DNA from: Bdellovibrionales bacterium
Lineage (GTDB): Bacteria > Bdellovibrionota > Bdellovibrionia > Bdellovibrionales > UBA1609
Length of the DNA stretch: 61,745 nt
Assembly (NCBI GenBank): GCA_007128005.1
Contig: SKYF01000042.1
Location: forward strand, 1 to 61,745
Direction of reading: 5' to 3'
The position numbers and the translations under genes were made by a program. Positions 1 through 61,745 of this stretch are shown here, one piece after another. Every line of letters begins with the position of its first letter. Within the stretch, counting starts at the first letter, position 1. The notes below the pieces were generated by a model. The model did no database searches, had not been told where the DNA came from, and was given only the letters and a program-made list of their open reading frames with translations.

Positions 1-419
1 TCTCCGTGACGGAGCCCGTGGTGGAAGCTCTGGATATGTACTTAAGTCACTTGAGCCTCAGTGAGCAGAACAACGGCCCTCACCGCTCAGCCAGAGCCAC
101 TGTGCGAATTTTAGATGAAAGAGGAAGACCCGTCAGCAACGCTCAAGTGACTGTCCGGTTCTCTGGACTTGTCAGTGGCTCTTCCTCGGCCAACACTGAC
201 TCCCAGGGCTATGCGCATATTGACTCCTCCAGAACCCGAAGCAGCGGCACAGTCACCGCCTCGGTGACGCAAGTGTCTGCCTCCAACTTCGACTACAACT
301 CATCCATGAATACCGCCTCCACTGAGGCCAGCATTCAGCTGGGGTCTTCTTCTGGCGGCAATGATGACGATGGTGGCGGAGGAGGCGGACCCCCCCCTGG
401 ACGAGGACATAACCGCTAG
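1..419 (+). CDS. C-terminal part of a hypothetical secreted protein (gene starts upstream of the window)
   Basis: The frame is open to the window edge. A beta-sandwich-like segment (ATVRILDERGRPVSNAQVTVRFSG...TDSQGYAHI) is followed by a Ser/Gly/Pro-rich tail, GGNDDDGGGGGGPPPG. No family recognised. Confidence 0.4.
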   Translation, partial: SVTEPVVEALDMYLSHLSLSEQNNGPHRSARATVRILDERGRPVSNAQVTVRFSGLVSGSSSANTDSQGYAHIDSSRTRSSGTVTASVTQVSASNFDYNSSMNTASTEASIQLGSSSGGNDDDGGGGGGPPPGRGHNR

Positions 420-444
420 AGGTTAGGGCCAAAAAGCTCCTTTT

Positions 445-564
445 AGGTGCCAGGCCCTGTTTGGATATGCGCTGCGTTACTTCCCGCAGCGAATCCGCGC
501 AGCTATCAAAAGGCAGTCCTGAACCAGGGTGACTCACTGCATATCCAAACAGGGCCTGGCACCT
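445..564. repeat. Perfect 26-bp inverted repeat (445-470 / 539-564) with a 68-nt spacer
   Basis: aggtgccaggccctgtttggatatgc at 445-470 is the exact reverse complement of gcatatccaaacagggcctggcacct at 539-564. The right arm is the last codons plus stop of mvk. The spacer holds a further gctgcg/cgcagc hairpin. Confidence 0.9.
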
Positions 565-1418
565 TTAAAAAGGCTTAAGACAAAGCCTCCCCCTCCAGAG
601 CCTGTGGGTTTGACGGCAAGAGCTCCTTGAGTTTTCAGCTCCTGCATATGCTCCTGGAGCTTGCCATCCACCAAACCCCACTGCACAAAGCAATCTCCGG
701 CCAGATTCACAGCCTTGACCAAAAGAGATAGGGACTCTTCCGACTCAGGCAACCACAGGGCTCTTTCGGCCATCTCCACGCTGTGGATCATCTGGTCGTC
801 GATTTCAGAGGCTCTTTGAGGCTGCGTCTCGGCCATTTGCGCCACCTTTCTCACGCACTCAGATGTAACCCCTCGCTGGCCACTGTAAGTCAGCCGCCAC
901 TGAGGTTGCCAGGACAGAGAAAGAGGCCGCATCTCCCCATCGCGCACAAACCTCAAAGGCTCTCCGCGCAAGGCTACGGCCACATCCACCCCACTGCTCT
1001 CGCCATGAAAGAGGTTTTCCAAAGAACGGGCAAATTCGTATATCCCCTCTGTTGCAATCCACCCAAGGCTCGCCAACCATCGGCTGACTGCCACACACAG
1101 GGCCGCCGAAGCCCCCAGCCCCGCTCCCACTTGAAGCTCGTTGTGGAGCTCCATCTGACCTTTCAAGGAGGCTCGATCTAACTTCAGGCGCTCCATGGCC
1201 TGCTCCACCACACCCCAGAAGAGCAGTCGCATCTCCTCGCCTCGACTTCCACAAAACTCCACATGAAGGGGCTCCGAACCCGGCTGATAGTTCAGCTTGA
1301 GCCCGGCTGAAGGCAGAGGAAAAACCAGGGCCGGCGCCCCGCGCAGCACCGAGTGCTCTCCGGCCAGTATCCACTTGCCAAAAGATTCGAACTTTTGCAT
1401 TTGCTCTCCCCTACTCAA
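534..1418 (-). CDS. mvk: Mevalonate kinase (GHMP kinase)
   Basis: N-terminal KWILAGEHSVLRGAPALVFPL, matching the GEHAV-type mevalonate kinase motif. GHMP motif VGAGLGASAALCVAV. Last gene of the MVA operon, with an 8-nt overlap with mvaD. Confidence 0.85.
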   Translation of the reverse strand: MSRGEQMQKFESFGKWILAGEHSVLRGAPALVFPLPSAGLKLNYQPGSEPLHVEFCGSRGEEMRLLFWGVVEQAMERLKLDRASLKGQMELHNELQVGAGLGASAALCVAVSRWLASLGWIATEGIYEFARSLENLFHGESSGVDVAVALRGEPLRFVRDGEMRPLSLSWQPQWRLTYSGQRGVTSECVRKVAQMAETQPQRASEIDDQMIHSVEMAERALWLPESEESLSLLVKAVNLAGDCFVQWGLVDGKLQEHMQELKTQGALAVKPTGSGGGGFVLSLFKGARPCLDMQ

Positions 1419-2445
1419 GCCCAGGGGCGGATATCAGCTCCCCTGGTTGAAGCCCCAGATCCTCCCCAATTTTTTGAGCCCTCTGTCTTTGATCTGGTCT
1501 CCACAGCAGGTGCACATTGGCACCCGCATCCATTGTCACCAAAGGACCGTCCTTTTCTCTCTCCCAAAGCAGACGCAACCGGCGCAACATGGCCATGGAG
1601 CGCTCAGTGATATAGCCAAAGGAGGGATCACTGGTCTCAAACAGGGCATGCATATCCCAAAACTCGGACCACACTAAACTATAGGCCCGTTCCCACTCAC
1701 CTAAGTTCAAAGCCGACAGCAGCTGATGGAGTCTCTTGTCTGCGCGTTCAGCTCGGCCTTCAAATAAAGCCGAACTGACAACTCTTTGATGGGCTTCGGA
1801 GGAGGAAACGGCTTTCTTCTCTGTCTCCATCAGGATCAGCTGATGGTAGAGGTGCTCTTGGGGCAAAGGCTGCGCCCTGATACTGTCTTCTTGCCAAATG
1901 GCCCAAGGGGAAAAGAAGCTCCGCCCCGATGAGCCCGATCCCTGACGAGAAAGATCGGCCAACTCCTCTAGAGTCAAGCTCTCCACTTTCTGCGGGTTCT
2001 CGGACTCAGCCTTCGCCAATTCAAAGGCCGCCAAAGTCAGAGCCGCATAGCTGGAAGCCGAGGAGGCCACTCCACAATCGGCAGGAAAGTTATTTGCGGA
2101 GCGCAATACAAAGTCACCCGAAAGCCCCCACTGGTTTTTGAGCAGTTGGAAGTGCTTCAGGAACCTCTCCACTCCCTGGGGGCTTAACTGCAGGGCTGCA
2201 CAAGTTCCCCACTGAAGAGGCTCCCAGCGGTCGCCATTCTGGACCCCTGCCCCCCCAGCCCCCCTGGCATCCTCATTCACTCTTTCAATTTCCACTCGGG
2301 TGAGGAGGTGGTTGAGGGTGTAGGACAAAGAAGAGTTGGTAGGACGATTGCCCTGACCTTGGCGCTTTCCCATGTACTTGATCAGGGCAATATTGGAGGG
2401 AGCCTCGGCCCCATAGACTTCGCTCTTAGACCCCATACTCGACAC
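1411..2445 (-). CDS. mvaD: Diphosphomevalonate decarboxylase
   Basis: APSNIALIKYMGKR signature near the N-terminus. GHMP-type GVASSASSYAAL. Position between PMK and MK. Confidence 0.9.
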   Translation of the reverse strand: MSSMGSKSEVYGAEAPSNIALIKYMGKRQGQGNRPTNSSLSYTLNHLLTRVEIERVNEDARGAGGAGVQNGDRWEPLQWGTCAALQLSPQGVERFLKHFQLLKNQWGLSGDFVLRSANNFPADCGVASSASSYAALTLAAFELAKAESENPQKVESLTLEELADLSRQGSGSSGRSFFSPWAIWQEDSIRAQPLPQEHLYHQLILMETEKKAVSSSEAHQRVVSSALFEGRAERADKRLHQLLSALNLGEWERAYSLVWSEFWDMHALFETSDPSFGYITERSMAMLRRLRLLWEREKDGPLVTMDAGANVHLLWRPDQRQRAQKIGEDLGLQPGELISAPGLE

Positions 2446-3400
2446 CCCCCTTGGCTACTTCTTGTCTCTGGCTAGGGCCCTCCTGCGCAAGATCGAGCCA
2501 ATCCAAATTCACCTGCAAGCCTGGACTCAAGTCGCTCCTTGTAGCCACCAGCTCTAAGCCCATACCCTCAGCCAAGACCTCGATGGCTTGCCTCTGTTGG
2601 GGCCTATACAACAGTAACAGCGTATCGGCCCCTAAGGCCCCACAGCCCTTGGCCGCCAAAACTTCCGGTCGAGCTCTGAGAATCTTAAGCTGCTCTCGAC
2701 TCTCCTCAGCCAGCAGCGACTCCTCCTCAAGGGCCTGTGCCAGTCTCTTAAAGGCCTGAAGAAACAGCTCCTCTCTGTGCGTCTTTAGGCTTTCCGTAAG
2801 GCGGTTGACGGGCTCCACAAGGGCGTGAAAGGGCCTGTCCTTAAGGAGTTTTAAGTGCTCGTGAGTGGAGATCTTTTTTCCTGTCCTGAGCAGAGCAAAG
2901 TCCAGATCCGCAAAAGGCCAATCCTGAGACTTGACCTGGAAGGGCTGAAAGGAAAACCGGCTCACTCCCCCCACATATTGACCGACCACATCGGCTCCAC
3001 TGGGCTGAGCTTCACCTTCTGAGACTGTCGCCACCTCACGAAACTTGCGCCAAACTTTCTCCGCCCCTAAACTCCGGCTCCAATCTTGAGGCCTTGTCTG
3101 CATCAAGTGACCTGCCACATAGACCATCACAAACTGAGCACTGGAGGCCCCAAAACCGCCTCGTCCCTGGTGGGGGTCGCGAAACTCCATGTCCCAAGCT
3201 GCAAATTGTGCGCTGTTTTGCCGAACCCACTGCCCTGCTGGAGAATGAGGATGAATGCCCTCGCAGCGCCCCTCACCCCCTTGCTTGACATGAAGTTCAA
3301 AGCGGGGCTCGGTCTGAAGAGTGGCACAGAGACCACCTCGAAGGGCCAAGTACTCACCAAATAAAAATGTTTTACTTGGGACACTCAGCTTTATCTGCAA
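2426..3400 (-). CDS. Phosphomevalonate kinase (GHMP family)
   Basis: PSKTFLFGEYLAL N-terminal motif and GRGGFGASSAQFVMV GHMP motif. The ORF is open back to the ATG at 3475. A TTG at 3400 preceded by GGAGACGG gives a 10-nt overlap with mvaA instead of 85 nt, so the start is uncertain. Confidence 0.75.
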   Translation of the reverse strand: MQIKLSVPSKTFLFGEYLALRGGLCATLQTEPRFELHVKQGGEGRCEGIHPHSPAGQWVRQNSAQFAAWDMEFRDPHQGRGGFGASSAQFVMVYVAGHLMQTRPQDWSRSLGAEKVWRKFREVATVSEGEAQPSGADVVGQYVGGVSRFSFQPFQVKSQDWPFADLDFALLRTGKKISTHEHLKLLKDRPFHALVEPVNRLTESLKTHREELFLQAFKRLAQALEEESLLAEESREQLKILRARPEVLAAKGCGALGADTLLLLYRPQQRQAIEVLAEGMGLELVATRSDLSPGLQVNLDWLDLAQEGPSQRQEVAKGGVEYGV

Positions 3401-4797
3401 GGTTCCGTCTCCGGGGCCTGAGCTGAAAGCCCAGTTGAATGTTTGTCTACCGCCTGGGGCTCTTGATTCCCCCATTCAGGCCTCGGCCTCCCACCTGAGC
3501 GCAGCTCTTTGAGAGCCTGAACCGCGTGGCTGAGGGACACCCGCCGAGTCAGGTTTAAGATCTCCTCAAGCCTTCTTTGCATCAGGGGCATTTCGCTCTC
3601 CGACGCCCCGGCTCCGAGCGAAAGGTTGCGGATGTGCAACTTCATATGCCCTTCAATGATGCCAACTGTAGTGAGAGCTCTCAAAGCCCCTAGGTTTTGC
3701 ACTAAGCCCACCGCCGCACAAATTCGCGACAGCTCTGCGGCACTGCCCACATCAAGCATCTTCAGACACATCTGAGCCGTGGGGTGAAGGCGAGTCACTC
3801 CACCCACCGTACCCAAAACAATTGGGGCCTCAAAAACACCAACAAGCTCCTGACCTTGGCGCCTCCAGGTGGTCACCGCCTTGTACTGCCCGCTTTTTGC
3901 CGCATAAGCATGAACTCCTGCCTCCACGGCTCTCCAGTCATTGCCGGTTGCAATCAGTATCGGATCAATCCCATTCAAGACACCCTTGTTGTGGGTGGCC
4001 GCACGGTAGGGGTCGGACTCAGCAAACAAGGACCCCTCTTCAATGCCCTCCATCAACTCGGGCTCAAGCCCTCGCATCAGGACTTGAGCTCGGGTGACTC
4101 TGGTGTCCACCAGGTTGGAGAGAATGCACATGGTGACTCTTTCTCCCGTCGCCTCTTCAATGGGTGCCTTGAGCTGCTCGCAGACCTGATTGATGATATT
4201 GGCCCCCATGGCATCGCAGGTGTTCGCAAGGACATGAAGCACCGCCATCTGCTCCTGACTCTCGCCCCTGGGAACCTTACGAAGCTCGATGGCCCGAACA
4301 CCCCCTCCTCGCTCCACCAGCCCCCGGGCCACACCGCTGTTGGCCAGTTCCACCCACTGAGATTTGAGCTTTTCGACCACCTCGGCCAAGCGCTTCCAGT
4401 TCTGAACTCTGGCAATTTGGATCTGACCGATAATCTCCTGACCGATAAGCTCTGTGGTGATCTGGCCCTGCTCCCGCACCCATTTGGCCGTCTTGCTGGC
4501 TGCTGCGATGATCGAGGTCTCCTCAACGGCCATGGGGATAACTTTGTCTTTACCATCAATCAAAAAATTAGTCGCCACTCCCAAGGGCAGCTGAAAGTAG
4601 CCGATGACATTTTCAATGAGATTCTCTGCCAAGACAAAATCCTTCACCCCTCCACCTTGCAGAAAGTGAATGTCTTCATCCGTCAATGCGCCGAGCTCCT
4701 TAAGCCTCTTGTAGCGCTGCCATCTTTCCAACTTGGAAAAGCCCTCAAAGGGGTTGTGAGAGGGAGGGGGTGAGTCTATACTTTGCGCCATCGCCAT
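3391..4797 (-). CDS. mvaA: HMG-CoA reductase, class II
   Basis: EETSIIAAASKTAKW and DAMGANIINQVCE motifs are typical of class II enzymes. Probable start is MAMAQSID (4797); the ORF is open to 4842. There is a ~40-aa C-terminal tail beyond the conserved core. Confidence 0.9.
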   Translation of the reverse strand: MAMAQSIDSPPPSHNPFEGFSKLERWQRYKRLKELGALTDEDIHFLQGGGVKDFVLAENLIENVIGYFQLPLGVATNFLIDGKDKVIPMAVEETSIIAAASKTAKWVREQGQITTELIGQEIIGQIQIARVQNWKRLAEVVEKLKSQWVELANSGVARGLVERGGGVRAIELRKVPRGESQEQMAVLHVLANTCDAMGANIINQVCEQLKAPIEEATGERVTMCILSNLVDTRVTRAQVLMRGLEPELMEGIEEGSLFAESDPYRAATHNKGVLNGIDPILIATGNDWRAVEAGVHAYAAKSGQYKAVTTWRRQGQELVGVFEAPIVLGTVGGVTRLHPTAQMCLKMLDVGSAAELSRICAAVGLVQNLGALRALTTVGIIEGHMKLHIRNLSLGAGASESEMPLMQRRLEEILNLTRRVSLSHAVQALKELRSGGRPRPEWGNQEPQAVDKHSTGLSAQAPETEPCR

Positions 4798-5855
4798 ACC
4801 TTTTTTTCTTGAAGTTGCTCCACACTGCGACTGCCTGTACAAAAAAGTGCGACCTTCAATTCATACTCAATGAGGGACATCAGAAAGTCCAATTCCTTTT
4901 CGCCTTCAAGGGCCGATTTTAAAATCGGCTGGGCCAAGCCCACAACCTGGGCTCCCATGGCCAATAAAATGGCCACATCACGGCCAGAACGCACTCCTCC
5001 CGAAGCCCAGATTTCGTAGTCCGGAGACATTTGAACTGCCTCTGACAGGCCGTCCACTGTCCCAATGCCCCAATTGGCAAAACTCTTTGCGGCCTCGTGG
5101 TGGAGCTCTCCCGGCTGACTGCGCCCCCCCTCAATGCGACCCCAATGGGTGCCCCCAAAGCCGCTTATATCCACTGCCATCACACCAAGCCCCTTGAGAC
5201 GAGACAGACTCTGGGCAGAAAAGCCACAGCCCGTCTCCTTGACAATCACTGGAAGGCCCAGCTCCTTAACCAGCTTTTCAAGGGCCTTTAAACCTCCCGC
5301 AAAGTCAGGAGTGCCCTCCGGTTGCAAACACTCTTGAAGGGGATTGGAGTGGATAATCATGGCCGAGGCCTCAAGGCTGTCGGCAAGCCGCCTGACGTCC
5401 TCTGTGGAGGTGCGAATCAGTTGGGAGAGCCCTAAATTGCCTAAGAGTTTCACCCGCGGAGCTCGCCTTCGGACCTCTTTCCACTCCTGGCGAGCGGACG
5501 AATCCCTCAGCTCACGGCGCTGGGAACCCACCCCCATCAGCCACCCATGCCGCTGACAGGCCTCTGCCAGTCGGCCGTTTAAATCTACGGCCTGGTGATG
5601 TCCTGCGGTCATGGAACTGACCAAAAGGGGCTTTGACTCAAGCTCTCCTTTAAAAATTCGGTGCATAAGAGAGACTTGGGAGAAGTCCAGCTCCGGAAAG
5701 GCCTCATGCAGGAGCTCAACCCGCTCGAATCCCGCCTGACCCGAGGCTTGGTTCTTCACATCCAGAGCCAAGCGGATATGATCCACCTTTCGGCTCTCAA
5801 ATTGAGCCGTTGACTCCGAATGCAATGACTCTCCTGAGGACGGCTCCAAACTCAC
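4776..5855 (-). CDS. fni: Isopentenyl-diphosphate delta-isomerase, type 2 (FMN-dependent)
   Basis: VKETGCGFS, GGTHWGRIEG and ASGGVRSGRDVAILLAMGA motifs of the TIM-barrel IDI-2 family. First gene of the MVA block. Confidence 0.9.
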   Translation of the reverse strand: MSLEPSSGESLHSESTAQFESRKVDHIRLALDVKNQASGQAGFERVELLHEAFPELDFSQVSLMHRIFKGELESKPLLVSSMTAGHHQAVDLNGRLAEACQRHGWLMGVGSQRRELRDSSARQEWKEVRRRAPRVKLLGNLGLSQLIRTSTEDVRRLADSLEASAMIIHSNPLQECLQPEGTPDFAGGLKALEKLVKELGLPVIVKETGCGFSAQSLSRLKGLGVMAVDISGFGGTHWGRIEGGRSQPGELHHEAAKSFANWGIGTVDGLSEAVQMSPDYEIWASGGVRSGRDVAILLAMGAQVVGLAQPILKSALEGEKELDFLMSLIEYELKVALFCTGSRSVEQLQEKKVWRWRKV

Positions 5856-5894
5856 AGCTCCCTTTCTTAGGCCTGAGCCAAAGCTTGATGGAAT

Positions 5895-6281
<387 letters not shown>

Positions 6282-6295
6282 TTTCTAAGCCCTCC

Positions 6296-6487
6296 CTATA
6301 AACCCAGCTGCCTGCTGACTTGATACATATTGGCCGAGTCCACATAGGCCGTGCTGCCCAACTGACGCTTCCTCTTACTGGATTTGTTCTCCAGCAAGTG
6401 GCGCAAGTTAGCTTTTTTTCTCTTGATTTTGCCACCACCGGTGACACGGAAGCGCTTCTTAGCCCCGCTATGGGTCTTTTGCTTCAT
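6296..6487 (-). CDS. rpmI: 50S ribosomal protein L35
   Basis: MKQKTHSGAKKRFRVTGGGKIKRKKANLRHLL is canonical L35. It lies 14 nt upstream of rplT. Confidence 0.95.
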   Translation of the reverse strand: MKQKTHSGAKKRFRVTGGGKIKRKKANLRHLLENKSSKRKRQLGSTAYVDSANMYQVSRQLGL

Positions 6488-6700
6488 CTCTATTCCCTTC
6501 TCTGACAGGGCGACTTAAAAGAAGTTTTAAGTACTTTTGGAGCCACAATCAGCCGTTTTTTGCAGGCTCAACATCTACACCACAACTGCCCCGGGCTTCA
6601 AGGTGAATTTCTTTCCAGTTTGCGCGACTCTAAACTCTTTATTGCGACGCATTAATCCCAAGGCCGCTGGGAACTGGCCTTACAGAGCCCCCTCTTCTTC

Positions 6701-8731
6701 TCACTGCACCTCAACAGCCCCACTGTCGCAACCCCCACCCAGGGGCCGAGGTCGGCCATTTTGATCCGTGTCTGGACAATAGTCCATCACTGCGGCATCA
6801 ACCGCGGGGCTTAAGGGATCAAGGCTTAAACCCAAAGTGGGGGTCAAAGCCTCAGAGTCGATATAGTCCAAGGGTCCCACCACTAGGGGATCTGTCCCCG
6901 GCTGATCGGTGCCGTGATTCAGCTGACAGGAGTTGCCTGCCGCCCGCTCCAAATTGCCACCCAGAGACGTCAATGTGCTGCCCGTTCCTGAAACCGAGCA
7001 ACTGGCCACGGTATTGGCAAAGACCGTATTGACCACCTCGGCCTTCGCTCCATCACGTACCTCCAAAGACAGCTCCCCCGTGTTATCAAAGGTGACATGA
7101 TTTAAGCGCACATTGGTCTCTCCACTGTGGCTCCCCATAGCCCGAATCCCTCGCCCGCCAGAAAAAGTGCTGTTCGTAACCTGCAGCACACCCGGATGTC
7201 CCGAAGATGATACCTGAAAAAGTGAAATTGCCGCCACCCCAGGGGCCGAGATCAAAGTGGAGTTTTCAATGACCTGATGGTTAGAATACTCAAAGTAAAT
7301 TCGTCCAGTGTTTAGTTGCACCAAACTGGTGTTCATTGAAAAATAACCTCTATGACCTCCTATATAGATCGTGCGACCACCCACGTGCCCGGTGATTTGA
7401 GTACTCTCAATCCGAATATCGCCTGTACCAGACCGAACATCAATGGCAATGCCATTGGTGAGTGCCGCTGAGATATCTGGAGTGCTATTGGCCTCAATAT
7501 GTGAGTCACGAATCACTATAGGTCCAGATACACCAAAAACACTTATGCCTGCTCCAGTAAAATTTTCGCCGGCCTCATTTTGAAAGATATGCACTCCTTC
7601 CAGCTCGACTCCACCACCGGACCAGATATACAGCCCCCCGCCTCTTTGATCTAAAGCCTTATTCCTACTTATGACCGAGTCCTGGACAAGGAGATCCCCT
7701 TCGCCCCACTTACCAATACCGCCTCCAGAACCCATAAACCCCAGAACCTCATTGCTATCTATCAAACAATTTCTTATTATTCCGGAACCAATGGTTACTC
7801 CACCGCCAAAAAAACTACCTGTATTATTGAGAACCTCACAATCTTCAAGGCGCAAAAATCCTAAGGAACCATATACGCCTCCCCCTGGAGCGACGGACTC
7901 CGAACTTGTATCCCCATCGCGGATCGTGACACCCTTCAGGAGGACGGGGCGATCAACGGCTCCTGCATTGACTTCGATAACTCGCTGGGTGGTGCCAGTA
8001 GTCTGACGGATGATGGTGTTGAGATTGGGATCAGAGCCGGGGCCAGCACCCAACAGCTCGGCCTGAGTGCCCACCAGAAGCTGCTCACCTGTAGTCAGCT
8101 CATAGTCGCCGGCGGGGACCTCGATCAGGGCAGGTAAGGGATTCAGGGCATTGGCCTGCTCCAAGGCCGCACGCAAAGTGCACACCCCCTCTTCGGCAGG
8201 TGCAGCCGCTGCACATATCCCAGAACTTGTATCCAAAGCGCCAATATCTCTTTCATCATTAACTAGGGCCTTGAAGTGGGCCTCAAGCTCCACCTCGTAG
8301 CTGGTAGAGCCGCCAGGACCATGAGCCGTGACACTATAAGTAGCTCGCAAAAGAGGCGGCAGCACACCCGAAATCACACCCGTGGCCGCATCCAAACTCA
8401 ACCCCAAAGGCAGGGGCGGCTCAACCACAAAGGACTCCACCCCTCCTGAAACCTCAGGCTCCAACAAAATCTCATCCTGACTGTAGTAATGAAGATCAAC
8501 CAAGTAGCTGAGACCCGAAGGAGCCTCCGGACCCGGTGGCGGCGGCGCCTCCGGCGGAGGATTCTCCCCAGGCCGTTGCTTCAATGACCCCCTCAGACGA
8601 TTGTCATCCAGCCGGCAACCCATAGCCAATGTCACCAAAGCGACCAGCGCCAACAGGCCGGCCAACCTCAGACAACAAAACTGAAAAAAACCTCTCACGG
8701 ACATCTCGTTCATGCTCCTTTTAGGATACAC
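6701..8731 (-). CDS. Secreted or lipoprotein right-handed parallel beta-helix repeat protein with a CSLREA-like motif
   Basis: Hydrophobic leader ending LAMGC (lipobox-like), then a Pro-rich linker. GVCTLRAALEQAN resembles the CSLREA domain. There are many G-rich beta-helix turns (GGGVYG, GGGVTIGSG, GGGLYIWSGGG). Confidence 0.7.
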   Translation of the reverse strand: MYPKRSMNEMSVRGFFQFCCLRLAGLLALVALVTLAMGCRLDDNRLRGSLKQRPGENPPPEAPPPPGPEAPSGLSYLVDLHYYSQDEILLEPEVSGGVESFVVEPPLPLGLSLDAATGVISGVLPPLLRATYSVTAHGPGGSTSYEVELEAHFKALVNDERDIGALDTSSGICAAAAPAEEGVCTLRAALEQANALNPLPALIEVPAGDYELTTGEQLLVGTQAELLGAGPGSDPNLNTIIRQTTGTTQRVIEVNAGAVDRPVLLKGVTIRDGDTSSESVAPGGGVYGSLGFLRLEDCEVLNNTGSFFGGGVTIGSGIIRNCLIDSNEVLGFMGSGGGIGKWGEGDLLVQDSVISRNKALDQRGGGLYIWSGGGVELEGVHIFQNEAGENFTGAGISVFGVSGPIVIRDSHIEANSTPDISAALTNGIAIDVRSGTGDIRIESTQITGHVGGRTIYIGGHRGYFSMNTSLVQLNTGRIYFEYSNHQVIENSTLISAPGVAAISLFQVSSSGHPGVLQVTNSTFSGGRGIRAMGSHSGETNVRLNHVTFDNTGELSLEVRDGAKAEVVNTVFANTVASCSVSGTGSTLTSLGGNLERAAGNSCQLNHGTDQPGTDPLVVGPLDYIDSEALTPTLGLSLDPLSPAVDAAVMDYCPDTDQNGRPRPLGGGCDSGAVEVQ

Positions 8732-8936
8732 GACCCCTGAGTCATCCCAAAGATCAGATCGAGGTTTTTTGCCCTAAAGGCCCTATTCGCAAATCCAACT
8801 CTAAAATCGTCTCATTTTGAGCTGTGAACTCCCCCCCAAAAATCGCCTCTTTCGCACTGTCTCCTCGGCGCCGGAGTGCCGAATCAAATATTATTATTTG
8901 ACTGGTGGTAAAGTATCACGCCTTGGAGGGCTTGGG

Positions 8937-9566
8937 CTATTTGGCGGCCTCTGAGGATTCATTTGCTTCCTGAGAGATTTTCTTAAGAGCCCCTGATTTT
9001 TCCAACTCTTTGATTTTGGCCGGATCTGGAGACAGAAGCACAAACATCTGTCGCCCCTCCATCTTGGGCGGAGCCTCAGTGGTGGCAATGTCCTCTAAAG
9101 CGGCTTGGACTTTTTTAAGGACCTCTAGCCCCAAATCCTGGTGAGCCATCTCACGTCCAGTAAAGCGCAGATTCACCTTGACCTTATCCCCCTCGAGCAA
9201 AAATCGACGAGCGTGGCGCAGCTTCACCTCCAAGTCGTGCTGATCTGTTCTCGGTCGAACCTGAACCTCTTTAATGCTGATAATAGTCTGTTTTTTTCTG
9301 GCTTCGTGGGCCTTTTTCTTGTTCTCATACTTCCAGCGCCCATAATCCATGATCTTGCAAGTGGGCGGTTTGGCCGTAGGAGCAATCTCAATTAAGTCCA
9401 GTCCCTTGGACTCGGCAATGGCCAAAGCCTCACGGGAGTTCATCACTCCCACCATAGTCCCAGCCTCATCAATGAGTCGCACCTCTGGAGCAACTATGTC
9501 TCTGTTGACCCTATATCCATCGTCTTTTTGTGGGCGGCGTCCACCACGTCCCCCACCAAGCTTCAT
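8937..9566 (-). CDS. infC: Translation initiation factor IF-3
   Basis: VNRDIVAPEVRLIDEAGTMVGV...ALAIAESKGLDLIEI...CKIMDYGRWKYE is canonical IF-3. It sits 43 nt downstream of thrS. Confidence 0.95.
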   Translation of the reverse strand: MKLGGGRGGRRPQKDDGYRVNRDIVAPEVRLIDEAGTMVGVMNSREALAIAESKGLDLIEIAPTAKPPTCKIMDYGRWKYENKKKAHEARKKQTIISIKEVQVRPRTDQHDLEVKLRHARRFLLEGDKVKVNLRFTGREMAHQDLGLEVLKKVQAALEDIATTEAPPKMEGRQMFVLLSPDPAKIKELEKSGALKKISQEANESSEAAK

Positions 9567-9608
9567 GCTGCGAATGATTCGCCTCCTATGGTTACGGTTA
9601 AAATCTAT

Positions 9609-11543
9609 CTAACGTCTCAACAGCAGGTCCTGCTTTATATCCTCAAGAAAGTCTGCAAACTCCACAGCCTCTTTGTTTTCAGCACTGCGCAGGCGCACTG
9701 TCACTCTCTTTTCCTCCATCTCCTTGTCCCCAACAATCAACATATAGGGAACCTTTTCCAACTGGGCCTGACGGATCTTAAACCCGAGCTTTTCCCTGCG
9801 GTCATCCCACTCGGCCCTGACTCCCGCATCCAGCAGGCTCTGCAACAGCTCCGCACAGTACTCGTTTTGCCTGTCTGTGAGGTTGAGAATCTTAACTTGC
9901 ACAGGACTCAGCCAGATCGGTAAGTGTCCTGCTGTGTGCTCCAAATAAACCCCAATAAAGCGCTCCAAAGAACCCAAAATTGCTCGGTGGAGCATCACCG
10001 GTCGCTCCTCTTTGTTTTCTTCACTGACATAGGCCAACTTAAAGGCCTCAGGCATATTGAAGTCACACTGAAGAGTCCCCAACTGCCAAGGACGCTTGAG
10101 AGCATCAACGAACATAATATCGAGCTTAGGTCCATAAAAGGCCCCGTCACCGGGATTGATTTGGCAGTCTATCCCAAGGGCCTTTAAGGCCTGCTCCAGA
10201 GCCTGCTCCGCCTGATCCCAGACTCGCTCCTCTCCCATCCTCTGTTCGGGACGGGTCGAAAGATAAACCTTATAGTCCAGCATATTTAACTTCTGGTATA
10301 CGTCCCTGAGCATGGTCATAAACTGCTCGATCTCGCCCTGAAGCTGATCGCTGCGACAAAAAATATGAGCATCATCCTGGCAAAACGTCCTCACCCGCGT
10401 CAGACCATGCATAACCCCGCTGCGCTCGTGACGGTGGAGTCTGCCAAAATCCGCCACCCGCCAAGGCAAATCCCGATAGGACTTTTTGTCTGCTCCGTAA
10501 AGCACACAGTGCCCAGGGCAGTTCATGGGCTTAAAGGAAAAGTCGCGCTCATCAATCTGAGTGAAATACATGTTCTCGCGGTAGTTCTCATAGTGACCCG
10601 ACTGGTGGTAGAGATCTACGTCAAACAACTGAGGGGTAATGACCTCTTCGTAGCCGTACTCCCTATATTTTTCGCGAATAAAGCTCTGGAGCTGATTATA
10701 GATCACCGTCCCCTTGGGGGTGAAAAAGGGGCCACCTGGAGACAAAGGGTGAAAGACAAAGAGGTTGAGATCCTTGCCCAACTTGCGGTGATCGCGCTTT
10801 TTGGCCTCTTCTAAATTGTGCAGATACTCGTCCAAATCCTTTTTATCGTTGAAAGCCGTGGCATACACCCGTTGGAGCTGAGCCTTGGTCTCATCTCCCC
10901 GCCAATAAGCCCCCGCCAAACTCATCACTTTTACGGCCTTGATCTGACCTATGCGCTGAACATGAGGCCCCCGACACAGATCAAACCACTGCCCCTGGCG
11001 GTAGATGCTCACCTCGCTGACACCCTCATCACGGACAAGATCGCGAATGATCTCTGCCTTGAAAGCCTCCCCCATGCTCTCAAAAGTCTCTATGGCTTGC
11101 TCTGCCGACCAAAGTTCTCTGGTGACCTCGTCATTGCGCCGAAGCAGCTCCTCCATCTTTTTTTCGATTTTGCTAAGGTCTTCTGGGGTAAAGTGATGGG
11201 GGGAATCAAAGTCATAGTAAAAGCCATTGTCAATGACGGGCCCTATGGTGACTTTGACTTCAGGCCAAATCTCCTGGACGGCCTGGGCCATCACATGGGC
11301 CGCTGAGTGCCGAATCACTTCTAAGGACTCCTCATCCTTGGCCGTGAGGATCTTTAGACGATCTCCATCCTTGAGACGAATGCGTAGGTCCACAACCTCG
11401 GAACCTGGCCCATTGACAAGGGCCCCTAATGTGTCCTTAGCCAGCCTGGAGCCAATGCTCTCGGCCACCTCGAGCACCGTAGGCTCGTGGTCAAACTCTT
11501 TTACCGAATTGTCGGGTAGAAAAATACGTACAGAGCCCATCAA
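9609..11543 (-). CDS. thrS: Threonine--tRNA ligase
   Basis: TGS-like N-terminus, HSAAHVMAQAV editing-domain motif, and class II motif HRHERSGVMHGLTRVRTFCQDDAHIF. Confidence 0.97.
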   Translation of the reverse strand: MMGSVRIFLPDNSVKEFDHEPTVLEVAESIGSRLAKDTLGALVNGPGSEVVDLRIRLKDGDRLKILTAKDEESLEVIRHSAAHVMAQAVQEIWPEVKVTIGPVIDNGFYYDFDSPHHFTPEDLSKIEKKMEELLRRNDEVTRELWSAEQAIETFESMGEAFKAEIIRDLVRDEGVSEVSIYRQGQWFDLCRGPHVQRIGQIKAVKVMSLAGAYWRGDETKAQLQRVYATAFNDKKDLDEYLHNLEEAKKRDHRKLGKDLNLFVFHPLSPGGPFFTPKGTVIYNQLQSFIREKYREYGYEEVITPQLFDVDLYHQSGHYENYRENMYFTQIDERDFSFKPMNCPGHCVLYGADKKSYRDLPWRVADFGRLHRHERSGVMHGLTRVRTFCQDDAHIFCRSDQLQGEIEQFMTMLRDVYQKLNMLDYKVYLSTRPEQRMGEERVWDQAEQALEQALKALGIDCQINPGDGAFYGPKLDIMFVDALKRPWQLGTLQCDFNMPEAFKLAYVSEENKEERPVMLHRAILGSLERFIGVYLEHTAGHLPIWLSPVQVKILNLTDRQNEYCAELLQSLLDAGVRAEWDDRREKLGFKIRQAQLEKVPYMLIVGDKEMEEKRVTVRLRSAENKEAVEFADFLEDIKQDLLLRR

Positions 11544-11628
11544 AAGGTTAACATCGGCACTTTGAAGTGAGGAGTAATTTCAGAATAGTAGACGTAGATG
11601 CAATCCAGCTTAGGGCTCATTTTTTGAA

Positions 11629-11657
11629 GTATTAAGCATAAAAGGCCCCAGCGTCAA
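11629..11657 (-). promoter_or_regulatory. Candidate sigma70-type promoter for thrS (TTGACG-N17-TAATAC)
   Basis: On the minus strand, TTGACG lies at 11657-11652 and TAATAC at 11634-11629, with an exact 17-nt spacer, about 85 nt upstream of the thrS ATG. Sequence pattern only. Confidence 0.3.
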
Positions 11658-11679
11658 CAAAATCCCTAAGGGCTCACCT

Positions 11680-12885
11680 CTAGTAAACCACATGGTGAGC
11701 CAAAGACTCCGACTGCCGGGGATCCTTCACCGGAACAATTGCATGACGGCTCAGGAAACCAGTCATGCTCATCAAAAACAAGCCCAAAAAGCCCACAAAG
11801 ATCAATATCTCATAGACTCCGAACACCACTCGGCTGGAGTCAAAATTGGGAAACACCAGCCAGTGAAGATCTACATACTGCATGATCAAAATCAGGATCG
11901 AAACGGCACTCAAATGGGTCGGATGCCGCTTTGCCCAACGAGGCAAGAGAGCAAAAAAGGGCACCACAAACTTAAATAAAATTAGGGAGATGGACACCCA
12001 CACCCAAGGCCCCTCTGAGCGAGGCACAAAAAACAAAGTCTCCTCTGGAATATTGGCGTACCAAATCAACATATACTGCGAAAAAGCGATATAGGCCCAA
12101 AAAACTGTGAAGGCGAAAAGAAATTTCCCTAAGTCATGCAAGTGATCCGCTGTGATGAAGCCCGTCACCAAGCCCTTCTTCTGCAAATACACTATCAACA
12201 GAATCATAAAGGCCACACTCGACTGAAAAAGACCGCCAAAAGTGTAGACCCCAAAGATAGTTGAAAACCAGTGGGGCTCAAGGCTCTTCAAAGCATCCAC
12301 GCTGAAAAAAGAATAGGAAATGGCAAAAAACATCACAAAGGCGATGGACCAGGGGATCAGGCTTGTGGTCAGTTTCTCATCTCCTGACTTATCCTGCTCT
12401 AGGGACCTACCCACGATAATCCGGGCAAAGACTAACCAGCCAATAAAGAACAACGCTGTCCTTACCCAGAAAAAGCCCTGGTTTAAATAGGGCACCTTGT
12501 GGGCCACCAGGTAGTCAGATGCAACCACCTCGGGGTCTAGCCAGGAGTAAAGATGAGGGGCACCTATCAAAAGAGCCAAAGCTCCAATCAGTGCATAGGG
12601 CAAGAAAGCTGTAAAGGACTCGGAGAGCCTGCGGATATTCACACTCCAGCCAGCTTTGGTCATATGCTGAACGGCCGCAAAAAACAGACCCCCAAGGGCC
12701 AGGCTCACAAAGTAAAAGAAGGCGGTCAAATACCCATGCCAAGCCCTCTCAGTATCCTTGACCAGCGCAAGGGCAAAGCCCAAAAAGCCCAAAAACATCA
12801 TCACTGAATACACCGTTTTTGTGGTCGAAGACACCTTTAAGGGTCCCGGTGCTGGTAGATTCTTAACGTCAGCTGCCATAGCCAT
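11680..12885 (-). CDS. actF: Alternative Complex III subunit ActF (quinol:cytochrome c oxidoreductase membrane subunit 2)
   Basis: A 401-aa polytopic membrane protein, last gene of the act cluster. Its ATG shares one nucleotide with the actE stop (TAATG). Confidence 0.75.
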   Translation of the reverse strand: MAMAADVKNLPAPGPLKVSSTTKTVYSVMMFLGFLGFALALVKDTERAWHGYLTAFFYFVSLALGGLFFAAVQHMTKAGWSVNIRRLSESFTAFLPYALIGALALLIGAPHLYSWLDPEVVASDYLVAHKVPYLNQGFFWVRTALFFIGWLVFARIIVGRSLEQDKSGDEKLTTSLIPWSIAFVMFFAISYSFFSVDALKSLEPHWFSTIFGVYTFGGLFQSSVAFMILLIVYLQKKGLVTGFITADHLHDLGKFLFAFTVFWAYIAFSQYMLIWYANIPEETLFFVPRSEGPWVWVSISLILFKFVVPFFALLPRWAKRHPTHLSAVSILILIMQYVDLHWLVFPNFDSSRVVFGVYEILIFVGFLGLFLMSMTGFLSRHAIVPVKDPRQSESLAHHVVY

Positions 12886-13475
12886 TACTCTCCTTGAGCT
12901 TCAGATTGTCGCTGCAAATTTCTCATGTAGTTGACGATGGCCCAGCGTGCCTGCTCATCCCGAATCTGAGCCGCATAACTGCCCATTACACCCTGCCCGT
13001 CCACAATAATATGATAAAGCCGACCATCGTTCATTGCCTTGACTCTGTCAGTGACAAGACTTGGTGGACGCAAGGCCATCTTCTCAGCCACAGGGCCATC
13101 TCCCCGCCCATTGACACCATGACAGATTCCACAAAAGATCTGATAATTCCTCTGCCCCAAATCAATCAACTCTGGAGAAAAGTCACCCACTAAGGGATTG
13201 CGCAAGTTCCTCTCAGCTTCAAGGGGCTGGCCTTTGAAGGGGTAAGGAACAAAACCTCTAGGCACAGTTCCCTCAGGAGGAACCCTCATTGCCAAACCGT
13301 CTGGGCTGTTGGGATCAAAGTCCTGGGCCTTCACCGCAGGCGATTCCATCATATCTTGAATCAACTCAATATTTGTACGATTGGGTCCTGCATTGCAACC
13401 CAACAACAAGTTGAGACTCAGAATCGGCAACATCCACACACTGCCCTTTGTCAAAGCACCTAACTGCCTCTTCAT
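12885..13475 (-). CDS. actE: Alternative Complex III monoheme cytochrome c subunit ActE (lipoprotein)
   Basis: Lipobox LLLGC, a single CGICHG heme motif, and its position in the operon. Confidence 0.8.
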   Translation of the reverse strand: MKRQLGALTKGSVWMLPILSLNLLLGCNAGPNRTNIELIQDMMESPAVKAQDFDPNSPDGLAMRVPPEGTVPRGFVPYPFKGQPLEAERNLRNPLVGDFSPELIDLGQRNYQIFCGICHGVNGRGDGPVAEKMALRPPSLVTDRVKAMNDGRLYHIIVDGQGVMGSYAAQIRDEQARWAIVNYMRNLQRQSEAQGE

Positions 13476-14051
13476 CTAAAACTCCGCCTTCTTCACTTCA
13501 TCCGCCCCGAACTCTTTAAAAATTTCCTCAATCTTGGCCACATCGTAGCCTCGATCGTTTTCAGGAACAAACAGAGCAAATTTATGGCTTGTCAAATCCG
13601 GATCAATCACTGGCGGATCCACCTTCGGAAGACCTGCGCTGACAAACAGGGCCCCAACTGAACTCAAGGCTGCAAATAGAATCACACACTCAAAGATCAC
13701 AGGGATAAAGGCGGGAAGAGACCACATGGGCTTGCCACCCACGTTGAGGGGCCAATTGTAGGCAGAAGTCCACCAGGTAAACCAAAGACCAAAGGCAAGC
13801 CCCACAAACCCGAAGATAAATGTCACCCAGGGTATATAGGAGCGCGGTATCCCTATCGCCTCATCAATCTCATGCATGGGAAAAGGAGTGATGGCATCAA
13901 ACTTCACAAATCCTGCCTCACGCAGTCGATGAGCGGCTTGAATCAGCTTCTTTTCATCGGTCCAAATGCCTGCCAAACCATCGGTCCCCTTGGCTTTAAG
14001 AGCAGAAAACAGGGAATCAAGCATTATTTTCTCCTCCTTCATGACCAACAT
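13476..14051 (-). CDS. actD: Alternative Complex III subunit ActD (DUF3341-like membrane protein)
   Basis: Soluble N-terminal domain followed by two TM helices. Lies between actC and actE. The start may be an internal Met (overlap with actC). Confidence 0.7.
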
Positions 14052-15378
14052 TCAAAACCGGCTTCACCTCAGAAATTGAGATGGCTGGCAGAGTACGGAT
14101 GTAGAGTAAAAACAGAAACAGGAACATCCCAAAACTCCCAATGAGGGCGCCAAAGTCAAAAAAGGTCATGTGGAACATCCCCCAACTGGATGGCAAAAAG
14201 TCCCTATGCAAGGAAGTCACCACGATCACATAGCGCTCAAACCACATCCCAATATTCACAAAAATGGAGATCACAAACATAAGAGGAATACTGGTCCTCA
14301 CACTCTTTAACCAAAAGAGTTGAGGGATCACCACATTGCAAACAACCATAAGCCAGTAGGACCAGGCATAGGGGCCAATCGCCCGGTTCATAAAGACATA
14401 CTGCTCGTAGGGAGCCCCTGAGTACCAGGCAACAAACTTCTCAGACCCATAGGCGTAACCCACCATAAGACCTGTTGCCATAATGATTTTATTCATGGCC
14501 TCCATATGACCAATGGTCACATAGTTCTTAAACTCCGGCACCAAAGCCCGAACAATCACCATGAGAGTTACAACCATTGCAAAACCTGAGAAGATGGCTC
14601 CAGCAACGAAATAGGGAGGAAAAATAGTTGTGTGCCAACCTGGGATAATCGAAACAGCAAAGTCAAAAGATACGATACTGTGCACTGACAAAACTAGAGG
14701 CGTCGAAAGGGCCGCAAGTAGCATATAGACCATCTCATAGTGGTTCCAGTTGCGACCTGTACCTCTCCACCCCAAAGAAAGGGCGCCGTAAATTCTTTTA
14801 CGCCATTTGTTTTTTGCTCGATCCCGAAGGGTCGCCAAATCTGGAATCATTCCAATATACCAAAAGACCAACGAGACCGTCGCATAGGTTGAAACCGCAA
14901 ATACATCCCACACGAGAGGGGAGCGAAAATTCACCCAGAGAGGACCTCTTTGGTTGGGATAGGGAAGCAGCCAAAATGCCAGCCAGGGCCTGCCAGTATG
15001 TAAAATCGGAAAAAGACCCGCTGTCATCACAGCAAACACAGTCATAGCCTCAGCCGTTCGAGCAATGGAGGTTCGCCACTTCTGACGAAACAAAAACAGC
15101 ACTGCCGAGATTAAAGTGCCGGCATGGCCAATCCCAATCCAAAACACAAAGGTGATGATGTCTGTTCCCCAATTGACAGGGTTGTTGACACCCATAAGAC
15201 CCATACCCCGAGCCACAATCATCCCCATAACAATCAGGTAAAAGACAAATAAAGCCTTTACGCTGATAAGACTGGCAAAGAACTTAGGCCCAGGAACCTT
15301 CTCCACCAGGCTGCAGATGTCGTTGGTCACATCTTGATAGGTCTTTTTTCCCAACACCAATGGCGTGCGCTTGATCAT
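14017..15378 (-). CDS. actC: Alternative Complex III subunit ActC (NrfD/PsrC-like quinol-interacting membrane subunit)
   Basis: A 453-aa polytopic NrfD-like protein directly after the Fe-S/molybdopterin-like subunit, with a 4-nt overlap with actB. Confidence 0.85.
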
Positions 15379-18300
15379 GCGTGCTGCCCCTCTTTTTTAT
15401 TGGAATCGCCTTTGAGCTTGTCCGTGTTGCGAATTTTTGTCTGATAATGCACTGCTGGCCTGATATTGAATTCTTCAAGAACTGCATAAGAGCGGGGTTC
15501 ATGAAAAAGCTTGGCCACAGCACTTTCTTTGTCGTTGAGGTCACCAAAGACAATGGCTCCAGTGGGGCAGGCCTGTTGGCAGGCAGACTTTACATCACCA
15601 TCCTTCAACGTCCTGTTCTCAGTTCTCGCCTGCTGCTGAGCTCCTTTGATGCGGTGAATGCAGAAGGTGCACTTTTCCATAACCCCTCGAGAGCGCACAG
15701 TCACATCCGGGTTGAGGGCCTGATTCAAAGGGGCTTTAAAGTTGTCCTTCGCATAATTAAACCAGTTAAAGCGCCGAACCTTGTAGGGACAGTTGTTGGC
15801 ACAGTAGCGAGTGCCCACACAGCGATTGTAAATCATATCATTGGTGCCTTCATCGCTTTGCACCGTAGCTAAAACTGGGCACACCGTCTCGCAGGGAGCG
15901 TTGTCACAGTGTTGACAGAGCATGGGCATAAACACAGCCGTGGCATCCTCAGGCTCGCCCACGTAGTAACGATCTAAGCGGATCCACTGCATGATTCGAC
16001 CCTGCATCACATAGCGTTTGCCCACCACGGGAACATTGTTCTCAGACTGGCAAGCTATAACACAGGCCGAACAGCCTGTGCAGGTGTTCAGATCCACCAC
16101 CATACCCCACTTGTGGCGTGGGTACTTATGCTCACTCCAGAGTGAGAAGATCTTATGACGATAGATATTCGCGTCCGGCTTTTTATTGAACTGGGCCAAG
16201 GTGGCCTCAACTACAATCTGCCGCCCCTCCATGCTATGATGCCCTTGGGTTACGGCTAAAGCCGATTGTTTGCCCAGCTTTTCTATCTGCACGGGAAGAG
16301 CCAGATACTGACAACGGCCCTCCTTATAAGCCAGCAAACTGTAGGCGTTCACTCCGACTCCATCGGCCACTTTGCCCGCATGACTCCGGCCATAGCCCAC
16401 GGCAAGTCCCACGACTCCATCTACTTGGCCCGGCTGAATATGCACAGGCACCTCTAGCCCCTGATCTCCTACCCTCAGCTGAACCACCTGACCCTGTCGC
16501 AACTTCAAATCAGCGGCATCTTTGACGGAAACGGAGAGATAGTTGTCCCAACAGATTTTTGTCACTGGATCGGGAAACTCCTGAAGCCAAGACACATTCG
16601 CGAGACTGCCATCTGCAAGCCCAACGGTTGGGTACAAAACGAGTTCAAAACCGTCAGAGTCGGTTGACCTTTCCTGACCCCGCCCGGCCAACTGAAGCGC
16701 ATTCAAATTGAAGTTGCGAGCCGGAGCCTCAGTCTCTCGAGCCAAGCGACTCGTATCAAACACCCCTTTTTGAAGAAGAGAAATCCAAAAGGATTCAAAG
16801 TCTGCATCGCCCACAACAGACCTGTGCCTATTGTAGATTTCACTGCGCCAGTACTGCCTTAAAAAGTCATACCAAGAGTCAGCTTGACGAAGCCTTAAAC
16901 TTGCACGATCCGATGCTTTGCTCCAGTTCAACAAGCTATCTTCAAAGGCACGTGTCTCATAGAGGGGTCGAATTGTCGGCTGTTGCACGCTATAAACCCC
17001 TGCAACAAACTCCCCATCTCCCCAATTCTCGAGACTGTGATGATCAGGAGCCATAAAGTGGGCCAAGCGCCCCGTCTCCTCAACTCGGTCTCCCGTGTAA
17101 ACGACCAACTCCGCTTTCCTCAAAGCCTCAACTAGACCTGCCGAGGAAGGCAAACTGAAAACGGGATTGGAGCGATGGATAATCACTGTCTTGACACTGC
17201 CATCTTCAAGTCCTGTGATCAGGTCCTTCAAATCCCGAGCAGAACCCTGAAAGGCTCTCGGAGAAGCATTTCTGTAATCGATGGTTTTTCCGTCATTTTC
17301 TAGAACCGAATTGAGGAAGTTGGCTGCCACCTGGATTGCTTGAGTGTCTGGTCCTTCAGCGCTTGAAGCCATCACGAGGGACCGTCCCCTATTCGCCCAC
17401 AGGTCAGAGGCCAACTCCGCCCACTTGGCAGTATCCAGCCCTAGGCTTCGCGCCACACCCGCATAAGCCTGAAGAGCGCGAATAACTTGAGCGTTGCCTG
17501 CGTAGCGAGATCTCTCTTGCACGACAATGATCTGATGGAGCAATCCCATCAATATATGTAGATATTGACTGCTTTTAACTCTGTAGCGCTCATCGGCATT
17601 CATTCCGGTTAAAGTCATAAGAGACTCGAAGACCACAACCTTACTCATCTCGGGGCCTGGCTTTCTCCCCTCAGCCCACTGCCGGCTCAAGGACACGGCT
17701 TTGGGGTCACTGCCAAGAAAGTCTGACCCAACGGACAAGATCAATCGAGCTCGATCCAAGCGATAGTCTGGCACCACAGCAGAGGCCCCACCGTAACAGG
17801 CTTCAGCCGCAGCTCTGACGGGCTCTTGGCTTAAGGGCTCCCAACGGTAATGGCGCCCACCAAAAGCCTGAGAAAAATCATCCACTAAAGCCTGCGTTGA
17901 AGGTGACAAAAGGCTTGAAGTCAAAACAGCCACTCCACCCTTTTGCAATTGCTCAACCACTTCTTGATCCATGTCAGCCCAGCTGATACTCACGCTCTCA
18001 AAGTTTGTGCGGCCCTCATTGAACAAGTGCCTTCTGGGTGCCGTCAATCTATCTGGATCATAGAGGCTTAAGATATGAGCTGTGGCCCTTGCACTCATCC
18101 CCCCTCGATTGGCAGGATGTTCCGGATTGCCCTCTATTTTAATAGGACGGCCCTCGCGAGTGGTGACCACAATTCCGTAGCCCGTATTTCCATCGCTCCA
18201 ACTGGAAGCATAGTAATTTGCAAGACCTGGGGTGATCTCATGGGGCGCATTGACATAGGGTACGATCTTCTGAGCGGGTCTTCGAACGCAACCAAAAGAA

Positions 18301-18542
18301 GTCAAAGCAAGGCTTGCACCCATGAGCTTTAAAAACTCCCTGCGAGCCCAACCCCCCTGCCCCTCTTCATTTTGCAAGGGAGAACTCAAAAACTCCTTTT
18401 CCGCCATTTTTTTAAACTCAGGATCTTGTCGCCACTGCTCAAGGCTGAGCCAATACTTGGGAGAGCCTGATGCTTCCACTGACTCTGTTTGACCGGTCTG
18501 CTGGTCACTTTTCTGACCACTATCACGCAAATTGGATTCCAT
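15375..18542 (-). CDS. actB: Alternative Complex III subunit ActB (molybdopterin-oxidoreductase-like domain plus 4Fe-4S domain, Tat-exported)
   Basis: Twin-arginine signal [15 protein letters not shown]-terminal ferredoxin-like Cys clusters ([41 protein letters not shown]). Confidence 0.9.
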
Positions 18543-18562
18543 AGCTATCTCACCTCTGTCGT

Positions 18563-19096
18563 CTAAAAGTGGCAGGTGCTGCAGTTAAGAGGAGCGTTGT
18601 TCTCGGGTTGTCGATGGCAGTTTACACACCAGCCCATAGACATACTTGACCACTGATAAACAACTGGCATGGATTCAATTGGTCCATGACATGTGTTGCA
18701 ACTCGTGCCGGCCTGTATATGAGCAGAGTGATCAAACCTCACATGATCCGGAAGCAGGTGCACTTTTTCCCAGGCAACAGACTGGCCAGAGTAGTAGAGT
18801 TGAGTGAGTTTTTGAATGTGCTCGCTTTGTGTTGCTACAACTAAATGACAGTTCATACAGACATTCAAACTGGGGATGGAAGCATGGCGAGAAACCTCAG
18901 CCGATGAGTGACAGTAGGCACAATCCATTTTGAATCTACCTGAGTGGAGTTCGTGAGAGAAAGGAATCGGCTGATCTGGCATATAGCCTTGGTTGTAGCC
19001 GATCACAATTTTATTGTTTGTAAGCGCATGGATAAACAGTGAGAGCCCCCCAAGGGAGCCCATTACTATTACCAGTCCAACAATCTTTTTGGTCAT
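18563..19096 (-). CDS. actA: Alternative Complex III pentaheme cytochrome c subunit ActA
   Basis: N-terminal TM anchor plus five CxxCH motifs (CAYCH, CMNCH, CNTCH, CVNCH, CSTCH). Confidence 0.85.
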   Translation of the reverse strand: MTKKIVGLVIVMGSLGGLSLFIHALTNNKIVIGYNQGYMPDQPIPFSHELHSGRFKMDCAYCHSSAEVSRHASIPSLNVCMNCHLVVATQSEHIQKLTQLYYSGQSVAWEKVHLLPDHVRFDHSAHIQAGTSCNTCHGPIESMPVVYQWSSMSMGWCVNCHRQPENNAPLNCSTCHF

Positions 19097-19267
19097 AGTT
19101 TAGCCTATCGTTTAACTCGTTTTACCTTCAAGGTTGCATAGTCATGTCGATCGAGAGCCTTTGAGCAAAAAGCCCTCTCCGCCAGTCAATTCGTTTTCAA
19201 CGAATGGAATATTCTTAATTGTAGCTAGAAATGAATGCAATTCAGAAATGACTCCAAAAGTTCCTTT

Positions 19268-20953
19268 TTAACGCAGTCGACGCACCGCCGTCACATAGCC
19301 CACATAGAGAACGTGAATCGCCACAAAGCCTGACACCCATTCCACTCCCCCGGCTCCAAAACCATAGGAGTGAAGTCCGGCTCCGAGAACAAAATTGACT
19401 CCATACCAAGCCATAATAACGAGAGAAAAAGCCAACACTGAGCCTGCCGCCATGCCAAAGTTTTTGACCCAGCCGACAAGCCGCCCATGCAACAGTGCCA
19501 GATAACCTAAAAGAGCAATCAAGGCCCAAGTCTCTTTGGGGTCCCAACCCCAGTAGCGCCCCCAGGAGTAGTCAGCCCATATCCCGCCCAAAATAGTGCC
19601 GGCTGCCAACAGCACAACTCCAAACTGAATGGCTCGATACATGGCCTGAGTGAGGTCTTGAATGCTCTTGGCATACTTTTTTTCATCTCGAAGATGATAC
19701 CATAAAGATAGATTACCCAAGCCAAATGCCAAGAAGAAACCAGCATAGCTGATGGTAATCACCAGGACATGGGTGATCAGCCAAAAGTTGGATACCAGCA
19801 CAGGCTCAAGGGGCTGCAAGGAGGGGTCCAGCACCGTTGGGGACAAAAAGGTGAGAATCAAGCTAAATGCCGAAACCACAGCCCCAACAATCAAAACCAC
19901 CTTGTTGCGATACATCCACTCCCAAATCATGGCTAGAACCATGATACCCCAGGGCACCCACACCACTGTTTCATACATATTAGAAACCGGCGGCCTGCCG
20001 GTGATGTAACTACGTAGTAGCTGGCCATAGGTGTGCAACATAAACCCACCAAGAATGGCAGCCCAGGCCAACTTATAGAGTTTTGTAGAGCCCAAGTTCC
20101 AGCCCAACAACATCAAAAGAGCTCCAGCAACGTAGAGAATCCAACTCCACATAAATGGCTCAAAGCTGTTGTAGTGGAGCTCCGCTGATAGCTTCCTGGG
20201 ATCAACATAATTTCCAGGATCTTCTGCCCGCGCCAAGGCTACAAACTCATCCACAGCCTGATTCATCTCTTCAATCGCTTCCGCGTAAAGCCTGCGCCGC
20301 TCTCTTTCTTCCTCACCCTGAAGCCTATTGTCAGGGGACTTCTGGTAGGCTGCCGCTTTTGCAAAGGCCAGGGAAATCCTCTGGAAGGCCCCTTGAAGAT
20401 CTCCCGTCAACTGAATCACCCAAGCCCAGGAGTCTTCCCCGGGAATGGGGGCCACCCCCAAAAATCGCCCCAGCTTTACCACTTGATAGAGGGTGAGTTG
20501 ATTCTCTAACCTCTGCACAGCCTGAAAGTAAGGGTTGAGCTTTGGATTCTGCTCCTGCTGAGTTCTCAGCTCGGTAAAAATGAGCGGCAGTCGCTCATTG
20601 CGAAAGAGTTCTTCCGGAGCATAGTGAATACGGCGACCCTCTAGCCCCAGAGCTTCGCGCACTCCGCTGTGCCTCACCTCTACAAATTCAATTTTATCCC
20701 AATGGTCGGGCACCAGCATCCAACTGAACACAATTTCAGGAGCCGCCTTGCCCTTAAATGTCTGACGCCCATAGAGTAGATGAAGGCTCTCGTTGGCAAA
20801 AGTGTCAAAGGGCTTGATGCGCCCGGCATCCAATACCGGTATGCGCCTGAGAGGCTCGCTCATATTTGCCCAAGAAGGAGGAATCCACAACAAGGAGACT
20901 AAGGTCAGCAGAATCCCCCACTTTAAAAAACCCCTACTTGCTCTCATGTCCAT
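19268..20953 (-). CDS. ccsA: System II cytochrome c biogenesis protein CcsA/ResC with a ~270-aa N-terminal periplasmic extension
   Basis: WWD-type heme-handling motif WGRYWGWDPKETWALI in the C-terminal polytopic half. Signal peptide at the N-terminus. Confidence 0.85.
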   Translation of the reverse strand: MDMRASRGFLKWGILLTLVSLLWIPPSWANMSEPLRRIPVLDAGRIKPFDTFANESLHLLYGRQTFKGKAAPEIVFSWMLVPDHWDKIEFVEVRHSGVREALGLEGRRIHYAPEELFRNERLPLIFTELRTQQEQNPKLNPYFQAVQRLENQLTLYQVVKLGRFLGVAPIPGEDSWAWVIQLTGDLQGAFQRISLAFAKAAAYQKSPDNRLQGEEERERRRLYAEAIEEMNQAVDEFVALARAEDPGNYVDPRKLSAELHYNSFEPFMWSWILYVAGALLMLLGWNLGSTKLYKLAWAAILGGFMLHTYGQLLRSYITGRPPVSNMYETVVWVPWGIMVLAMIWEWMYRNKVVLIVGAVVSAFSLILTFLSPTVLDPSLQPLEPVLVSNFWLITHVLVITISYAGFFLAFGLGNLSLWYHLRDEKKYAKSIQDLTQAMYRAIQFGVVLLAAGTILGGIWADYSWGRYWGWDPKETWALIALLGYLALLHGRLVGWVKNFGMAAGSVLAFSLVIMAWYGVNFVLGAGLHSYGFGAGGVEWVSGFVAIHVLYVGYVTAVRRLR

Positions 20954-20968
20954 AAGACTCCCCTTGAT

Positions 20969-22402
20969 CTAAACGGCAACCTGCGCTGCGTCCGGATCCT
21001 CTGAATTTTTAGCCTTGCCTTTTGGCCTCTGCACCTTCTTGATGCCAAAACGCTTAAAGTAAAATAAAAATATGGTTCCTAGAACTATCAACAGGGCTCC
21101 TAAATACTTAAGCCAGCGCCCCGGATCTTGGTTGACGGACAGAATTGAGGCAGTGGGACTGCCCACTTCATCTTCCTCAAAGCTGGCTTGATAAAACGTC
21201 AGACCCCTAAATTTTAAAGGCTCATTCATGGATATATTTACGACCTCCGGTATCCCCTCCACTGTGACATCGCTCTCATAACTTGCCGCCCTCAGGGTTC
21301 CTGGATAACGACCAATTCGGAACTCCTCAAGAGTGATATCAAAGCCAATATCTACGAGCTTATTGGAGAACCTGACCAAATAGGCCTTGTCCTCAATAAA
21401 TAACCTCAAAATTGAGTTCAAGCCGATCCAGTGATCCTCATCGCGAAAGTTCACCTTAATGGCTGGGTGAGTAAAGGCTCCGGGAAACTGCTGAGGCACA
21501 TAGGTGACCAATTCCCGAGCCCGGGGAATATAACGGAGCACGCGAAACTCTAGATCCATCCAACCGGTCTGAATCACATCTCCAGCCGAAGCCGAACCCC
21601 TTAGCACCTGCCCTGGGGCTGAGGCTCGGTAGATTTCATAGTCAAAGCTGTCGTCTGTTTTACCTCTTGTTACAATCATCTCATTGTGAACTTCGCTGGG
21701 CTCATAACTCCCATCACTCATCACAATCCGTGCCGGCCCCAAGTCACTGATATCGAAGGGAAGTCGACCATCTCGCCTCACCCAGTCTGTCATATTGACA
21801 TTGTCATTGATCAGCTGGAACCGGATAGCCAAGCCATCCCTATCAGCTTCTGAAGGCACAATCTCAGTGTTTCTAACTGCATAGTGATGGTACTCGAGCA
21901 CCTTCAAATCGTCTGGACCCAAGGGGAACACATACTCTCTCCTTGGCGAGGGGGGCTGGAGGAGAAAATCGACTTGTGCGTGATGAATGGCGCGAAAATC
22001 CTGCCCATCAATAGAGGCAAAAATCACCATCTCTTGCTCAGGCACTGAGACAAAGCGATTGGTCTGACCAACTTCAAAGCGCATGGACCCATCAATACCG
22101 TAGTAGCGGGTCACCCAACTGCCAATAAGAGTGATAATGATTCCAATATGAGCCAGAATAAAACCCGTATGGCGGAGCTTCCAAGGCCAACGATCCACCA
22201 TCACTGCAATCAGATTGATGCAGAGCAAACCCAGAGTGGCATACATATAGGGCGAATGGTAAATGAGCTTTTGCGCGTACTCTGCATCGTAACGCGCTTC
22301 ATAAATAGTCCCCACAGCAGAGATCACAGCAAGAGACAAAATCACAAAAACGGCAAGCTTAATTGAGGCAAAAAAGTCAAAAATATCTTCTAGAATTTTC
22401 AC
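20969..22402 (-). CDS. ccsB: System II cytochrome c biogenesis protein CcsB/ResB
   Basis: ResB-like N-terminus (FFASIKLAVFVILSLAVISAVGTI...DRWPWKLRHTGFILAHIGIIITLIG), a large periplasmic domain and a C-terminal TM. Lies immediately upstream of ccsA. Confidence 0.8.
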   Translation of the reverse strand: MKILEDIFDFFASIKLAVFVILSLAVISAVGTIYEARYDAEYAQKLIYHSPYMYATLGLLCINLIAVMVDRWPWKLRHTGFILAHIGIIITLIGSWVTRYYGIDGSMRFEVGQTNRFVSVPEQEMVIFASIDGQDFRAIHHAQVDFLLQPPSPRREYVFPLGPDDLKVLEYHHYAVRNTEIVPSEADRDGLAIRFQLINDNVNMTDWVRRDGRLPFDISDLGPARIVMSDGSYEPSEVHNEMIVTRGKTDDSFDYEIYRASAPGQVLRGSASAGDVIQTGWMDLEFRVLRYIPRARELVTYVPQQFPGAFTHPAIKVNFRDEDHWIGLNSILRLFIEDKAYLVRFSNKLVDIGFDITLEEFRIGRYPGTLRAASYESDVTVEGIPEVVNISMNEPLKFRGLTFYQASFEEDEVGSPTASILSVNQDPGRWLKYLGALLIVLGTIFLFYFKRFGIKKVQRPKGKAKNSEDPDAAQVAV

Positions 22403-22502
22403 AATACTTTTTCATATCTCAAGGCAAGGAGATCTCCAAATAGAACCGGACCAAACCCGACCAAAAAACAAATTTGACGCCATCCAAAACAGTCCTCAAA
22501 TC

Positions 22503-23315
22503 TCAGGACAGCTTTTCCCAGATAAATCTCATGGCCTGGGCCAACTTCTCAGAGGTCTCAAAAAACTGGGGCTGACTTTTCTGCTTTGTGTCCTCATTCA
22601 TATAGAGAGCCCTATTGAGCTCCACCTGAATGCAATGCTGACCCAGCTCTGGACGCCCATAGGTCTGGGTGAGCCTGCCCCCTTTATAGGGCCAATTGTA
22701 AGCCACTTGAAACCCGGCCTGTTCATAGGCCTCGATCACGAGATCCTTAAAGTCTGCGCTGCAGCTTTGGCCGTCCACATCGCTGATGACGATCTCAGCG
22801 CGCTTTTGTCCGGGGTCTCGATGGGCCCTAGTACCCATAGAGGGCATGCTGTGCGCATCAATGTGAAAGACTTGATCATAACCCTGCTCGCGAAAGACTT
22901 TATATTGCGCCTTAACTCTGTCATGAAAGGGCTTAAAATAACTACTTACCAACTTTTCATGGAGAGCCATCGGCATGGGCTCAGTGATGAGTGGCTCTCC
23001 CACTGTGGTGCGTGACCAGTGAAGTCCCGTGGTAAAGCTGCCAGCAGGATGAACCGCCCCTTCCACCGAGCCCTGATCAATGTCCGTCGGCAGTCGGTTG
23101 AGGTCCACCACATAGCGATGAAACTGGGCCACGATATGGGGCAAGTTCAACTCTCTGATCACCTTGTCGTAGAGCTGGTCGACAAAGCGATCTACATCCC
23201 GCATCAAGGTGGGCTCTGGCAGGCCCTTAAGCCAAGTGACTTCATCTGGAACCATCTCGCCTGAATGAGGAATGGAGACAAATAGGGGTTTGGACTGACT
23301 GATGCTTTGCGCCAC
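22503..23315 (-). CDS. N-formylglutamate amidohydrolase family protein
   Basis: FVSIPHSGEMVP near the N-terminus, DLNR, and IDAHSMPS motifs characteristic of the FGase family. Confidence 0.7.
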   Translation of the reverse strand: MAQSISQSKPLFVSIPHSGEMVPDEVTWLKGLPEPTLMRDVDRFVDQLYDKVIRELNLPHIVAQFHRYVVDLNRLPTDIDQGSVEGAVHPAGSFTTGLHWSRTTVGEPLITEPMPMALHEKLVSSYFKPFHDRVKAQYKVFREQGYDQVFHIDAHSMPSMGTRAHRDPGQKRAEIVISDVDGQSCSADFKDLVIEAYEQAGFQVAYNWPYKGGRLTQTYGRPELGQHCIQVELNRALYMNEDTKQKSQPQFFETSEKLAQAMRFIWEKLS

Positions 23316-23359
23316 AAAGACCTCCCTTTTCTTCTCAACTTATGACAGAGTGCTGGACC

Positions 23360-24016
23360 ATGACAAATAAAGAAGTTGTACCAAAAATTTACACCAAAAT
23401 GGGCGACAAAGGCCAAACATCTTTATTCAGCGGAGAGAAAGTCAGCAAAGATCATCTGCGCCTTGAAGCCTATGGAAGCCTGGATGAACTCAACTCACTT
23501 CTGGGACTTATTCAATCGCAGGTTCTCTTCGTCTTAGGAGCCTCGGCCCCAGCAGACCCCTCGGGAGTGAGCACTGAGGCAGACTTGAACTTGTCTTCAC
23601 CCTCACCTCAGCTTGAGTGGGCGCAAAAGCTTCTTCTTCAACTAGAAGACATCCAAAACTATCTGTTTAACTTGGGCAGCCATCTAGCCACCACATCACC
23701 GGAATCCAAACTAGGACTGCCCTCTTTTTCTCAAAAAATGACTCAGGCTCTTGAAACCAACATGGATCTGATGTCTGTGGAACTGCCTCCACTTAAATCT
23801 TTTATCCTTCCTGGAGGCTCTGCCCTGGCGAGCCACTTACATATGGCCCGCAGCCTGTGTCGACGCTGCGAAAGAGCTATTGTCCGTCTCCACCAAAATG
23901 AGCCCGTTGAGGAACCCCTGCTTGTCTATATCAATCGATTGAGTGACTGGCTTTTTGTCTGCGCCCGCTACGCCAATCTCAAGCTCGGCTTCAAGGACCA
24001 AATCTGGAAGAAGTGA
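23360..24016 (+). CDS. ATP:cob(I)alamin adenosyltransferase, PduO type
   Basis: KIYTKMGDKGQTSLFSGEKVSKDHLRLEAYGSLDELNS is the PduO/MMAB N-terminal signature. The ORF is open from 23342 and the likely start is MTNKE at 23360. It carries an internal low-complexity insertion. Confidence 0.85.
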   Translation: MTNKEVVPKIYTKMGDKGQTSLFSGEKVSKDHLRLEAYGSLDELNSLLGLIQSQVLFVLGASAPADPSGVSTEADLNLSSPSPQLEWAQKLLLQLEDIQNYLFNLGSHLATTSPESKLGLPSFSQKMTQALETNMDLMSVELPPLKSFILPGGSALASHLHMARSLCRRCERAIVRLHQNEPVEEPLLVYINRLSDWLFVCARYANLKLGFKDQIWKK

Positions 24017-24041
24017 CTTCTCTGGTTTCGCGCCAGTCACT
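24012..24041. repeat. Copy of the dispersed palindromic motif (core GGTTTCGCGCCAGTCAC)
   Basis: agtgact-N16-agtcact hairpin containing ggtttcgcgccagtcac (24024-24040). It fills the gap between two convergent genes. The same core occurs at 34044-34059 and 54563-54581. Confidence 0.6.
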
Positions 24042-24540
24042 ACTTGAGCTGAAACTTTCGATCTCTCACCACCATCTGCGGTGGCCCCTGCTTGCGGTGC
24101 TGAGCCACCACATAAGAGACGATAAGGACATCCTCTTGCAAACGATAGAGAACTTCCTCTGCAGAATTCTGCTCTAAAACAATCTCGCCATTTTTTTTCA
24201 GATCATGCACCACCAAGGTCTGTGAGCGGACTCCATTGTTCCAAACCGCCACAAAGTAAAGCCCCTTGCCATTGGGGGATTTGAGCAGCCGAGAGGGTTC
24301 CGCATGAAAGATAGCTCCGGCTGGAGATGCCTCATATCCATAAACCAACTTTTCGCCTGCATAGATATCCAGTGTATGACCATAGACCGCCTCATGCCAA
24401 ATGATGGCCACCCGCCCTCCGGGAAAGGGATAGCTCTGGACCTCTAAAGGAGGTGCCGGGGTTTTGGCAGACGTCAAACCTCCTGCAATCAAGCCCCCGA
24501 GGGCCAATGCCAACAGAGTCTGACAGCAAAAAAGTTTCAC
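24040..24540 (-). CDS. Hypothetical secreted protein
   Basis: The likely GTG start at 24540 gives the signal peptide MKLFCCQTLLALALGGLIAGGLTSA. The longer ORF to 24609 would overlap the upstream gene. No family recognised. Confidence 0.5.
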   Translation of the reverse strand: MKLFCCQTLLALALGGLIAGGLTSAKTPAPPLEVQSYPFPGGRVAIIWHEAVYGHTLDIYAGEKLVYGYEASPAGAIFHAEPSRLLKSPNGKGLYFVAVWNNGVRSQTLVVHDLKKNGEIVLEQNSAEEVLYRLQEDVLIVSYVVAQHRKQGPPQMVVRDRKFQLK

Positions 24541-24572
24541 CTGACCAACTCCCACCCAAGCCCTCACAGCTC

Positions 24573-26051
24573 TCAAATATCGCACTCTGCCCCCCCTTGT
24601 CCCTGGCAACGCTCCTCAAAACTCCGGTTTTCCCGCTCCACTGCCTGAGGATCACTGTTGCTGGCCCGAGCCACACAACTCCCTACATCCGCTTGGCCCA
24701 CAGTAAACCCTCGATGCATACACTTGAGACAGTTCTCAATTGCCTGCGCATAGCGCCGATTCTCAGCTGGATCGCTATTTCCATAGTAGTTCTCAAACCT
24801 ATAGTTTTTGTCGCGAGAGAAAATTATCCCGGCCAAAACAATCTGCAACTCCATACTGTTGGCCATTTGGTCGTAGAGAGCATCGCGAACCCTTTGACAT
24901 TGATCATTACAACTAGGCCCCCGACTCCGGACCAAAGAGATACCTGGCTCTTTGAGGCTACGTGAAAGTTCTGGCCCCAAAACTTTCTCCAGAAGCTCTC
25001 TGACCTGGGGCTGGTCAGCTAATTGCGCGGATTCTCCATCAGCCCCATCCCTTAAATCAAGAAATCCGCGATTGACCAAGTCACCAAGAGTAGTTCTAGT
25101 GACCTGAAACATTCCCGCCGCCGTAAAACCGTTCGGTCTACTCGGACAGGCGGTCAAAGTCCGAATATTGGTCTTGAGGGTCGTGGTTTCCCTCCCCCCC
25201 AAACAGGGGAAGACCGCAGGATTGAGATTCAACTCCTGAGCAAAGGGTGCTGCAAGCTCCATCACTCGCTCAGCTCTTTCGGCCACGCTTAGGCCTCGCA
25301 TCTTGTCATTGGAACAGGCCACATCTCTCACCCAGCCCATACATTGGCTGCGCGGAACATCAAACCCCTCATCAGGAAAAAGCTTTGTTGTGCCTGTAGG
25401 GTGGGGCACGGGAAGACAGCGAAACCGGGTCTCCTGCAAACTGCTCAACTGGTCGGCAAAAGAAAAAAAGCTGTCCCTGTCATTGGGCCGACACTCTGGG
25501 GAAACGGGCCAGCGAGCCTTTGAGTAATCCACCCAGCGCCGATAATCTCTAGGGGACATGGATAAAAACCGCGACTGTATCTGACTTTCAAGAATGCTGT
25601 CCAGCTCGTGACTTGAAACCTCCACGAGCATCTCTCGGCGGGCTGCAAACAGCATGGCCGCCATAGGTTGATTTTCACCCAAGGCACTCTCTCTCCAGCG
25701 TGGAACACTGCCTTCCAAGTCGAGCTCCATGACCGTCACTGGAAAAAAAAGTGTCGTCCCTCGAGTGGGAATATTTGCCTCATCATCACTGGCCCAAGTG
25801 GCAAAGGTCTTTTCAAAATCAATAGCCCCTTGAGAGGTTCGCACAATGTGCCTAGCAGGGATTTGTACTTTAAAAAAACTATCTCCTCCTGTAGAAGTCA
25901 GCACCTGATTTAAATTAGCCTGAGAGCGAACATTCAGACCACTTGAATCAATATAGATAGTTTCTGTTTTTTTAGACTTTACTTGAGCCTGGGCACCCAC
26001 CCAGACCAAAGCCAATAAGATACCCGCCTTGAGAAGACAATTGATTCCCAT
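24573..26051 (-). CDS. Hypothetical secreted Cys-rich protein (weak lytic-transglycosylase-like motif)
   Basis: Signal peptide MGINCLLKAGILLALVWVGAQAQ. More than 12 Cys residues. GGRETT ... AAGMFQVT ... NYYGNS loosely recalls the E / GLMQ / AYNxG pattern of SLT domains, which is not enough for a call. Confidence 0.5.
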   Translation of the reverse strand: MGINCLLKAGILLALVWVGAQAQVKSKKTETIYIDSSGLNVRSQANLNQVLTSTGGDSFFKVQIPARHIVRTSQGAIDFEKTFATWASDDEANIPTRGTTLFFPVTVMELDLEGSVPRWRESALGENQPMAAMLFAARREMLVEVSSHELDSILESQIQSRFLSMSPRDYRRWVDYSKARWPVSPECRPNDRDSFFSFADQLSSLQETRFRCLPVPHPTGTTKLFPDEGFDVPRSQCMGWVRDVACSNDKMRGLSVAERAERVMELAAPFAQELNLNPAVFPCLGGRETTTLKTNIRTLTACPSRPNGFTAAGMFQVTRTTLGDLVNRGFLDLRDGADGESAQLADQPQVRELLEKVLGPELSRSLKEPGISLVRSRGPSCNDQCQRVRDALYDQMANSMELQIVLAGIIFSRDKNYRFENYYGNSDPAENRRYAQAIENCLKCMHRGFTVGQADVGSCVARASNSDPQAVERENRSFEERCQGQGGAECDI

Positions 26052-26148
26052 AGACTAAGGTTACTAAGAATAATCTTTTGATTGAACTGAATCCACAAAA
26101 CCTCGACCTAAGGCAGAAGAAAAACTTCCCTCTGGAAGCTTCCGACTT

Positions 26149-26910
26149 CTAACGATAGGCTTCCCAAGCAAAGATCTCATTTTGATTGGGGGTAAGAGCC
26201 AAGAGGTGAAGCACTCCTCCCGACCGAAGGGCAATGCCGACAAACTCAGTCCTCCGACCGTCACCCAAGCAATTTGTCCTTGTCAAAGAGACGGCAAAGA
26301 CATTGAGTCCCTCAGGATGGGGGGCGACCTCACCCCTAAAGCTGCAGCGAAAGTTTGCGCTCGAGCCACTGATTTGCCCCTCTCCAGAAAAAGTGAGGTT
26401 AGGAGTATCTCCGTTTTGAATGTTCCCCCACCAACGCCCTTCAAGGGAAGATAAGCTGGGAGAATCTTTGGAGTTGACTAAATATTGAGCCCCATCAAGC
26501 CTCTGCTCTGTTTCATAGCTGCCCGAGAAGTCACTCGCCGGAAAGTTCCCTGCTGTAATCTGCCCAAAAAATTGGCTCTCAGTGATGGAGGTCATCTGTC
26601 CATAACGCATGCGAATAATTCCATAGCCCGTAAACCACCAGTACTCTCCACTCGGGAAAACCACATGAGTTCCCCCTCCACGATAGACCCCCGCCAAAGG
26701 GGAGAAGTCGATGGGCCCAGAGGAATTCTCGGAAGTCTCTTGCTCTCCAGCTTGCTCTCCCATTTGACTGCTACCCTCGGGATCAACTGACACGGGCTCT
26801 ACCGGAGATCCACAATGGGAGAAAGACAGGGTCAAAAACCCCAAAAAAATTGCTGCAAACAAGACTTTTAGACCTTGAGTCACTCCATCCTCCCGGCTTA
26901 TAGAAGTCAT
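26149..26910 (-). CDS. Hypothetical lipoprotein
   Basis: Leader LGFLTLSFSHC (lipobox-like), an acidic linker, then a beta-rich body. No family recognised. Confidence 0.5.
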   Translation of the reverse strand: MTSISREDGVTQGLKVLFAAIFLGFLTLSFSHCGSPVEPVSVDPEGSSQMGEQAGEQETSENSSGPIDFSPLAGVYRGGGTHVVFPSGEYWWFTGYGIIRMRYGQMTSITESQFFGQITAGNFPASDFSGSYETEQRLDGAQYLVNSKDSPSLSSLEGRWWGNIQNGDTPNLTFSGEGQISGSSANFRCSFRGEVAPHPEGLNVFAVSLTRTNCLGDGRRTEFVGIALRSGGVLHLLALTPNQNEIFAWEAYR

Positions 26911-26948
26911 GGTAACTCATCTAGGCTCAAAAACAAATTTTATACTCT

Positions 26949-27188
26949 TTATTGTCTCAATATGAGACACCATTCTGGGGATGGGGGACGGGGGGTGATC
27001 AAGTCGTTGCCTCGAGACTGACTAAAGCGGAGAAACTCCTCCGTAACCTGAGCACATACAACATGCCGACCCAGGTCATGCCCATCCGTTCGACAGTATC
27101 CATCGCGAAAAAAACCCGTCATAGGATCGAAGCAACAAGACTGCAAAACGCCGCCCAGAACATTCTTCTCTGAAACACCCTTTTCCAC
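26949..27188 (-). CDS. DUF2237-like protein, C-terminally short (79 aa)
   Basis: KNVLGGVLQSCCFDPMTGFFRDGYCRT...HVVCAQVTEEFLRFSQSRGNDLITP matches my memory of the DUF2237 family. GTG start at 27188 lies 5 nt after a perfect AAGGAGG. It ends just after WCL. Confidence 0.6.
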   Translation of the reverse strand: MEKGVSEKNVLGGVLQSCCFDPMTGFFRDGYCRTDGHDLGRHVVCAQVTEEFLRFSQSRGNDLITPRPPSPEWCLILRQ

Positions 27189-27190
27189 CC

Positions 27191-27799
27191 TTAACCTCCT
27201 TGCACAACCTGCCAACACCTGTTGATCTGATGTCCTAAGTCTGATTGAGCTCGGGCCTGCAGCTGATCCCCTACTTTCAAAGGTCCAACTCCTGCTGGAG
27301 TACCCGTCAGCAAAAGATCACCCTCTTGCACGGGAAAATGGGCCAGAACAAACCGACGCAACACCTCAAAATTGAAAATCAGCTGGGAGGTATGTCCCAC
27401 CTGTCGTAGCTGCTGATTGACCTTGAGCTCCAGTTGAAAGTGGGGCAAGTGCTGGGGCAGTTCTACAAACTCAGACAGAGGGCAGCTGGCCTTAAAGGAT
27501 TTGGCCAGAGTCCAGGGCTGTCCCTCTGCCTTGAGCCTCTGCTGGACATCCCGAGCAGTGAGATCCAAGGCCAAGCCCGCGGCGTCCAACTCCAGGCTGG
27601 AGTTAAAGCGAAGGGCCAGCTCCAACTCAAAGTGAACATCCCTGCTGTGCAAAGGCAGAGGGATCTGCTCTCCCCAATGGGCCGAGCTACCTGCCTTGAG
27701 AAAAACCAGAGGCTCTTTGGGAACCTCATGACCGAGCTCTTTGGCGTGATCGACATAGTTGCGTCCCACCGCCCAGATGTTTTGGATAGTTCTGTTCAT
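27191..27799 (-). CDS. Fumarylacetoacetate hydrolase (FAH) family protein
   Basis: IWAVGRNYVDHAKELG N-terminal motif, ELELA, and C-terminal GDLLLTGTPAGVGPLKVGD are typical of small FAH-fold hydrolases/isomerases. Confidence 0.8.
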   Translation of the reverse strand: MNRTIQNIWAVGRNYVDHAKELGHEVPKEPLVFLKAGSSAHWGEQIPLPLHSRDVHFELELALRFNSSLELDAAGLALDLTARDVQQRLKAEGQPWTLAKSFKASCPLSEFVELPQHLPHFQLELKVNQQLRQVGHTSQLIFNFEVLRRFVLAHFPVQEGDLLLTGTPAGVGPLKVGDQLQARAQSDLGHQINRCWQVVQGG

Positions 27800-27864
27800 C
27801 TATTCACTAATAATCCACAGAAGTGGTCATTTGGGAAGTGCAGAACATCGCGGCGAAGGGCCGC

Positions 27865-28530
27865 TCAGTCGCTCACAATGACGGCTCTCACGATGGCTGA
27901 ATACTGGCCTCCATCCACACCGATCACATGGGGGATGGTCACTTTCAATACCCCAGATTCTAGCTTTTGGGGACCAGCTCTCAGCTGGATCATCTGAAGC
28001 CTTGGCGCTGTCTTCCATACTGCGGCAACACCCCCTTGCAAGTAAGAAAAGCTGTAAGGTTGACTGTCTAGCCGGTCCGAATTGAGGTAACAGGTCAAAA
28101 CGCCCTCGATCTCAATGGGTTCCACCCTGCTCAACTGCAAATAGCCCCTGGGCAAATCCTCCCGACGAGAAACCCCCTTAGCCCAGAAGAACGCCCCTGA
28201 ACAATGAGGACTCAAACCTTGATCAGCGATTGAGCGGCAGATTTTCATATTCTTTTTATCCGAGGGCATCCTCCAACTTCCAGAACTGACCAACTCTTGA
28301 TTGAGAGCATCCGGGACAGGGCTTCCACTATTTAAGCTCCTCCAACAGTGACCTACCGTCAAAAGAGCCGTATTATAGACCCACTTTTCAAAGGCATTAG
28401 ATGAAGCACTCGGACGAGAAAGTTTTGAGAACTCTTTAGCTGCTCTATTAGAGATTTCTGCAGGCGTCATGGCCATGCCAAGTGATGATGAAACCAACAA
28501 GCTGCTGACAACAAAAAAAATAAGGCTCAT
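27865..28530 (-). CDS. Hypothetical secreted protein
   Basis: Signal peptide MSLIFFVVSSLLVSSSLGMA. No family recognised. Confidence 0.5.
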   Translation of the reverse strand: MSLIFFVVSSLLVSSSLGMAMTPAEISNRAAKEFSKLSRPSASSNAFEKWVYNTALLTVGHCWRSLNSGSPVPDALNQELVSSGSWRMPSDKKNMKICRSIADQGLSPHCSGAFFWAKGVSRREDLPRGYLQLSRVEPIEIEGVLTCYLNSDRLDSQPYSFSYLQGGVAAVWKTAPRLQMIQLRAGPQKLESGVLKVTIPHVIGVDGGQYSAIVRAVIVSD

Positions 28531-28631
28531 TGCATAAGTATATCCCCACTTTTTTCAAGCAGGGAATAAAATTTTCACATGCCGGCAATGGGGGCTCTGA
28601 AACCTCCTCTCCTGTGCTATAAGCTCACCAA

Positions 28632-30827
28632 GTGAGGAGAGGAGAGTTTTTGCAGGGGCAAGCTAAATGGGAACAAGTGGGTCTTTGGGGTCGCCTAATC
28701 TCAGTGAGCTTGGGGCTTGGGCTAATGAGCGCCCAGCTGCGGGCGATGGCCCCGATTGACCAGTTGGATGTGGGCTGTCGGACACTGCTCAGTCAAGTGA
28801 CTCTGTCTCAGCCGAGTGCTGGGGCTCGGTTTCTGAAGCCAGAACAGGCTGCCGTTGCCGGAACCCTTGCCAGAAGACAACTTCGACAGATTGAGAGAGT
28901 GGAACACCTGGCAAGCTCCCCTGTCTACGGCCTCACTTCTGATCAGGCCCGTCAGTATCAGTGGCCAGAAAGGGCCCTCCATGAGTTTCGCCAGCTCCTG
29001 CACTGGGAACAGCCCTTTGGGGTGTTTTATGACCCTCAACGAGATGTGACTCAGTTTTACGCCCTCGGGCACCCGGACCGAGTTCGATCCATTCGGCTGC
29101 GGCTGTTTGATTCCCACGTGAGCTCACCCTCCGCGGGCCTCATTGAGGACGTTGAGCTTGAGCACCTTGCTGGAGTCAACCAGGGTTTGGCTTGGTTTGC
29201 GGAGCGGCCCGGGCAGCTGGAGGGACTTTGGTATGACTACCTCTACGAGGCCCAACCAGGGGCAAGAAGTGACTTTGGAGAATTGGCCCCGAACCTCTAC
29301 CCTGTGCTGGATCCCACAGCCCTGTTCTCGGCTGGAGATCGAGCTCGCATCTATTACCCCCCTCTAACTCCTACGGAGAGCCCATTGAGTCGCAGAGCCT
29401 CCGCGGCCCCAATTGTCACTCTGGAGCTGGGGCTTCGCGATCTGGTGACGGCCGATATTCCAAGAGATCTGCGCGGCTCGGCGCTGGCTCTGCTGGAAAG
29501 CCCCTTTCTAAGAAAGCTGACTGAGCCCTTTTCTGCTCTAGAGCTGCTCCCCGTAAGAAATTACGAAAGCCTAGACCTGTTTGCCTCTCAGTCGGGGGCC
29601 CGTCCCGACACCCTTTACTTTCACTACTGGGGTTATATGCCTACCTCTTTGGGCATAGCGCTGGATGTGGGGGGGCCTGAAGCCCTCGCCTATCTGAGCC
29701 AAAGGCTGGCGGCCCGGGGGCAAGTCTTAATCAAGGATGAGGTCCTTCAACACACAGCCAATAAACAGGGCCACTCCCAAGCCTCTTTAAATATCTTTCA
29801 TTTTGCTCTCCCAAACAGCTACCGCACAGATGGCTGTGATCGCACAGGCTGCGGCAACACCACCAACTTGGACTGGGGAAATCACTTTACAAAACTTATG
29901 TTACAGATGGTGATTCACGATCTTCTTGTGCTTGGCTGGGGAGGACACCGCTATGACTTGATGGGGGCCATCCCCCGCCAAACGGCTCAGGAGCTGACGG
30001 ATCTGGCCGCCCGTCACCGCTGCCTGATGACTGGTGAGCCCTATGGCTGCCCCTACCACGACTCCTTTTGGCACACGGAGTATGACACCTTAAGAAATGC
30101 AGGACTATGGGACCACCACTACCGTCGGGAGCTGAGACGAGCCATCAGGGAACAACAACATGCCTCCGAAATCTTTAAGTGGCTGGGAGGGGGTTCCTAC
30201 TTTACTTGGGTGGACCAGGCTTCCGATCGCACTGCGATTCTGGAAACCCATGATGGGGAGACCCTGGCCCACTACTTTGCAGGGAACTTGGACCAAGTGA
30301 CTTTTGCCACAACTCTTCAGCTGTTCTCCCAAGGAGATGTGACTCTCACTCTCTCACAGATCCTGGGGCTGGAACACCCCCACCTGGACAACACGCCCCT
30401 GGACTTAAGGAGCCTGAGTGAGCAACAGTATCAACAGGCCCATCGCGTGCTTCACTTTGTCCGAATCCGCCAGCAGCTCAGTGGCTTCTTTGCCCACCCC
30501 TACTTGGACCCTCAGGACCCCTCAGACTACGTTGAGCTCTCCGAGCAGGGACACAACTCAGGCTACATCCACCTGAAAAAACCCGCCCCCTCTGTCACTG
30601 ATGACGAGGGCCAGCAGGTTGTTCTCGTGTTTAACAACTCTGACAACTCCACGCTTCCCAGGCTGTTGGGCTTTGAGAGGAAAAAGCACATCCACCTGCC
30701 TCCCGGGGACTGGTATGTGGCGGGCAGCTCTCGTGCGGGAAAACTCCACCAGAGCCGCCAGGTGTTGCGAGGAAAAGTGTATCTTGAGCCCTTTACCGCC
30801 CTATGGCTGGTGAAAAAGCCTCTTTAA
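28632..30827 (+). CDS. Divergent GH13 (pullulanase/isoamylase/GlgX-like) glycoside hydrolase family protein, probably exported
   Basis: Ordered GH13-like regions: HYWGYMPTS (cf. YWGYDP), IKDEVLQHTA (region I, DVVxNH), GGHRYDLMGAI (region II, GFRFDLMG), TGEPYG (region III, GEPW), ILETHDGETL (region IV, xxxHDxxTL), plus an amylase-like C-terminal sandwich (VVLVFNN...YLEPFTALWLV). The start is ambiguous (GTG 28632 or GTG 28677). Confidence 0.55.
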   Translation: MRRGEFLQGQAKWEQVGLWGRLISVSLGLGLMSAQLRAMAPIDQLDVGCRTLLSQVTLSQPSAGARFLKPEQAAVAGTLARRQLRQIERVEHLASSPVYGLTSDQARQYQWPERALHEFRQLLHWEQPFGVFYDPQRDVTQFYALGHPDRVRSIRLRLFDSHVSSPSAGLIEDVELEHLAGVNQGLAWFAERPGQLEGLWYDYLYEAQPGARSDFGELAPNLYPVLDPTALFSAGDRARIYYPPLTPTESPLSRRASAAPIVTLELGLRDLVTADIPRDLRGSALALLESPFLRKLTEPFSALELLPVRNYESLDLFASQSGARPDTLYFHYWGYMPTSLGIALDVGGPEALAYLSQRLAARGQVLIKDEVLQHTANKQGHSQASLNIFHFALPNSYRTDGCDRTGCGNTTNLDWGNHFTKLMLQMVIHDLLVLGWGGHRYDLMGAIPRQTAQELTDLAARHRCLMTGEPYGCPYHDSFWHTEYDTLRNAGLWDHHYRRELRRAIREQQHASEIFKWLGGGSYFTWVDQASDRTAILETHDGETLAHYFAGNLDQVTFATTLQLFSQGDVTLTLSQILGLEHPHLDNTPLDLRSLSEQQYQQAHRVLHFVRIRQQLSGFFAHPYLDPQDPSDYVELSEQGHNSGYIHLKKPAPSVTDDEGQQVVLVFNNSDNSTLPRLLGFERKKHIHLPPGDWYVAGSSRAGKLHQSRQVLRGKVYLEPFTALWLVKKPL

Positions 30828-31702
30828 AGGCTTGGACCCTTTTCAAAGCGGGTAGCAAAGGGAACCAGCCCCACACTGACCAGCACCAACAGAGCCCCAA
30901 AGAGAGCTGTGAGAGACAGGTACTCGGAAAAAAATACCACTCCAAAGATTGCACTAAAGACGCTCTCACTCAAGAAAACCAAGCTCACCACGTGGGCCCG
31001 GATTCTCTGTTGAGCATAGACCTGGATGCTAAAGGCGATCATTGAGGAAAAGATGGCTAGTATTAAGAAGCCAGCAATGGGTGAAGGGCTTAGAATTCTC
31101 GAGAATTCAAAAAGTGGAGCCAGAGGGGGTGGACCCTTTAAAATGAGCGAAAAAACTGTGGATAACATTGCTATAAATAAAATCTGCTGAAAGTTAAAGT
31201 CCAGGGGGTTTTCCTTCTGGGCAAAGGCGTCCACGGCGATAATATGCACAGCAAAAAACAGCGCTGACAGCAAAATCCACCCATCGCCTCGGTTGAGCCC
31301 CTCCCAGCTGAGCTCGCACAAAAAGGCAATCCCCAAAAAGGCCAGCCCCACAAGCAGCCAGTAGGTCTTCCGGTAACCCACCCCCGTTTTTAAATAGAGC
31401 AGAATGGGGGTAAAAATGGCATAAAAAGTCGTCAGAAACCCACTCTTGGCCAAGGTCGTCCCCTCAATGCCAATGGTCTGGGCCTGCAGTCCTGCAAACA
31501 GCAAAATGGCACACAAAAAGACCTGCTTCTTAAAGCGCAGCTCTCCCCTCCACAGCAGAATGGGCACGGATAAACTGGCCGCCAAGATAAAGCGCAGGGC
31601 ATTGGACCAATAGGGATCATAGGCTTCAAAGGTCCAGCGGGTCGCAGCAAAGCCCAAACCCCAAATAAAACAGGCAAAAGTCAAAAGGAGAATGCGCAGC
31701 AT
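30824..31702 (-). CDS. EamA/DMT-family transporter
   Basis: A 292-aa protein with ten hydrophobic segments in two repeats. WGLGFAATRW near the N-terminus is typical of EamA domains. Confidence 0.8.
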   Translation of the reverse strand: MLRILLLTFACFIWGLGFAATRWTFEAYDPYWSNALRFILAASLSVPILLWRGELRFKKQVFLCAILLFAGLQAQTIGIEGTTLAKSGFLTTFYAIFTPILLYLKTGVGYRKTYWLLVGLAFLGIAFLCELSWEGLNRGDGWILLSALFFAVHIIAVDAFAQKENPLDFNFQQILFIAMLSTVFSLILKGPPPLAPLFEFSRILSPSPIAGFLILAIFSSMIAFSIQVYAQQRIRAHVVSLVFLSESVFSAIFGVVFFSEYLSLTALFGALLVLVSVGLVPFATRFEKGPSL

Positions 31703-31720
31703 GGAGAGGTCACTCTTGAG

Positions 31721-32662
31721 TTAGTTTCTCCGCCTGTCAAGCTCGCGCTCTAAAAAGCCCAAAGAGCGCAGTCCAAACCAGCTATAGGCCTCACCGTCAA
31801 CAAGGGCGCCGGCAAAGCCAAGCCCTGTAAGCTGCTCTTTGAGTTTCTCTTTGTGCTTGGCAAAGGGAAAGGGCTCTGAGGAAAACAAAAGACAGGTGCT
31901 GTGGGGGTCAAAATCTTGAGGGATCTCCACCTCCGGGTAGAGACTCCCGCCCTCCTTCTGGCCACAGCTGAGTTCATAACCCAGCAGTGAAAAGACAGAG
32001 CCGATAAAGGTTGTGGAGCGGACCCCCATCCAGGGCTTTTGCCAAATCACATAGGCATAGTGCTTGGGCTCGGACTTTGGGACAGTCAGCCACTCGAGAA
32101 CTCCGGGAAGCTCTTGCCAGCCCCTCAGCACTTTCTCTGCCTGTGGGTCTGCTTTGGCCCCACCTATAACCTTTTGCCAGCGCTGGCTTAAAACCTTGAG
32201 GGACGGGGCCTTCAGTTCCTTGGACAAAAATTCTAGGGCCTCAGGCATATCCACAACAGACCTTATATGGGTCACCGCACAGGGCAAGGGACAGCTCTGG
32301 TACATCTGCAAGGTGTTCTCCTCCCTATCCAGGAGCACAATCTCTGCCCCCAAGCCCTCCAGTTTTTCCCAGTCGGCATTTTTTGTCCCGCCGAGGATGG
32401 GAATGTCTTTGACCTTGGCCTCTGGGTGAATACAAAAGCGGCTTCTTCCCACCACCTGAACCCCAGACTCTAGCAGAGTCTCCGTCCATGATGGCACCAG
32501 GCTGACCACCTTTTTCGAGTAGGGGCAGTGTCGACATCCCGAGCCACAACAGAATCCGCGACGCAAATGGTAATGGGCTGTAAAGACCATTTTTCCGTCT
32601 TCCCAATAGTAATCGATATCTGGCTCAAGGGAGCCCATCCCTGACTTGCCTTTTTTATCCAT
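31721..32662 (-). CDS. Fusion of a Cys-rich DUF5522-like module with a BtuF/TroA-like periplasmic-binding-fold domain
   Basis: N-terminus YYWEDGKMVFTAHYHLRRGFCCGSGCRHCPY, then VVSLVPSWTETLLESGVQVVGRSRFCIHPE...ILGGTKNADWEKLEGLGAEIVLLDREEN, which resembles cobalamin/metal binding-protein cores. No signal peptide. Confidence 0.55.
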   Translation of the reverse strand: MDKKGKSGMGSLEPDIDYYWEDGKMVFTAHYHLRRGFCCGSGCRHCPYSKKVVSLVPSWTETLLESGVQVVGRSRFCIHPEAKVKDIPILGGTKNADWEKLEGLGAEIVLLDREENTLQMYQSCPLPCAVTHIRSVVDMPEALEFLSKELKAPSLKVLSQRWQKVIGGAKADPQAEKVLRGWQELPGVLEWLTVPKSEPKHYAYVIWQKPWMGVRSTTFIGSVFSLLGYELSCGQKEGGSLYPEVEIPQDFDPHSTCLLFSSEPFPFAKHKEKLKEQLTGLGFAGALVDGEAYSWFGLRSLGFLERELDRRRN

Positions 32663-32699
32663 CGCCGCAATTATACCCGTCTAGGCTAAGGAGTGCAAA

Positions 32700-34019
32700 A
32701 TGACAAATTTTATGGCTTTACGAGACATTGCTCCCCCTGATGAAATTCAGAATGACTTTGGTCCCCAGGACTGCCTGGTGGTGTTTGGCGAGCTCTTTGC
32801 CCGAGGCTATGCCAATGGCATTGTCGACGAGGCCCAAAAGCGCGGCATGAAGCTGATCTTTTCCACTGTGGGCCGCAGGGGGGAAAGGGACGAGCTACGC
32901 CCCCTGACCCACGAAGAGCTTAACGAGAAGGCCCTGCAGCCTATCATTAACATTCCGCTTGAGGCAGGCTTTGACCTTGAGCCGGACAGCCAAGGTCAGC
33001 GCCCCGTCGACCAACTCCAAGGGCTCAAACTCAGCGAATGGGACAAGGCCAAAATCAACTGGGACTCCTTGAATGAGTCCCGCTCAAGAGCCACGGAGCG
33101 CTTCCGCCAAAACCTGCGCCATTACTTAAAAGATCTTCAACCGCACATTGAGTCTTCAAGACATGTGGTCTTTGTTCACACCATGGCCGGAGGAGTGCCC
33201 CGAGCCAAAATCGCCATGCCTGCGATGAACAGGGTCTTTAAAGGTCATGGGGACCGCTATGCCTCCAGCGAAGAGTTCTGGGGCTCTGACCTGGGACGCT
33301 TTTGTGCCGCCAACTTTGAGGACGTCACTGCCAACACCTTTGCCCACCTTGTTGAGCTCAGCACAGAGCTTCGTGAAAGCCTTCAACGTCGTGGAGGACG
33401 AGTCTCCTATGTGGCCTATGGCTACCACGGCACAGAAGTGCTTATGGGCCAAGACTACAAGTGGCAGTCCTACTCGCCTTACCTTCAGGGCTTTGCCAAG
33501 CTGAAACTGGAAGGTCTCGCTCAAGAGGCCTGGACCCAAGGTGTTCGAGCCACGGTCTTTAACGCTCCAGAAATTCTCACCAACTCGAGCAGCATTTTTC
33601 TGGGCGTGGAGGTCTCTCTCTACCCCCTTCTGGGAGCTCTGCAAAAGGAGTCGGGACAGGACGAGAGAGTGCAACTCTTTTTAAAAAGCTGTCAGAGTCT
33701 GCTCAAGCCCGAACACTCGTTTGAGGAGATTATGGACTACACTGGAAAGTACTTCTCCTCTGAGACCATTCAAAAGTGGTCTCAGTTTGCAATCTGGCCC
33801 CAGCACAATGGACCCGAGCAAATGGCCCTGATGAGAGAGGCCTCCAGTCATCTCATCAACATGCACCGCGACTCCAAGCAGATGATGACTGCAGAGCTCA
33901 GCGAGCTGGTGTTTCGCGCTACGGGCTTGGCTATGATTCAAGAGACCTTTCAGCCCAAACAGCCTGTTTGGTGGATGGGCCATGATCTGGTGGCCCGCCT
34001 GGCACCCAGGCTGTTCTAG
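32700..34019 (+). CDS. Conserved-looking hypothetical cytoplasmic protein (439 aa)
   Basis: Long ORF with a good coding look, divergent from 31721-32662. No motif I can assign. Confidence 0.55.
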   Translation: MTNFMALRDIAPPDEIQNDFGPQDCLVVFGELFARGYANGIVDEAQKRGMKLIFSTVGRRGERDELRPLTHEELNEKALQPIINIPLEAGFDLEPDSQGQRPVDQLQGLKLSEWDKAKINWDSLNESRSRATERFRQNLRHYLKDLQPHIESSRHVVFVHTMAGGVPRAKIAMPAMNRVFKGHGDRYASSEEFWGSDLGRFCAANFEDVTANTFAHLVELSTELRESLQRRGGRVSYVAYGYHGTEVLMGQDYKWQSYSPYLQGFAKLKLEGLAQEAWTQGVRATVFNAPEILTNSSSIFLGVEVSLYPLLGALQKESGQDERVQLFLKSCQSLLKPEHSFEEIMDYTGKYFSSETIQKWSQFAIWPQHNGPEQMALMREASSHLINMHRDSKQMMTAELSELVFRATGLAMIQETFQPKQPVWWMGHDLVARLAPRLF

Positions 34020-34027
34020 TGGCTGAT

Positions 34028-34059
34028 GCGAAACCGCCAGCCACTTTCGCGCCAGTCAT
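34028..34059. repeat. Copy of the dispersed palindromic motif (gcgaaaccgcc ... ctttcgcgccagtcat)
   Basis: Contains the reverse complement of GGCGGTTTCGC (34028-34038) and TTTCGCGCCAGTCA (34045-34058). It lies between convergent genes at the edge of the AbiE islet. Confidence 0.6.
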
Positions 34060-34085
34060 TATTTAATTGTCAATAATTGCTGATC

Positions 34086-34697
34086 TTATTTTTTAATAAT
34101 TCCTAGGTCGTCAAATCGCTGGGCAACTGCATTTCTAATGCTTTGAGAACTCACCTGATCGCGGAGCATTCTCTTGAAAACTCTGCTCCGTATAGACCCC
34201 AGATCCATTTCTGGGAATTTGTTGAACCTATTTCCCTTCCTGGTCGAAAGATAAAGACAGTCTAGAAGAGCTTTTTCGGCCGAAGCCAACCCGTAACCTG
34301 GTTTTCCCTCAAACCACTCCACTCCCTGCATCATCATCTCCGGCTTTAGTTGGAAAATTTCGAAACCCGCAACAGGAGTGTTCAGACGTCTTCCATGCCC
34401 TGTTGAGGCAACTTGAATAATCTGAGGAATCTGCGAAATGACTCCATGGCGGTGCAAGGCTGAAAGAAACGAAACATAGCCCGCCTCCTTGCCCAAGATA
34501 TGGGGAACTAAACCATAAGGAGTGAAACGCGGATGATGGGGCTGTGCCCAAATGCCCCGCGTAACGAGAGTGATTGTGCCTCGGCTCGCAAGTTGATGCA
34601 GTTTTCTTGATGCAGAGCTAACGCCCACTTCTACCTCAAAAGCAAACTCCCTTGTCGTGAAAGTGGGGCTTTCTAGCAAAAAACGTCTTTCATCCAC
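34086..34697 (-). CDS. AbiEi-family (type IV TA) antitoxin-like wHTH protein
   Basis: FTTREFAFEVEVGVSSASRKLHQLASRGTITLVTRGIWA wHTH, plus a C-terminal domain with AEKALLDCLYLS. It has an 8-nt overlap with the nucleotidyltransferase gene. Confidence 0.7.
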   Translation of the reverse strand: MDERRFLLESPTFTTREFAFEVEVGVSSASRKLHQLASRGTITLVTRGIWAQPHHPRFTPYGLVPHILGKEAGYVSFLSALHRHGVISQIPQIIQVASTGHGRRLNTPVAGFEIFQLKPEMMMQGVEWFEGKPGYGLASAEKALLDCLYLSTRKGNRFNKFPEMDLGSIRSRVFKRMLRDQVSSQSIRNAVAQRFDDLGIIKK

Positions 34698-35469
34698 TAC
34701 TAAGAATCTCCATTATCATAGCCTGCATTTGCTCCCAGGGCTCTGGTCCTTCGTAAAGCCTCCTCTCACTCAGGGGGAGGTACTCCAATACTTGCCCTTC
34801 GTAATCTAGGTAACTAAAAGACATCAGGTTTTTAGCTGCCAGTGACAACTCCTGGGGTGTGAGAAACTCCCTTGTCCTGGTCGTAAGATATCCCGAATTG
34901 TAAAGAATGAATAAATCAAATACGTCCCGCACCTGCAGCTGCTTGCGATAAGCCAGTGCTCTAATTTTTTGAATGGCCGCAGACTCGCCCGTATAATGTT
35001 GGCAAGGATAGGATATTCTTTTATAAGTTCTGGCAATCTCCGGATGAATCATCTCACGGGCAAAAACCTCTTCTGGCTTAGAGTTTCTTCGCGAAAACTC
35101 TACTTTTGTCGGGAACTCCTCTCCGGCCTGGTTTTTTAACCTAAGTCGAAACCTCTGGGTAGTTTGAGTCTGCTTGGTCTTGAACGGGTCATTAACAAGC
35201 AACTCGCGAACACCATAGGACCTCAATTGCCTCAAAAACGAGGGGTCACTGAGAATCTTATATCCATTTTTTTTTAGCGTCTGAACAGACCCTCCAAAGA
35301 CGTCGATATCCATGTCTTCAGAATACCGAGGACTATTCAGAAAGAAGCGAAGGTTGACCCCTCCCTTAAGAACATAGAATTTTGGTTCTGAAACCCTAAG
35401 AAGGCGCTCCAAAAACAAGTAGTGGAAGACCTCCCTTTGTTGTTTATCGTTGAAATAACTTTGTGACAC
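34690..35469 (-). CDS. AbiEii/AbiGii-family nucleotidyltransferase toxin
   Basis: FYVLKGGVNLRFFLNSPRYSEDMDIDV is the family's NTase signature. The region has visibly lower GC than its neighbours. Confidence 0.8.
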   Translation of the reverse strand: MSQSYFNDKQQREVFHYLFLERLLRVSEPKFYVLKGGVNLRFFLNSPRYSEDMDIDVFGGSVQTLKKNGYKILSDPSFLRQLRSYGVRELLVNDPFKTKQTQTTQRFRLRLKNQAGEEFPTKVEFSRRNSKPEEVFAREMIHPEIARTYKRISYPCQHYTGESAAIQKIRALAYRKQLQVRDVFDLFILYNSGYLTTRTREFLTPQELSLAAKNLMSFSYLDYEGQVLEYLPLSERRLYEGPEPWEQMQAMIMEILSSG

Positions 35470-35648
35470 TGAGGAAACCTTCTCCTTGTACTGAGAACAC
35501 TTGTTTGACTGCTTCCCAACGCGGAACAGTTTTATTATGTATTTATAAATACTATAATGTCAATTAAAATACATAATGGAGGCGGCCTGAAAAACTCGAA
35601 CCCTTTTTATTCGCCTTTCAGCCCAACCCTGGCAGGTCTTGGGATTTT

Positions 35649-38000
35649 TTAAGGGGTCTCACAGAGGGCATCGGTGGCGCCGGTGCTGCGAATCATCTCC
35701 CCAAAGACCTTCACCACCTGCATCCGGTCCATTCTCATGGACCACCAAGGCCATCTCATCATAGCAATTCGCCTGAGAGTGGTTGCATCAAACTTGGGGA
35801 TTTCGGCAAAGTTCAATATATAGAGATAGACCGTCTGCGCTCTTTGGTCAGAAAGTGTAACGCACATATCTGCGGCCAGCTTTTTGACAAATCCTGAAAA
35901 GTTGGGAAAGGCCTCCAGAATCTCGCTGTGGGTCAAATGGCTTCCCCCGTCTAAATTGAAGCGGGTAAAAATCACCTCCGAGTAGTGCAACACCATGGAC
36001 ATGGTGTTGATCTCAGCCCGCTCAATAAGGTGTTGAGGACTGAGGTGATAAACCCCTGCGGCAATTAAAATCTCTGCAAACTGCTGCCCCTGATCGCGAG
36101 TCAACTCCTCTTGCAGGTAGTTTTGCAAGCCCGGCATATTGTTCACATGGGGAATCAAAATTCTGAGCAAATTCCGACTCACACAGTCTCTATTGAGCAT
36201 CTCCTCGCCAAAGACATCTATCGGAACAAACCTTGCTCCCGGTGGCCGGCAGGCACGATGGAGATCCTGGTAGAGGCTGTGGGCCATTAGGCCACCAGAA
36301 AACAGCAAGGATAAAAACTCAATGGCCACGGTCATTTCCAAAAGGTTCTCGGCCTCTGAGACCCTTGAAGGATCGGCAATTCCCCGACCCGAGTAAGTGA
36401 ACATATTGGCTTCAAAAAAACTCCTCCGCCCGGAATCCACACTGCGTGGATCCATCACCCTCAGATCAATGCCCAAGGGCCGAAAGTCGGTGTAGAAGTT
36501 TTGCATCTCGTTCTCGGTCAGGCCCGCAAGAGTTCGGGCCCGCTCAAAGTCCTCACTGTAGCCTCGAAACATCAAACGCAGCAGGGACTGCAAAAGGTTG
36601 ACTGCTGAAAGATTGAAAAACCCATGGGCCACTGAGTGTTTTTCAAAGTGGACTTCCTCTACCAAAAAAATTCTGCCCAGCTTTGAGCTAAATAGAGGAC
36701 GCATTTGCCCAATCAGCTCTCTGAACTCCTGAATGGCCAAATCGACTGCCCCCTCAGGCTCCATACGCCCACTGCTGAGCTGATCCAGAGGACTCATGAC
36801 CGAGAAATCCGCAGCACCCTCAACTTCGCCTTCAGAAAACATCCTGTCCAGATAGGATTGAACCACAGACCACCGGGAAAACTCAGCCCCTATACGGTGC
36901 AATTCATAGCCACTGATACCAATGCTGGTGCGGCTCCTCTGGCTGGGACTGAGATTCATATCTCCAAAGACCTTGCTGACCATCTCCCGAGTGACTTTAT
37001 CCAGGGACTCAGCTGTAACCTGTGCGGGCAGAAGCCTGAGCTTCTCCAGAACAGAAAAGACCTCTGCCAGCCGGTCGTATTCTATCACCAAATCGGGTTG
37101 ACTCCTCACTATACCATGCGCCAAGCGCAGTCCATCTTCTACAAGCAAGGTCAAGGCCTCAAGCCCCGGACCATAAAAAACATTGGGGCCCACCAGATCA
37201 TACTGGTAGCGAATCCACAGCCCATAGGTTTCCACAGCTCGTCGAGTGAGTTGAGGCCAGCTCTGTGGCTGAATGGAGTTGCGATCTCCTGCCCCCATCA
37301 TCTCTGCAAATAGGCGCACAAACATCACCCAGTCCTCAGGCTGTCTGGAGCTTGGGAAAGCCTTCTCCCAACCTACAAACTGTCGCAGCTCTACAATCAG
37401 GCGCTCCAAGTGATCAAAGTAAAAAACCCGCTCACCCTCACTGAGAATCTCCGCGAGTTGAACCGCAGAGACTTCAAGGGCTTGACGAGCAGGGGCCGCC
37501 ATCTCTGCAGAGGGATCAAATCCTACAAAGAAACCCATAAAGGGGCGCATTCTCTGGGCTTCCACTTGCACCCTTCGCAGCAGCAAGCGCAGCTTTTTAA
37601 AATCCTCGTGGGAAATGCTGCGCTGATCTCCTCCGACCAAAAATACCTTCAGCTCCATCAGCTCAGTCATCAGTGACAGGGGCAGAGCCCGCTCTCTGAG
37701 AATAAATCGGTGCACAAAGCCTCGCACCTCATCAGCAAGCAACTGGCCCCTAGAGGCTCCCCTGACCCTGGCCACAAAGCCCAATAAAATCTCATCCAGA
37801 TAATCAAAGGCCTCGTCCAACTCCTCCTCACTGATACGCCCCTGAGCAAAGGCCTTGAGTTGAGCATGCAGATCAAATTCCCGGTCTAGAGCCTCGAGTC
37901 GAACTGGCTCCTGAGGTGCTGGGGACTCGAAAATCCTCAGACCACAGCCCCATTGAGTTATAACCAGGGCCAACACTCCAAGAAACCATTTAAAAGACAT
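35649..38000 (-). CDS. Large lipoprotein, paralog 1 of an uncharacterised family (degenerate EF-hand)
   Basis: The start MSFKWFLGVLALVITQWGC (lipobox) at 38000 is preferred over 38027. Paralogous to 39466-41805, for example VRGASRGQLLADEVRGFVHRF vs TRGAESGLYRADEIKRFLQTYF. The C-terminal FNLDGGSHLTHSE aligns with the EF-hand of paralog 2. Confidence 0.6.
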   Translation of the reverse strand: MSFKWFLGVLALVITQWGCGLRIFESPAPQEPVRLEALDREFDLHAQLKAFAQGRISEEELDEAFDYLDEILLGFVARVRGASRGQLLADEVRGFVHRFILRERALPLSLMTELMELKVFLVGGDQRSISHEDFKKLRLLLRRVQVEAQRMRPFMGFFVGFDPSAEMAAPARQALEVSAVQLAEILSEGERVFYFDHLERLIVELRQFVGWEKAFPSSRQPEDWVMFVRLFAEMMGAGDRNSIQPQSWPQLTRRAVETYGLWIRYQYDLVGPNVFYGPGLEALTLLVEDGLRLAHGIVRSQPDLVIEYDRLAEVFSVLEKLRLLPAQVTAESLDKVTREMVSKVFGDMNLSPSQRSRTSIGISGYELHRIGAEFSRWSVVQSYLDRMFSEGEVEGAADFSVMSPLDQLSSGRMEPEGAVDLAIQEFRELIGQMRPLFSSKLGRIFLVEEVHFEKHSVAHGFFNLSAVNLLQSLLRLMFRGYSEDFERARTLAGLTENEMQNFYTDFRPLGIDLRVMDPRSVDSGRRSFFEANMFTYSGRGIADPSRVSEAENLLEMTVAIEFLSLLFSGGLMAHSLYQDLHRACRPPGARFVPIDVFGEEMLNRDCVSRNLLRILIPHVNNMPGLQNYLQEELTRDQGQQFAEILIAAGVYHLSPQHLIERAEINTMSMVLHYSEVIFTRFNLDGGSHLTHSEILEAFPNFSGFVKKLAADMCVTLSDQRAQTVYLYILNFAEIPKFDATTLRRIAMMRWPWWSMRMDRMQVVKVFGEMIRSTGATDALCETP

Positions 38001-39405
38001 AGGTGACCCCCGCCCTGACCCGGTCATTGTGCCGGTACTGAGAGATCAACCCCCCTTCACTCACCGGCTGAGCACCGGCCCCCAAAAGATCTAACCCCAA
38101 ACTCCAAAAGAGTCCGGGCTGAGTTTGGGCTCTTAAGCTGAGACTCAACAAAGAGCCTCGCTCAGAGAAGGAGTATGTGTGGTCCAAGCCCAAACGCAGA
38201 CTCTGAGACTCGCTCCAGGACCAGAGTGAGGAAAGACCCCAAGTCAGGGCTTCCTGAAAAGGGTGCCTCGCGGAGCCCTGCTGCGCCAGACCTCCGGCAT
38301 CCCCTTCAGTGGAAAGCTGCAAAGAAGACTCATCTTCCCAAAAACCCACATAGGAAATCCTAGTATCAATTCCAGGAAGCCCCCAAAAAGCCCAGTTCTG
38401 ACGAAAACCCAGCCCAGGGTAAACCCCTCCACTGGGAGGAGAAAAAAACCACTCACCTGGCAGATCCTGAGTCTCCACCCACTCTCTGGTCAGAGACGCC
38501 CACAACTGACTTCCCTCAGATCCGTAGCCCCACTCCACCCCTGCCAAGCGGTGCCTGTAAACTCTTGGGTGAATCACCACTCGAGTTAAGCCATAGTCGC
38601 TGCTGGCTGCGATATCTAAGACTCCCTCAAAGGGCAGTTGTATTTGGTTGAGGGGCTTATCCGCCACATTGAGACTGATCCAGTGCCCCCTCCCCTTCCC
38701 CTGCTCCTGCTGCCACTTCAATTGACCCACAAAGCTAAATTGGCTCAGAATCTCTGTCAGAGAGGGCATTGCCACTTCATAGTGGATCTCGGTTTGCTCC
38801 TCTCCAAGGGGAATCATTTGACGTGGAGGAGGGCGAAACCAGCGACTTTGCGAGGAAACTTTCCCATCCTCAAGCTCACTTTGCGCCCCCTGATCGGGGA
38901 TAAAAATTGGAGACAGCATCAGATTGGCCGAAAAGGGCCGGGCACCTCCTCTGACAAAGAGACCTGCAAAGCCCTGAGTTTTTCTATCCAACTCATCCCA
39001 CCGGGCCAAGGGCTGCCAAAGACCAAGCTTCCACTCGTCGTCCAAAACACTCCACAAATGCTTACGACGCCCCAGGGAAACCTCTAGAGACACATCCTGG
39101 CTGACTCCCTCTCTGTCCACCCAAAGCACATAGAGCTCGGGCACAGCCAAGTAGTTTTGCTGACTTGAATCCAGGGCAAGCTGACCATCGACCTCCACCA
39201 AGGTCTCTAGGCCAAGGGGCTGAAGGACCCAGCCCGCCTTCAAACCCAATCCCAAACGAGAAAAGCTAGAATCAACCTCTGGATCCGCGGCCTGAGAAAA
39301 AAACTGCTCACCACCCAGATCTAGATAAGAGCCCGCCGTGGTGAGCCCCCAGGCCACCCCGGACAAGAGAGGCGAAGATAAAAGCACAAAGGCTAGAGCT
39401 CTCAT
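37990..39405 (-). CDS. Outer-membrane beta-barrel-like protein, paralog 1 of an uncharacterised family
   Basis: Signal peptide MRALAFVLLSSPLLSGVAWG, alternating-hydrophobic strands throughout, and C-terminal ...NDRVRAGVTYVF (terminal Phe, as in OMPs). Paralog of 41795-43306. Confidence 0.6.
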   Translation of the reverse strand: MRALAFVLLSSPLLSGVAWGLTTAGSYLDLGGEQFFSQAADPEVDSSFSRLGLGLKAGWVLQPLGLETLVEVDGQLALDSSQQNYLAVPELYVLWVDREGVSQDVSLEVSLGRRKHLWSVLDDEWKLGLWQPLARWDELDRKTQGFAGLFVRGGARPFSANLMLSPIFIPDQGAQSELEDGKVSSQSRWFRPPPRQMIPLGEEQTEIHYEVAMPSLTEILSQFSFVGQLKWQQEQGKGRGHWISLNVADKPLNQIQLPFEGVLDIAASSDYGLTRVVIHPRVYRHRLAGVEWGYGSEGSQLWASLTREWVETQDLPGEWFFSPPSGGVYPGLGFRQNWAFWGLPGIDTRISYVGFWEDESSLQLSTEGDAGGLAQQGSARHPFQEALTWGLSSLWSWSESQSLRLGLDHTYSFSERGSLLSLSLRAQTQPGLFWSLGLDLLGAGAQPVSEGGLISQYRHNDRVRAGVTYVF

Positions 39406-39465
39406 GGCCTGATTTTAGCCGCTCTTAGTCGAACACATCAACAGGAGACCCACCCACTATAATAG

Positions 39466-41805
39466 TTACAGAGACTCGTTTTTTGCCCCTGTAAATTTCT
39501 CATAAACACTCCTCAGCTCCCCCAGCATTGAGCTGGAGGCCAACTCCGAGAGAGATGCGAGTATCTTTGCCACAATGAGCCTATCGGCACTGACAGCCCA
39601 AAGCTCAGGCTTTGCCATCCACTCTTCAAAGGCCTCCACATCATCAAAGGGGGTTGTTCCCTCACGAAACAAAAAGGTAAAGAAGGCCCGCACCAGCTCC
39701 TCTTCCGCCTCCACCCCAATGGACTCAAAAAGGTCTACTAAAGTCGGCAAAAACAGCGGGAAGGCCTTAAGGCTCTCTGCCAGGTTGATCTTTCCATCTG
39801 AGTCTCTATCAAAGCGAAAAAAGAAGGTCTCTATGTACTTCATCATGACCATCATCTCAGTCAGTTCGCTGACTGAAACTGGCTGATTGGAGTAGCCCGA
39901 TGGACGAACTGTCAATTCCAACTCTCTCTCATAGCGCATCCATTGGGCAATATCCTGCTCATTTAGATAGGCCTGCAGCTGAGACAAATGATTGAGCAGG
40001 ATATCCCTCCTCGCAAACAAGAGGGGACGCAGACAGGCCACAGGGTCTAAGCCCAGAACCTCACCGGTAGGATCTCGACGTAGGCAGTGTTCTACTGCTT
40101 CCAGCTCGGAAAAGACAAGACGACTGGCATTTAAGCCCGAAAACCCAAAAGTGAGGAACTCCACCGCTTCAAATAAGTCTATCTGCCGGTCTCCATTGCT
40201 TCTGGGCATAAATAGACTGGCATCGCGAAACACCTTGCCTACAAAGCGACTCAGCCCCTGCTGATCATCCTCAGCAAAGCTCACCAGGCCCAAAGCCGCC
40301 AAAAGCGGATGGAGCTCACCTACAACCACCTCCAATTGATTTTTATCTAGCCCCATGACGGCCCCATCTCGCAGATCTTGTGAACTGCAAGCCACGGGAG
40401 AGTAGGCCCGTATCACTTCCTCGGCTAAAAATCCGAGTAGATTCAGTTGGGTCAAATCTTTGTCCGCGTAGGCGGCCAGGGGCTCAGAACTCAACGAGCG
40501 GGGCCACAGCCTCAAGCGCCCCTGAGGATCATGAGCCAAAGCTATGGGACCCAGAGCGAGGCTGCGCAAGCGAGGATGAACCTCTGGGTCACTGGGAGCA
40601 CCCCTCAGCAAAGACAAAATGGACTGCTGGCCCCACAGCCAATCGGCATAAAGAGCCTTCAGCCGAGATAGGCTCCCCTGTGTGATGCCCCCTTCACTCT
40701 CGCTCGACCCTGAGCAGCTCTGTGGGCTTAAGAATCTCTCCGCCAAGACCTGAAACAGCTTCAAGGCCTGGGGGGCAGTGAGGGAAAAAGGCAGCGCATC
40801 CAAGTTCTCAAACTCCACAAGCAGGCTGTCCACTTGCCCCCAAGCTAAAACCTGGTTGGGCTGGCGACTCACCACTGCCTCAGCTAAGTCAAAGCCTGCC
40901 CTGACTGCCAAATCCGCAAGACTCAGTGCCGAAGGGTCGGAACTAGACGGAGCTTGAGTCACCAATCCGGCTAAAAAGCTCGTGTGAAAGGCGCGGGTCA
41001 GAAGCGAAAACAGCGGCCTCCACTCCTGAGCCAAAACCGAGCTCTCACTGCCACCCACAGTTAAGACCTTGAGCCGCAAAGCCAAAGGCAACCAGCGCGA
41101 CCACTGAGCCCCTTTGATGCGGTCGATCTCAATCACCAAGCTCTCCAGGCGATCCCTGGGGTAGGCTATGCCCGACCGAGACAGAGCTTCCCCAACCTGC
41201 TCAGCTGCCGCCAAAAAAGTCTCAAGAAGATCGCCAAGAGCCTGTTCCTCTGCCGGCAGCTGCGGCAGCCGCCCCTGTCCTTGAGCCATCTGCCTCCACT
41301 GGGACATCTGTCTTATATGAGGAAGCAGACTCAGACTGATCTGGCTGAATTCTGCCATTAGCTGACGCAGTCTCACCAATTCAGACTGAGTCAAATAGTC
41401 TGAAGCTCCCCCCAACAAAATAGGTTTTAGAGCCATTATCTCAGCAAAAAGCCCGTCGGTGAGCACCGAAGGTGAAACAAAATATGTCTGCAAAAACCTC
41501 TTTATTTCATCCGCTCTATAGAGCCCGGATTCTGCCCCCCGAGTGACTTGGGAAAACTTATATAAGGTGACATCCAAGCACTGCCAAAACTCCCTCACTT
41601 GAAAGTCTGTGGATTGACCCTTGAAAAATCCTCCCGCCAAAGGAGCCAGGTCCCCCACACAGCCCCCCTTCATATTCAGCACAGGGACTGGCCTGGATAC
41701 AGGAGTTCTGTATTCCGAACAGGACATCTGGAGAGCCGTCCCGAGCAAAAGTAAAACCAAGAGCAGTTTTCGCCTCAGCCAAAGAGCCACTAATTTAGAA
41801 TACAT
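39466..41805 (-). CDS. Large lipoprotein, paralog 2, with a canonical EF-hand Ca2+-binding loop
   Basis: The start MYSKLVALWLRRKLLLVLLLLGTALQMSC (lipobox) at 41805 is preferred over 41832. DRDSDGKINLAE fits the 12-residue EF-hand loop consensus. Confidence 0.6.
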   Translation of the reverse strand: MYSKLVALWLRRKLLLVLLLLGTALQMSCSEYRTPVSRPVPVLNMKGGCVGDLAPLAGGFFKGQSTDFQVREFWQCLDVTLYKFSQVTRGAESGLYRADEIKRFLQTYFVSPSVLTDGLFAEIMALKPILLGGASDYLTQSELVRLRQLMAEFSQISLSLLPHIRQMSQWRQMAQGQGRLPQLPAEEQALGDLLETFLAAAEQVGEALSRSGIAYPRDRLESLVIEIDRIKGAQWSRWLPLALRLKVLTVGGSESSVLAQEWRPLFSLLTRAFHTSFLAGLVTQAPSSSDPSALSLADLAVRAGFDLAEAVVSRQPNQVLAWGQVDSLLVEFENLDALPFSLTAPQALKLFQVLAERFLSPQSCSGSSESEGGITQGSLSRLKALYADWLWGQQSILSLLRGAPSDPEVHPRLRSLALGPIALAHDPQGRLRLWPRSLSSEPLAAYADKDLTQLNLLGFLAEEVIRAYSPVACSSQDLRDGAVMGLDKNQLEVVVGELHPLLAALGLVSFAEDDQQGLSRFVGKVFRDASLFMPRSNGDRQIDLFEAVEFLTFGFSGLNASRLVFSELEAVEHCLRRDPTGEVLGLDPVACLRPLLFARRDILLNHLSQLQAYLNEQDIAQWMRYERELELTVRPSGYSNQPVSVSELTEMMVMMKYIETFFFRFDRDSDGKINLAESLKAFPLFLPTLVDLFESIGVEAEEELVRAFFTFLFREGTTPFDDVEAFEEWMAKPELWAVSADRLIVAKILASLSELASSSMLGELRSVYEKFTGAKNESL

Positions 41806-43306
41806 AGGACACCCCCGCAACAATGCGGTCATTGGCCCGATAGTCTCTTAGAAAACCATCTGAAACCTCTGCGGGCCTTTGATCCCGCAGAGCCAAAACA
41901 TCAGCCTGCAACAACAGGGACCAGGCTTGATCTAAGATCAAATCCCAGCGCAGGGACCACCACCACATGCGTTGAGCAGCTTCATAGGTCAAACGCTGAT
42001 CTGTCAGCAGTCGAGCGGTCCTCAGACCAGAGGTCGAGGCAAAACGCCCCGCATCTGCCCACTTGACTCCCAAGGAGAGGGCCCTTTGATACTGATAGCG
42101 GCGCTCGAAGCGACTGCCTCCACCCGTGGCGAGAGTTCCCATATCCGGAGCATCTCCTCCCTCAAGGAACAGGAAGGAACCATAGGCCGATAACCCTCCC
42201 CATCCAGTTGCCGAGAGATCCAGCTCTGAATAGCCGCTTAAAATCCAGCTTGGCTGCATGGCCTTGTGGATCCAAAATTCCTGCTCTGATTCGGGCTGCG
42301 GAATTTCATGGGTCAAGTTGACCCATGAGGTCCCACCCATTTGCGATGTCATAGCCGCCTCAAAACTGAGGAGCTGATGATAGAGCACCCGAGGGTGGAT
42401 GGGCAAAAACACCCCTCCTTGTTGCCCTTCACTCGCCTCCAATCTGAAGCTCACCGGGAAACCCATCAGCAGCTGGTTCATGGGCTTCAATGCGTAGGCC
42501 GCTTTGAGCAAAACCCCTTGAATCCAATCCCTGTTTTCCAAATGGATGGCCAGCCCGGGATTAAAAATGATATCTGCGTTGTCTGGCCTGACCAGATCGT
42601 AGTGAACGGAGGCCGGCACCCCATTGAAAATCAACTGTTCCTCGGGAGGGCGAAACCAGGGGTTTGAGGAAACAAATCTCTCCCCTTCCAACATCTGGTG
42701 GGGCCCTATCTCAGGGATAAAGACTGGTGATCCCCAAAGCCCCAACTTCCAATCGCTCAACTTCAAGTTCACCCACAGACCCGTCAGCCCGAGGGACTCC
42801 GGGTGGAGCTTTTCATGAAAGGCCCTCGGCTCCCAAATGCCCTGCTTCCAAAAAGCATCCGCAGATGACCACCGGTGTCGCATCCTGCCCACACTCCAAC
42901 TCCACAGCTGGCTTCGATCCCGGTGTTGATAAAACACTTGATAAGGTAAGAGGTAATTGAAGTTCTCCCCTTGAGAAAAAGTGCTCCCCACATCGACAAA
43001 GACAAAGCTAGATCCGGAGCCCCAACCCCGAGTGAGCCGGCCACTGACAGAGCCCCAACGCGCCTCAGCCTGCTCACGAAAACCAAGTCCAGTGCCCGCA
43101 AAGTAGTCCTGCCCTTGCACTGCCAAACTCAGCCCAGAAAACCAGCCCTCGCCCTGACCATCTCGCTCCAAAGCAAGAACAGAACTGGAGAGGGGCAGGC
43201 TGGCTCGCGCCCCACTGGACAAAACAATAAAAATTGAGACAGCGATGCATCCGACAATTTTACCAAGACGAGCGCAGAGCAAGTCATGCACTGAAAATAA
43301 AGACAT
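41795..43306 (-). CDS. Outer-membrane beta-barrel-like protein, paralog 2
   Basis: Hydrophobic leader. Shares SPVFIPEIG / NPWFRPPE / IHPRVLYHQL with paralog 1 (SPIFIPDQG / SRWFRPPP / IHPRVYRHRL). C-terminus is ...NDRIVAGVSYVF. Confidence 0.6.
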   Translation of the reverse strand: MSLFSVHDLLCARLGKIVGCIAVSIFIVLSSGARASLPLSSSVLALERDGQGEGWFSGLSLAVQGQDYFAGTGLGFREQAEARWGSVSGRLTRGWGSGSSFVFVDVGSTFSQGENFNYLLPYQVFYQHRDRSQLWSWSVGRMRHRWSSADAFWKQGIWEPRAFHEKLHPESLGLTGLWVNLKLSDWKLGLWGSPVFIPEIGPHQMLEGERFVSSNPWFRPPEEQLIFNGVPASVHYDLVRPDNADIIFNPGLAIHLENRDWIQGVLLKAAYALKPMNQLLMGFPVSFRLEASEGQQGGVFLPIHPRVLYHQLLSFEAAMTSQMGGTSWVNLTHEIPQPESEQEFWIHKAMQPSWILSGYSELDLSATGWGGLSAYGSFLFLEGGDAPDMGTLATGGGSRFERRYQYQRALSLGVKWADAGRFASTSGLRTARLLTDQRLTYEAAQRMWWWSLRWDLILDQAWSLLLQADVLALRDQRPAEVSDGFLRDYRANDRIVAGVSYVF

Positions 43307-43392
43307 AGGCTCCCCCTTGGCTCGACAATATGGGGGATTTTTTATCAGCTTGTCTAGGGAACATTTTGACTGATATTGTCAGACTGCGCTCG

Positions 43393-44190
43393 TCACTGCA
43401 TCGCAGCAAGCCACTTTGAAATCTGCTCCGCCACCCATGGCCCATCGTCCAAAGTCAAATCGTGTCCCGCCCATGGGTGCTGAACAAGTGGCCAGCCAAA
43501 CTCTTTGTGTATGGCCTGACTGCAGCTGGGATCCACCATCCGATCGCCTAAGCCAGAGAGCAGAAGAATGGGGTGAGGATGATCCCAAGTTTCGATTCTA
43601 AAGCGACTGGCGGCCATGACTTGTTTGAGCACGTTGAGACGCCTAAAGGGGTGCTTGAGGTAGATTTGCCCCCACTCCCGAGCCACTTGTTCATGAACCT
43701 CCAGGCGATGGGAGATGATTTTTAAAACCCGCCTCTCTCTCTCCACAGGATCTCTTGTGGCCACAGAACGCAGAAATTGGCGCCACATCTCAAGACGCAG
43801 GCGGTGATGAGGTGGACTCAAACCCCTTAAACTGGTGTTCATCAAAACCGCCAAGGCCACTTGCTCTGGGGCCTGGCGCACCCACTCAAGACCCACCATG
43901 GCTCCTAAAGAGACCGCAACAACCGCCACGGGCTCTGCAGGCGAAATCCCCGCCTGCTCAGCTTTCACCGCCCAGCTCTTACGCACTTGAGCGCAAATTT
44001 CTGCCACCCGACTGGGACTGCTCTGTAAATAAAACTCTCCGGAACCAGGCAGATCAAGCCCATGAACTTTTGTATCTTTAGGCAGCCCTGCGTCTATCAG
44101 TTGCTGGAGCAAAACATCGGGAAACCCCCCCCAGTGGGCGGACTCCCTGGCCAACCCCCGCAGCAATATCCAATGCCTAGGCCTAAGCAT
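43393..44190 (-). CDS. Alpha/beta-fold hydrolase
   Basis: RHWILLRGLARESAHWG N-terminus. Nucleophile-elbow-like AVSLGAMVG. C-terminal WAGHDLTLDDG. The ORF is open to 44220 and an internal Met at 44190 is likelier. Confidence 0.7.
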   Translation of the reverse strand: MLRPRHWILLRGLARESAHWGGFPDVLLQQLIDAGLPKDTKVHGLDLPGSGEFYLQSSPSRVAEICAQVRKSWAVKAEQAGISPAEPVAVVAVSLGAMVGLEWVRQAPEQVALAVLMNTSLRGLSPPHHRLRLEMWRQFLRSVATRDPVERERRVLKIISHRLEVHEQVAREWGQIYLKHPFRRLNVLKQVMAASRFRIETWDHPHPILLLSGLGDRMVDPSCSQAIHKEFGWPLVQHPWAGHDLTLDDGPWVAEQISKWLAAMQ

Positions 44191-45235
44191 ACCATAGCTC
44201 CAGGGCGGCTGCTCTCTCACGAGCTAGATCTTCTTCTGCCAAGTAAAACCAGCTCTCCGGTGCCAGCAAGCTGCGCTGAACAAAATCAAAGAGGTTGAGA
44301 TGGCGGCGCAAAATTCTCTCTCTGCGATGGGGCTTGACCGGATCAAAGGCACCAAAGCGTGAGAAGAGCTGACTTGGATTTTTTCTCAACCACATCCAGG
44401 AGCCCATCTCCAGGGTCCAGGGAATAAAACCCCGCTGAACCTGCTGCCCCTTTTCCTCTTGAACCTGCTGCTGATGCTCTAAGTAAAGGTAGTCCCACAG
44501 GTCTCCGTGGATTGTATACTGACGACTGACCGGCTCAATGGCATAAAAATGATGGGGATAGCTATGATCGAAAAGGCCTTTAAGGGCATGAATCTGTCCG
44601 ATGTGGGGACAGGGACGACGAGAGTAGGCGTAGGGAAACCACATCCGATCTCTAGAGCCAAAACCAGAGTGCACATCAATGGCCATCGCCAACTGAGAGG
44701 GAAAAAGCCAGCGACGGACCACCTCACAGAGGGCTTGGGCCTCAGGCTCTAGCTCGCCATAGCCTCGAAACCAGGGCAGCTGAGGAGAAATACTCTGTCC
44801 CTGGTACAGACGAGCGGCACTCAGCGGTCCTTCCGCCTCCACTGGAGAGTTGCGCATCAAATCCACCCCCTGCCCGTTGGAGCGCCGGCGCAAGACGATG
44901 CCCACTGGATTTACAATGGGCATAAAGACCATGCGACTGCTCTCCAGCCGCTGCTGAAAACTCTTATCCCACTTTATAAGACTCGCCACAGTGCTCAGAT
45001 GGGAAAGAACAACTTCCGCCCCTATCTTTTCCAAGCCGTGGACGCCGCCAAAAAAGCCCAGAGCAGGCGCTTTGGGATCCGTGCTTCCCACCTGAACCAC
45101 ATAGAGGGGAAAACTTCTCTCTTCATAAGAAACCTGCTTGATAATTTCCACTCGGGCCCAATCACCAAGCTCTTCAATAAGAGCCTCTAACAAATCCATC
45201 TCGGGAAAACGCTTGCGAGCTAAAAACTTGGGCAC
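44183..45235 (-). CDS. M14-like metallopeptidase (DUF2817/succinylglutamate-desuccinylase-like fold)
   Basis: FFGGVHGLEKIGAEV (Zn-binding HxxE region) and IDVHSGFGSRDRMWFPYA motifs. Confidence 0.6.
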   Translation of the reverse strand: MPKFLARKRFPEMDLLEALIEELGDWARVEIIKQVSYEERSFPLYVVQVGSTDPKAPALGFFGGVHGLEKIGAEVVLSHLSTVASLIKWDKSFQQRLESSRMVFMPIVNPVGIVLRRRSNGQGVDLMRNSPVEAEGPLSAARLYQGQSISPQLPWFRGYGELEPEAQALCEVVRRWLFPSQLAMAIDVHSGFGSRDRMWFPYAYSRRPCPHIGQIHALKGLFDHSYPHHFYAIEPVSRQYTIHGDLWDYLYLEHQQQVQEEKGQQVQRGFIPWTLEMGSWMWLRKNPSQLFSRFGAFDPVKPHRRERILRRHLNLFDFVQRSLLAPESWFYLAEEDLARERAAALELWYA

Positions 45236-45645
45236 AACTACCTACCTTTGATAAGTCAAGATTATAAGAAAGTATAATGAACAAATCATGCTATTTCTTT
45301 GACGCTTTTTTTATGGCTCTGCGCTTAAAGCGTCATGGCCTTGACTGGCTTGGGCGTCAAAAGAAAGTCTATTGCTTATAGAGCTGGGCTTGCCTAGAAT
45401 TTGGGCATGGAAATTAAAATAACTCGCCAAAGCATAAGGGGTTTGAGAATTGACAGGGATCTTTCGCCCGCGATAGCGTCTGAAGTGAAGGGTGATCAAA
45501 CACCCACTTCGGTTAGATATTCAGTGATAGATCAAACCAGCAACAGTGCTGGGGCAGAGGAGCGGCCGACTCACAGTGCGGCTGAGGGGCTATCTGTCAC
45601 TCGAAAATGCACAGTAGAGGAAGGCACCAGAAAAAGGGAGACATC

Positions 45646-48057
45646 ATGGAACTACAAAATATTGAATCAAAAAACCAAGAATCTTATTTAGAGCCTCAGG
45701 ACAGCCATGACGGCCCAAAAATCATGAGAGTGAAAAAGCGCAATGGCAGCCTTGAGGCTGTCAACGTCAACAAGATCGTCAACGTAGTGATTGCCTGCTC
45801 AAGTCACTTAAAAGAGGTCGATCCCATGCGAGTGGCCACCAAGGTGATCAGCGGGCTCTACGATGGGGCTTCTACTCAAGAGCTGGACAAACTCTGCATT
45901 CAAACCGCTTCTCTTCTGATTGGCGAGGAGCCCGAGTATTCAAAGTTGGCCTCGCGCCTACTTGCCCGCTTTATCGACGAAGAAGTGGCTAGCCAAAACA
46001 TTCGCAACTTCTACGAGTCCGTCACCCGCGGCTTTGAAAACGGCTTGATTTCAGAGGAGAAGTTCAACTTTGTCAGAGAGAACAAAGAGGCCTTAAATAT
46101 TATTGTCGACGACACGCGAACCCAGAAATTCGAATACTTTGGACTGCGTACGGTCTATGACCGCTATCTTTTAAAGGACCCTATCAGTCGTCAAGTTATT
46201 GAAACACCCCAGTACTTCTTTTTGCGGGTGGCCTGTGGTCTCGCTCAGACCTTCCAAGAAGCCAAGGAGTTCTACGAGTTGATCTCAAGCCTTGACTATA
46301 TGCCAAGCTCGCCGACCCTATTCAACTCAGCCACAGCCCGCCCACAGCTGTCTTCCTGCTACCTACTGGACTCTCCCGTAGACGATCTATCCTCCATTTA
46401 TGACAAATACAAAGACATTGCCCTGCTCTCAAAGTTTGCCGGAGGCATAGGAGCCTCTTTCACACGAGTTCGCTCTCGGGGCAGCCTGATAAAAGGAACC
46501 AACGGACACAGCAACGGCCTTGTGCCCTGGCTTAAGACACTGGACTCCTCTGTGGCCGCTGTCAATCAAGGCGGGCGCCGCAAGGGGGCTGCCTGTATTT
46601 ATTTGGAAACTTGGCATGCCGACATCGAGGAGTTTTTGCAACTGAGGGACAACACGGGAGACGAAGCACAGCGCGCCCACAACCTCAATCTGGCCAATTG
46701 GGTGCCCGATCTGTTTATGCGTCGAGTGGAAGAGGACGCCATGTGGTCGCTGTTCGACCCCAAGGAGGTCCCAGAGTTCACTGACCTGTTTGGTGAGCAG
46801 TTTGAACAGGCCTACATCCAGGCCGAAAAAGAGGGCCGTTTTATGCGCCAGGTGAAAGCTCGCGACCTCTACTCGCGAATGATGAAGACCCTGGCACAGA
46901 CCGGAAATGGATGGATGACCTTTAAGGATGCCAGCAACGGCAAAAGCAACCAAACCGGTCGACCCAATAATGTGATTCATTTGTCCAATCTGTGCACAGA
47001 AATTCTCGAGGTGACTTCTGACAGCGAGACGGCTGTGTGCAACTTGGGCTCCATCAATCTTTCCAATTATATTAAAGATGGGCAGTTCGACTTTGAAAAG
47101 CTGGCCCAAAACACCCGAACTGCAATTAAGTACCTAGACCGAGTCATAGACATCAACTTTTATCCCATTGGCTCAGCCTCCAGCTCTAACAACCGCTGGC
47201 GCCCTGTGGGCTTGGGCTTGATGGGTCTTCAGGATCTGTTCTTTAAAATGGGCTTGCCCTTTGACTCCGAGGAAGCCAAAAAACTTTCAGCTAGGGTCTC
47301 AGAAGAGATTTACTTTAATGCCCTCGACACCTCCTGCTCTCTGGCAGAAAGCTTTGGGGCTCACCAATCCTTCCCCGAGACCCGGGCAGCTCGTGGGGAG
47401 TTGCAGTTTGACCACTGGGGTGTCACGCCCGATGACCCTGCCCGCTGGGACGCCTTAAGAGAGCGAATCAAAAAACAGGGCTTGCGCAATTCACTTATGA
47501 TTGCGATTGCCCCTACGGCCACTATCGCCTCCATCTGCGGAGTTTATGAGGCCATTGAGCCGCAAATTTCGAATCTCTTTAAGCGCGAAACCTTGTCTGG
47601 GGAGTTTATTCAGATCAATAAGTATCTGGTGGAGGCCCTAAAAAAGAGAAATCTGTGGAACGAGCGGATCCGCAATCAAATCAAGGCCAATGAGGGCTCC
47701 ATTCAAGCCATTGATGACATCCCCAATGATATCAAATTGATGTTCCGCACAGTCTGGGAGATTCCTCAGAAGGCCCTGATTGATATGGCCGCCGCCAGAG
47801 GAGCCTTTATTGATCAGAGCCAGTCGCTGAACCTGTTTATTGAGAGCCCCACCATTGGCAAGCTTTCCAGTATGTATATGTACGCTTGGAAGATGGGGAT
47901 CAAAACCACTTACTATCTGCGCTCTCGACCGGCCACAAAAATTGCGAAGGTCTCTATGGGTTCAGCTGTCGCTGAGCCTGAAAAAAAGACCTTCACAGAC
48001 GAAGAGGCTCTGGCCTGCTCTCTGGAAAACCCAGAAATTTGCGAGGCCTGCCAGTAA
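45646..48057 (+). CDS. nrdA: Ribonucleoside-diphosphate reductase alpha subunit (class I) with an N-terminal ATP-cone
   Basis: ATP-cone VKKRNGSLEAVNVNKI. Active-site NLCTEI. C-terminal CEACQ redox pair. The ATG at 45646 follows AAGGGAG. The ORF is open from 45607. Confidence 0.95.
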   Translation: MELQNIESKNQESYLEPQDSHDGPKIMRVKKRNGSLEAVNVNKIVNVVIACSSHLKEVDPMRVATKVISGLYDGASTQELDKLCIQTASLLIGEEPEYSKLASRLLARFIDEEVASQNIRNFYESVTRGFENGLISEEKFNFVRENKEALNIIVDDTRTQKFEYFGLRTVYDRYLLKDPISRQVIETPQYFFLRVACGLAQTFQEAKEFYELISSLDYMPSSPTLFNSATARPQLSSCYLLDSPVDDLSSIYDKYKDIALLSKFAGGIGASFTRVRSRGSLIKGTNGHSNGLVPWLKTLDSSVAAVNQGGRRKGAACIYLETWHADIEEFLQLRDNTGDEAQRAHNLNLANWVPDLFMRRVEEDAMWSLFDPKEVPEFTDLFGEQFEQAYIQAEKEGRFMRQVKARDLYSRMMKTLAQTGNGWMTFKDASNGKSNQTGRPNNVIHLSNLCTEILEVTSDSETAVCNLGSINLSNYIKDGQFDFEKLAQNTRTAIKYLDRVIDINFYPIGSASSSNNRWRPVGLGLMGLQDLFFKMGLPFDSEEAKKLSARVSEEIYFNALDTSCSLAESFGAHQSFPETRAARGELQFDHWGVTPDDPARWDALRERIKKQGLRNSLMIAIAPTATIASICGVYEAIEPQISNLFKRETLSGEFIQINKYLVEALKKRNLWNERIRNQIKANEGSIQAIDDIPNDIKLMFRTVWEIPQKALIDMAAARGAFIDQSQSLNLFIESPTIGKLSSMYMYAWKMGIKTTYYLRSRPATKIAKVSMGSAVAEPEKKTFTDEEALACSLENPEICEACQ

Positions 48058-48091
48058 CTTGACCAAAGAATACAACTAAGGAGGACTGACA

Positions 48092-49090
48092 ATGATTTTG
48101 GATCCTGGATTTGACCTGACTCTAAGACCGATGAAGTACCCTGTGTTTTATGAGATGTATAAAAATGCGATCAAGAACACCTGGACAGTGGACGAAGTGG
48201 ATTTTAGCTCAGACTTGGTCGACCTGAACAGTAAGATGACTCCGGCAGAAAGGCATCTCATCAGCCGCCTCGTGGCTTTTTTTGCCACCGGAGACTCCAT
48301 TGTGGGCAACAACCTAGTCCTGAACCTGTACAAACATATCAACTCCCCAGAGGCCAGGCTCTACTTATCCCGCCAGCTCTTTGAAGAGGCCCTTCACGTT
48401 CAGTTCTATTTGACGCTTTTAGACAGCTACATCCCCGATATCAACGAGAGAGAAAAGGCCTTTGCCGCCATTGACAACATTCCCTCCATTAAGAAAAAGG
48501 CCCAATTTAGCTTTAAATGGATGGACTCCATCGACAAACTCAACCGTCTGGACAGCATTGAGGATCGCAGGCGCTTTTTAATGAATTTGATTTGTTTTGC
48601 CGGCACCATCGAGGGCCTGTTCTTTTTTGCGGCCTTTGCCTATGTTTACTTTTTGCGCTCTAAAGGCCTGTTGAGTGGGCTTGCCACAGGAACCAACTGG
48701 GTGTTCCGTGATGAAAGCGCTCATATTGACTTTGCCTACAAGGTCATCGAAGTCGCTCTTCAGGAGCAGCCCGAGCTGCTCAGCCCTGGCATGAAGGATA
48801 TGATCATTGCCATGATGAATGATGCCATTGACTGCGAGATGGAGTTTGCCCATGACATTCTAGATCAGGGGCTTGCGGGGCTGAGCGCCAAGGATATGAA
48901 GACCTATCTGCAGTATGTTGCCGATCAGCGCCTTCAGCGTCTTGGTATTGCCCATCAGTTCAACGTCAGGAACCCATTTGACTTTATGGAACTCCAGGAC
49001 ACTCAGGAGTTGGCCAACTTCTTTGAGCGCCGAGTTTCAGCCTACCAAGTGGGAGTTTCTGGAAAGGTGACCTTCGACGAGAGCTTTTAA
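48092..49090 (+). CDS. nrdB: Ribonucleoside-diphosphate reductase beta subunit
   Basis: Di-iron ligand motifs EEALHVQFY and FRDESAHIDF. GGAGG lies upstream of the ATG. Confidence 0.95.
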   Translation: MILDPGFDLTLRPMKYPVFYEMYKNAIKNTWTVDEVDFSSDLVDLNSKMTPAERHLISRLVAFFATGDSIVGNNLVLNLYKHINSPEARLYLSRQLFEEALHVQFYLTLLDSYIPDINEREKAFAAIDNIPSIKKKAQFSFKWMDSIDKLNRLDSIEDRRRFLMNLICFAGTIEGLFFFAAFAYVYFLRSKGLLSGLATGTNWVFRDESAHIDFAYKVIEVALQEQPELLSPGMKDMIIAMMNDAIDCEMEFAHDILDQGLAGLSAKDMKTYLQYVADQRLQRLGIAHQFNVRNPFDFMELQDTQELANFFERRVSAYQVGVSGKVTFDESF

Positions 49091-49096
49091 TCGGAG

Positions 49097-49117
49097 GGCC
49101 TGCCTTAGAGGCAGGCC
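49097..49117. terminator. GC-rich hairpin between convergent nrdB and the CBS gene (possible bidirectional terminator)
   Basis: ggcctgcc-ttaga-ggcaggcc, an 8-bp perfect stem. There is no clear U-tract on either side. Confidence 0.45.
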
Positions 49118-49127
49118 ACAAGCCAAT

Positions 49128-49535
49128 TTAGTGATTGGCCCGAGACACTTCAATCAAAGCATTAAGAGCATCGGTCACAGTGAAGATCCCGAGAAATTCA
49201 TCCTTTTCTCCGGTGACAACAACGCTGCCAATCTTTTGTTTGGACATCTCAAAGGCGACTTCATCTAGGGGTGTCTGGCAATTCACAGTGACGGGGTCGG
49301 CAGACATAATGTCTTTGGCGGTGATAAGCCTCTTTTCGTCCAAGTTAAGCCCAGACACCAGACGCACATCCCTTTCGCTGACAATGCCAACCACCTGACC
49401 CTGACGCATAATGGGCAGGTGGCGAATGCCATTGTCCCTCATCAGGGCCGCCAGCTCTTCAATGCCAACAGCCTCTTCAGCAGTGATCGGGTCTGGCGTG
49501 GTGTACTCCTCAACAGGCAGCTCCAATTTACTCAT
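49128..49535 (-). CDS. CBS-domain pair protein
   Basis: Two CBS repeats (IRHLPIMRQGQVVGIVSERDV; IGSVVVTGEKDEFLGIFTVTDAL). Confidence 0.8.
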   Translation of the reverse strand: MSKLELPVEEYTTPDPITAEEAVGIEELAALMRDNGIRHLPIMRQGQVVGIVSERDVRLVSGLNLDEKRLITAKDIMSADPVTVNCQTPLDEVAFEMSKQKIGSVVVTGEKDEFLGIFTVTDALNALIEVSRANH

Positions 49536-49601
49536 AGCGCTAATCTCCTTTTCTCAACGCCCTATGTCCCATAGATAATGCCCGGGATCAAGCCCCTTAG
49601 T

Positions 49602-50741
49602 TTAAGCTCTCCGCCAGCCCCCAAGGGGTTGATCCTGACGCCTTAAAACCCACCAGAGCATAACTAGAGCGATCAACAGCATGCCCATAGAAAGCCACTG
49701 CCCCCTCGTCAAACCCAGGGCCTGAAAGCCAATATGGGCATCGGGCAGACGAAACTGCTCGCCGACAATTCGCGCGAGAGCGTAGACCACTCCGAAGGTC
49801 GCAGCAATCACCCCGGGCTTGCGCGGCTTCATCCACAATAAGGCCAGGACCACAAACACCAAAAGCCCCTCAAGGACAGCCTGAATCAGCTGCGAGGGAT
49901 ACCTCGCCACAAGATGGGGGGCCACCAAGGCCGTAATCTGTACCTGCCCACTCTGAATGGCCAAGATCAGCTGTTCGACCCCCTGGGCCACGGCCTGATA
50001 GGAAGTCCCGTCGCGAAAGGAGTTTCTCACCCAGCTGATCCAAGTCTCCTGAGTCACCTCCAGCCACTGCCCTGACCTCAGCTGGATGCGCTCAAGCTTT
50101 TCGGCCGCTGGCGCTAGGGCCTCCAGCTTAAGGATTTGACTGCGATCCTGCAGCCAGCTGTACATCTCTTGGGGGAATTTCACAGCCCAAGACAAACCCT
50201 CCGGAGCAGGTCTGCCGTAGAGCTCTCCATTGATAAAGTTGGCAATGCGGCCAAAAAAGACACCTAAGGAGCCTCCCACTACGACAAGATCCAAGTTGTG
50301 CAGAAAACTTACCTTCCTCCACCAGGCATAAAAAAGACAGCTAAGGGTGATCCCAATAATCCCCCCATGGCTCGCCATCCCCCCCTGATGCACTTTTAAA
50401 GGCCCCCAAAAAGGAAAGCCCCCTCCCCACTCCAAAAAAAGATGGGGGGAGTAAAAGACCACATAGCCCAGACGCCCTCCCAACATGGTTCCAATGGCCA
50501 CGATAAAGACAAAGTCCTCCACCTGATGTTTAGCGATGGGACTGCGCCCTTGAGAGGAGAGATAGCGGATAATAAAATAGCTGATGATAAAGCCCAAAAG
50601 GTAAGCCAAGCCATACCAGCGCACCGCCAACCCCTCGAGCAGAGGGATGCCAAAGCTGGGCAAATAAAAGATCACTGGATCCAGACTGTGAACGTAGACA
50701 TCTAGCATGGATAAACCCTCTTCAAGTGAAATCACCATCAT
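49602..50741 (-). CDS. lgt: Prolipoprotein diacylglyceryl transferase with an enlarged periplasmic head insertion
   Basis: VRWYGLAYLLGF, GGRLGYV, GGMASHGGIIG and FGRIANFINGELYGR motifs. At 379 aa it is longer than the ~290 aa typical for the family. The true start may be MLDVY at 50708. Confidence 0.85.
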   Translation of the reverse strand: MMVISLEEGLSMLDVYVHSLDPVIFYLPSFGIPLLEGLAVRWYGLAYLLGFIISYFIIRYLSSQGRSPIAKHQVEDFVFIVAIGTMLGGRLGYVVFYSPHLFLEWGGGFPFWGPLKVHQGGMASHGGIIGITLSCLFYAWWRKVSFLHNLDLVVVGGSLGVFFGRIANFINGELYGRPAPEGLSWAVKFPQEMYSWLQDRSQILKLEALAPAAEKLERIQLRSGQWLEVTQETWISWVRNSFRDGTSYQAVAQGVEQLILAIQSGQVQITALVAPHLVARYPSQLIQAVLEGLLVFVVLALLWMKPRKPGVIAATFGVVYALARIVGEQFRLPDAHIGFQALGLTRGQWLSMGMLLIALVMLWWVLRRQDQPLGGWRRA

Positions 50742-50979
50742 GCCGAGACTTGCCCTTTAAGTCACTTTGCCACCATAAATTTTTTATCCAGTGGCAGCCT
50801 TTGAGCTCATTTTCTGGGCTGTTCCTATACAAATTTCATTGAATGCGCCGAGCCATCGACTCGGAATCCTTCAGCTTGGTGCCATTTTGGGCTGGCACAA
50901 AATTGGCAGTGGGTAGGGCCGACAGAGGGGCTCCACAAAAGCCTCAAGTTGAACCTGAACTGTAAGCTGTGGTGCAAAA

Positions 50980-52503
50980 ATGAAAACAAAAAACCAACCC
51001 ACTCAACCCCTACGCATAAAGCTCTGGTCCGCTCTGCTTCTTCTCAATTTGGGCGGCCCCCTTGTCCTTGGGCTGCTGATCTTCTTCGCCCTGCCTCCCA
51101 TTGTGCAACACTGGCAAGAGCAACAAAGGCTCCGGGTGAATCAGAAAATTCTCCATGAGCTGTCCTCCCAGGCCGAGCATTTGCTAAGCCAAGGCAGCTC
51201 TGTCGAGGTGTCTGAGATGTCTAAGATGTGCCAGCTGTGGCTGGCCAGCCACAGGCAGCTGCTCTTTGTCTCCGTCCACCAGGGCCCCACCACCCTCTGT
51301 CAGGCGGGACTGAGCCGCAGTCAACGCGCTCCAGACATTGAGTTTGACTCCTTTCATCAGAAACTTCCGCAAAGGCCTCTCCACCAGGAGTTCGAGCCCT
51401 CCGCGCTGGGTCAGCTGGATTTAGAAATTTTGCGCAGCCGTGATTTTGTGGCACCTACTGGGTTTCTAGGCCTAGGGGTGATGAGCTTACTGTTGGTCTT
51501 AAGCTTTGGTCTTCTTTTGTTCTTGGCCAACTCCATGCTCTTTTTTCAGCTGATTCACCGCCCCTTAAAGGAGTTCTCTCGACTTGTAGCGCAGAGAAAC
51601 TTCACAGCTCTGGCAAAATTTGAGCCCGACTGGGGGATCTTAAAACTCGCAGAGATTGAAGACTTTCTCAACGAGACTAAGAAAGTAGCGCAAGAGGTAT
51701 TAAGGGCGGAAAAGTCCCACAAGAACCTTCTGCGGCAAAAGGCCCTCCTGGCGGTGGCCCAACAGGTGTCTCACGACATCCAGTCTCCCCTGAGCGCTCT
51801 CAACCTTGTTCTCCATCAGCTCCCTCACATCTCTGGCGAGCACAAAAGCCTGCTTCAAGCCACGGTCAAACGCATCCAGCAGATCGTCCAGGACCTTGTG
51901 CCCAAAGGCCTTCAACAGAACCCCAACCGTCCAGCCATTTTGATTGGGCCCATCTTAAAAACACTGCTCAGGGAAAAACAGCTTGAACACCAGGCTGTGG
52001 CCGACCTGAAGCTCGAGCTGCAAGACCTCAGCCAAGACAAGGACCGAGTCAGGGTTGAGGACTCGGCGCTGTCGCGAATCATCTCCAACCTGATCAACAA
52101 CTCTGTGGATGCAGGGGCAAGACAGATTGAAGTGAGGGTCAAGCCACTTTGCTCCTCCCTCGTCATTGAGGTCAAGGACGACGGCAAAGGAATGCCTCGG
52201 GAGTTGATCTCACAGCTAGGGCGTCGCCCCTTGAGCCATGGCAAGGCTTCGGGCTCAGGTCTTGGTCTGTACAGCGCCTTTAAAGTCCTTGAGAGCTGGG
52301 GAGGAGTTGTGGAAATCGACAGCCAACTTGACACAGGGACTTCAGTCCGCCTAATCCTACCCTCTGACTGCGAGTCATTTGAAAGTGTGCAGACCGCCCC
52401 TCAAAGGACTCCAGGCAAAAACTCTCGGAAAGGATCGGACTTCCTTGAAATTTATTCTGGCCAGTCAGTCACCCTATCGCCGAGCCCAGCTCGCTGCACT
52501 TAA
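50980..52503 (+). CDS. Membrane sensor histidine kinase (orphan)
   Basis: Two TM segments, H-box VSHDIQSPLSAL, and ATPase boxes NLINNSVDAG, DDGKGMP, GSGLGLY. No response regulator is adjacent. Confidence 0.8.
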   Translation: MKTKNQPTQPLRIKLWSALLLLNLGGPLVLGLLIFFALPPIVQHWQEQQRLRVNQKILHELSSQAEHLLSQGSSVEVSEMSKMCQLWLASHRQLLFVSVHQGPTTLCQAGLSRSQRAPDIEFDSFHQKLPQRPLHQEFEPSALGQLDLEILRSRDFVAPTGFLGLGVMSLLLVLSFGLLLFLANSMLFFQLIHRPLKEFSRLVAQRNFTALAKFEPDWGILKLAEIEDFLNETKKVAQEVLRAEKSHKNLLRQKALLAVAQQVSHDIQSPLSALNLVLHQLPHISGEHKSLLQATVKRIQQIVQDLVPKGLQQNPNRPAILIGPILKTLLREKQLEHQAVADLKLELQDLSQDKDRVRVEDSALSRIISNLINNSVDAGARQIEVRVKPLCSSLVIEVKDDGKGMPRELISQLGRRPLSHGKASGSGLGLYSAFKVLESWGGVVEIDSQLDTGTSVRLILPSDCESFESVQTAPQRTPGKNSRKGSDFLEIYSGQSVTLSPSPARCT

Positions 52504-53026
52504 TCTGGATTTTGAGGCCAAGGCCCCTGAATTTGATGAAAAGACTCTACAGGACCAAGAGATGAGTGCTGCTGAGCTGTCCCTCCTCTTGGCCCAAAAA
52601 AAAGCTCAGAGCTTATGCCACCTCTTCCCGGACCAGGTGATTGTCGGCAGTGACCAGGTTTTGAGTTTTCAGGAAAAAAACTTAGGCAAACCCGGCTCCC
52701 GCCAAATGAACGAAGTCCGGCTTCAACAGATGCAGGGACAAAGCCATGAGCTGTTCACCTCGGTGTTTCTTATCGGCCCCGATGGCCAAAGCTTTACACA
52801 CACTGACCAGACCAGCATGAAAATGCGTCCCTTAAGCCCAGCAGAAATTAGAGCTTACATCGACAGAGACCGGCCCTGGGACTGCGCGGGCGGCTATAAG
52901 TTTGAACAACTTGGGATTTGTCTGTTTGAGGAGATTCACACCAAAGACCCCAGCTCCATTGTCGGCCTCCCCCTGTTGGCCACCCTCAAGGGCCTCAGAC
53001 TCTGGGGCATTCACCCTCTTCGTTAA
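52447..53026 (+). CDS. maf: Maf-like nucleoside triphosphate pyrophosphatase
   Basis: KFILASQSPYRRAQL N-terminal signature and CAGGYKFEQLG near the C-terminus. The TTG at 52447 after GGAAAGGA is the likely start. The ORF is open from 52379. Confidence 0.8.
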
Positions 53027-53066
53027 AGTACTGGCTTAGCTCTTTTAAGGCCTCGCCTTGGCTCTT

Positions 53067-53711
53067 TTAAGCGGCCTTTAGGATCTTGGCGACGGCGACC
53101 TCTTCATCGGGCTTGTCTTTGCCTAGATGGGGCCAAAGTTCTAGAAAGACTTTAACAAAGGCTGGATCAAATTGACTGCCGGAAAAGTCAATCAGCTCCT
53201 TTTTAACCTTCTCCAGAGGCAGCGCCTTGCGGTACGGCCGGGTGTTGGTCATGGCATCAAAGGTGTCCACCACGGCAATCAGGCGAGCCGCCATGGGAAT
53301 CTTATCTCCAGCTAGCCCAAAGGGGTAACCCGTGCCATCGATCTTCTCGTGGTGGTAGCGGATTCCCGGCAGCAGCATACGAAAAAAGGGAATGTGTGTC
53401 AGTGGCTCAATGATGGCCGCACTCTTAATGGTGTGGGACTTCATCTCATTGATCTCTTCCACAGTCAGGCGTCCGGGCTTTAACAGCACAGCATCGGCAA
53501 TGCCCACCTTGCCCACATCGTGAAACATCCCTGAAAACTCCATAATGGCCTGTTCGAATTCGTTGAGACCTGCGGCCTTAGCCAGACGCCTTGAGCCTCG
53601 CCCAACGCGAAGGCAGTGATAGAAGGTGTGTGGATCCTTCTGCTTCACAGTCAACATAATAGATGCGGCCACATCAGTGGCCCAACTGGGAATATCCTCC
53701 CAAGACACCAA
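53067..53711 (-). CDS. HD-GYP domain protein (putative c-di-GMP phosphodiesterase)
   Basis: HCLRV...HDVGK...HHEKIDGTGYP motifs. Confidence 0.85.
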   Translation of the reverse strand: MVSWEDIPSWATDVAASIMLTVKQKDPHTFYHCLRVGRGSRRLAKAAGLNEFEQAIMEFSGMFHDVGKVGIADAVLLKPGRLTVEEINEMKSHTIKSAAIIEPLTHIPFFRMLLPGIRYHHEKIDGTGYPFGLAGDKIPMAARLIAVVDTFDAMTNTRPYRKALPLEKVKKELIDFSGSQFDPAFVKVFLELWPHLGKDKPDEEVAVAKILKAA

Positions 53712-53828
53712 TACCCTCCCGGTGGATGTCCTCTAACCTATTGGCGCCACAAGATCGAATTCATAACTTCTGGCTCGTGACACTAAGTATCCATCGGCTG
53801 GATTTGAGCAGGCCTGCAATTAAAAATG

Positions 53829-53868
53829 AAAAAAAATAAAGGGACCTGTCTCAGTCTTGGACAGGCCC
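53829..53868 (-). terminator. Rho-independent terminator downstream of ppiC
   Basis: The minus strand reads GGGCCTGTC-CAAGACTGA-GACAGGTCCC (9 bp plus one bulge) followed by TTTATTTTTTTT. Confidence 0.65.
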
Positions 53869-53983
53869 TGAGAATCAAATGCAATCCTCTTGGAAAAACA
53901 GCCCCTTAGAAGAACGAGCGCATGTTGTTCTAAAGCCTCTTTGAGGGGCGGTTTCGCGTCATTTTACGGACAAGGAGACATCT

Positions 53984-54262
53984 TTAGGCGTAGCGCTGAA
54001 TCAGGTGGTAGCCAAATTGAGTTCTAACGGGACCAGAAGTCTCATCCACACCCAGGGCAAAGGCGGCCTCCTCAAAGGGGGCGACCATCTGACCTCGACC
54101 AAATTCCCCCAGATCTCCCCCTTGTTGTCCCGACGGACAGCGGGAAAACTTCTGGGCCAGATCCATAAACTTTTCTCCCTGAGCCAACTTCTGCACTAAG
54201 TCCTGAACCTCAAACTCCTGCTCCACCAAAATATGCCGTGCACGTATTCGACTCATCTTCAT
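53984..54262 (-). CDS. ppiC: Parvulin-type peptidyl-prolyl cis-trans isomerase (PpiC-like, 92 aa)
   Basis: ARHILV...[27 protein letters not shown]...FGYHLI is typical of small parvulins. Confidence 0.85.
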
Positions 54263-54455
54263 ATCTCCTTTGTGTTGAATTGCCCCTCAGCTGCTGCCTG
54301 AGGCTCGCCCTAAAGTCAAATCCGCCTGAAAAATTTCCAGGATTGTCGAGAAATCTTTGGAATCAGGCCAGGCTCCACGGACTCAGGGCACAATAAACCA
54401 GCTCCCAAGAGCCAAAAATTGGCATCTGCTTTGCTGAAACAGTGACAGGCGCGAA

Positions 54456-54582
54456 AGTGACTGGCGATAACCGCCAAAGACAAGGCGCCCGTCTCAAATC
54501 GAACGCAGGCGTACTTGAGCGGTACGTTGGAGTGAGATTTGAGACGAGCAACGCCGTATTTGGCGGTTTCGCGCCAGTCACT
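54456..54582. repeat. 127-nt extended imperfect hairpin (candidate structured RNA or MITE/REP-like palindromic element)
   Basis: Nested stems: 54456-54466/54572-54582 (11 bp), 54471-54478/54559-54566 (8 bp), 54484-54487/54552-54555 (4 bp), 54490-54500/54536-54546 (11 bp), and an apical cgtac/gtacg stem at 54510-54526. The outer arms carry the dispersed CGCCAGTCAC motif. Confidence 0.5.
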
Positions 54583-54655
54583 AAATAGTGGGCAGAGGGG
54601 CTGCTGTTTAGGGGGGACTGTTTTTTTGTTTTATTTGTACGGAGGACCAAAAAAA

Positions 54656-54739
54656 ATGGAAGATTCCCACCAATACCAATGGACTGTGCTTATTTTCTCC
54701 CTCTTGGCTGTGTTCCTATTTTCTATGCTTGTGGTTTGA
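54656..54739 (+). CDS. Candidate small hydrophobic peptide (27 aa)
   Basis: The ATG lies 9 nt after GGAGGA. The sequence MEDSHQYQWTVLIFSLLAVFLFSMLVV contains one TM helix. It is too short to score statistically. Confidence 0.3.
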   Translation: MEDSHQYQWTVLIFSLLAVFLFSMLVV

Positions 54740-55013
54740 TATACAGTGGGCCCCAAAACCTGAACAGGTTGCTAAGAGAAAACCAGATCTTACTTGCCGG
54801 CTATAAAGATTCAGAATTAACAATTGGAGGCTAGTGTGTCGAAACAGAAGCTAAGAAAGTCATCAACAACACAAATATAGTTTAATGCATCTCCTTTACA
54901 CAGCCTAGTTCTCTTTATAAAAGCCTTTTTTTCTAATCCTTCCGGGCATAGCAGACGGGAAAGAAAGCCAATCAAATTACTTTAGTCGAGGCATAGATAC
55001 AGCTGATGTCCGA

Positions 55014-55556
55014 GTGAGCTTTGGCACTCCCACTGGAGGCACTTATTTAGCTGGGCTCTATGATATCGAAAGTGTCATGGGCGTCCATGTAGAAGGGAGC
55101 TATCGATTTCATGAACGTTTGACATCGGTCTTTGGTTTTGGCCTTATCCTTGCCTCGTGGGAGACTTCAGGAACAGTCAGCCTCATAGGAGGCGATTACA
55201 CCGGAAAACCTTCGGTTGCTCTGACTTTAGTCGAAATTCCTGTTGGTCTGCGATTAGACGTTCTCCAACAAGAGGATCTGAGGGCTTTCATTGAGATTGG
55301 ACTACAGGCCCAAACTCCTATACAAGCCGAGTACAAAGGCCTCTCCAAAGAGGACCTGGGAGCTTCCACAGGATTGAATGTGTCAACTTACTTTGCTGTA
55401 GGGGGAACATACTATTTTGGAAAAAACAATGGTCTTGGATTAAAGCTAAATTTGTCTATGCTTAACCTAACCGGCAAGATTCTAGAATATCAAAATCATT
55501 ACTATATTGAGTCCACGGCAAGTGTCTTTCAAGTTGGGTACAGTTATCGCTTCTAG
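55014..55556 (+). CDS. Small outer-membrane beta-barrel family protein, apparently 5'-disrupted (no intact signal peptide)
   Basis: Alternating-hydrophobic strands and the C-terminal VGYSYRF are typical of 8-10-strand OMPs. The same frame upstream reads MHLLYTA*FSL*KPFFLILPGIADGKE (ATG 54885, stops at 54906 and 54918). Confidence 0.45.
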   Translation: MSFGTPTGGTYLAGLYDIESVMGVHVEGSYRFHERLTSVFGFGLILASWETSGTVSLIGGDYTGKPSVALTLVEIPVGLRLDVLQQEDLRAFIEIGLQAQTPIQAEYKGLSKEDLGASTGLNVSTYFAVGGTYYFGKNNGLGLKLNLSMLNLTGKILEYQNHYYIESTASVFQVGYSYRF

Positions 55557-55716
55557 TTATAAGTCAGCGAGCTGACTGACCTCACCTGACCTCACCCCTT
55601 AATTCGGTCCATTGTGCGGCGTCTCCTCGACGCCGTAGTCGTCGAGCATCATCGAGTGGCCTATAATCCTATATTTTTATCTGATTATTGTTTATACAAG
55701 ACTCCAACTGCCCGTA

Positions 55717-55787
55717 ATCAGTGATCAGTGATCAGTGATCAGTGATCAGTGATCAGTGATCAGTGATCAGTGATCAGTGATCAGTGA
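55717..55787. repeat. Perfect tandem heptanucleotide array, (ATCAGTG)x10
   Basis: Ten exact 7-bp units plus one extra base. The array creates 9 GATC/TGATCA sites at 7-bp spacing and carries TGA in all six frames. It is intergenic. Confidence 0.97.
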
Positions 55788-56069
55788 GACATTATTGGAT
55801 CCGCTCGACAACAGCTAAATATTTTATGACTATCGACGTTAGGTGTTGACGGAATTTTTTGCGCTCCAGGATACTCTGTATGACTCGCAAAAAAGACTTT
55901 TCTTCGAAAAACAATCCCCGCCTTTAAAAAGCCCCATGAAGGGCCCTTTGTGTTGCTTATACGAAGTGGGAGTGGGTGACCTCGGCCTCTCACAAAAATC
56001 CCCTTAAAAAACCTGTGGTACAGTGGCTTTAAAAAATCAAACAGCCGTCAACAAATAGGAGAACTTCCC

Positions 56070-57260
56070 ATGCACCACCCACTCCCCAACAAACCAGAAG
56101 TCCTCAGTGATCACGACCTGCTCAGCCGCATGCGCCAGCTCGTTCAAAAAGAGCGAGAATTGCTCACCGAGATCCTTCATCACCTCAAGGAGGTGGAGCG
56201 TCGCAAGCTCTTCTCAGATCTGGGCTTTAAGAGCTTGTTTGACTATGCGGTCCGGGAGCTTGGCTATTCAGAGGGGCAGGCTGGGCGCAGGATTGCTGCC
56301 ATGAAGCTCCTGCGTGAGCTCCCACAACAAGAAGCCCAAGAGCTGGAGAGAAAAATTGAAAGCGGGGCCTTAAACCTCACCCATCTCTGCCAAGCCCAGA
56401 GTTTTTTCAATGAGGTGAAGAAGTCAGCACCAACAAAAACTTTCGATGTGGGAGAAAAACTTGAGGTTCTTAAAAGTTTGGAGCACAAGTCCTCACGGCA
56501 GGGGCAAGTCGCTCTGATAGAGAAGATGGAAGCAGTGGGGATTCAGGCTCCTGCACCCAAGGAGCAGGCAAAGATCTTGTCCTCAGAACAAACTGAGCTT
56601 CGACTGGTGCTCAGTCGAGAGCTTTTAGCTCAGCTCGAGGAGGTGCGAACACTCCTAGGACCAAAGGGCTTAGGGATGACTTGGGCCGAGCTCATTCAAG
56701 AAATGGCGACCTTGAGCCTCAGCTCGCTCATGGACAAAAAGTTCGGAAAAAGAAGAAATGGAAAGACCGCCACCCATTTTGATGTGAGCCGCCTGGACGC
56801 GATGGATCGAGATGCGGGAAGAATAGATCAAGATGGGGGAAGAGATGAAGAAGCCTTGAAGGATGGTACAAAGAGCTTGGCTGCTGATGAAGGAGCTTTG
56901 ACTACGGCGCCGTTTAAAGCGGGCGTCAAAATCAAAACTCAGCTGGAATCAGAGTCTAAACCAGATTGTCACATAGACCCCGGTCGAGAGCCTTGCTTTG
57001 AGCCTCGGCGAGTGCCTCAACCTGGGCCCAAGCCACGGTCGATTTCAAAGAGCAAGAGGTATCGGATTTGGAAGAGAGATGGTGGGGCTTGTGTGAAATG
57101 TGGGAGCAAAAAGGGCCTTCAGGTGGATCACATTGTTCCAGTGGCTCGCGGGGGAGGCTGTGAGGAGGAAAACCTTCGGCTCTTATGTGGGGGGTGCAAT
57201 CTGCGGGAGGGGATGAAGAGCTTTGGTTTGGAAAAAATGAAGAGAAACAAGTGGCCCTGA
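56070..57260 (+). CDS. HNH endonuclease domain protein (DUF222-like N-terminal region)
   Basis: C-terminal CVKCGSKKGLQVDHIVPVARGGGCEEENLRLLCGGCNLRE is an HNH motif with a Zn-finger Cys pair. The N-terminus is helical and the middle is an acidic low-complexity stretch. AGGAGAA lies upstream of the ATG. Confidence 0.8.
   Translation: MHHPLPNKPEVLSDHDLLSRMRQLVQKERELLTEILHHLKEVERRKLFSDLGFKSLFDYAVRELGYSEGQAGRRIAAMKLLRELPQQEAQELERKIESGALNLTHLCQAQSFFNEVKKSAPTKTFDVGEKLEVLKSLEHKSSRQGQVALIEKMEAVGIQAPAPKEQAKILSSEQTELRLVLSRELLAQLEEVRTLLGPKGLGMTWAELIQEMATLSLSSLMDKKFGKRRNGKTATHFDVSRLDAMDRDAGRIDQDGGRDEEALKDGTKSLAADEGALTTAPFKAGVKIKTQLESESKPDCHIDPGREPCFEPRRVPQPGPKPRSISKSKRYRIWKRDGGACVKCGSKKGLQVDHIVPVARGGGCEEENLRLLCGGCNLREGMKSFGLEKMKRNKWP
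57023..57067 (+). repeat. 45-bp direct repeat, copy A (inside the HNH gene)
   Basis: tgggcccaagccacggtcgatttcaaagagcaagaggtatcggat. It matches copy B at 42 of 45 positions. Confidence 0.9.
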
Positions 57261-57289
57261 AAGAAACAGCTAGGCCCAACAGAGCGAGG

Positions 57290-57334
57290 TGGGCCCAAAC
57301 CGCGGTCGATTTCAAAGGGCAAGAGGTATCGGAT
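57290..57334 (+). repeat. 45-bp direct repeat, copy B (downstream of the HNH gene stop)
   Basis: tgggcccaaaccgcggtcgatttcaaagggcaagaggtatcggat. It abuts the stop of the convergent gene at 57335. Confidence 0.9.
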
Positions 57335-58057
57335 CTACTGGGCCATGGCTGCGGCGACGGTTGAACCCTTCATCTCGGGCCAGAACCAGTTGAGCATGGG
57401 GTCGATATCAATGGACTCCAAAATCTGAACTTCGGCCAGTTCAAGCTCTGTGCCTTGGCGCTTTAAAAGAAGGTTTCCAGGCCCCACGTTCACAAAGCGC
57501 TTCACCCGACGCTCTTCAATCATTTTGACCACTAAGGTGGAAAAGTCGCGACCATCCGTCTTGACTTCGGCAAAGGTCTGACGACCGTCAACCTCCAGCC
57601 TTTCAAAGGCCGCAAACTTCACCAAAGAGATGCCGCTAAGAACAAGGGGGACATCGCCTTCACCCCTGTTGTCTGATGAAGATCTGTTCAACACTGCTGC
57701 TGAGTTTCGCACCATATCTTCAAAACTGTACAGCCCCACGGCCACAGCCAAAGCCGAATCCCCATTGATGGAACCCATCAAACATTCAGGAACCCCAAAG
57801 GAGCGCAGGTACCGATCATAGAGCCCTATTTGGACAACCGCAGAGATTAAACTTTTTAAGCGAATATTGTTGAGAAAGACCTCGTTGTCAGAGGCAATAA
57901 AGTTGCCCAGCTCCAAGCCCTGAGGGCAATCGACATCATCCCAAATCTTTTGGGCATCGCGAATCCTCTTGAGAACTTCGGGGATTCGCACCACGTTGCA
58001 GCGAATAGCCTCAAAATCAAGTGCATGAATCCCATTAAAGACAACTGCTCCCTTCAT
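57335..58057 (-). CDS. Hypothetical protein with a degenerate FabD-like (acyltransferase) pattern
   Basis: GAVVFNG (cf. FVFPGQG) and LMGSINGDSALAVAVG (cf. GHSLGEYSAL) suggest an acyltransferase fold with the GHSxG nucleophile not conserved. This is a weak call. Confidence 0.35.
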   Translation of the reverse strand: MKGAVVFNGIHALDFEAIRCNVVRIPEVLKRIRDAQKIWDDVDCPQGLELGNFIASDNEVFLNNIRLKSLISAVVQIGLYDRYLRSFGVPECLMGSINGDSALAVAVGLYSFEDMVRNSAAVLNRSSSDNRGEGDVPLVLSGISLVKFAAFERLEVDGRQTFAEVKTDGRDFSTLVVKMIEERRVKRFVNVGPGNLLLKRQGTELELAEVQILESIDIDPMLNWFWPEMKGSTVAAAMAQ

Positions 58058-58414
58058 ACTCCCCCCCTCTTTAAAGATTCTGACGGCAGAAACCTCAATG
58101 TCACCTGCCCCCCCCGGGACAGCAAACTCAGCCTCTTTGTACTTTTAGATTTTCACAGCCAGAGGCAACTGCAACAGGTAAAGTCGCTTTTGAAAAATTA
58201 ACAACCCATTTTGGGTCCTGGGCTGGGTTTTATTTCACAAATCTTCCCACTCCCTTACCCCTCACCTTGCTCTGCCTGAGCTCATCACCTCTAGACCTTA
58301 GTTGAGTCCTGAAGCCCTCTGAGTGATTATTTTCAAGCAAAAGTGCCGAAAATCATTGAATAAAGAGAAAATTTGCTGCGCTTCCCCTCCCCCCTTTGCT
58401 ACACTTGGCTCAAG

Positions 58415-59365
58415 ATGTCGTGGCTCAAAAGGTCTTCTTCTTCTCAAGGCTTTGGTAGCGGTTGGAACCAACAGCTTCTTCAAAGACTGCTCGGTGTAGC
58501 TCTTGTGCTGGTGGTGGCCTACGCCTTGGCCGATTTGATTCTGACCCAAATTCGCATCCAAATGCTCCCCCAGCAGGCTCCGCCAAGTGCACCCACCGCC
58601 TCTCCTCGCAGCCCCTCGACTCCCCTTGGCGATTACTCTTTGTTGGTTCGACAGAACTTCTTTCACTTTGGCCAGGACATCCCTCCTCCCCTGGCTGAGG
58701 AAAAAGCTCCCGACCCCTCAGTTGAAGCTGAGGCCATCTTGTCTCAACTACCCATCAAGCTCGAGGGAACCATTGTCCATGCCAACCCAAGTCGCTCCAT
58801 TGCCACGGTCAATGTGCGCAACAGCCTTAAGAAAAGCTATAGCGTCGGCAGTGATATTGAGGGCCTGGCTCGCTTGGAACGAGTGGAAAGACGCCGCATC
58901 ACCTTTCGCAACCTGGCCAACTCACGTTTAGAATATGTGGAGATTCCTGAAGACCAGAAGTTCTCTTTTGGACTGACCCAGCCGGCCCGCACTGCCCCTC
59001 AACAATCAGATCAAGTTGTGGAGCAAATTAGCTACAACCGCTTTAGTGTCAATAGAGCCGATGTCAACCGACTGACCTCAGACCTAGGCACTGTACTCAA
59101 CCAAGCTCGGATGGTGCCAAACATCATTCCAGGCTCTGGAGGCCAGATTGATGGATTTCGCTTTGTCTCCATACAGCCGGACAGCATCTACGAGGAGTTG
59201 GGTTTTAAGGTGGGCGATGTACTCAGAGGGGTCAACAATCAAATTGTCAACAGCCCCACTCAGGCCATGGAGCTATTTAATGCATTGAGAAATTCCAACC
59301 AGATCACCCTGATGATGGAAAGAGAAGGCCGCCAAGAGGAATTTTACTACACAATCAATGAGTAA
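58415..59365 (+). CDS. gspC: Type II secretion system protein C (TM anchor plus C-terminal PDZ domain)
   Basis: N-terminal TM LLGVALVLVVAYALADL. PDZ-like GFRFVSIQPDSIYEELGFKVGDVLRGVNNQIVNSPTQAMELF. Lies immediately upstream of gspD. The start is ATG 58415 or TTG 58373. Confidence 0.75.
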   Translation: MSWLKRSSSSQGFGSGWNQQLLQRLLGVALVLVVAYALADLILTQIRIQMLPQQAPPSAPTASPRSPSTPLGDYSLLVRQNFFHFGQDIPPPLAEEKAPDPSVEAEAILSQLPIKLEGTIVHANPSRSIATVNVRNSLKKSYSVGSDIEGLARLERVERRRITFRNLANSRLEYVEIPEDQKFSFGLTQPARTAPQQSDQVVEQISYNRFSVNRADVNRLTSDLGTVLNQARMVPNIIPGSGGQIDGFRFVSIQPDSIYEELGFKVGDVLRGVNNQIVNSPTQAMELFNALRNSNQITLMMEREGRQEEFYYTINE

Positions 59366-59386
59366 ACCAAGGAAGGTATACAAGCC

Positions 59387-61690
59387 ATGAAAATCCAGCA
59401 GCAGAATCCACAACAGGTTTTTTTATGCCTCTGTCTGAGCCTCTGTCTTAGCCTCTGCCTGGCTCTGTCTTTAGCGCCCGACCTCAGCTGGGCTCAACAA
59501 GCCGATTCAGGGATTGATGAGGACACTCGAAGACGCTTTGCCGCGGCCAATCCTGAAGACATCACCAACGAGAACTTTCCCGACCTTATTGAAAGCTTTG
59601 ACTATCCGGATGCAGAGATCGCCGATGTAGTGGCAGCGATCAGTCAACTGACCGGAAAGAACTTTATTATTGACCCTGCCGTGCGCGGACGGATCACCAT
59701 TCTGGCCCCAACTCAGATCACCGTGGCCGAGGCCTACCGGGCCTTTTTGTCGGCCCTGGCCATGGCAGGAGCCACAGTGGTTCCATCTGGCCAGTTTTTA
59801 AGAGTGGTCCGCATCCAGCAGATGGGGCAGCTCCCCTCAGAGATCTACACTGGTGAATACTTTCCCAATATGGACCAGCCCATCACCCGCATTGTAAAAC
59901 CTAGGTACATCAATGCTGAAGCCGTGGTTCAAGCCCTCAGAGCTCTTGGAACTGGCCCCCAAGGGGGCAGCCTTGTGGCCTACCCACCCACCAATTCGCT
60001 CATCATCTCGGACTTAGGCTCCAATGTGGAGCGCCTGATGCGTATTATTGCCGAAATCGATGTGCCTGGCTTTGAAGAACAGATGGAGGTGGTCCGAGTC
60101 AACTATGCAAGGGCCCGAGATCTGGCTGATATGATCAACCAGATTGTCACTAAAGCCGAGGCTCCCCAGCCCGGAGTCCCCCGCTTTCGCCGAGGACGCC
60201 CACAAGAGGGTCAGGCCCCCACCACCACAGGCACTGCGGAAAGCCTCTCGCTGGTGCTGCCTGATGAGCGGACCAACTCGCTGATCGTGGTGGGGAACCG
60301 CGCTGGAATCCAGCGCATTCGTCGCCTGGTCGAGCAGTTGGACTTTCGCATGCGCCCTGAAGATGCCGGTGGGGTCTACGTCTATTATGTGCGCCACAGT
60401 GAGGCTGAACAGCTGGCCAACACCCTGAGTGGCTTGGCTCAGGAGTCCGCCCGAGCTCAAGAGGAGCTCTCAGCCCCCACTCCCCGAGGGCGGCCCGCGC
60501 CCACTGGAGAAATGAGTGGCCCTGCGGCCCAAGCGATTTTTGGCGGCAATGTGAACTTCACCCACGACAAAAATACCAACAGCTTGATTATCACCGCCAG
60601 CCGTCAGGACTACGAAATTGTAAAGTCGATTCTGGAAAAAATTGATATCGCCCGAGACCAGGTCTTTGTTCAAGCAGTGATAATGGAGATGACTGCCATC
60701 AACAATCTCAACTGGGGGATTGATTATTACAGGTTTGAGCCGGACACCAATGGGATTGGCCGAATGGGCTTTAGGACCTCTAGAAATCTTGACTCTCTTT
60801 TGAATCCCGTGGGGGATGCGGGAGCAATTTTGGGCTTTGGAGGAGGAGATGATGTCAGCATTACCATCCCAGGTCTTGGCACCCAAACAGTTAAGAGCAT
60901 CAGTGGTTTTATCAACCTGCTGCAGACCCGAGGCGGGGCCAACATTCTCTCTACTCCCCAAGTTATGGCCCTGGACAATGAGGAGGCCGAGCTCGAAGTG
61001 GGGGAGAGAATTCCGGTGGGCCCCAGCAGCTCCACTGGCCCCAGCGGCATCACTCAAGGGGGCGTTCAGTTTGATGATGCCACTATCAAGTTGGTTGTCA
61101 CTCCTTTTATCAGTCCCGACACAGACTCGGTACAACTGCGCATTCAGCAGCAGGCCAACCAACCCTCCACTCAAAGGGTTCGAGCCAGCCAACTTGCCGA
61201 TCAGGCAGTGAGCATTGTTAAGCGCCAGATCAAGACTCAGATTGTGGTCAACAGCGGAGACACGGCGGTGCTGGGCGGTTTGATTCTGGATGAGGAGAAC
61301 GAGTCCATCACTAAGGTGCCTCTGCTCGGCGACATTCCCATTTTGGGCTGGCTGTTTAAGGGTCGCAGCCGCGAGGTGACCAAGAAAAACCTATTGGTCT
61401 TTATCACTCCCACAGTGATTCGCAGCTCACGCGACAGCCGAAATCTACTGACCCAAAAGCTCGACGAGCGCATTGAGTTTATCCAGCGCAACTTCTCAGG
61501 CCGTGACCCCTTTGGGGCTGCGGTGGAGCGCCTTCCCCGGGGCAGAGATGAGGCCCGTGGGCCGGAACCAACCCGGCCCCTGACTCCCGCCTTCGAGTTT
61601 CAGGAGGATTTTGACAGCCCCTTAATGGATGACTTTGGCCCCTTTCTCGAGGAGCCCTTTTTTGAAGAGCCCGCCGTGGAGAGCTTTTGA
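59387..61690 (+). CDS. gspD: Type II secretion system secretin
   Basis: Repeated N-domains (TNSLIISD, TNSLIVVG, TNSLIITA). Secretin core STPQVMALDNEEAELEVGERIPV and VPLLGDIPILGWLFK. Acidic C-terminal tail. Confidence 0.9.
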   Translation: MKIQQQNPQQVFLCLCLSLCLSLCLALSLAPDLSWAQQADSGIDEDTRRRFAAANPEDITNENFPDLIESFDYPDAEIADVVAAISQLTGKNFIIDPAVRGRITILAPTQITVAEAYRAFLSALAMAGATVVPSGQFLRVVRIQQMGQLPSEIYTGEYFPNMDQPITRIVKPRYINAEAVVQALRALGTGPQGGSLVAYPPTNSLIISDLGSNVERLMRIIAEIDVPGFEEQMEVVRVNYARARDLADMINQIVTKAEAPQPGVPRFRRGRPQEGQAPTTTGTAESLSLVLPDERTNSLIVVGNRAGIQRIRRLVEQLDFRMRPEDAGGVYVYYVRHSEAEQLANTLSGLAQESARAQEELSAPTPRGRPAPTGEMSGPAAQAIFGGNVNFTHDKNTNSLIITASRQDYEIVKSILEKIDIARDQVFVQAVIMEMTAINNLNWGIDYYRFEPDTNGIGRMGFRTSRNLDSLLNPVGDAGAILGFGGGDDVSITIPGLGTQTVKSISGFINLLQTRGGANILSTPQVMALDNEEAELEVGERIPVGPSSSTGPSGITQGGVQFDDATIKLVVTPFISPDTDSVQLRIQQQANQPSTQRVRASQLADQAVSIVKRQIKTQIVVNSGDTAVLGGLILDEENESITKVPLLGDIPILGWLFKGRSREVTKKNLLVFITPTVIRSSRDSRNLLTQKLDERIEFIQRNFSGRDPFGAAVERLPRGRDEARGPEPTRPLTPAFEFQEDFDSPLMDDFGPFLEEPFFEEPAVESF
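59427..59474 (+). repeat. About 4 tandem 12-nt units inside the gspD signal-peptide coding region
   Basis: gcctctgtctga / gcctctgtctta / gcctctgcctgg / ctctgtctttag, encoding LCLSLCLSLCLALSL. Confidence 0.85.
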
Positions 61691-61745
61691 TGTCAAGCCC
61701 TACTTTTGACTCGCTCATTTTAAAGAGCACTTCGCTCACTGAGCA
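61690..61745 (+). CDS. 5' end of the next T2SS gene (probably the gspE ATPase), truncated by the window
   Basis: The ATG overlaps the gspD stop (TGATG) and the frame is open to the window end (MSSPTFDSLILKSTSLTE). Identity is inferred from the usual gspCDE order only. Confidence 0.35.
   Translation, partial: MSSPTFDSLILKSTSLTE

Follow-up and report, generated by a model that had tools for sequence, protein, structure and literature searches.

A tandemly duplicated gene pair for a predicted outer-membrane barrel and a large lipoprotein in Bdellovibrionota

The four genes described in this study lie on the minus strand of the window (the whole 61,745-nt stretch of DNA that was analysed) and form two copies of one unit, in each of which a gene for a beta-barrel protein is followed by a gene for a large lipoprotein. 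This module is best read as a barrel-lipoprotein outer-membrane pair of a new family, and it is a signature of the predatory phylum Bdellovibrionota. Both families occur only as an ordered, overlapping pair, and this pair belongs to the vertically inherited core of the phylum; it has been duplicated as a unit, and its partners co-diverge. An earlier sequence-only reading had described four ORFs in two copies of one unit; the ORF list agrees with this exactly, and the motifs it had named (SP(I/V)FIP, WFRPP, IHPRV, NDR..AGV(S/T)YVF, LQMSC, TQWGC, RGA...ADE and L.GG) are all present.

The upstream, "type 1" barrel, A1 (41795-43306, minus strand as are all features given here), is 503 aa long and matches the family profile with an hmmsearch E of 2.9e-122. 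It has a signal peptide ending in …SSGARA, before S, two conserved loop blocks (42827-42889 and 42644-42730) and the C-terminal beta-signal NDRIVAGVSYVF. At junction 1, AATGACCGCATTGTTGCGGGGGTGTCCTATGTATTCTAA (41795-41833), the last 12 barrel codons plus stop enclose the ATG of lipoprotein B1, giving an 11-nt overlap. B1 (39466-41805; profile E 1.8e-164) has 779 aa from the ATG at 41805. Its lipobox is LQMSC (41719-41733), the repeat motif K..L..GG occurs twice (41377-41430 and 41020-41073), and there is both a pseudo-EF loop, RSNGDRQIDLFE (40168-40203), and a canonical EF-hand loop, DRDSDGKINLAE (39775-39810). The downstream, "type 2" barrel, A2 (37990-39405; 471 aa, profile E 3.5e-118), has a signal peptide ending in …GVAWG, before L, loop blocks at 39010-39072 and 38827-38913 and the C-terminus NDRVRAGVTYVF; the 11-nt overlap recurs at junction 2, AATGACCGGGTCAGGGCGGGGGTCACCTATGTCTTTTAA (37990-38028). 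Lipoprotein B2 (35649-38000; 783 aa from the ATG at 38000, profile E 5.1e-186) has TQWGC (37944-37958) as its lipobox, with GLRIFESPAP after it; its repeat motifs lie at 37599-37652 and 37257-37310, and its EF loop, NLDGGSHLTHSE (35922-35957), is degenerate. The ORF finder called longer forms of both lipoproteins, 788 aa for B1 (39466-41832) and 792 aa for B2 (35649-38027), yet the true start is almost certainly the second ATG, at 41805 and 38000, since it yields the 779 and 783 aa proteins and the 11-nt overlap with the barrel stop that is found in all relatives. The public record for B2 likewise gives 783 aa.

The sequence-only reading had taken the first gene to encode a beta-barrel outer-membrane protein, and this is upheld by a signal peptide, the C-terminal aromatic beta-signal YVF and an all-beta AF2 barrel model (pLDDT 55, pTM 0.58) that matches porins with a Foldseek probability of 1.0. 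The structural matches were MOMP, AlgE, OccK/OprD and OmpF-type porins (E 2e-7 to 1e-4), and the model resembles 16-18-stranded porins (AlgE, OprD, MOMP), its own strand count (~18-20) and loop topology being approximate at this low model confidence. Among relatives, barrel lengths range from 414 to 553 aa, and the most conserved parts are the non-strand insertions 111-148 and 163-193, that is, loops rather than strands. Structurally, the OprD/Occ porins and Campylobacter MOMP came closest (E 2e-7 to 1e-5, TM 0.40-0.50), and they have long inward-folding loops too, but they share no sequence similarity with the barrel and need no dedicated lipoprotein. A Pfam scan of 94 barrels gave no match, and the barrel profile had 0 matches at E<=10 against PDB sequences.

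By sequence, the second gene encodes a bacterial lipoprotein, with a signal peptide and lipobox, and lipidation is predicted. Many family members have Asp at +2 after the Cys, which in E. coli signals inner-membrane retention, although this rule is not established for Bdellovibrionota. The AF2 model is all-alpha along its whole length at low confidence (pLDDT 49), and its best Foldseek match to known folds had an E of only 0.2 for this low-confidence model. An internal repeat of ~115 aa was detected (HHalign probability 93%, E 3e-7), and Cys pairs are conserved. The family, whose sizes run from about 700 to >1,600 aa, has two size classes, one with 2 motifs and the other with 4, and a single member of no fewer than 1,616 aa. 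Extracytoplasmic, helical and disulfide-containing, the lipoprotein is made up of a variable number of ~115-aa repeats and a conserved C-terminal domain.

This C-terminal domain contains a putative Ca2+ site, a single EF-hand defined as a helix-loop-helix with a 12-residue loop and ligands at positions 1, 3, 5 and 12. The loop (D-x-[DN]-x-[DNSG]-...-E between two helices, as in EF-hand proteins generally) is canonical in 66 of the 71 family members, and the lipoprotein profile matched the EF-hand proteins GCAP1 and ALG-2 among PDB sequences (E 7e-6) and calmodulin by HHalign (probability 89%). The only recurrent Pfam matches in the lipoproteins were EF-hand families, in up to 19 of 53 members; B1 scored 16.3 bits against EF-hand_7, under the cut-off of 30, and B2 had no Pfam EF-hand match. 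The sequence-only reading of an EF-hand lipoprotein therefore stands for the family as a whole, but not for the B2 loop, which is degenerate. Outside the single C-terminal EF-hand, the profile search detected no EF-hand similarity and no other PDB sequence match. The family differs from EF-hand proteins generally in its lone canonical loop within 700 to >1,600 aa of sequence. An envelope lipoprotein with a single structural EF-hand has a precedent in MltB/Slt35 of E. coli.

The barrel ends at the junction as NDRVxxGVxYVF-stop, with the lipoprotein ATG inside TATGTNTTYTAA, and the 11-nt overlap had the identical form in all six of the first-found pairs. A DNA pattern of this junction matched >118 genome stretches, nearly all from Bdellovibrionota and including B. 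bacteriovorus; the pattern itself demands the junction ATG, but not a long lipobox ORF downstream. A regular expression detected such a lipobox ([LVI][ASTG][GAS]C) in at least 116 of 127 downstream ORFs, and inspection by eye in nearly all; the complete downstream proteins (71/71) align as one family. The pairing is thus kept in other genomes, as the sequence-only reading would expect. The stop/start overlap is invariant over class-level divergence, at which protein identity is about 20-30%. An exhaustive profile search placed the barrel family at about 1,000 clusters, and the module was found in every cultured Bdellovibrio genome returned by the scan.

The paralogy of A1 with A2 (29% identity over 380 aa, E 4e-29) and of B1 with B2 (22% identity, colinear over the full length, E 3e-27) is, on these alignments, far beyond chance, and profiles built from relatives matched only these four genes when the window was scanned. 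The previous estimate of about 30% identity between the copies is accurate for the barrels (29%) but too high for the lipoproteins (~22%). For both partners, the upstream and downstream copies have their nearest kin in other genomes rather than in each other; the tandem duplication is therefore common to other genomes and ancient, as had been proposed. Duplication always takes both genes: the 45 complete pairs and the tandem loci showed no intact copy on its own and none in a shuffled arrangement. The distance matrices of barrel and lipoprotein correlate with r = 0.90, a value reached by 0 of 999 Mantel permutations, though neighbouring genes that are inherited vertically would be expected to give a mirror-tree correlation in any case.

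These features suggest that each unit may form an obligate, ~1:1 outer-membrane complex of an undescribed kind between a barrel and its cognate lipoprotein, a reading to which we give slightly less than an even chance. From genetics only, we infer that the two proteins may be in physical contact. Both partners would be made from one mRNA by translational coupling, the barrel having about 18-20 strands. The two long conserved loops after strands 5 and 7 could form a fixed constriction or a docking site, as porin loops of this kind fold into or over the lumen. The segment directly after the lipidated Cys (C-x-x-K-h-G-E-x-P-P) may act as a tether that docks the lipoprotein at the barrel loops, and the repeat body may cap the barrel or offer a binding platform on its cell-surface side, in a SusD- or LptE-like geometry, with the C-terminal domain stabilised by Ca2+. 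Two paralogous pairs would then serve two different ligands or partners. A bolder version, in our view rather improbable, is a phylum-specific core outer-membrane machine at the predator-prey interface, such as a Ca2+-dependent docking device or conduit, in which the repeat lipoprotein has a new fold and reaches the prey envelope, the paralogous pairs differ in specificity, and the whole would be no SusCD, Slam or AlgEK variant but a machine of a new class.

The closest analogy in gene order is SusC/SusD (RagA/RagB) of Bacteroidota, in which the barrel gene also comes first, an all-alpha lipoprotein thought to cap the barrel follows, and pairs have multiplied as units. The barrel here, however, has about 470-500 aa and lacks a plug, TonB box or TonB-dependent-receptor domain, and SusD, from a different phylum, lacks the EF-hand and 115-aa repeats. 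Identity with SusC, which needs a plug and a 22-strand barrel of ~1,000 aa, was rejected on the lengths (414-553 aa) of 94 barrels free of Pfam matches, and identity with SusD on the absence of a SusD/RagB domain in 53 lipoproteins (Pfam) and of SusD in the PDB-sequence profile search. LptD/LptE and RcsF-OmpA share the idea of a lipoprotein segment held in or at a barrel, but the present lipoprotein is four to eight times larger and its partner is co-encoded with an overlap; the domains of LptD (beta-jellyroll plus 26-strand barrel) and LptE were absent in Pfam and NCBIfam scans. A1, B1, A2 and B2 had no matches in Pfam, NCBIfam or PADLOC, the last covering anti-phage defence models and consulted on account of AbiE, which adjoins the module. 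Together with the PDB profile searches, which returned nothing beyond the EF-hand, this supports the view of the sequence-only reading that neither protein belongs to a described family.

AlgK/AlgE is an established barrel and lipoprotein secretion pair. Porins paired with OPX proteins are likewise established (PMC9603273). It is conceivable, if unlikely, that the present pair is an export porin of AlgE-AlgK or Wzp porin/OPX type, with the barrel as a polymer channel and the helical-repeat lipoprotein as a periplasmic scaffold facing an inner-membrane machine. AlgE ranks with the closest structural matches to the ~18-strand barrel (TM 0.45-0.52), and the partner is an all-alpha repeat lipoprotein of very variable length, its repeat number varying in parallel to the TPR scaffolds of BcsC, PgaA and PelB. 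The AlgE match is, however, no better than those to unrelated 18-stranded porins, a generic likeness of fold; the algK-algE gene order is the reverse of that seen here; no Alginate_exp, Sel1/TPR, Poly_export or SLBB match was found in 94 barrels and 53 lipoproteins, nor any PDB sequence match to AlgE/AlgK; and neighbour clustering over about 120 loci revealed no recurrent synthase, glycosyltransferase, OPX or polymerase gene, so that a polymer secretion cluster was rejected. We hold it distinctly unlikely that the barrel is a dedicated Slam/T11SS-like translocon, which only flips or exports the adjoining lipoprotein, the latter then acting alone, for example as an adhesin or binding protein. 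The strict adjacency of barrel and putative cargo genes, their conserved co-occurrence, their duplication as a unit and the conserved motif right after the lipidated Cys, a possible export signal, would all fit, and T11SS barrels typically adjoin their own cargo genes (10.1101/2024.09.26.615229). Against this, the barrel has no DUF560 or N-terminal TPR domain (Pfam), and its model has ~18-20 strands rather than 14, without a helical N-domain. The C-terminal beta-barrel domain of known Slam cargo is lacking from the all-alpha lipoprotein model, a low-confidence one with helical content consistent throughout, and the 1:1 coupling by overlap suggests stoichiometric partners instead of enzyme and substrate.

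Upstream of the module lie genes for an M14-type carboxypeptidase (44183-45235) and an alpha/beta hydrolase (43393-44220), both on the minus strand, without signal peptides and conserved as neighbours. The window has M14, hydrolase, barrel and lipoprotein genes in this order on one strand, as do 9-13 of the 54 loci whose upstream sequence is long enough, cultured Bdellovibrio among them; together with the conserved loops of in-lumen type, this arrangement would suit a specific uptake channel for peptides or cell-wall fragments that are then processed by these cytoplasmic enzymes. Such a channel is nevertheless very unlikely, as the two neighbours are absent from most loci, between the hydrolase gene and A1 there are 86 nt that include a promoter-like site, and the cluster has no inner-membrane transporter. 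Unrelated housekeeping genes are also found here, which suggests simple conserved synteny, the recurrent neighbours over about 120 loci being cytoplasmic enzymes and dCTP deaminase; the stable housekeeping neighbourhood that the pair has in many genomes speaks for its core status. M14 and the hydrolase are taken only as context of the module. Nor is it probable that the barrel is a general porin and the lipoprotein a separate, unrelated protein, with no more in common than their operon. Adjacent genes would co-diverge anyway, but this reading sits poorly with the overlap kept across class-level divergence, the joint duplication without solitary or shuffled intact copies, and barrel conservation that is strongest in loops.

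Bdellovibrionota are studied as "living antibiotics", yet much of the envelope proteome lacks annotation, and the present outer-membrane module of two genes, which comprises about 1,000 sequence clusters, has neither a Pfam/NCBIfam model nor a solved relative. If the barrel-lipoprotein complex forms, it would add a new example to a short list of such machines, probably with a new helical-repeat fold and a structural EF-hand. B. bacteriovorus is genetically tractable, so the function of the module is directly testable. In public annotation its genes appear as "hypothetical protein" or, wrongly, "transposase"; the invariant junction sequence offers a simple and specific marker for finding the family and repairing start-codon annotation.

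The four genes lie consecutively on the minus strand, as the sequence-only reading had described, and the ORF list confirms their coordinates: an outer-membrane beta-barrel protein of 503 aa (A1, 41795–43306) and its partner EF-hand lipoprotein (B1, 39466–41832 as an ORF) are followed by a second barrel of 471 aa (A2, 37990–39405) and a second lipoprotein (B2, 35649–38027 as an ORF). That these form two copies of one two-gene unit is borne out by BLASTP, with A1 and A2 being 29% identical across an alignment of 380 residues (E 4e-29), and B1 and B2 sharing 22% identity and being colinear from end to end (E 3e-27). All of the motifs quoted in that reading were found in the four proteins, and within the window the family profiles match only these four ORFs. 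A public MAG contig (GCA_007123365.1/SKLF01000075.1) matches the window, and the same four genes are called there with no Pfam assignment.

The two genes of a pair are joined in a characteristic manner. In six of six pairs, the barrel ends in N-[DN]-R-[VI]-x-x-G-x-x-Y-V-F-stop and the lipoprotein starts at an ATG within the Tyr-Val codons of the barrel (TATGTNTTYTAA), giving an 11-nt overlap. This conserved position places the true starts of the window lipoproteins at 41805 and 38000, the longer ORFs resulting from a second ATG that is made by the barrel Asn-Asp codons AATGAC. In the public record, B2 begins at the conserved ATG (783 aa, 11-nt overlap; window 38000–38027), and B1 begins at the upstream ATG (788 aa, 38-nt overlap; window 41805–41832); the corresponding positions in locus L003 are 7574 and 11406. 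The public start of B1 is probably a mis-call, as this ATG arises incidentally from the barrel AATGAC.

A word-indexed protein search returned only four barrel relatives (26–28% identity) and, even with a six-sequence profile, no lipoprotein relative, which stems from the nature of the index and not from rarity, as an exhaustive profile search and a DNA pattern gave hundreds of matches. When the six-sequence barrel profile was searched exhaustively with HMMER, it matched 1,015 clusters (50% identity) at E ≤ 1e-3 and 637 at E ≤ 1e-30. The DNA pattern, a hand-made degenerate 39-nt description of the junction (about 40 bits by our own estimate of information content, with about one chance match expected), was scanned against one genome per GTDB species and matched more than 118 genome stretches. 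Among the matches listed, nearly all names belong to Bdellovibrionota (Bdellovibrio, Pseudobdellovibrionaceae, Bacteriovoracaceae and “Oligoflexia” MAGs), and the downstream ORFs, unless broken or cut by a contig end, all encode lipoproteins of the same family. Complete genomes among the matches include B. bacteriovorus Bd16 and s4, and Bdellovibrio sp. HCB117, HCB-162, HCB-110 and HCB337. On all four contigs of the word-indexed relatives, the barrel is likewise followed by an overlapping gene, which encodes a homologue of B1 and B2 with a lipobox. The pairing is conserved in other genomes. The barrel-lipoprotein module is real, widespread and phylum-specific, and is testable in the model predator.

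A family-type lipoprotein and junction were also observed in MAGs labelled Streptomyces griseus (loci L032 and L114), Saprospiraceae (L054) and Lysobacteraceae (L077). These labels are likely to reflect mis-binning or mislabelling, the alternative being a wider distribution. Two loci carry apparently degenerate copies, with a full barrel followed by an 11-aa ORF in L054 (junction 3137–3175), and a 97-aa barrel remnant followed by a 311-aa lipoprotein fragment in L060 (junction 6584–6622); these may be pseudogenes or assembly errors.

Tandem second pairs occur elsewhere (L016, L060, L068, L069, L100 and the L063/L012 contig), and A1 and B1 are closest to the upstream copies of such loci, A2 and B2 to the downstream copies. 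Upstream copies have a mean identity to one another of 33% (barrels) and 29% (lipoproteins), and downstream copies of 43% and 34%, compared with only 24% and 21% between upstream and downstream copies. It follows that the duplication is older than the divergence of these genomes, and that both genes have always been carried. The distance matrices of barrels and lipoproteins are correlated over 45 complete pairs (r = 0.90), a value reached in 0 of 999 permutations.

The sequence-only reading had placed neither protein in a known family, which still holds: Pfam, NCBIfam and PADLOC gave no match for A1, B1, A2 or B2 other than a sub-threshold EF-hand in B1 (16.3 bits, where the cut-off is 30, the only result of the Pfam check on all four). 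When family members were scanned singly, 94 barrels yielded one weak Porin_O_P match and nothing more, and 53 lipoproteins added only EF-hand families (up to 19/53). A 94-sequence barrel profile, searched against 177,635 sequences of the PDB with a threshold as loose as E ≤ 10, had zero matches, and a 71-sequence lipoprotein profile matched EF-hand proteins only (GCAP1, 7e-6; ALG-2, about 2e-5), through profile positions 649–702. A full-text literature search found no paper on either family, and a CASP16 Bdellovibrio target considered as a possible member proved to be an unrelated cyclic-nucleotide-binding protein. Both families are undescribed in the libraries and the searchable literature. 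In public records the lipoproteins are named “hypothetical protein” or “EF-hand domain-containing protein”, and the barrels “hypothetical protein” or “transposase” (e.g., P0013, P0014, P0166; L039 4370–5806; RefSeq/PGAP). No NCBIfam or Pfam model supports the latter name, and the barrels bearing it carry both a signal peptide and, at the C-terminus, a beta-signal; the name is very probably an error passed on from record to record.

An AF2 model of the barrel from a six-sequence alignment is of low confidence (pLDDT 55, pTM 0.58) and all-beta, with about 18–20 long strands. Foldseek matched it to the 18-stranded C. jejuni MOMP, AlgE and OccK/OprD, and to 16-stranded general porins (E 2e-7 to 1e-4, probability 1.0, TM 0.33–0.54), a likeness that, at the level of this model, is generic to barrels and not specific. 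Conservation across 94 sequences is highest at three places. One is the C-terminal beta-signal; the other two are insertions, of which one follows strand 5 and contains a helix (GRK..WS.LD..W.LG.WQP...QGLTG) and the other follows strand 7 (SP.FIP..GP...S.SRWF..P). Given the usual topology, the two insertions would be loops L3 and L4, extracellular or folding into the lumen.

The lipobox is present throughout the lipoprotein family, often followed by C-x-x-K-h-G-E-x-P-P (CGLRIFESPAP in B2), and there are two conserved Cys pairs (C49/C76 and C574/C591 in B1), the first of which B2 lacks. The AF2 model (eight sequences) is all-alpha and poor overall (pLDDT 49), with reasonable confidence in residues 50–315 only (pLDDT 70–85), and Foldseek found no fold match with it (best E 0.2). 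HHalign pairs residues 45–170 with residues 171–300 as homologous repeats (93%, E 3e-7), each bearing a K..h.GG....h...E/W motif. Lipoproteins of 700–880 aa have two such motifs and those of 980–1,130 aa, including those of B. bacteriovorus, have four, with at least nine K..h.GG motifs in a lipoprotein of at least 1,616 aa that is cut by the contig end (L004 4461–9308; Logan contig SRR10511996_164) and is put at about twice as long as the longest members that are complete. In the C-terminal domain the EF-hand loop is canonical in 66 of 71 members, being canonical in B1 and degenerate in B2. The idea that the N-terminal repeats are degenerate EF-hand pairs arose from 12-residue loops with a final Glu and from short paired beta-bridges that the model shows; the repeats are real, but in profile comparisons they resemble neither the lobes of calmodulin or troponin nor the protein's own EF-hand (probability about 1%), leaving this idea unsupported.

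Outer-membrane machines made of a barrel and a lipoprotein are already known. The overlap, strict order, co-duplication and co-divergence of the two genes argue, from sequence, for stoichiometric partners in one outer-membrane complex; that the two are independent proteins is a less likely rival. We tentatively prefer a mechanism in which the conserved loops of the barrel would form a docking site for the conserved N-terminal tether of the lipoprotein. The lipoprotein, a repeat protein stabilised by Ca2+, would then cap the barrel or offer a binding platform on its surface side. A rival is that the barrel is a dedicated translocon like that of Slam; the likeness of the window pair to SusCD, Slam, AlgEK and LptDE is confined to overall architecture, and each membership feature of these systems that was tested was absent. 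The lipoprotein could also face the periplasm, as a scaffold to a porin for export; no envelope or polysaccharide gene is among the recurrent neighbours of the pair.

A further rival is that the pair is a channel for uptake with a link to the enzymes encoded upstream. An alpha/beta hydrolase recurs directly upstream of the pair, and an M14/DUF2817-type carboxypeptidase and the hydrolase (43393–45235, minus strand, overlapping by 38 nt) precede it in the window, as they do in many Bdellovibrio genomes. Both enzymes lack a signal peptide and were called cytoplasmic, and ahead of A1 is a gap of 86 nt that holds a promoter-like site; no convincing terminator was found between the two window pairs. 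Recurrent neighbours besides the hydrolase and the M14 carboxypeptidase are an HglS-like protein, an HD-domain protein and, downstream, a convergent dCTP deaminase. This looks like a stable chromosomal setting rather than a functional operon.

Directly downstream of B2 are genes for an AbiEii toxin (34690–35469, minus strand) and an AbiEi-like antitoxin (34086–34697, minus strand), a type IV toxin-antitoxin/abortive-infection pair (34086–35469) in a region of lower GC (0.464 for 34001–36000). It is apparently a local insertion, as related loci have the dCTP deaminase or other genes there. A defence-island reading of this adjacency was rejected, given no PADLOC match and the conserved housekeeping neighbourhood of the barrel-lipoprotein pair elsewhere. 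Adjoining the AbiE genes is a FabMG-family protein (PF22046; 32700–34019, plus strand), relatives of which are found in 10 of the loci retrieved as part of the conserved neighbourhood.
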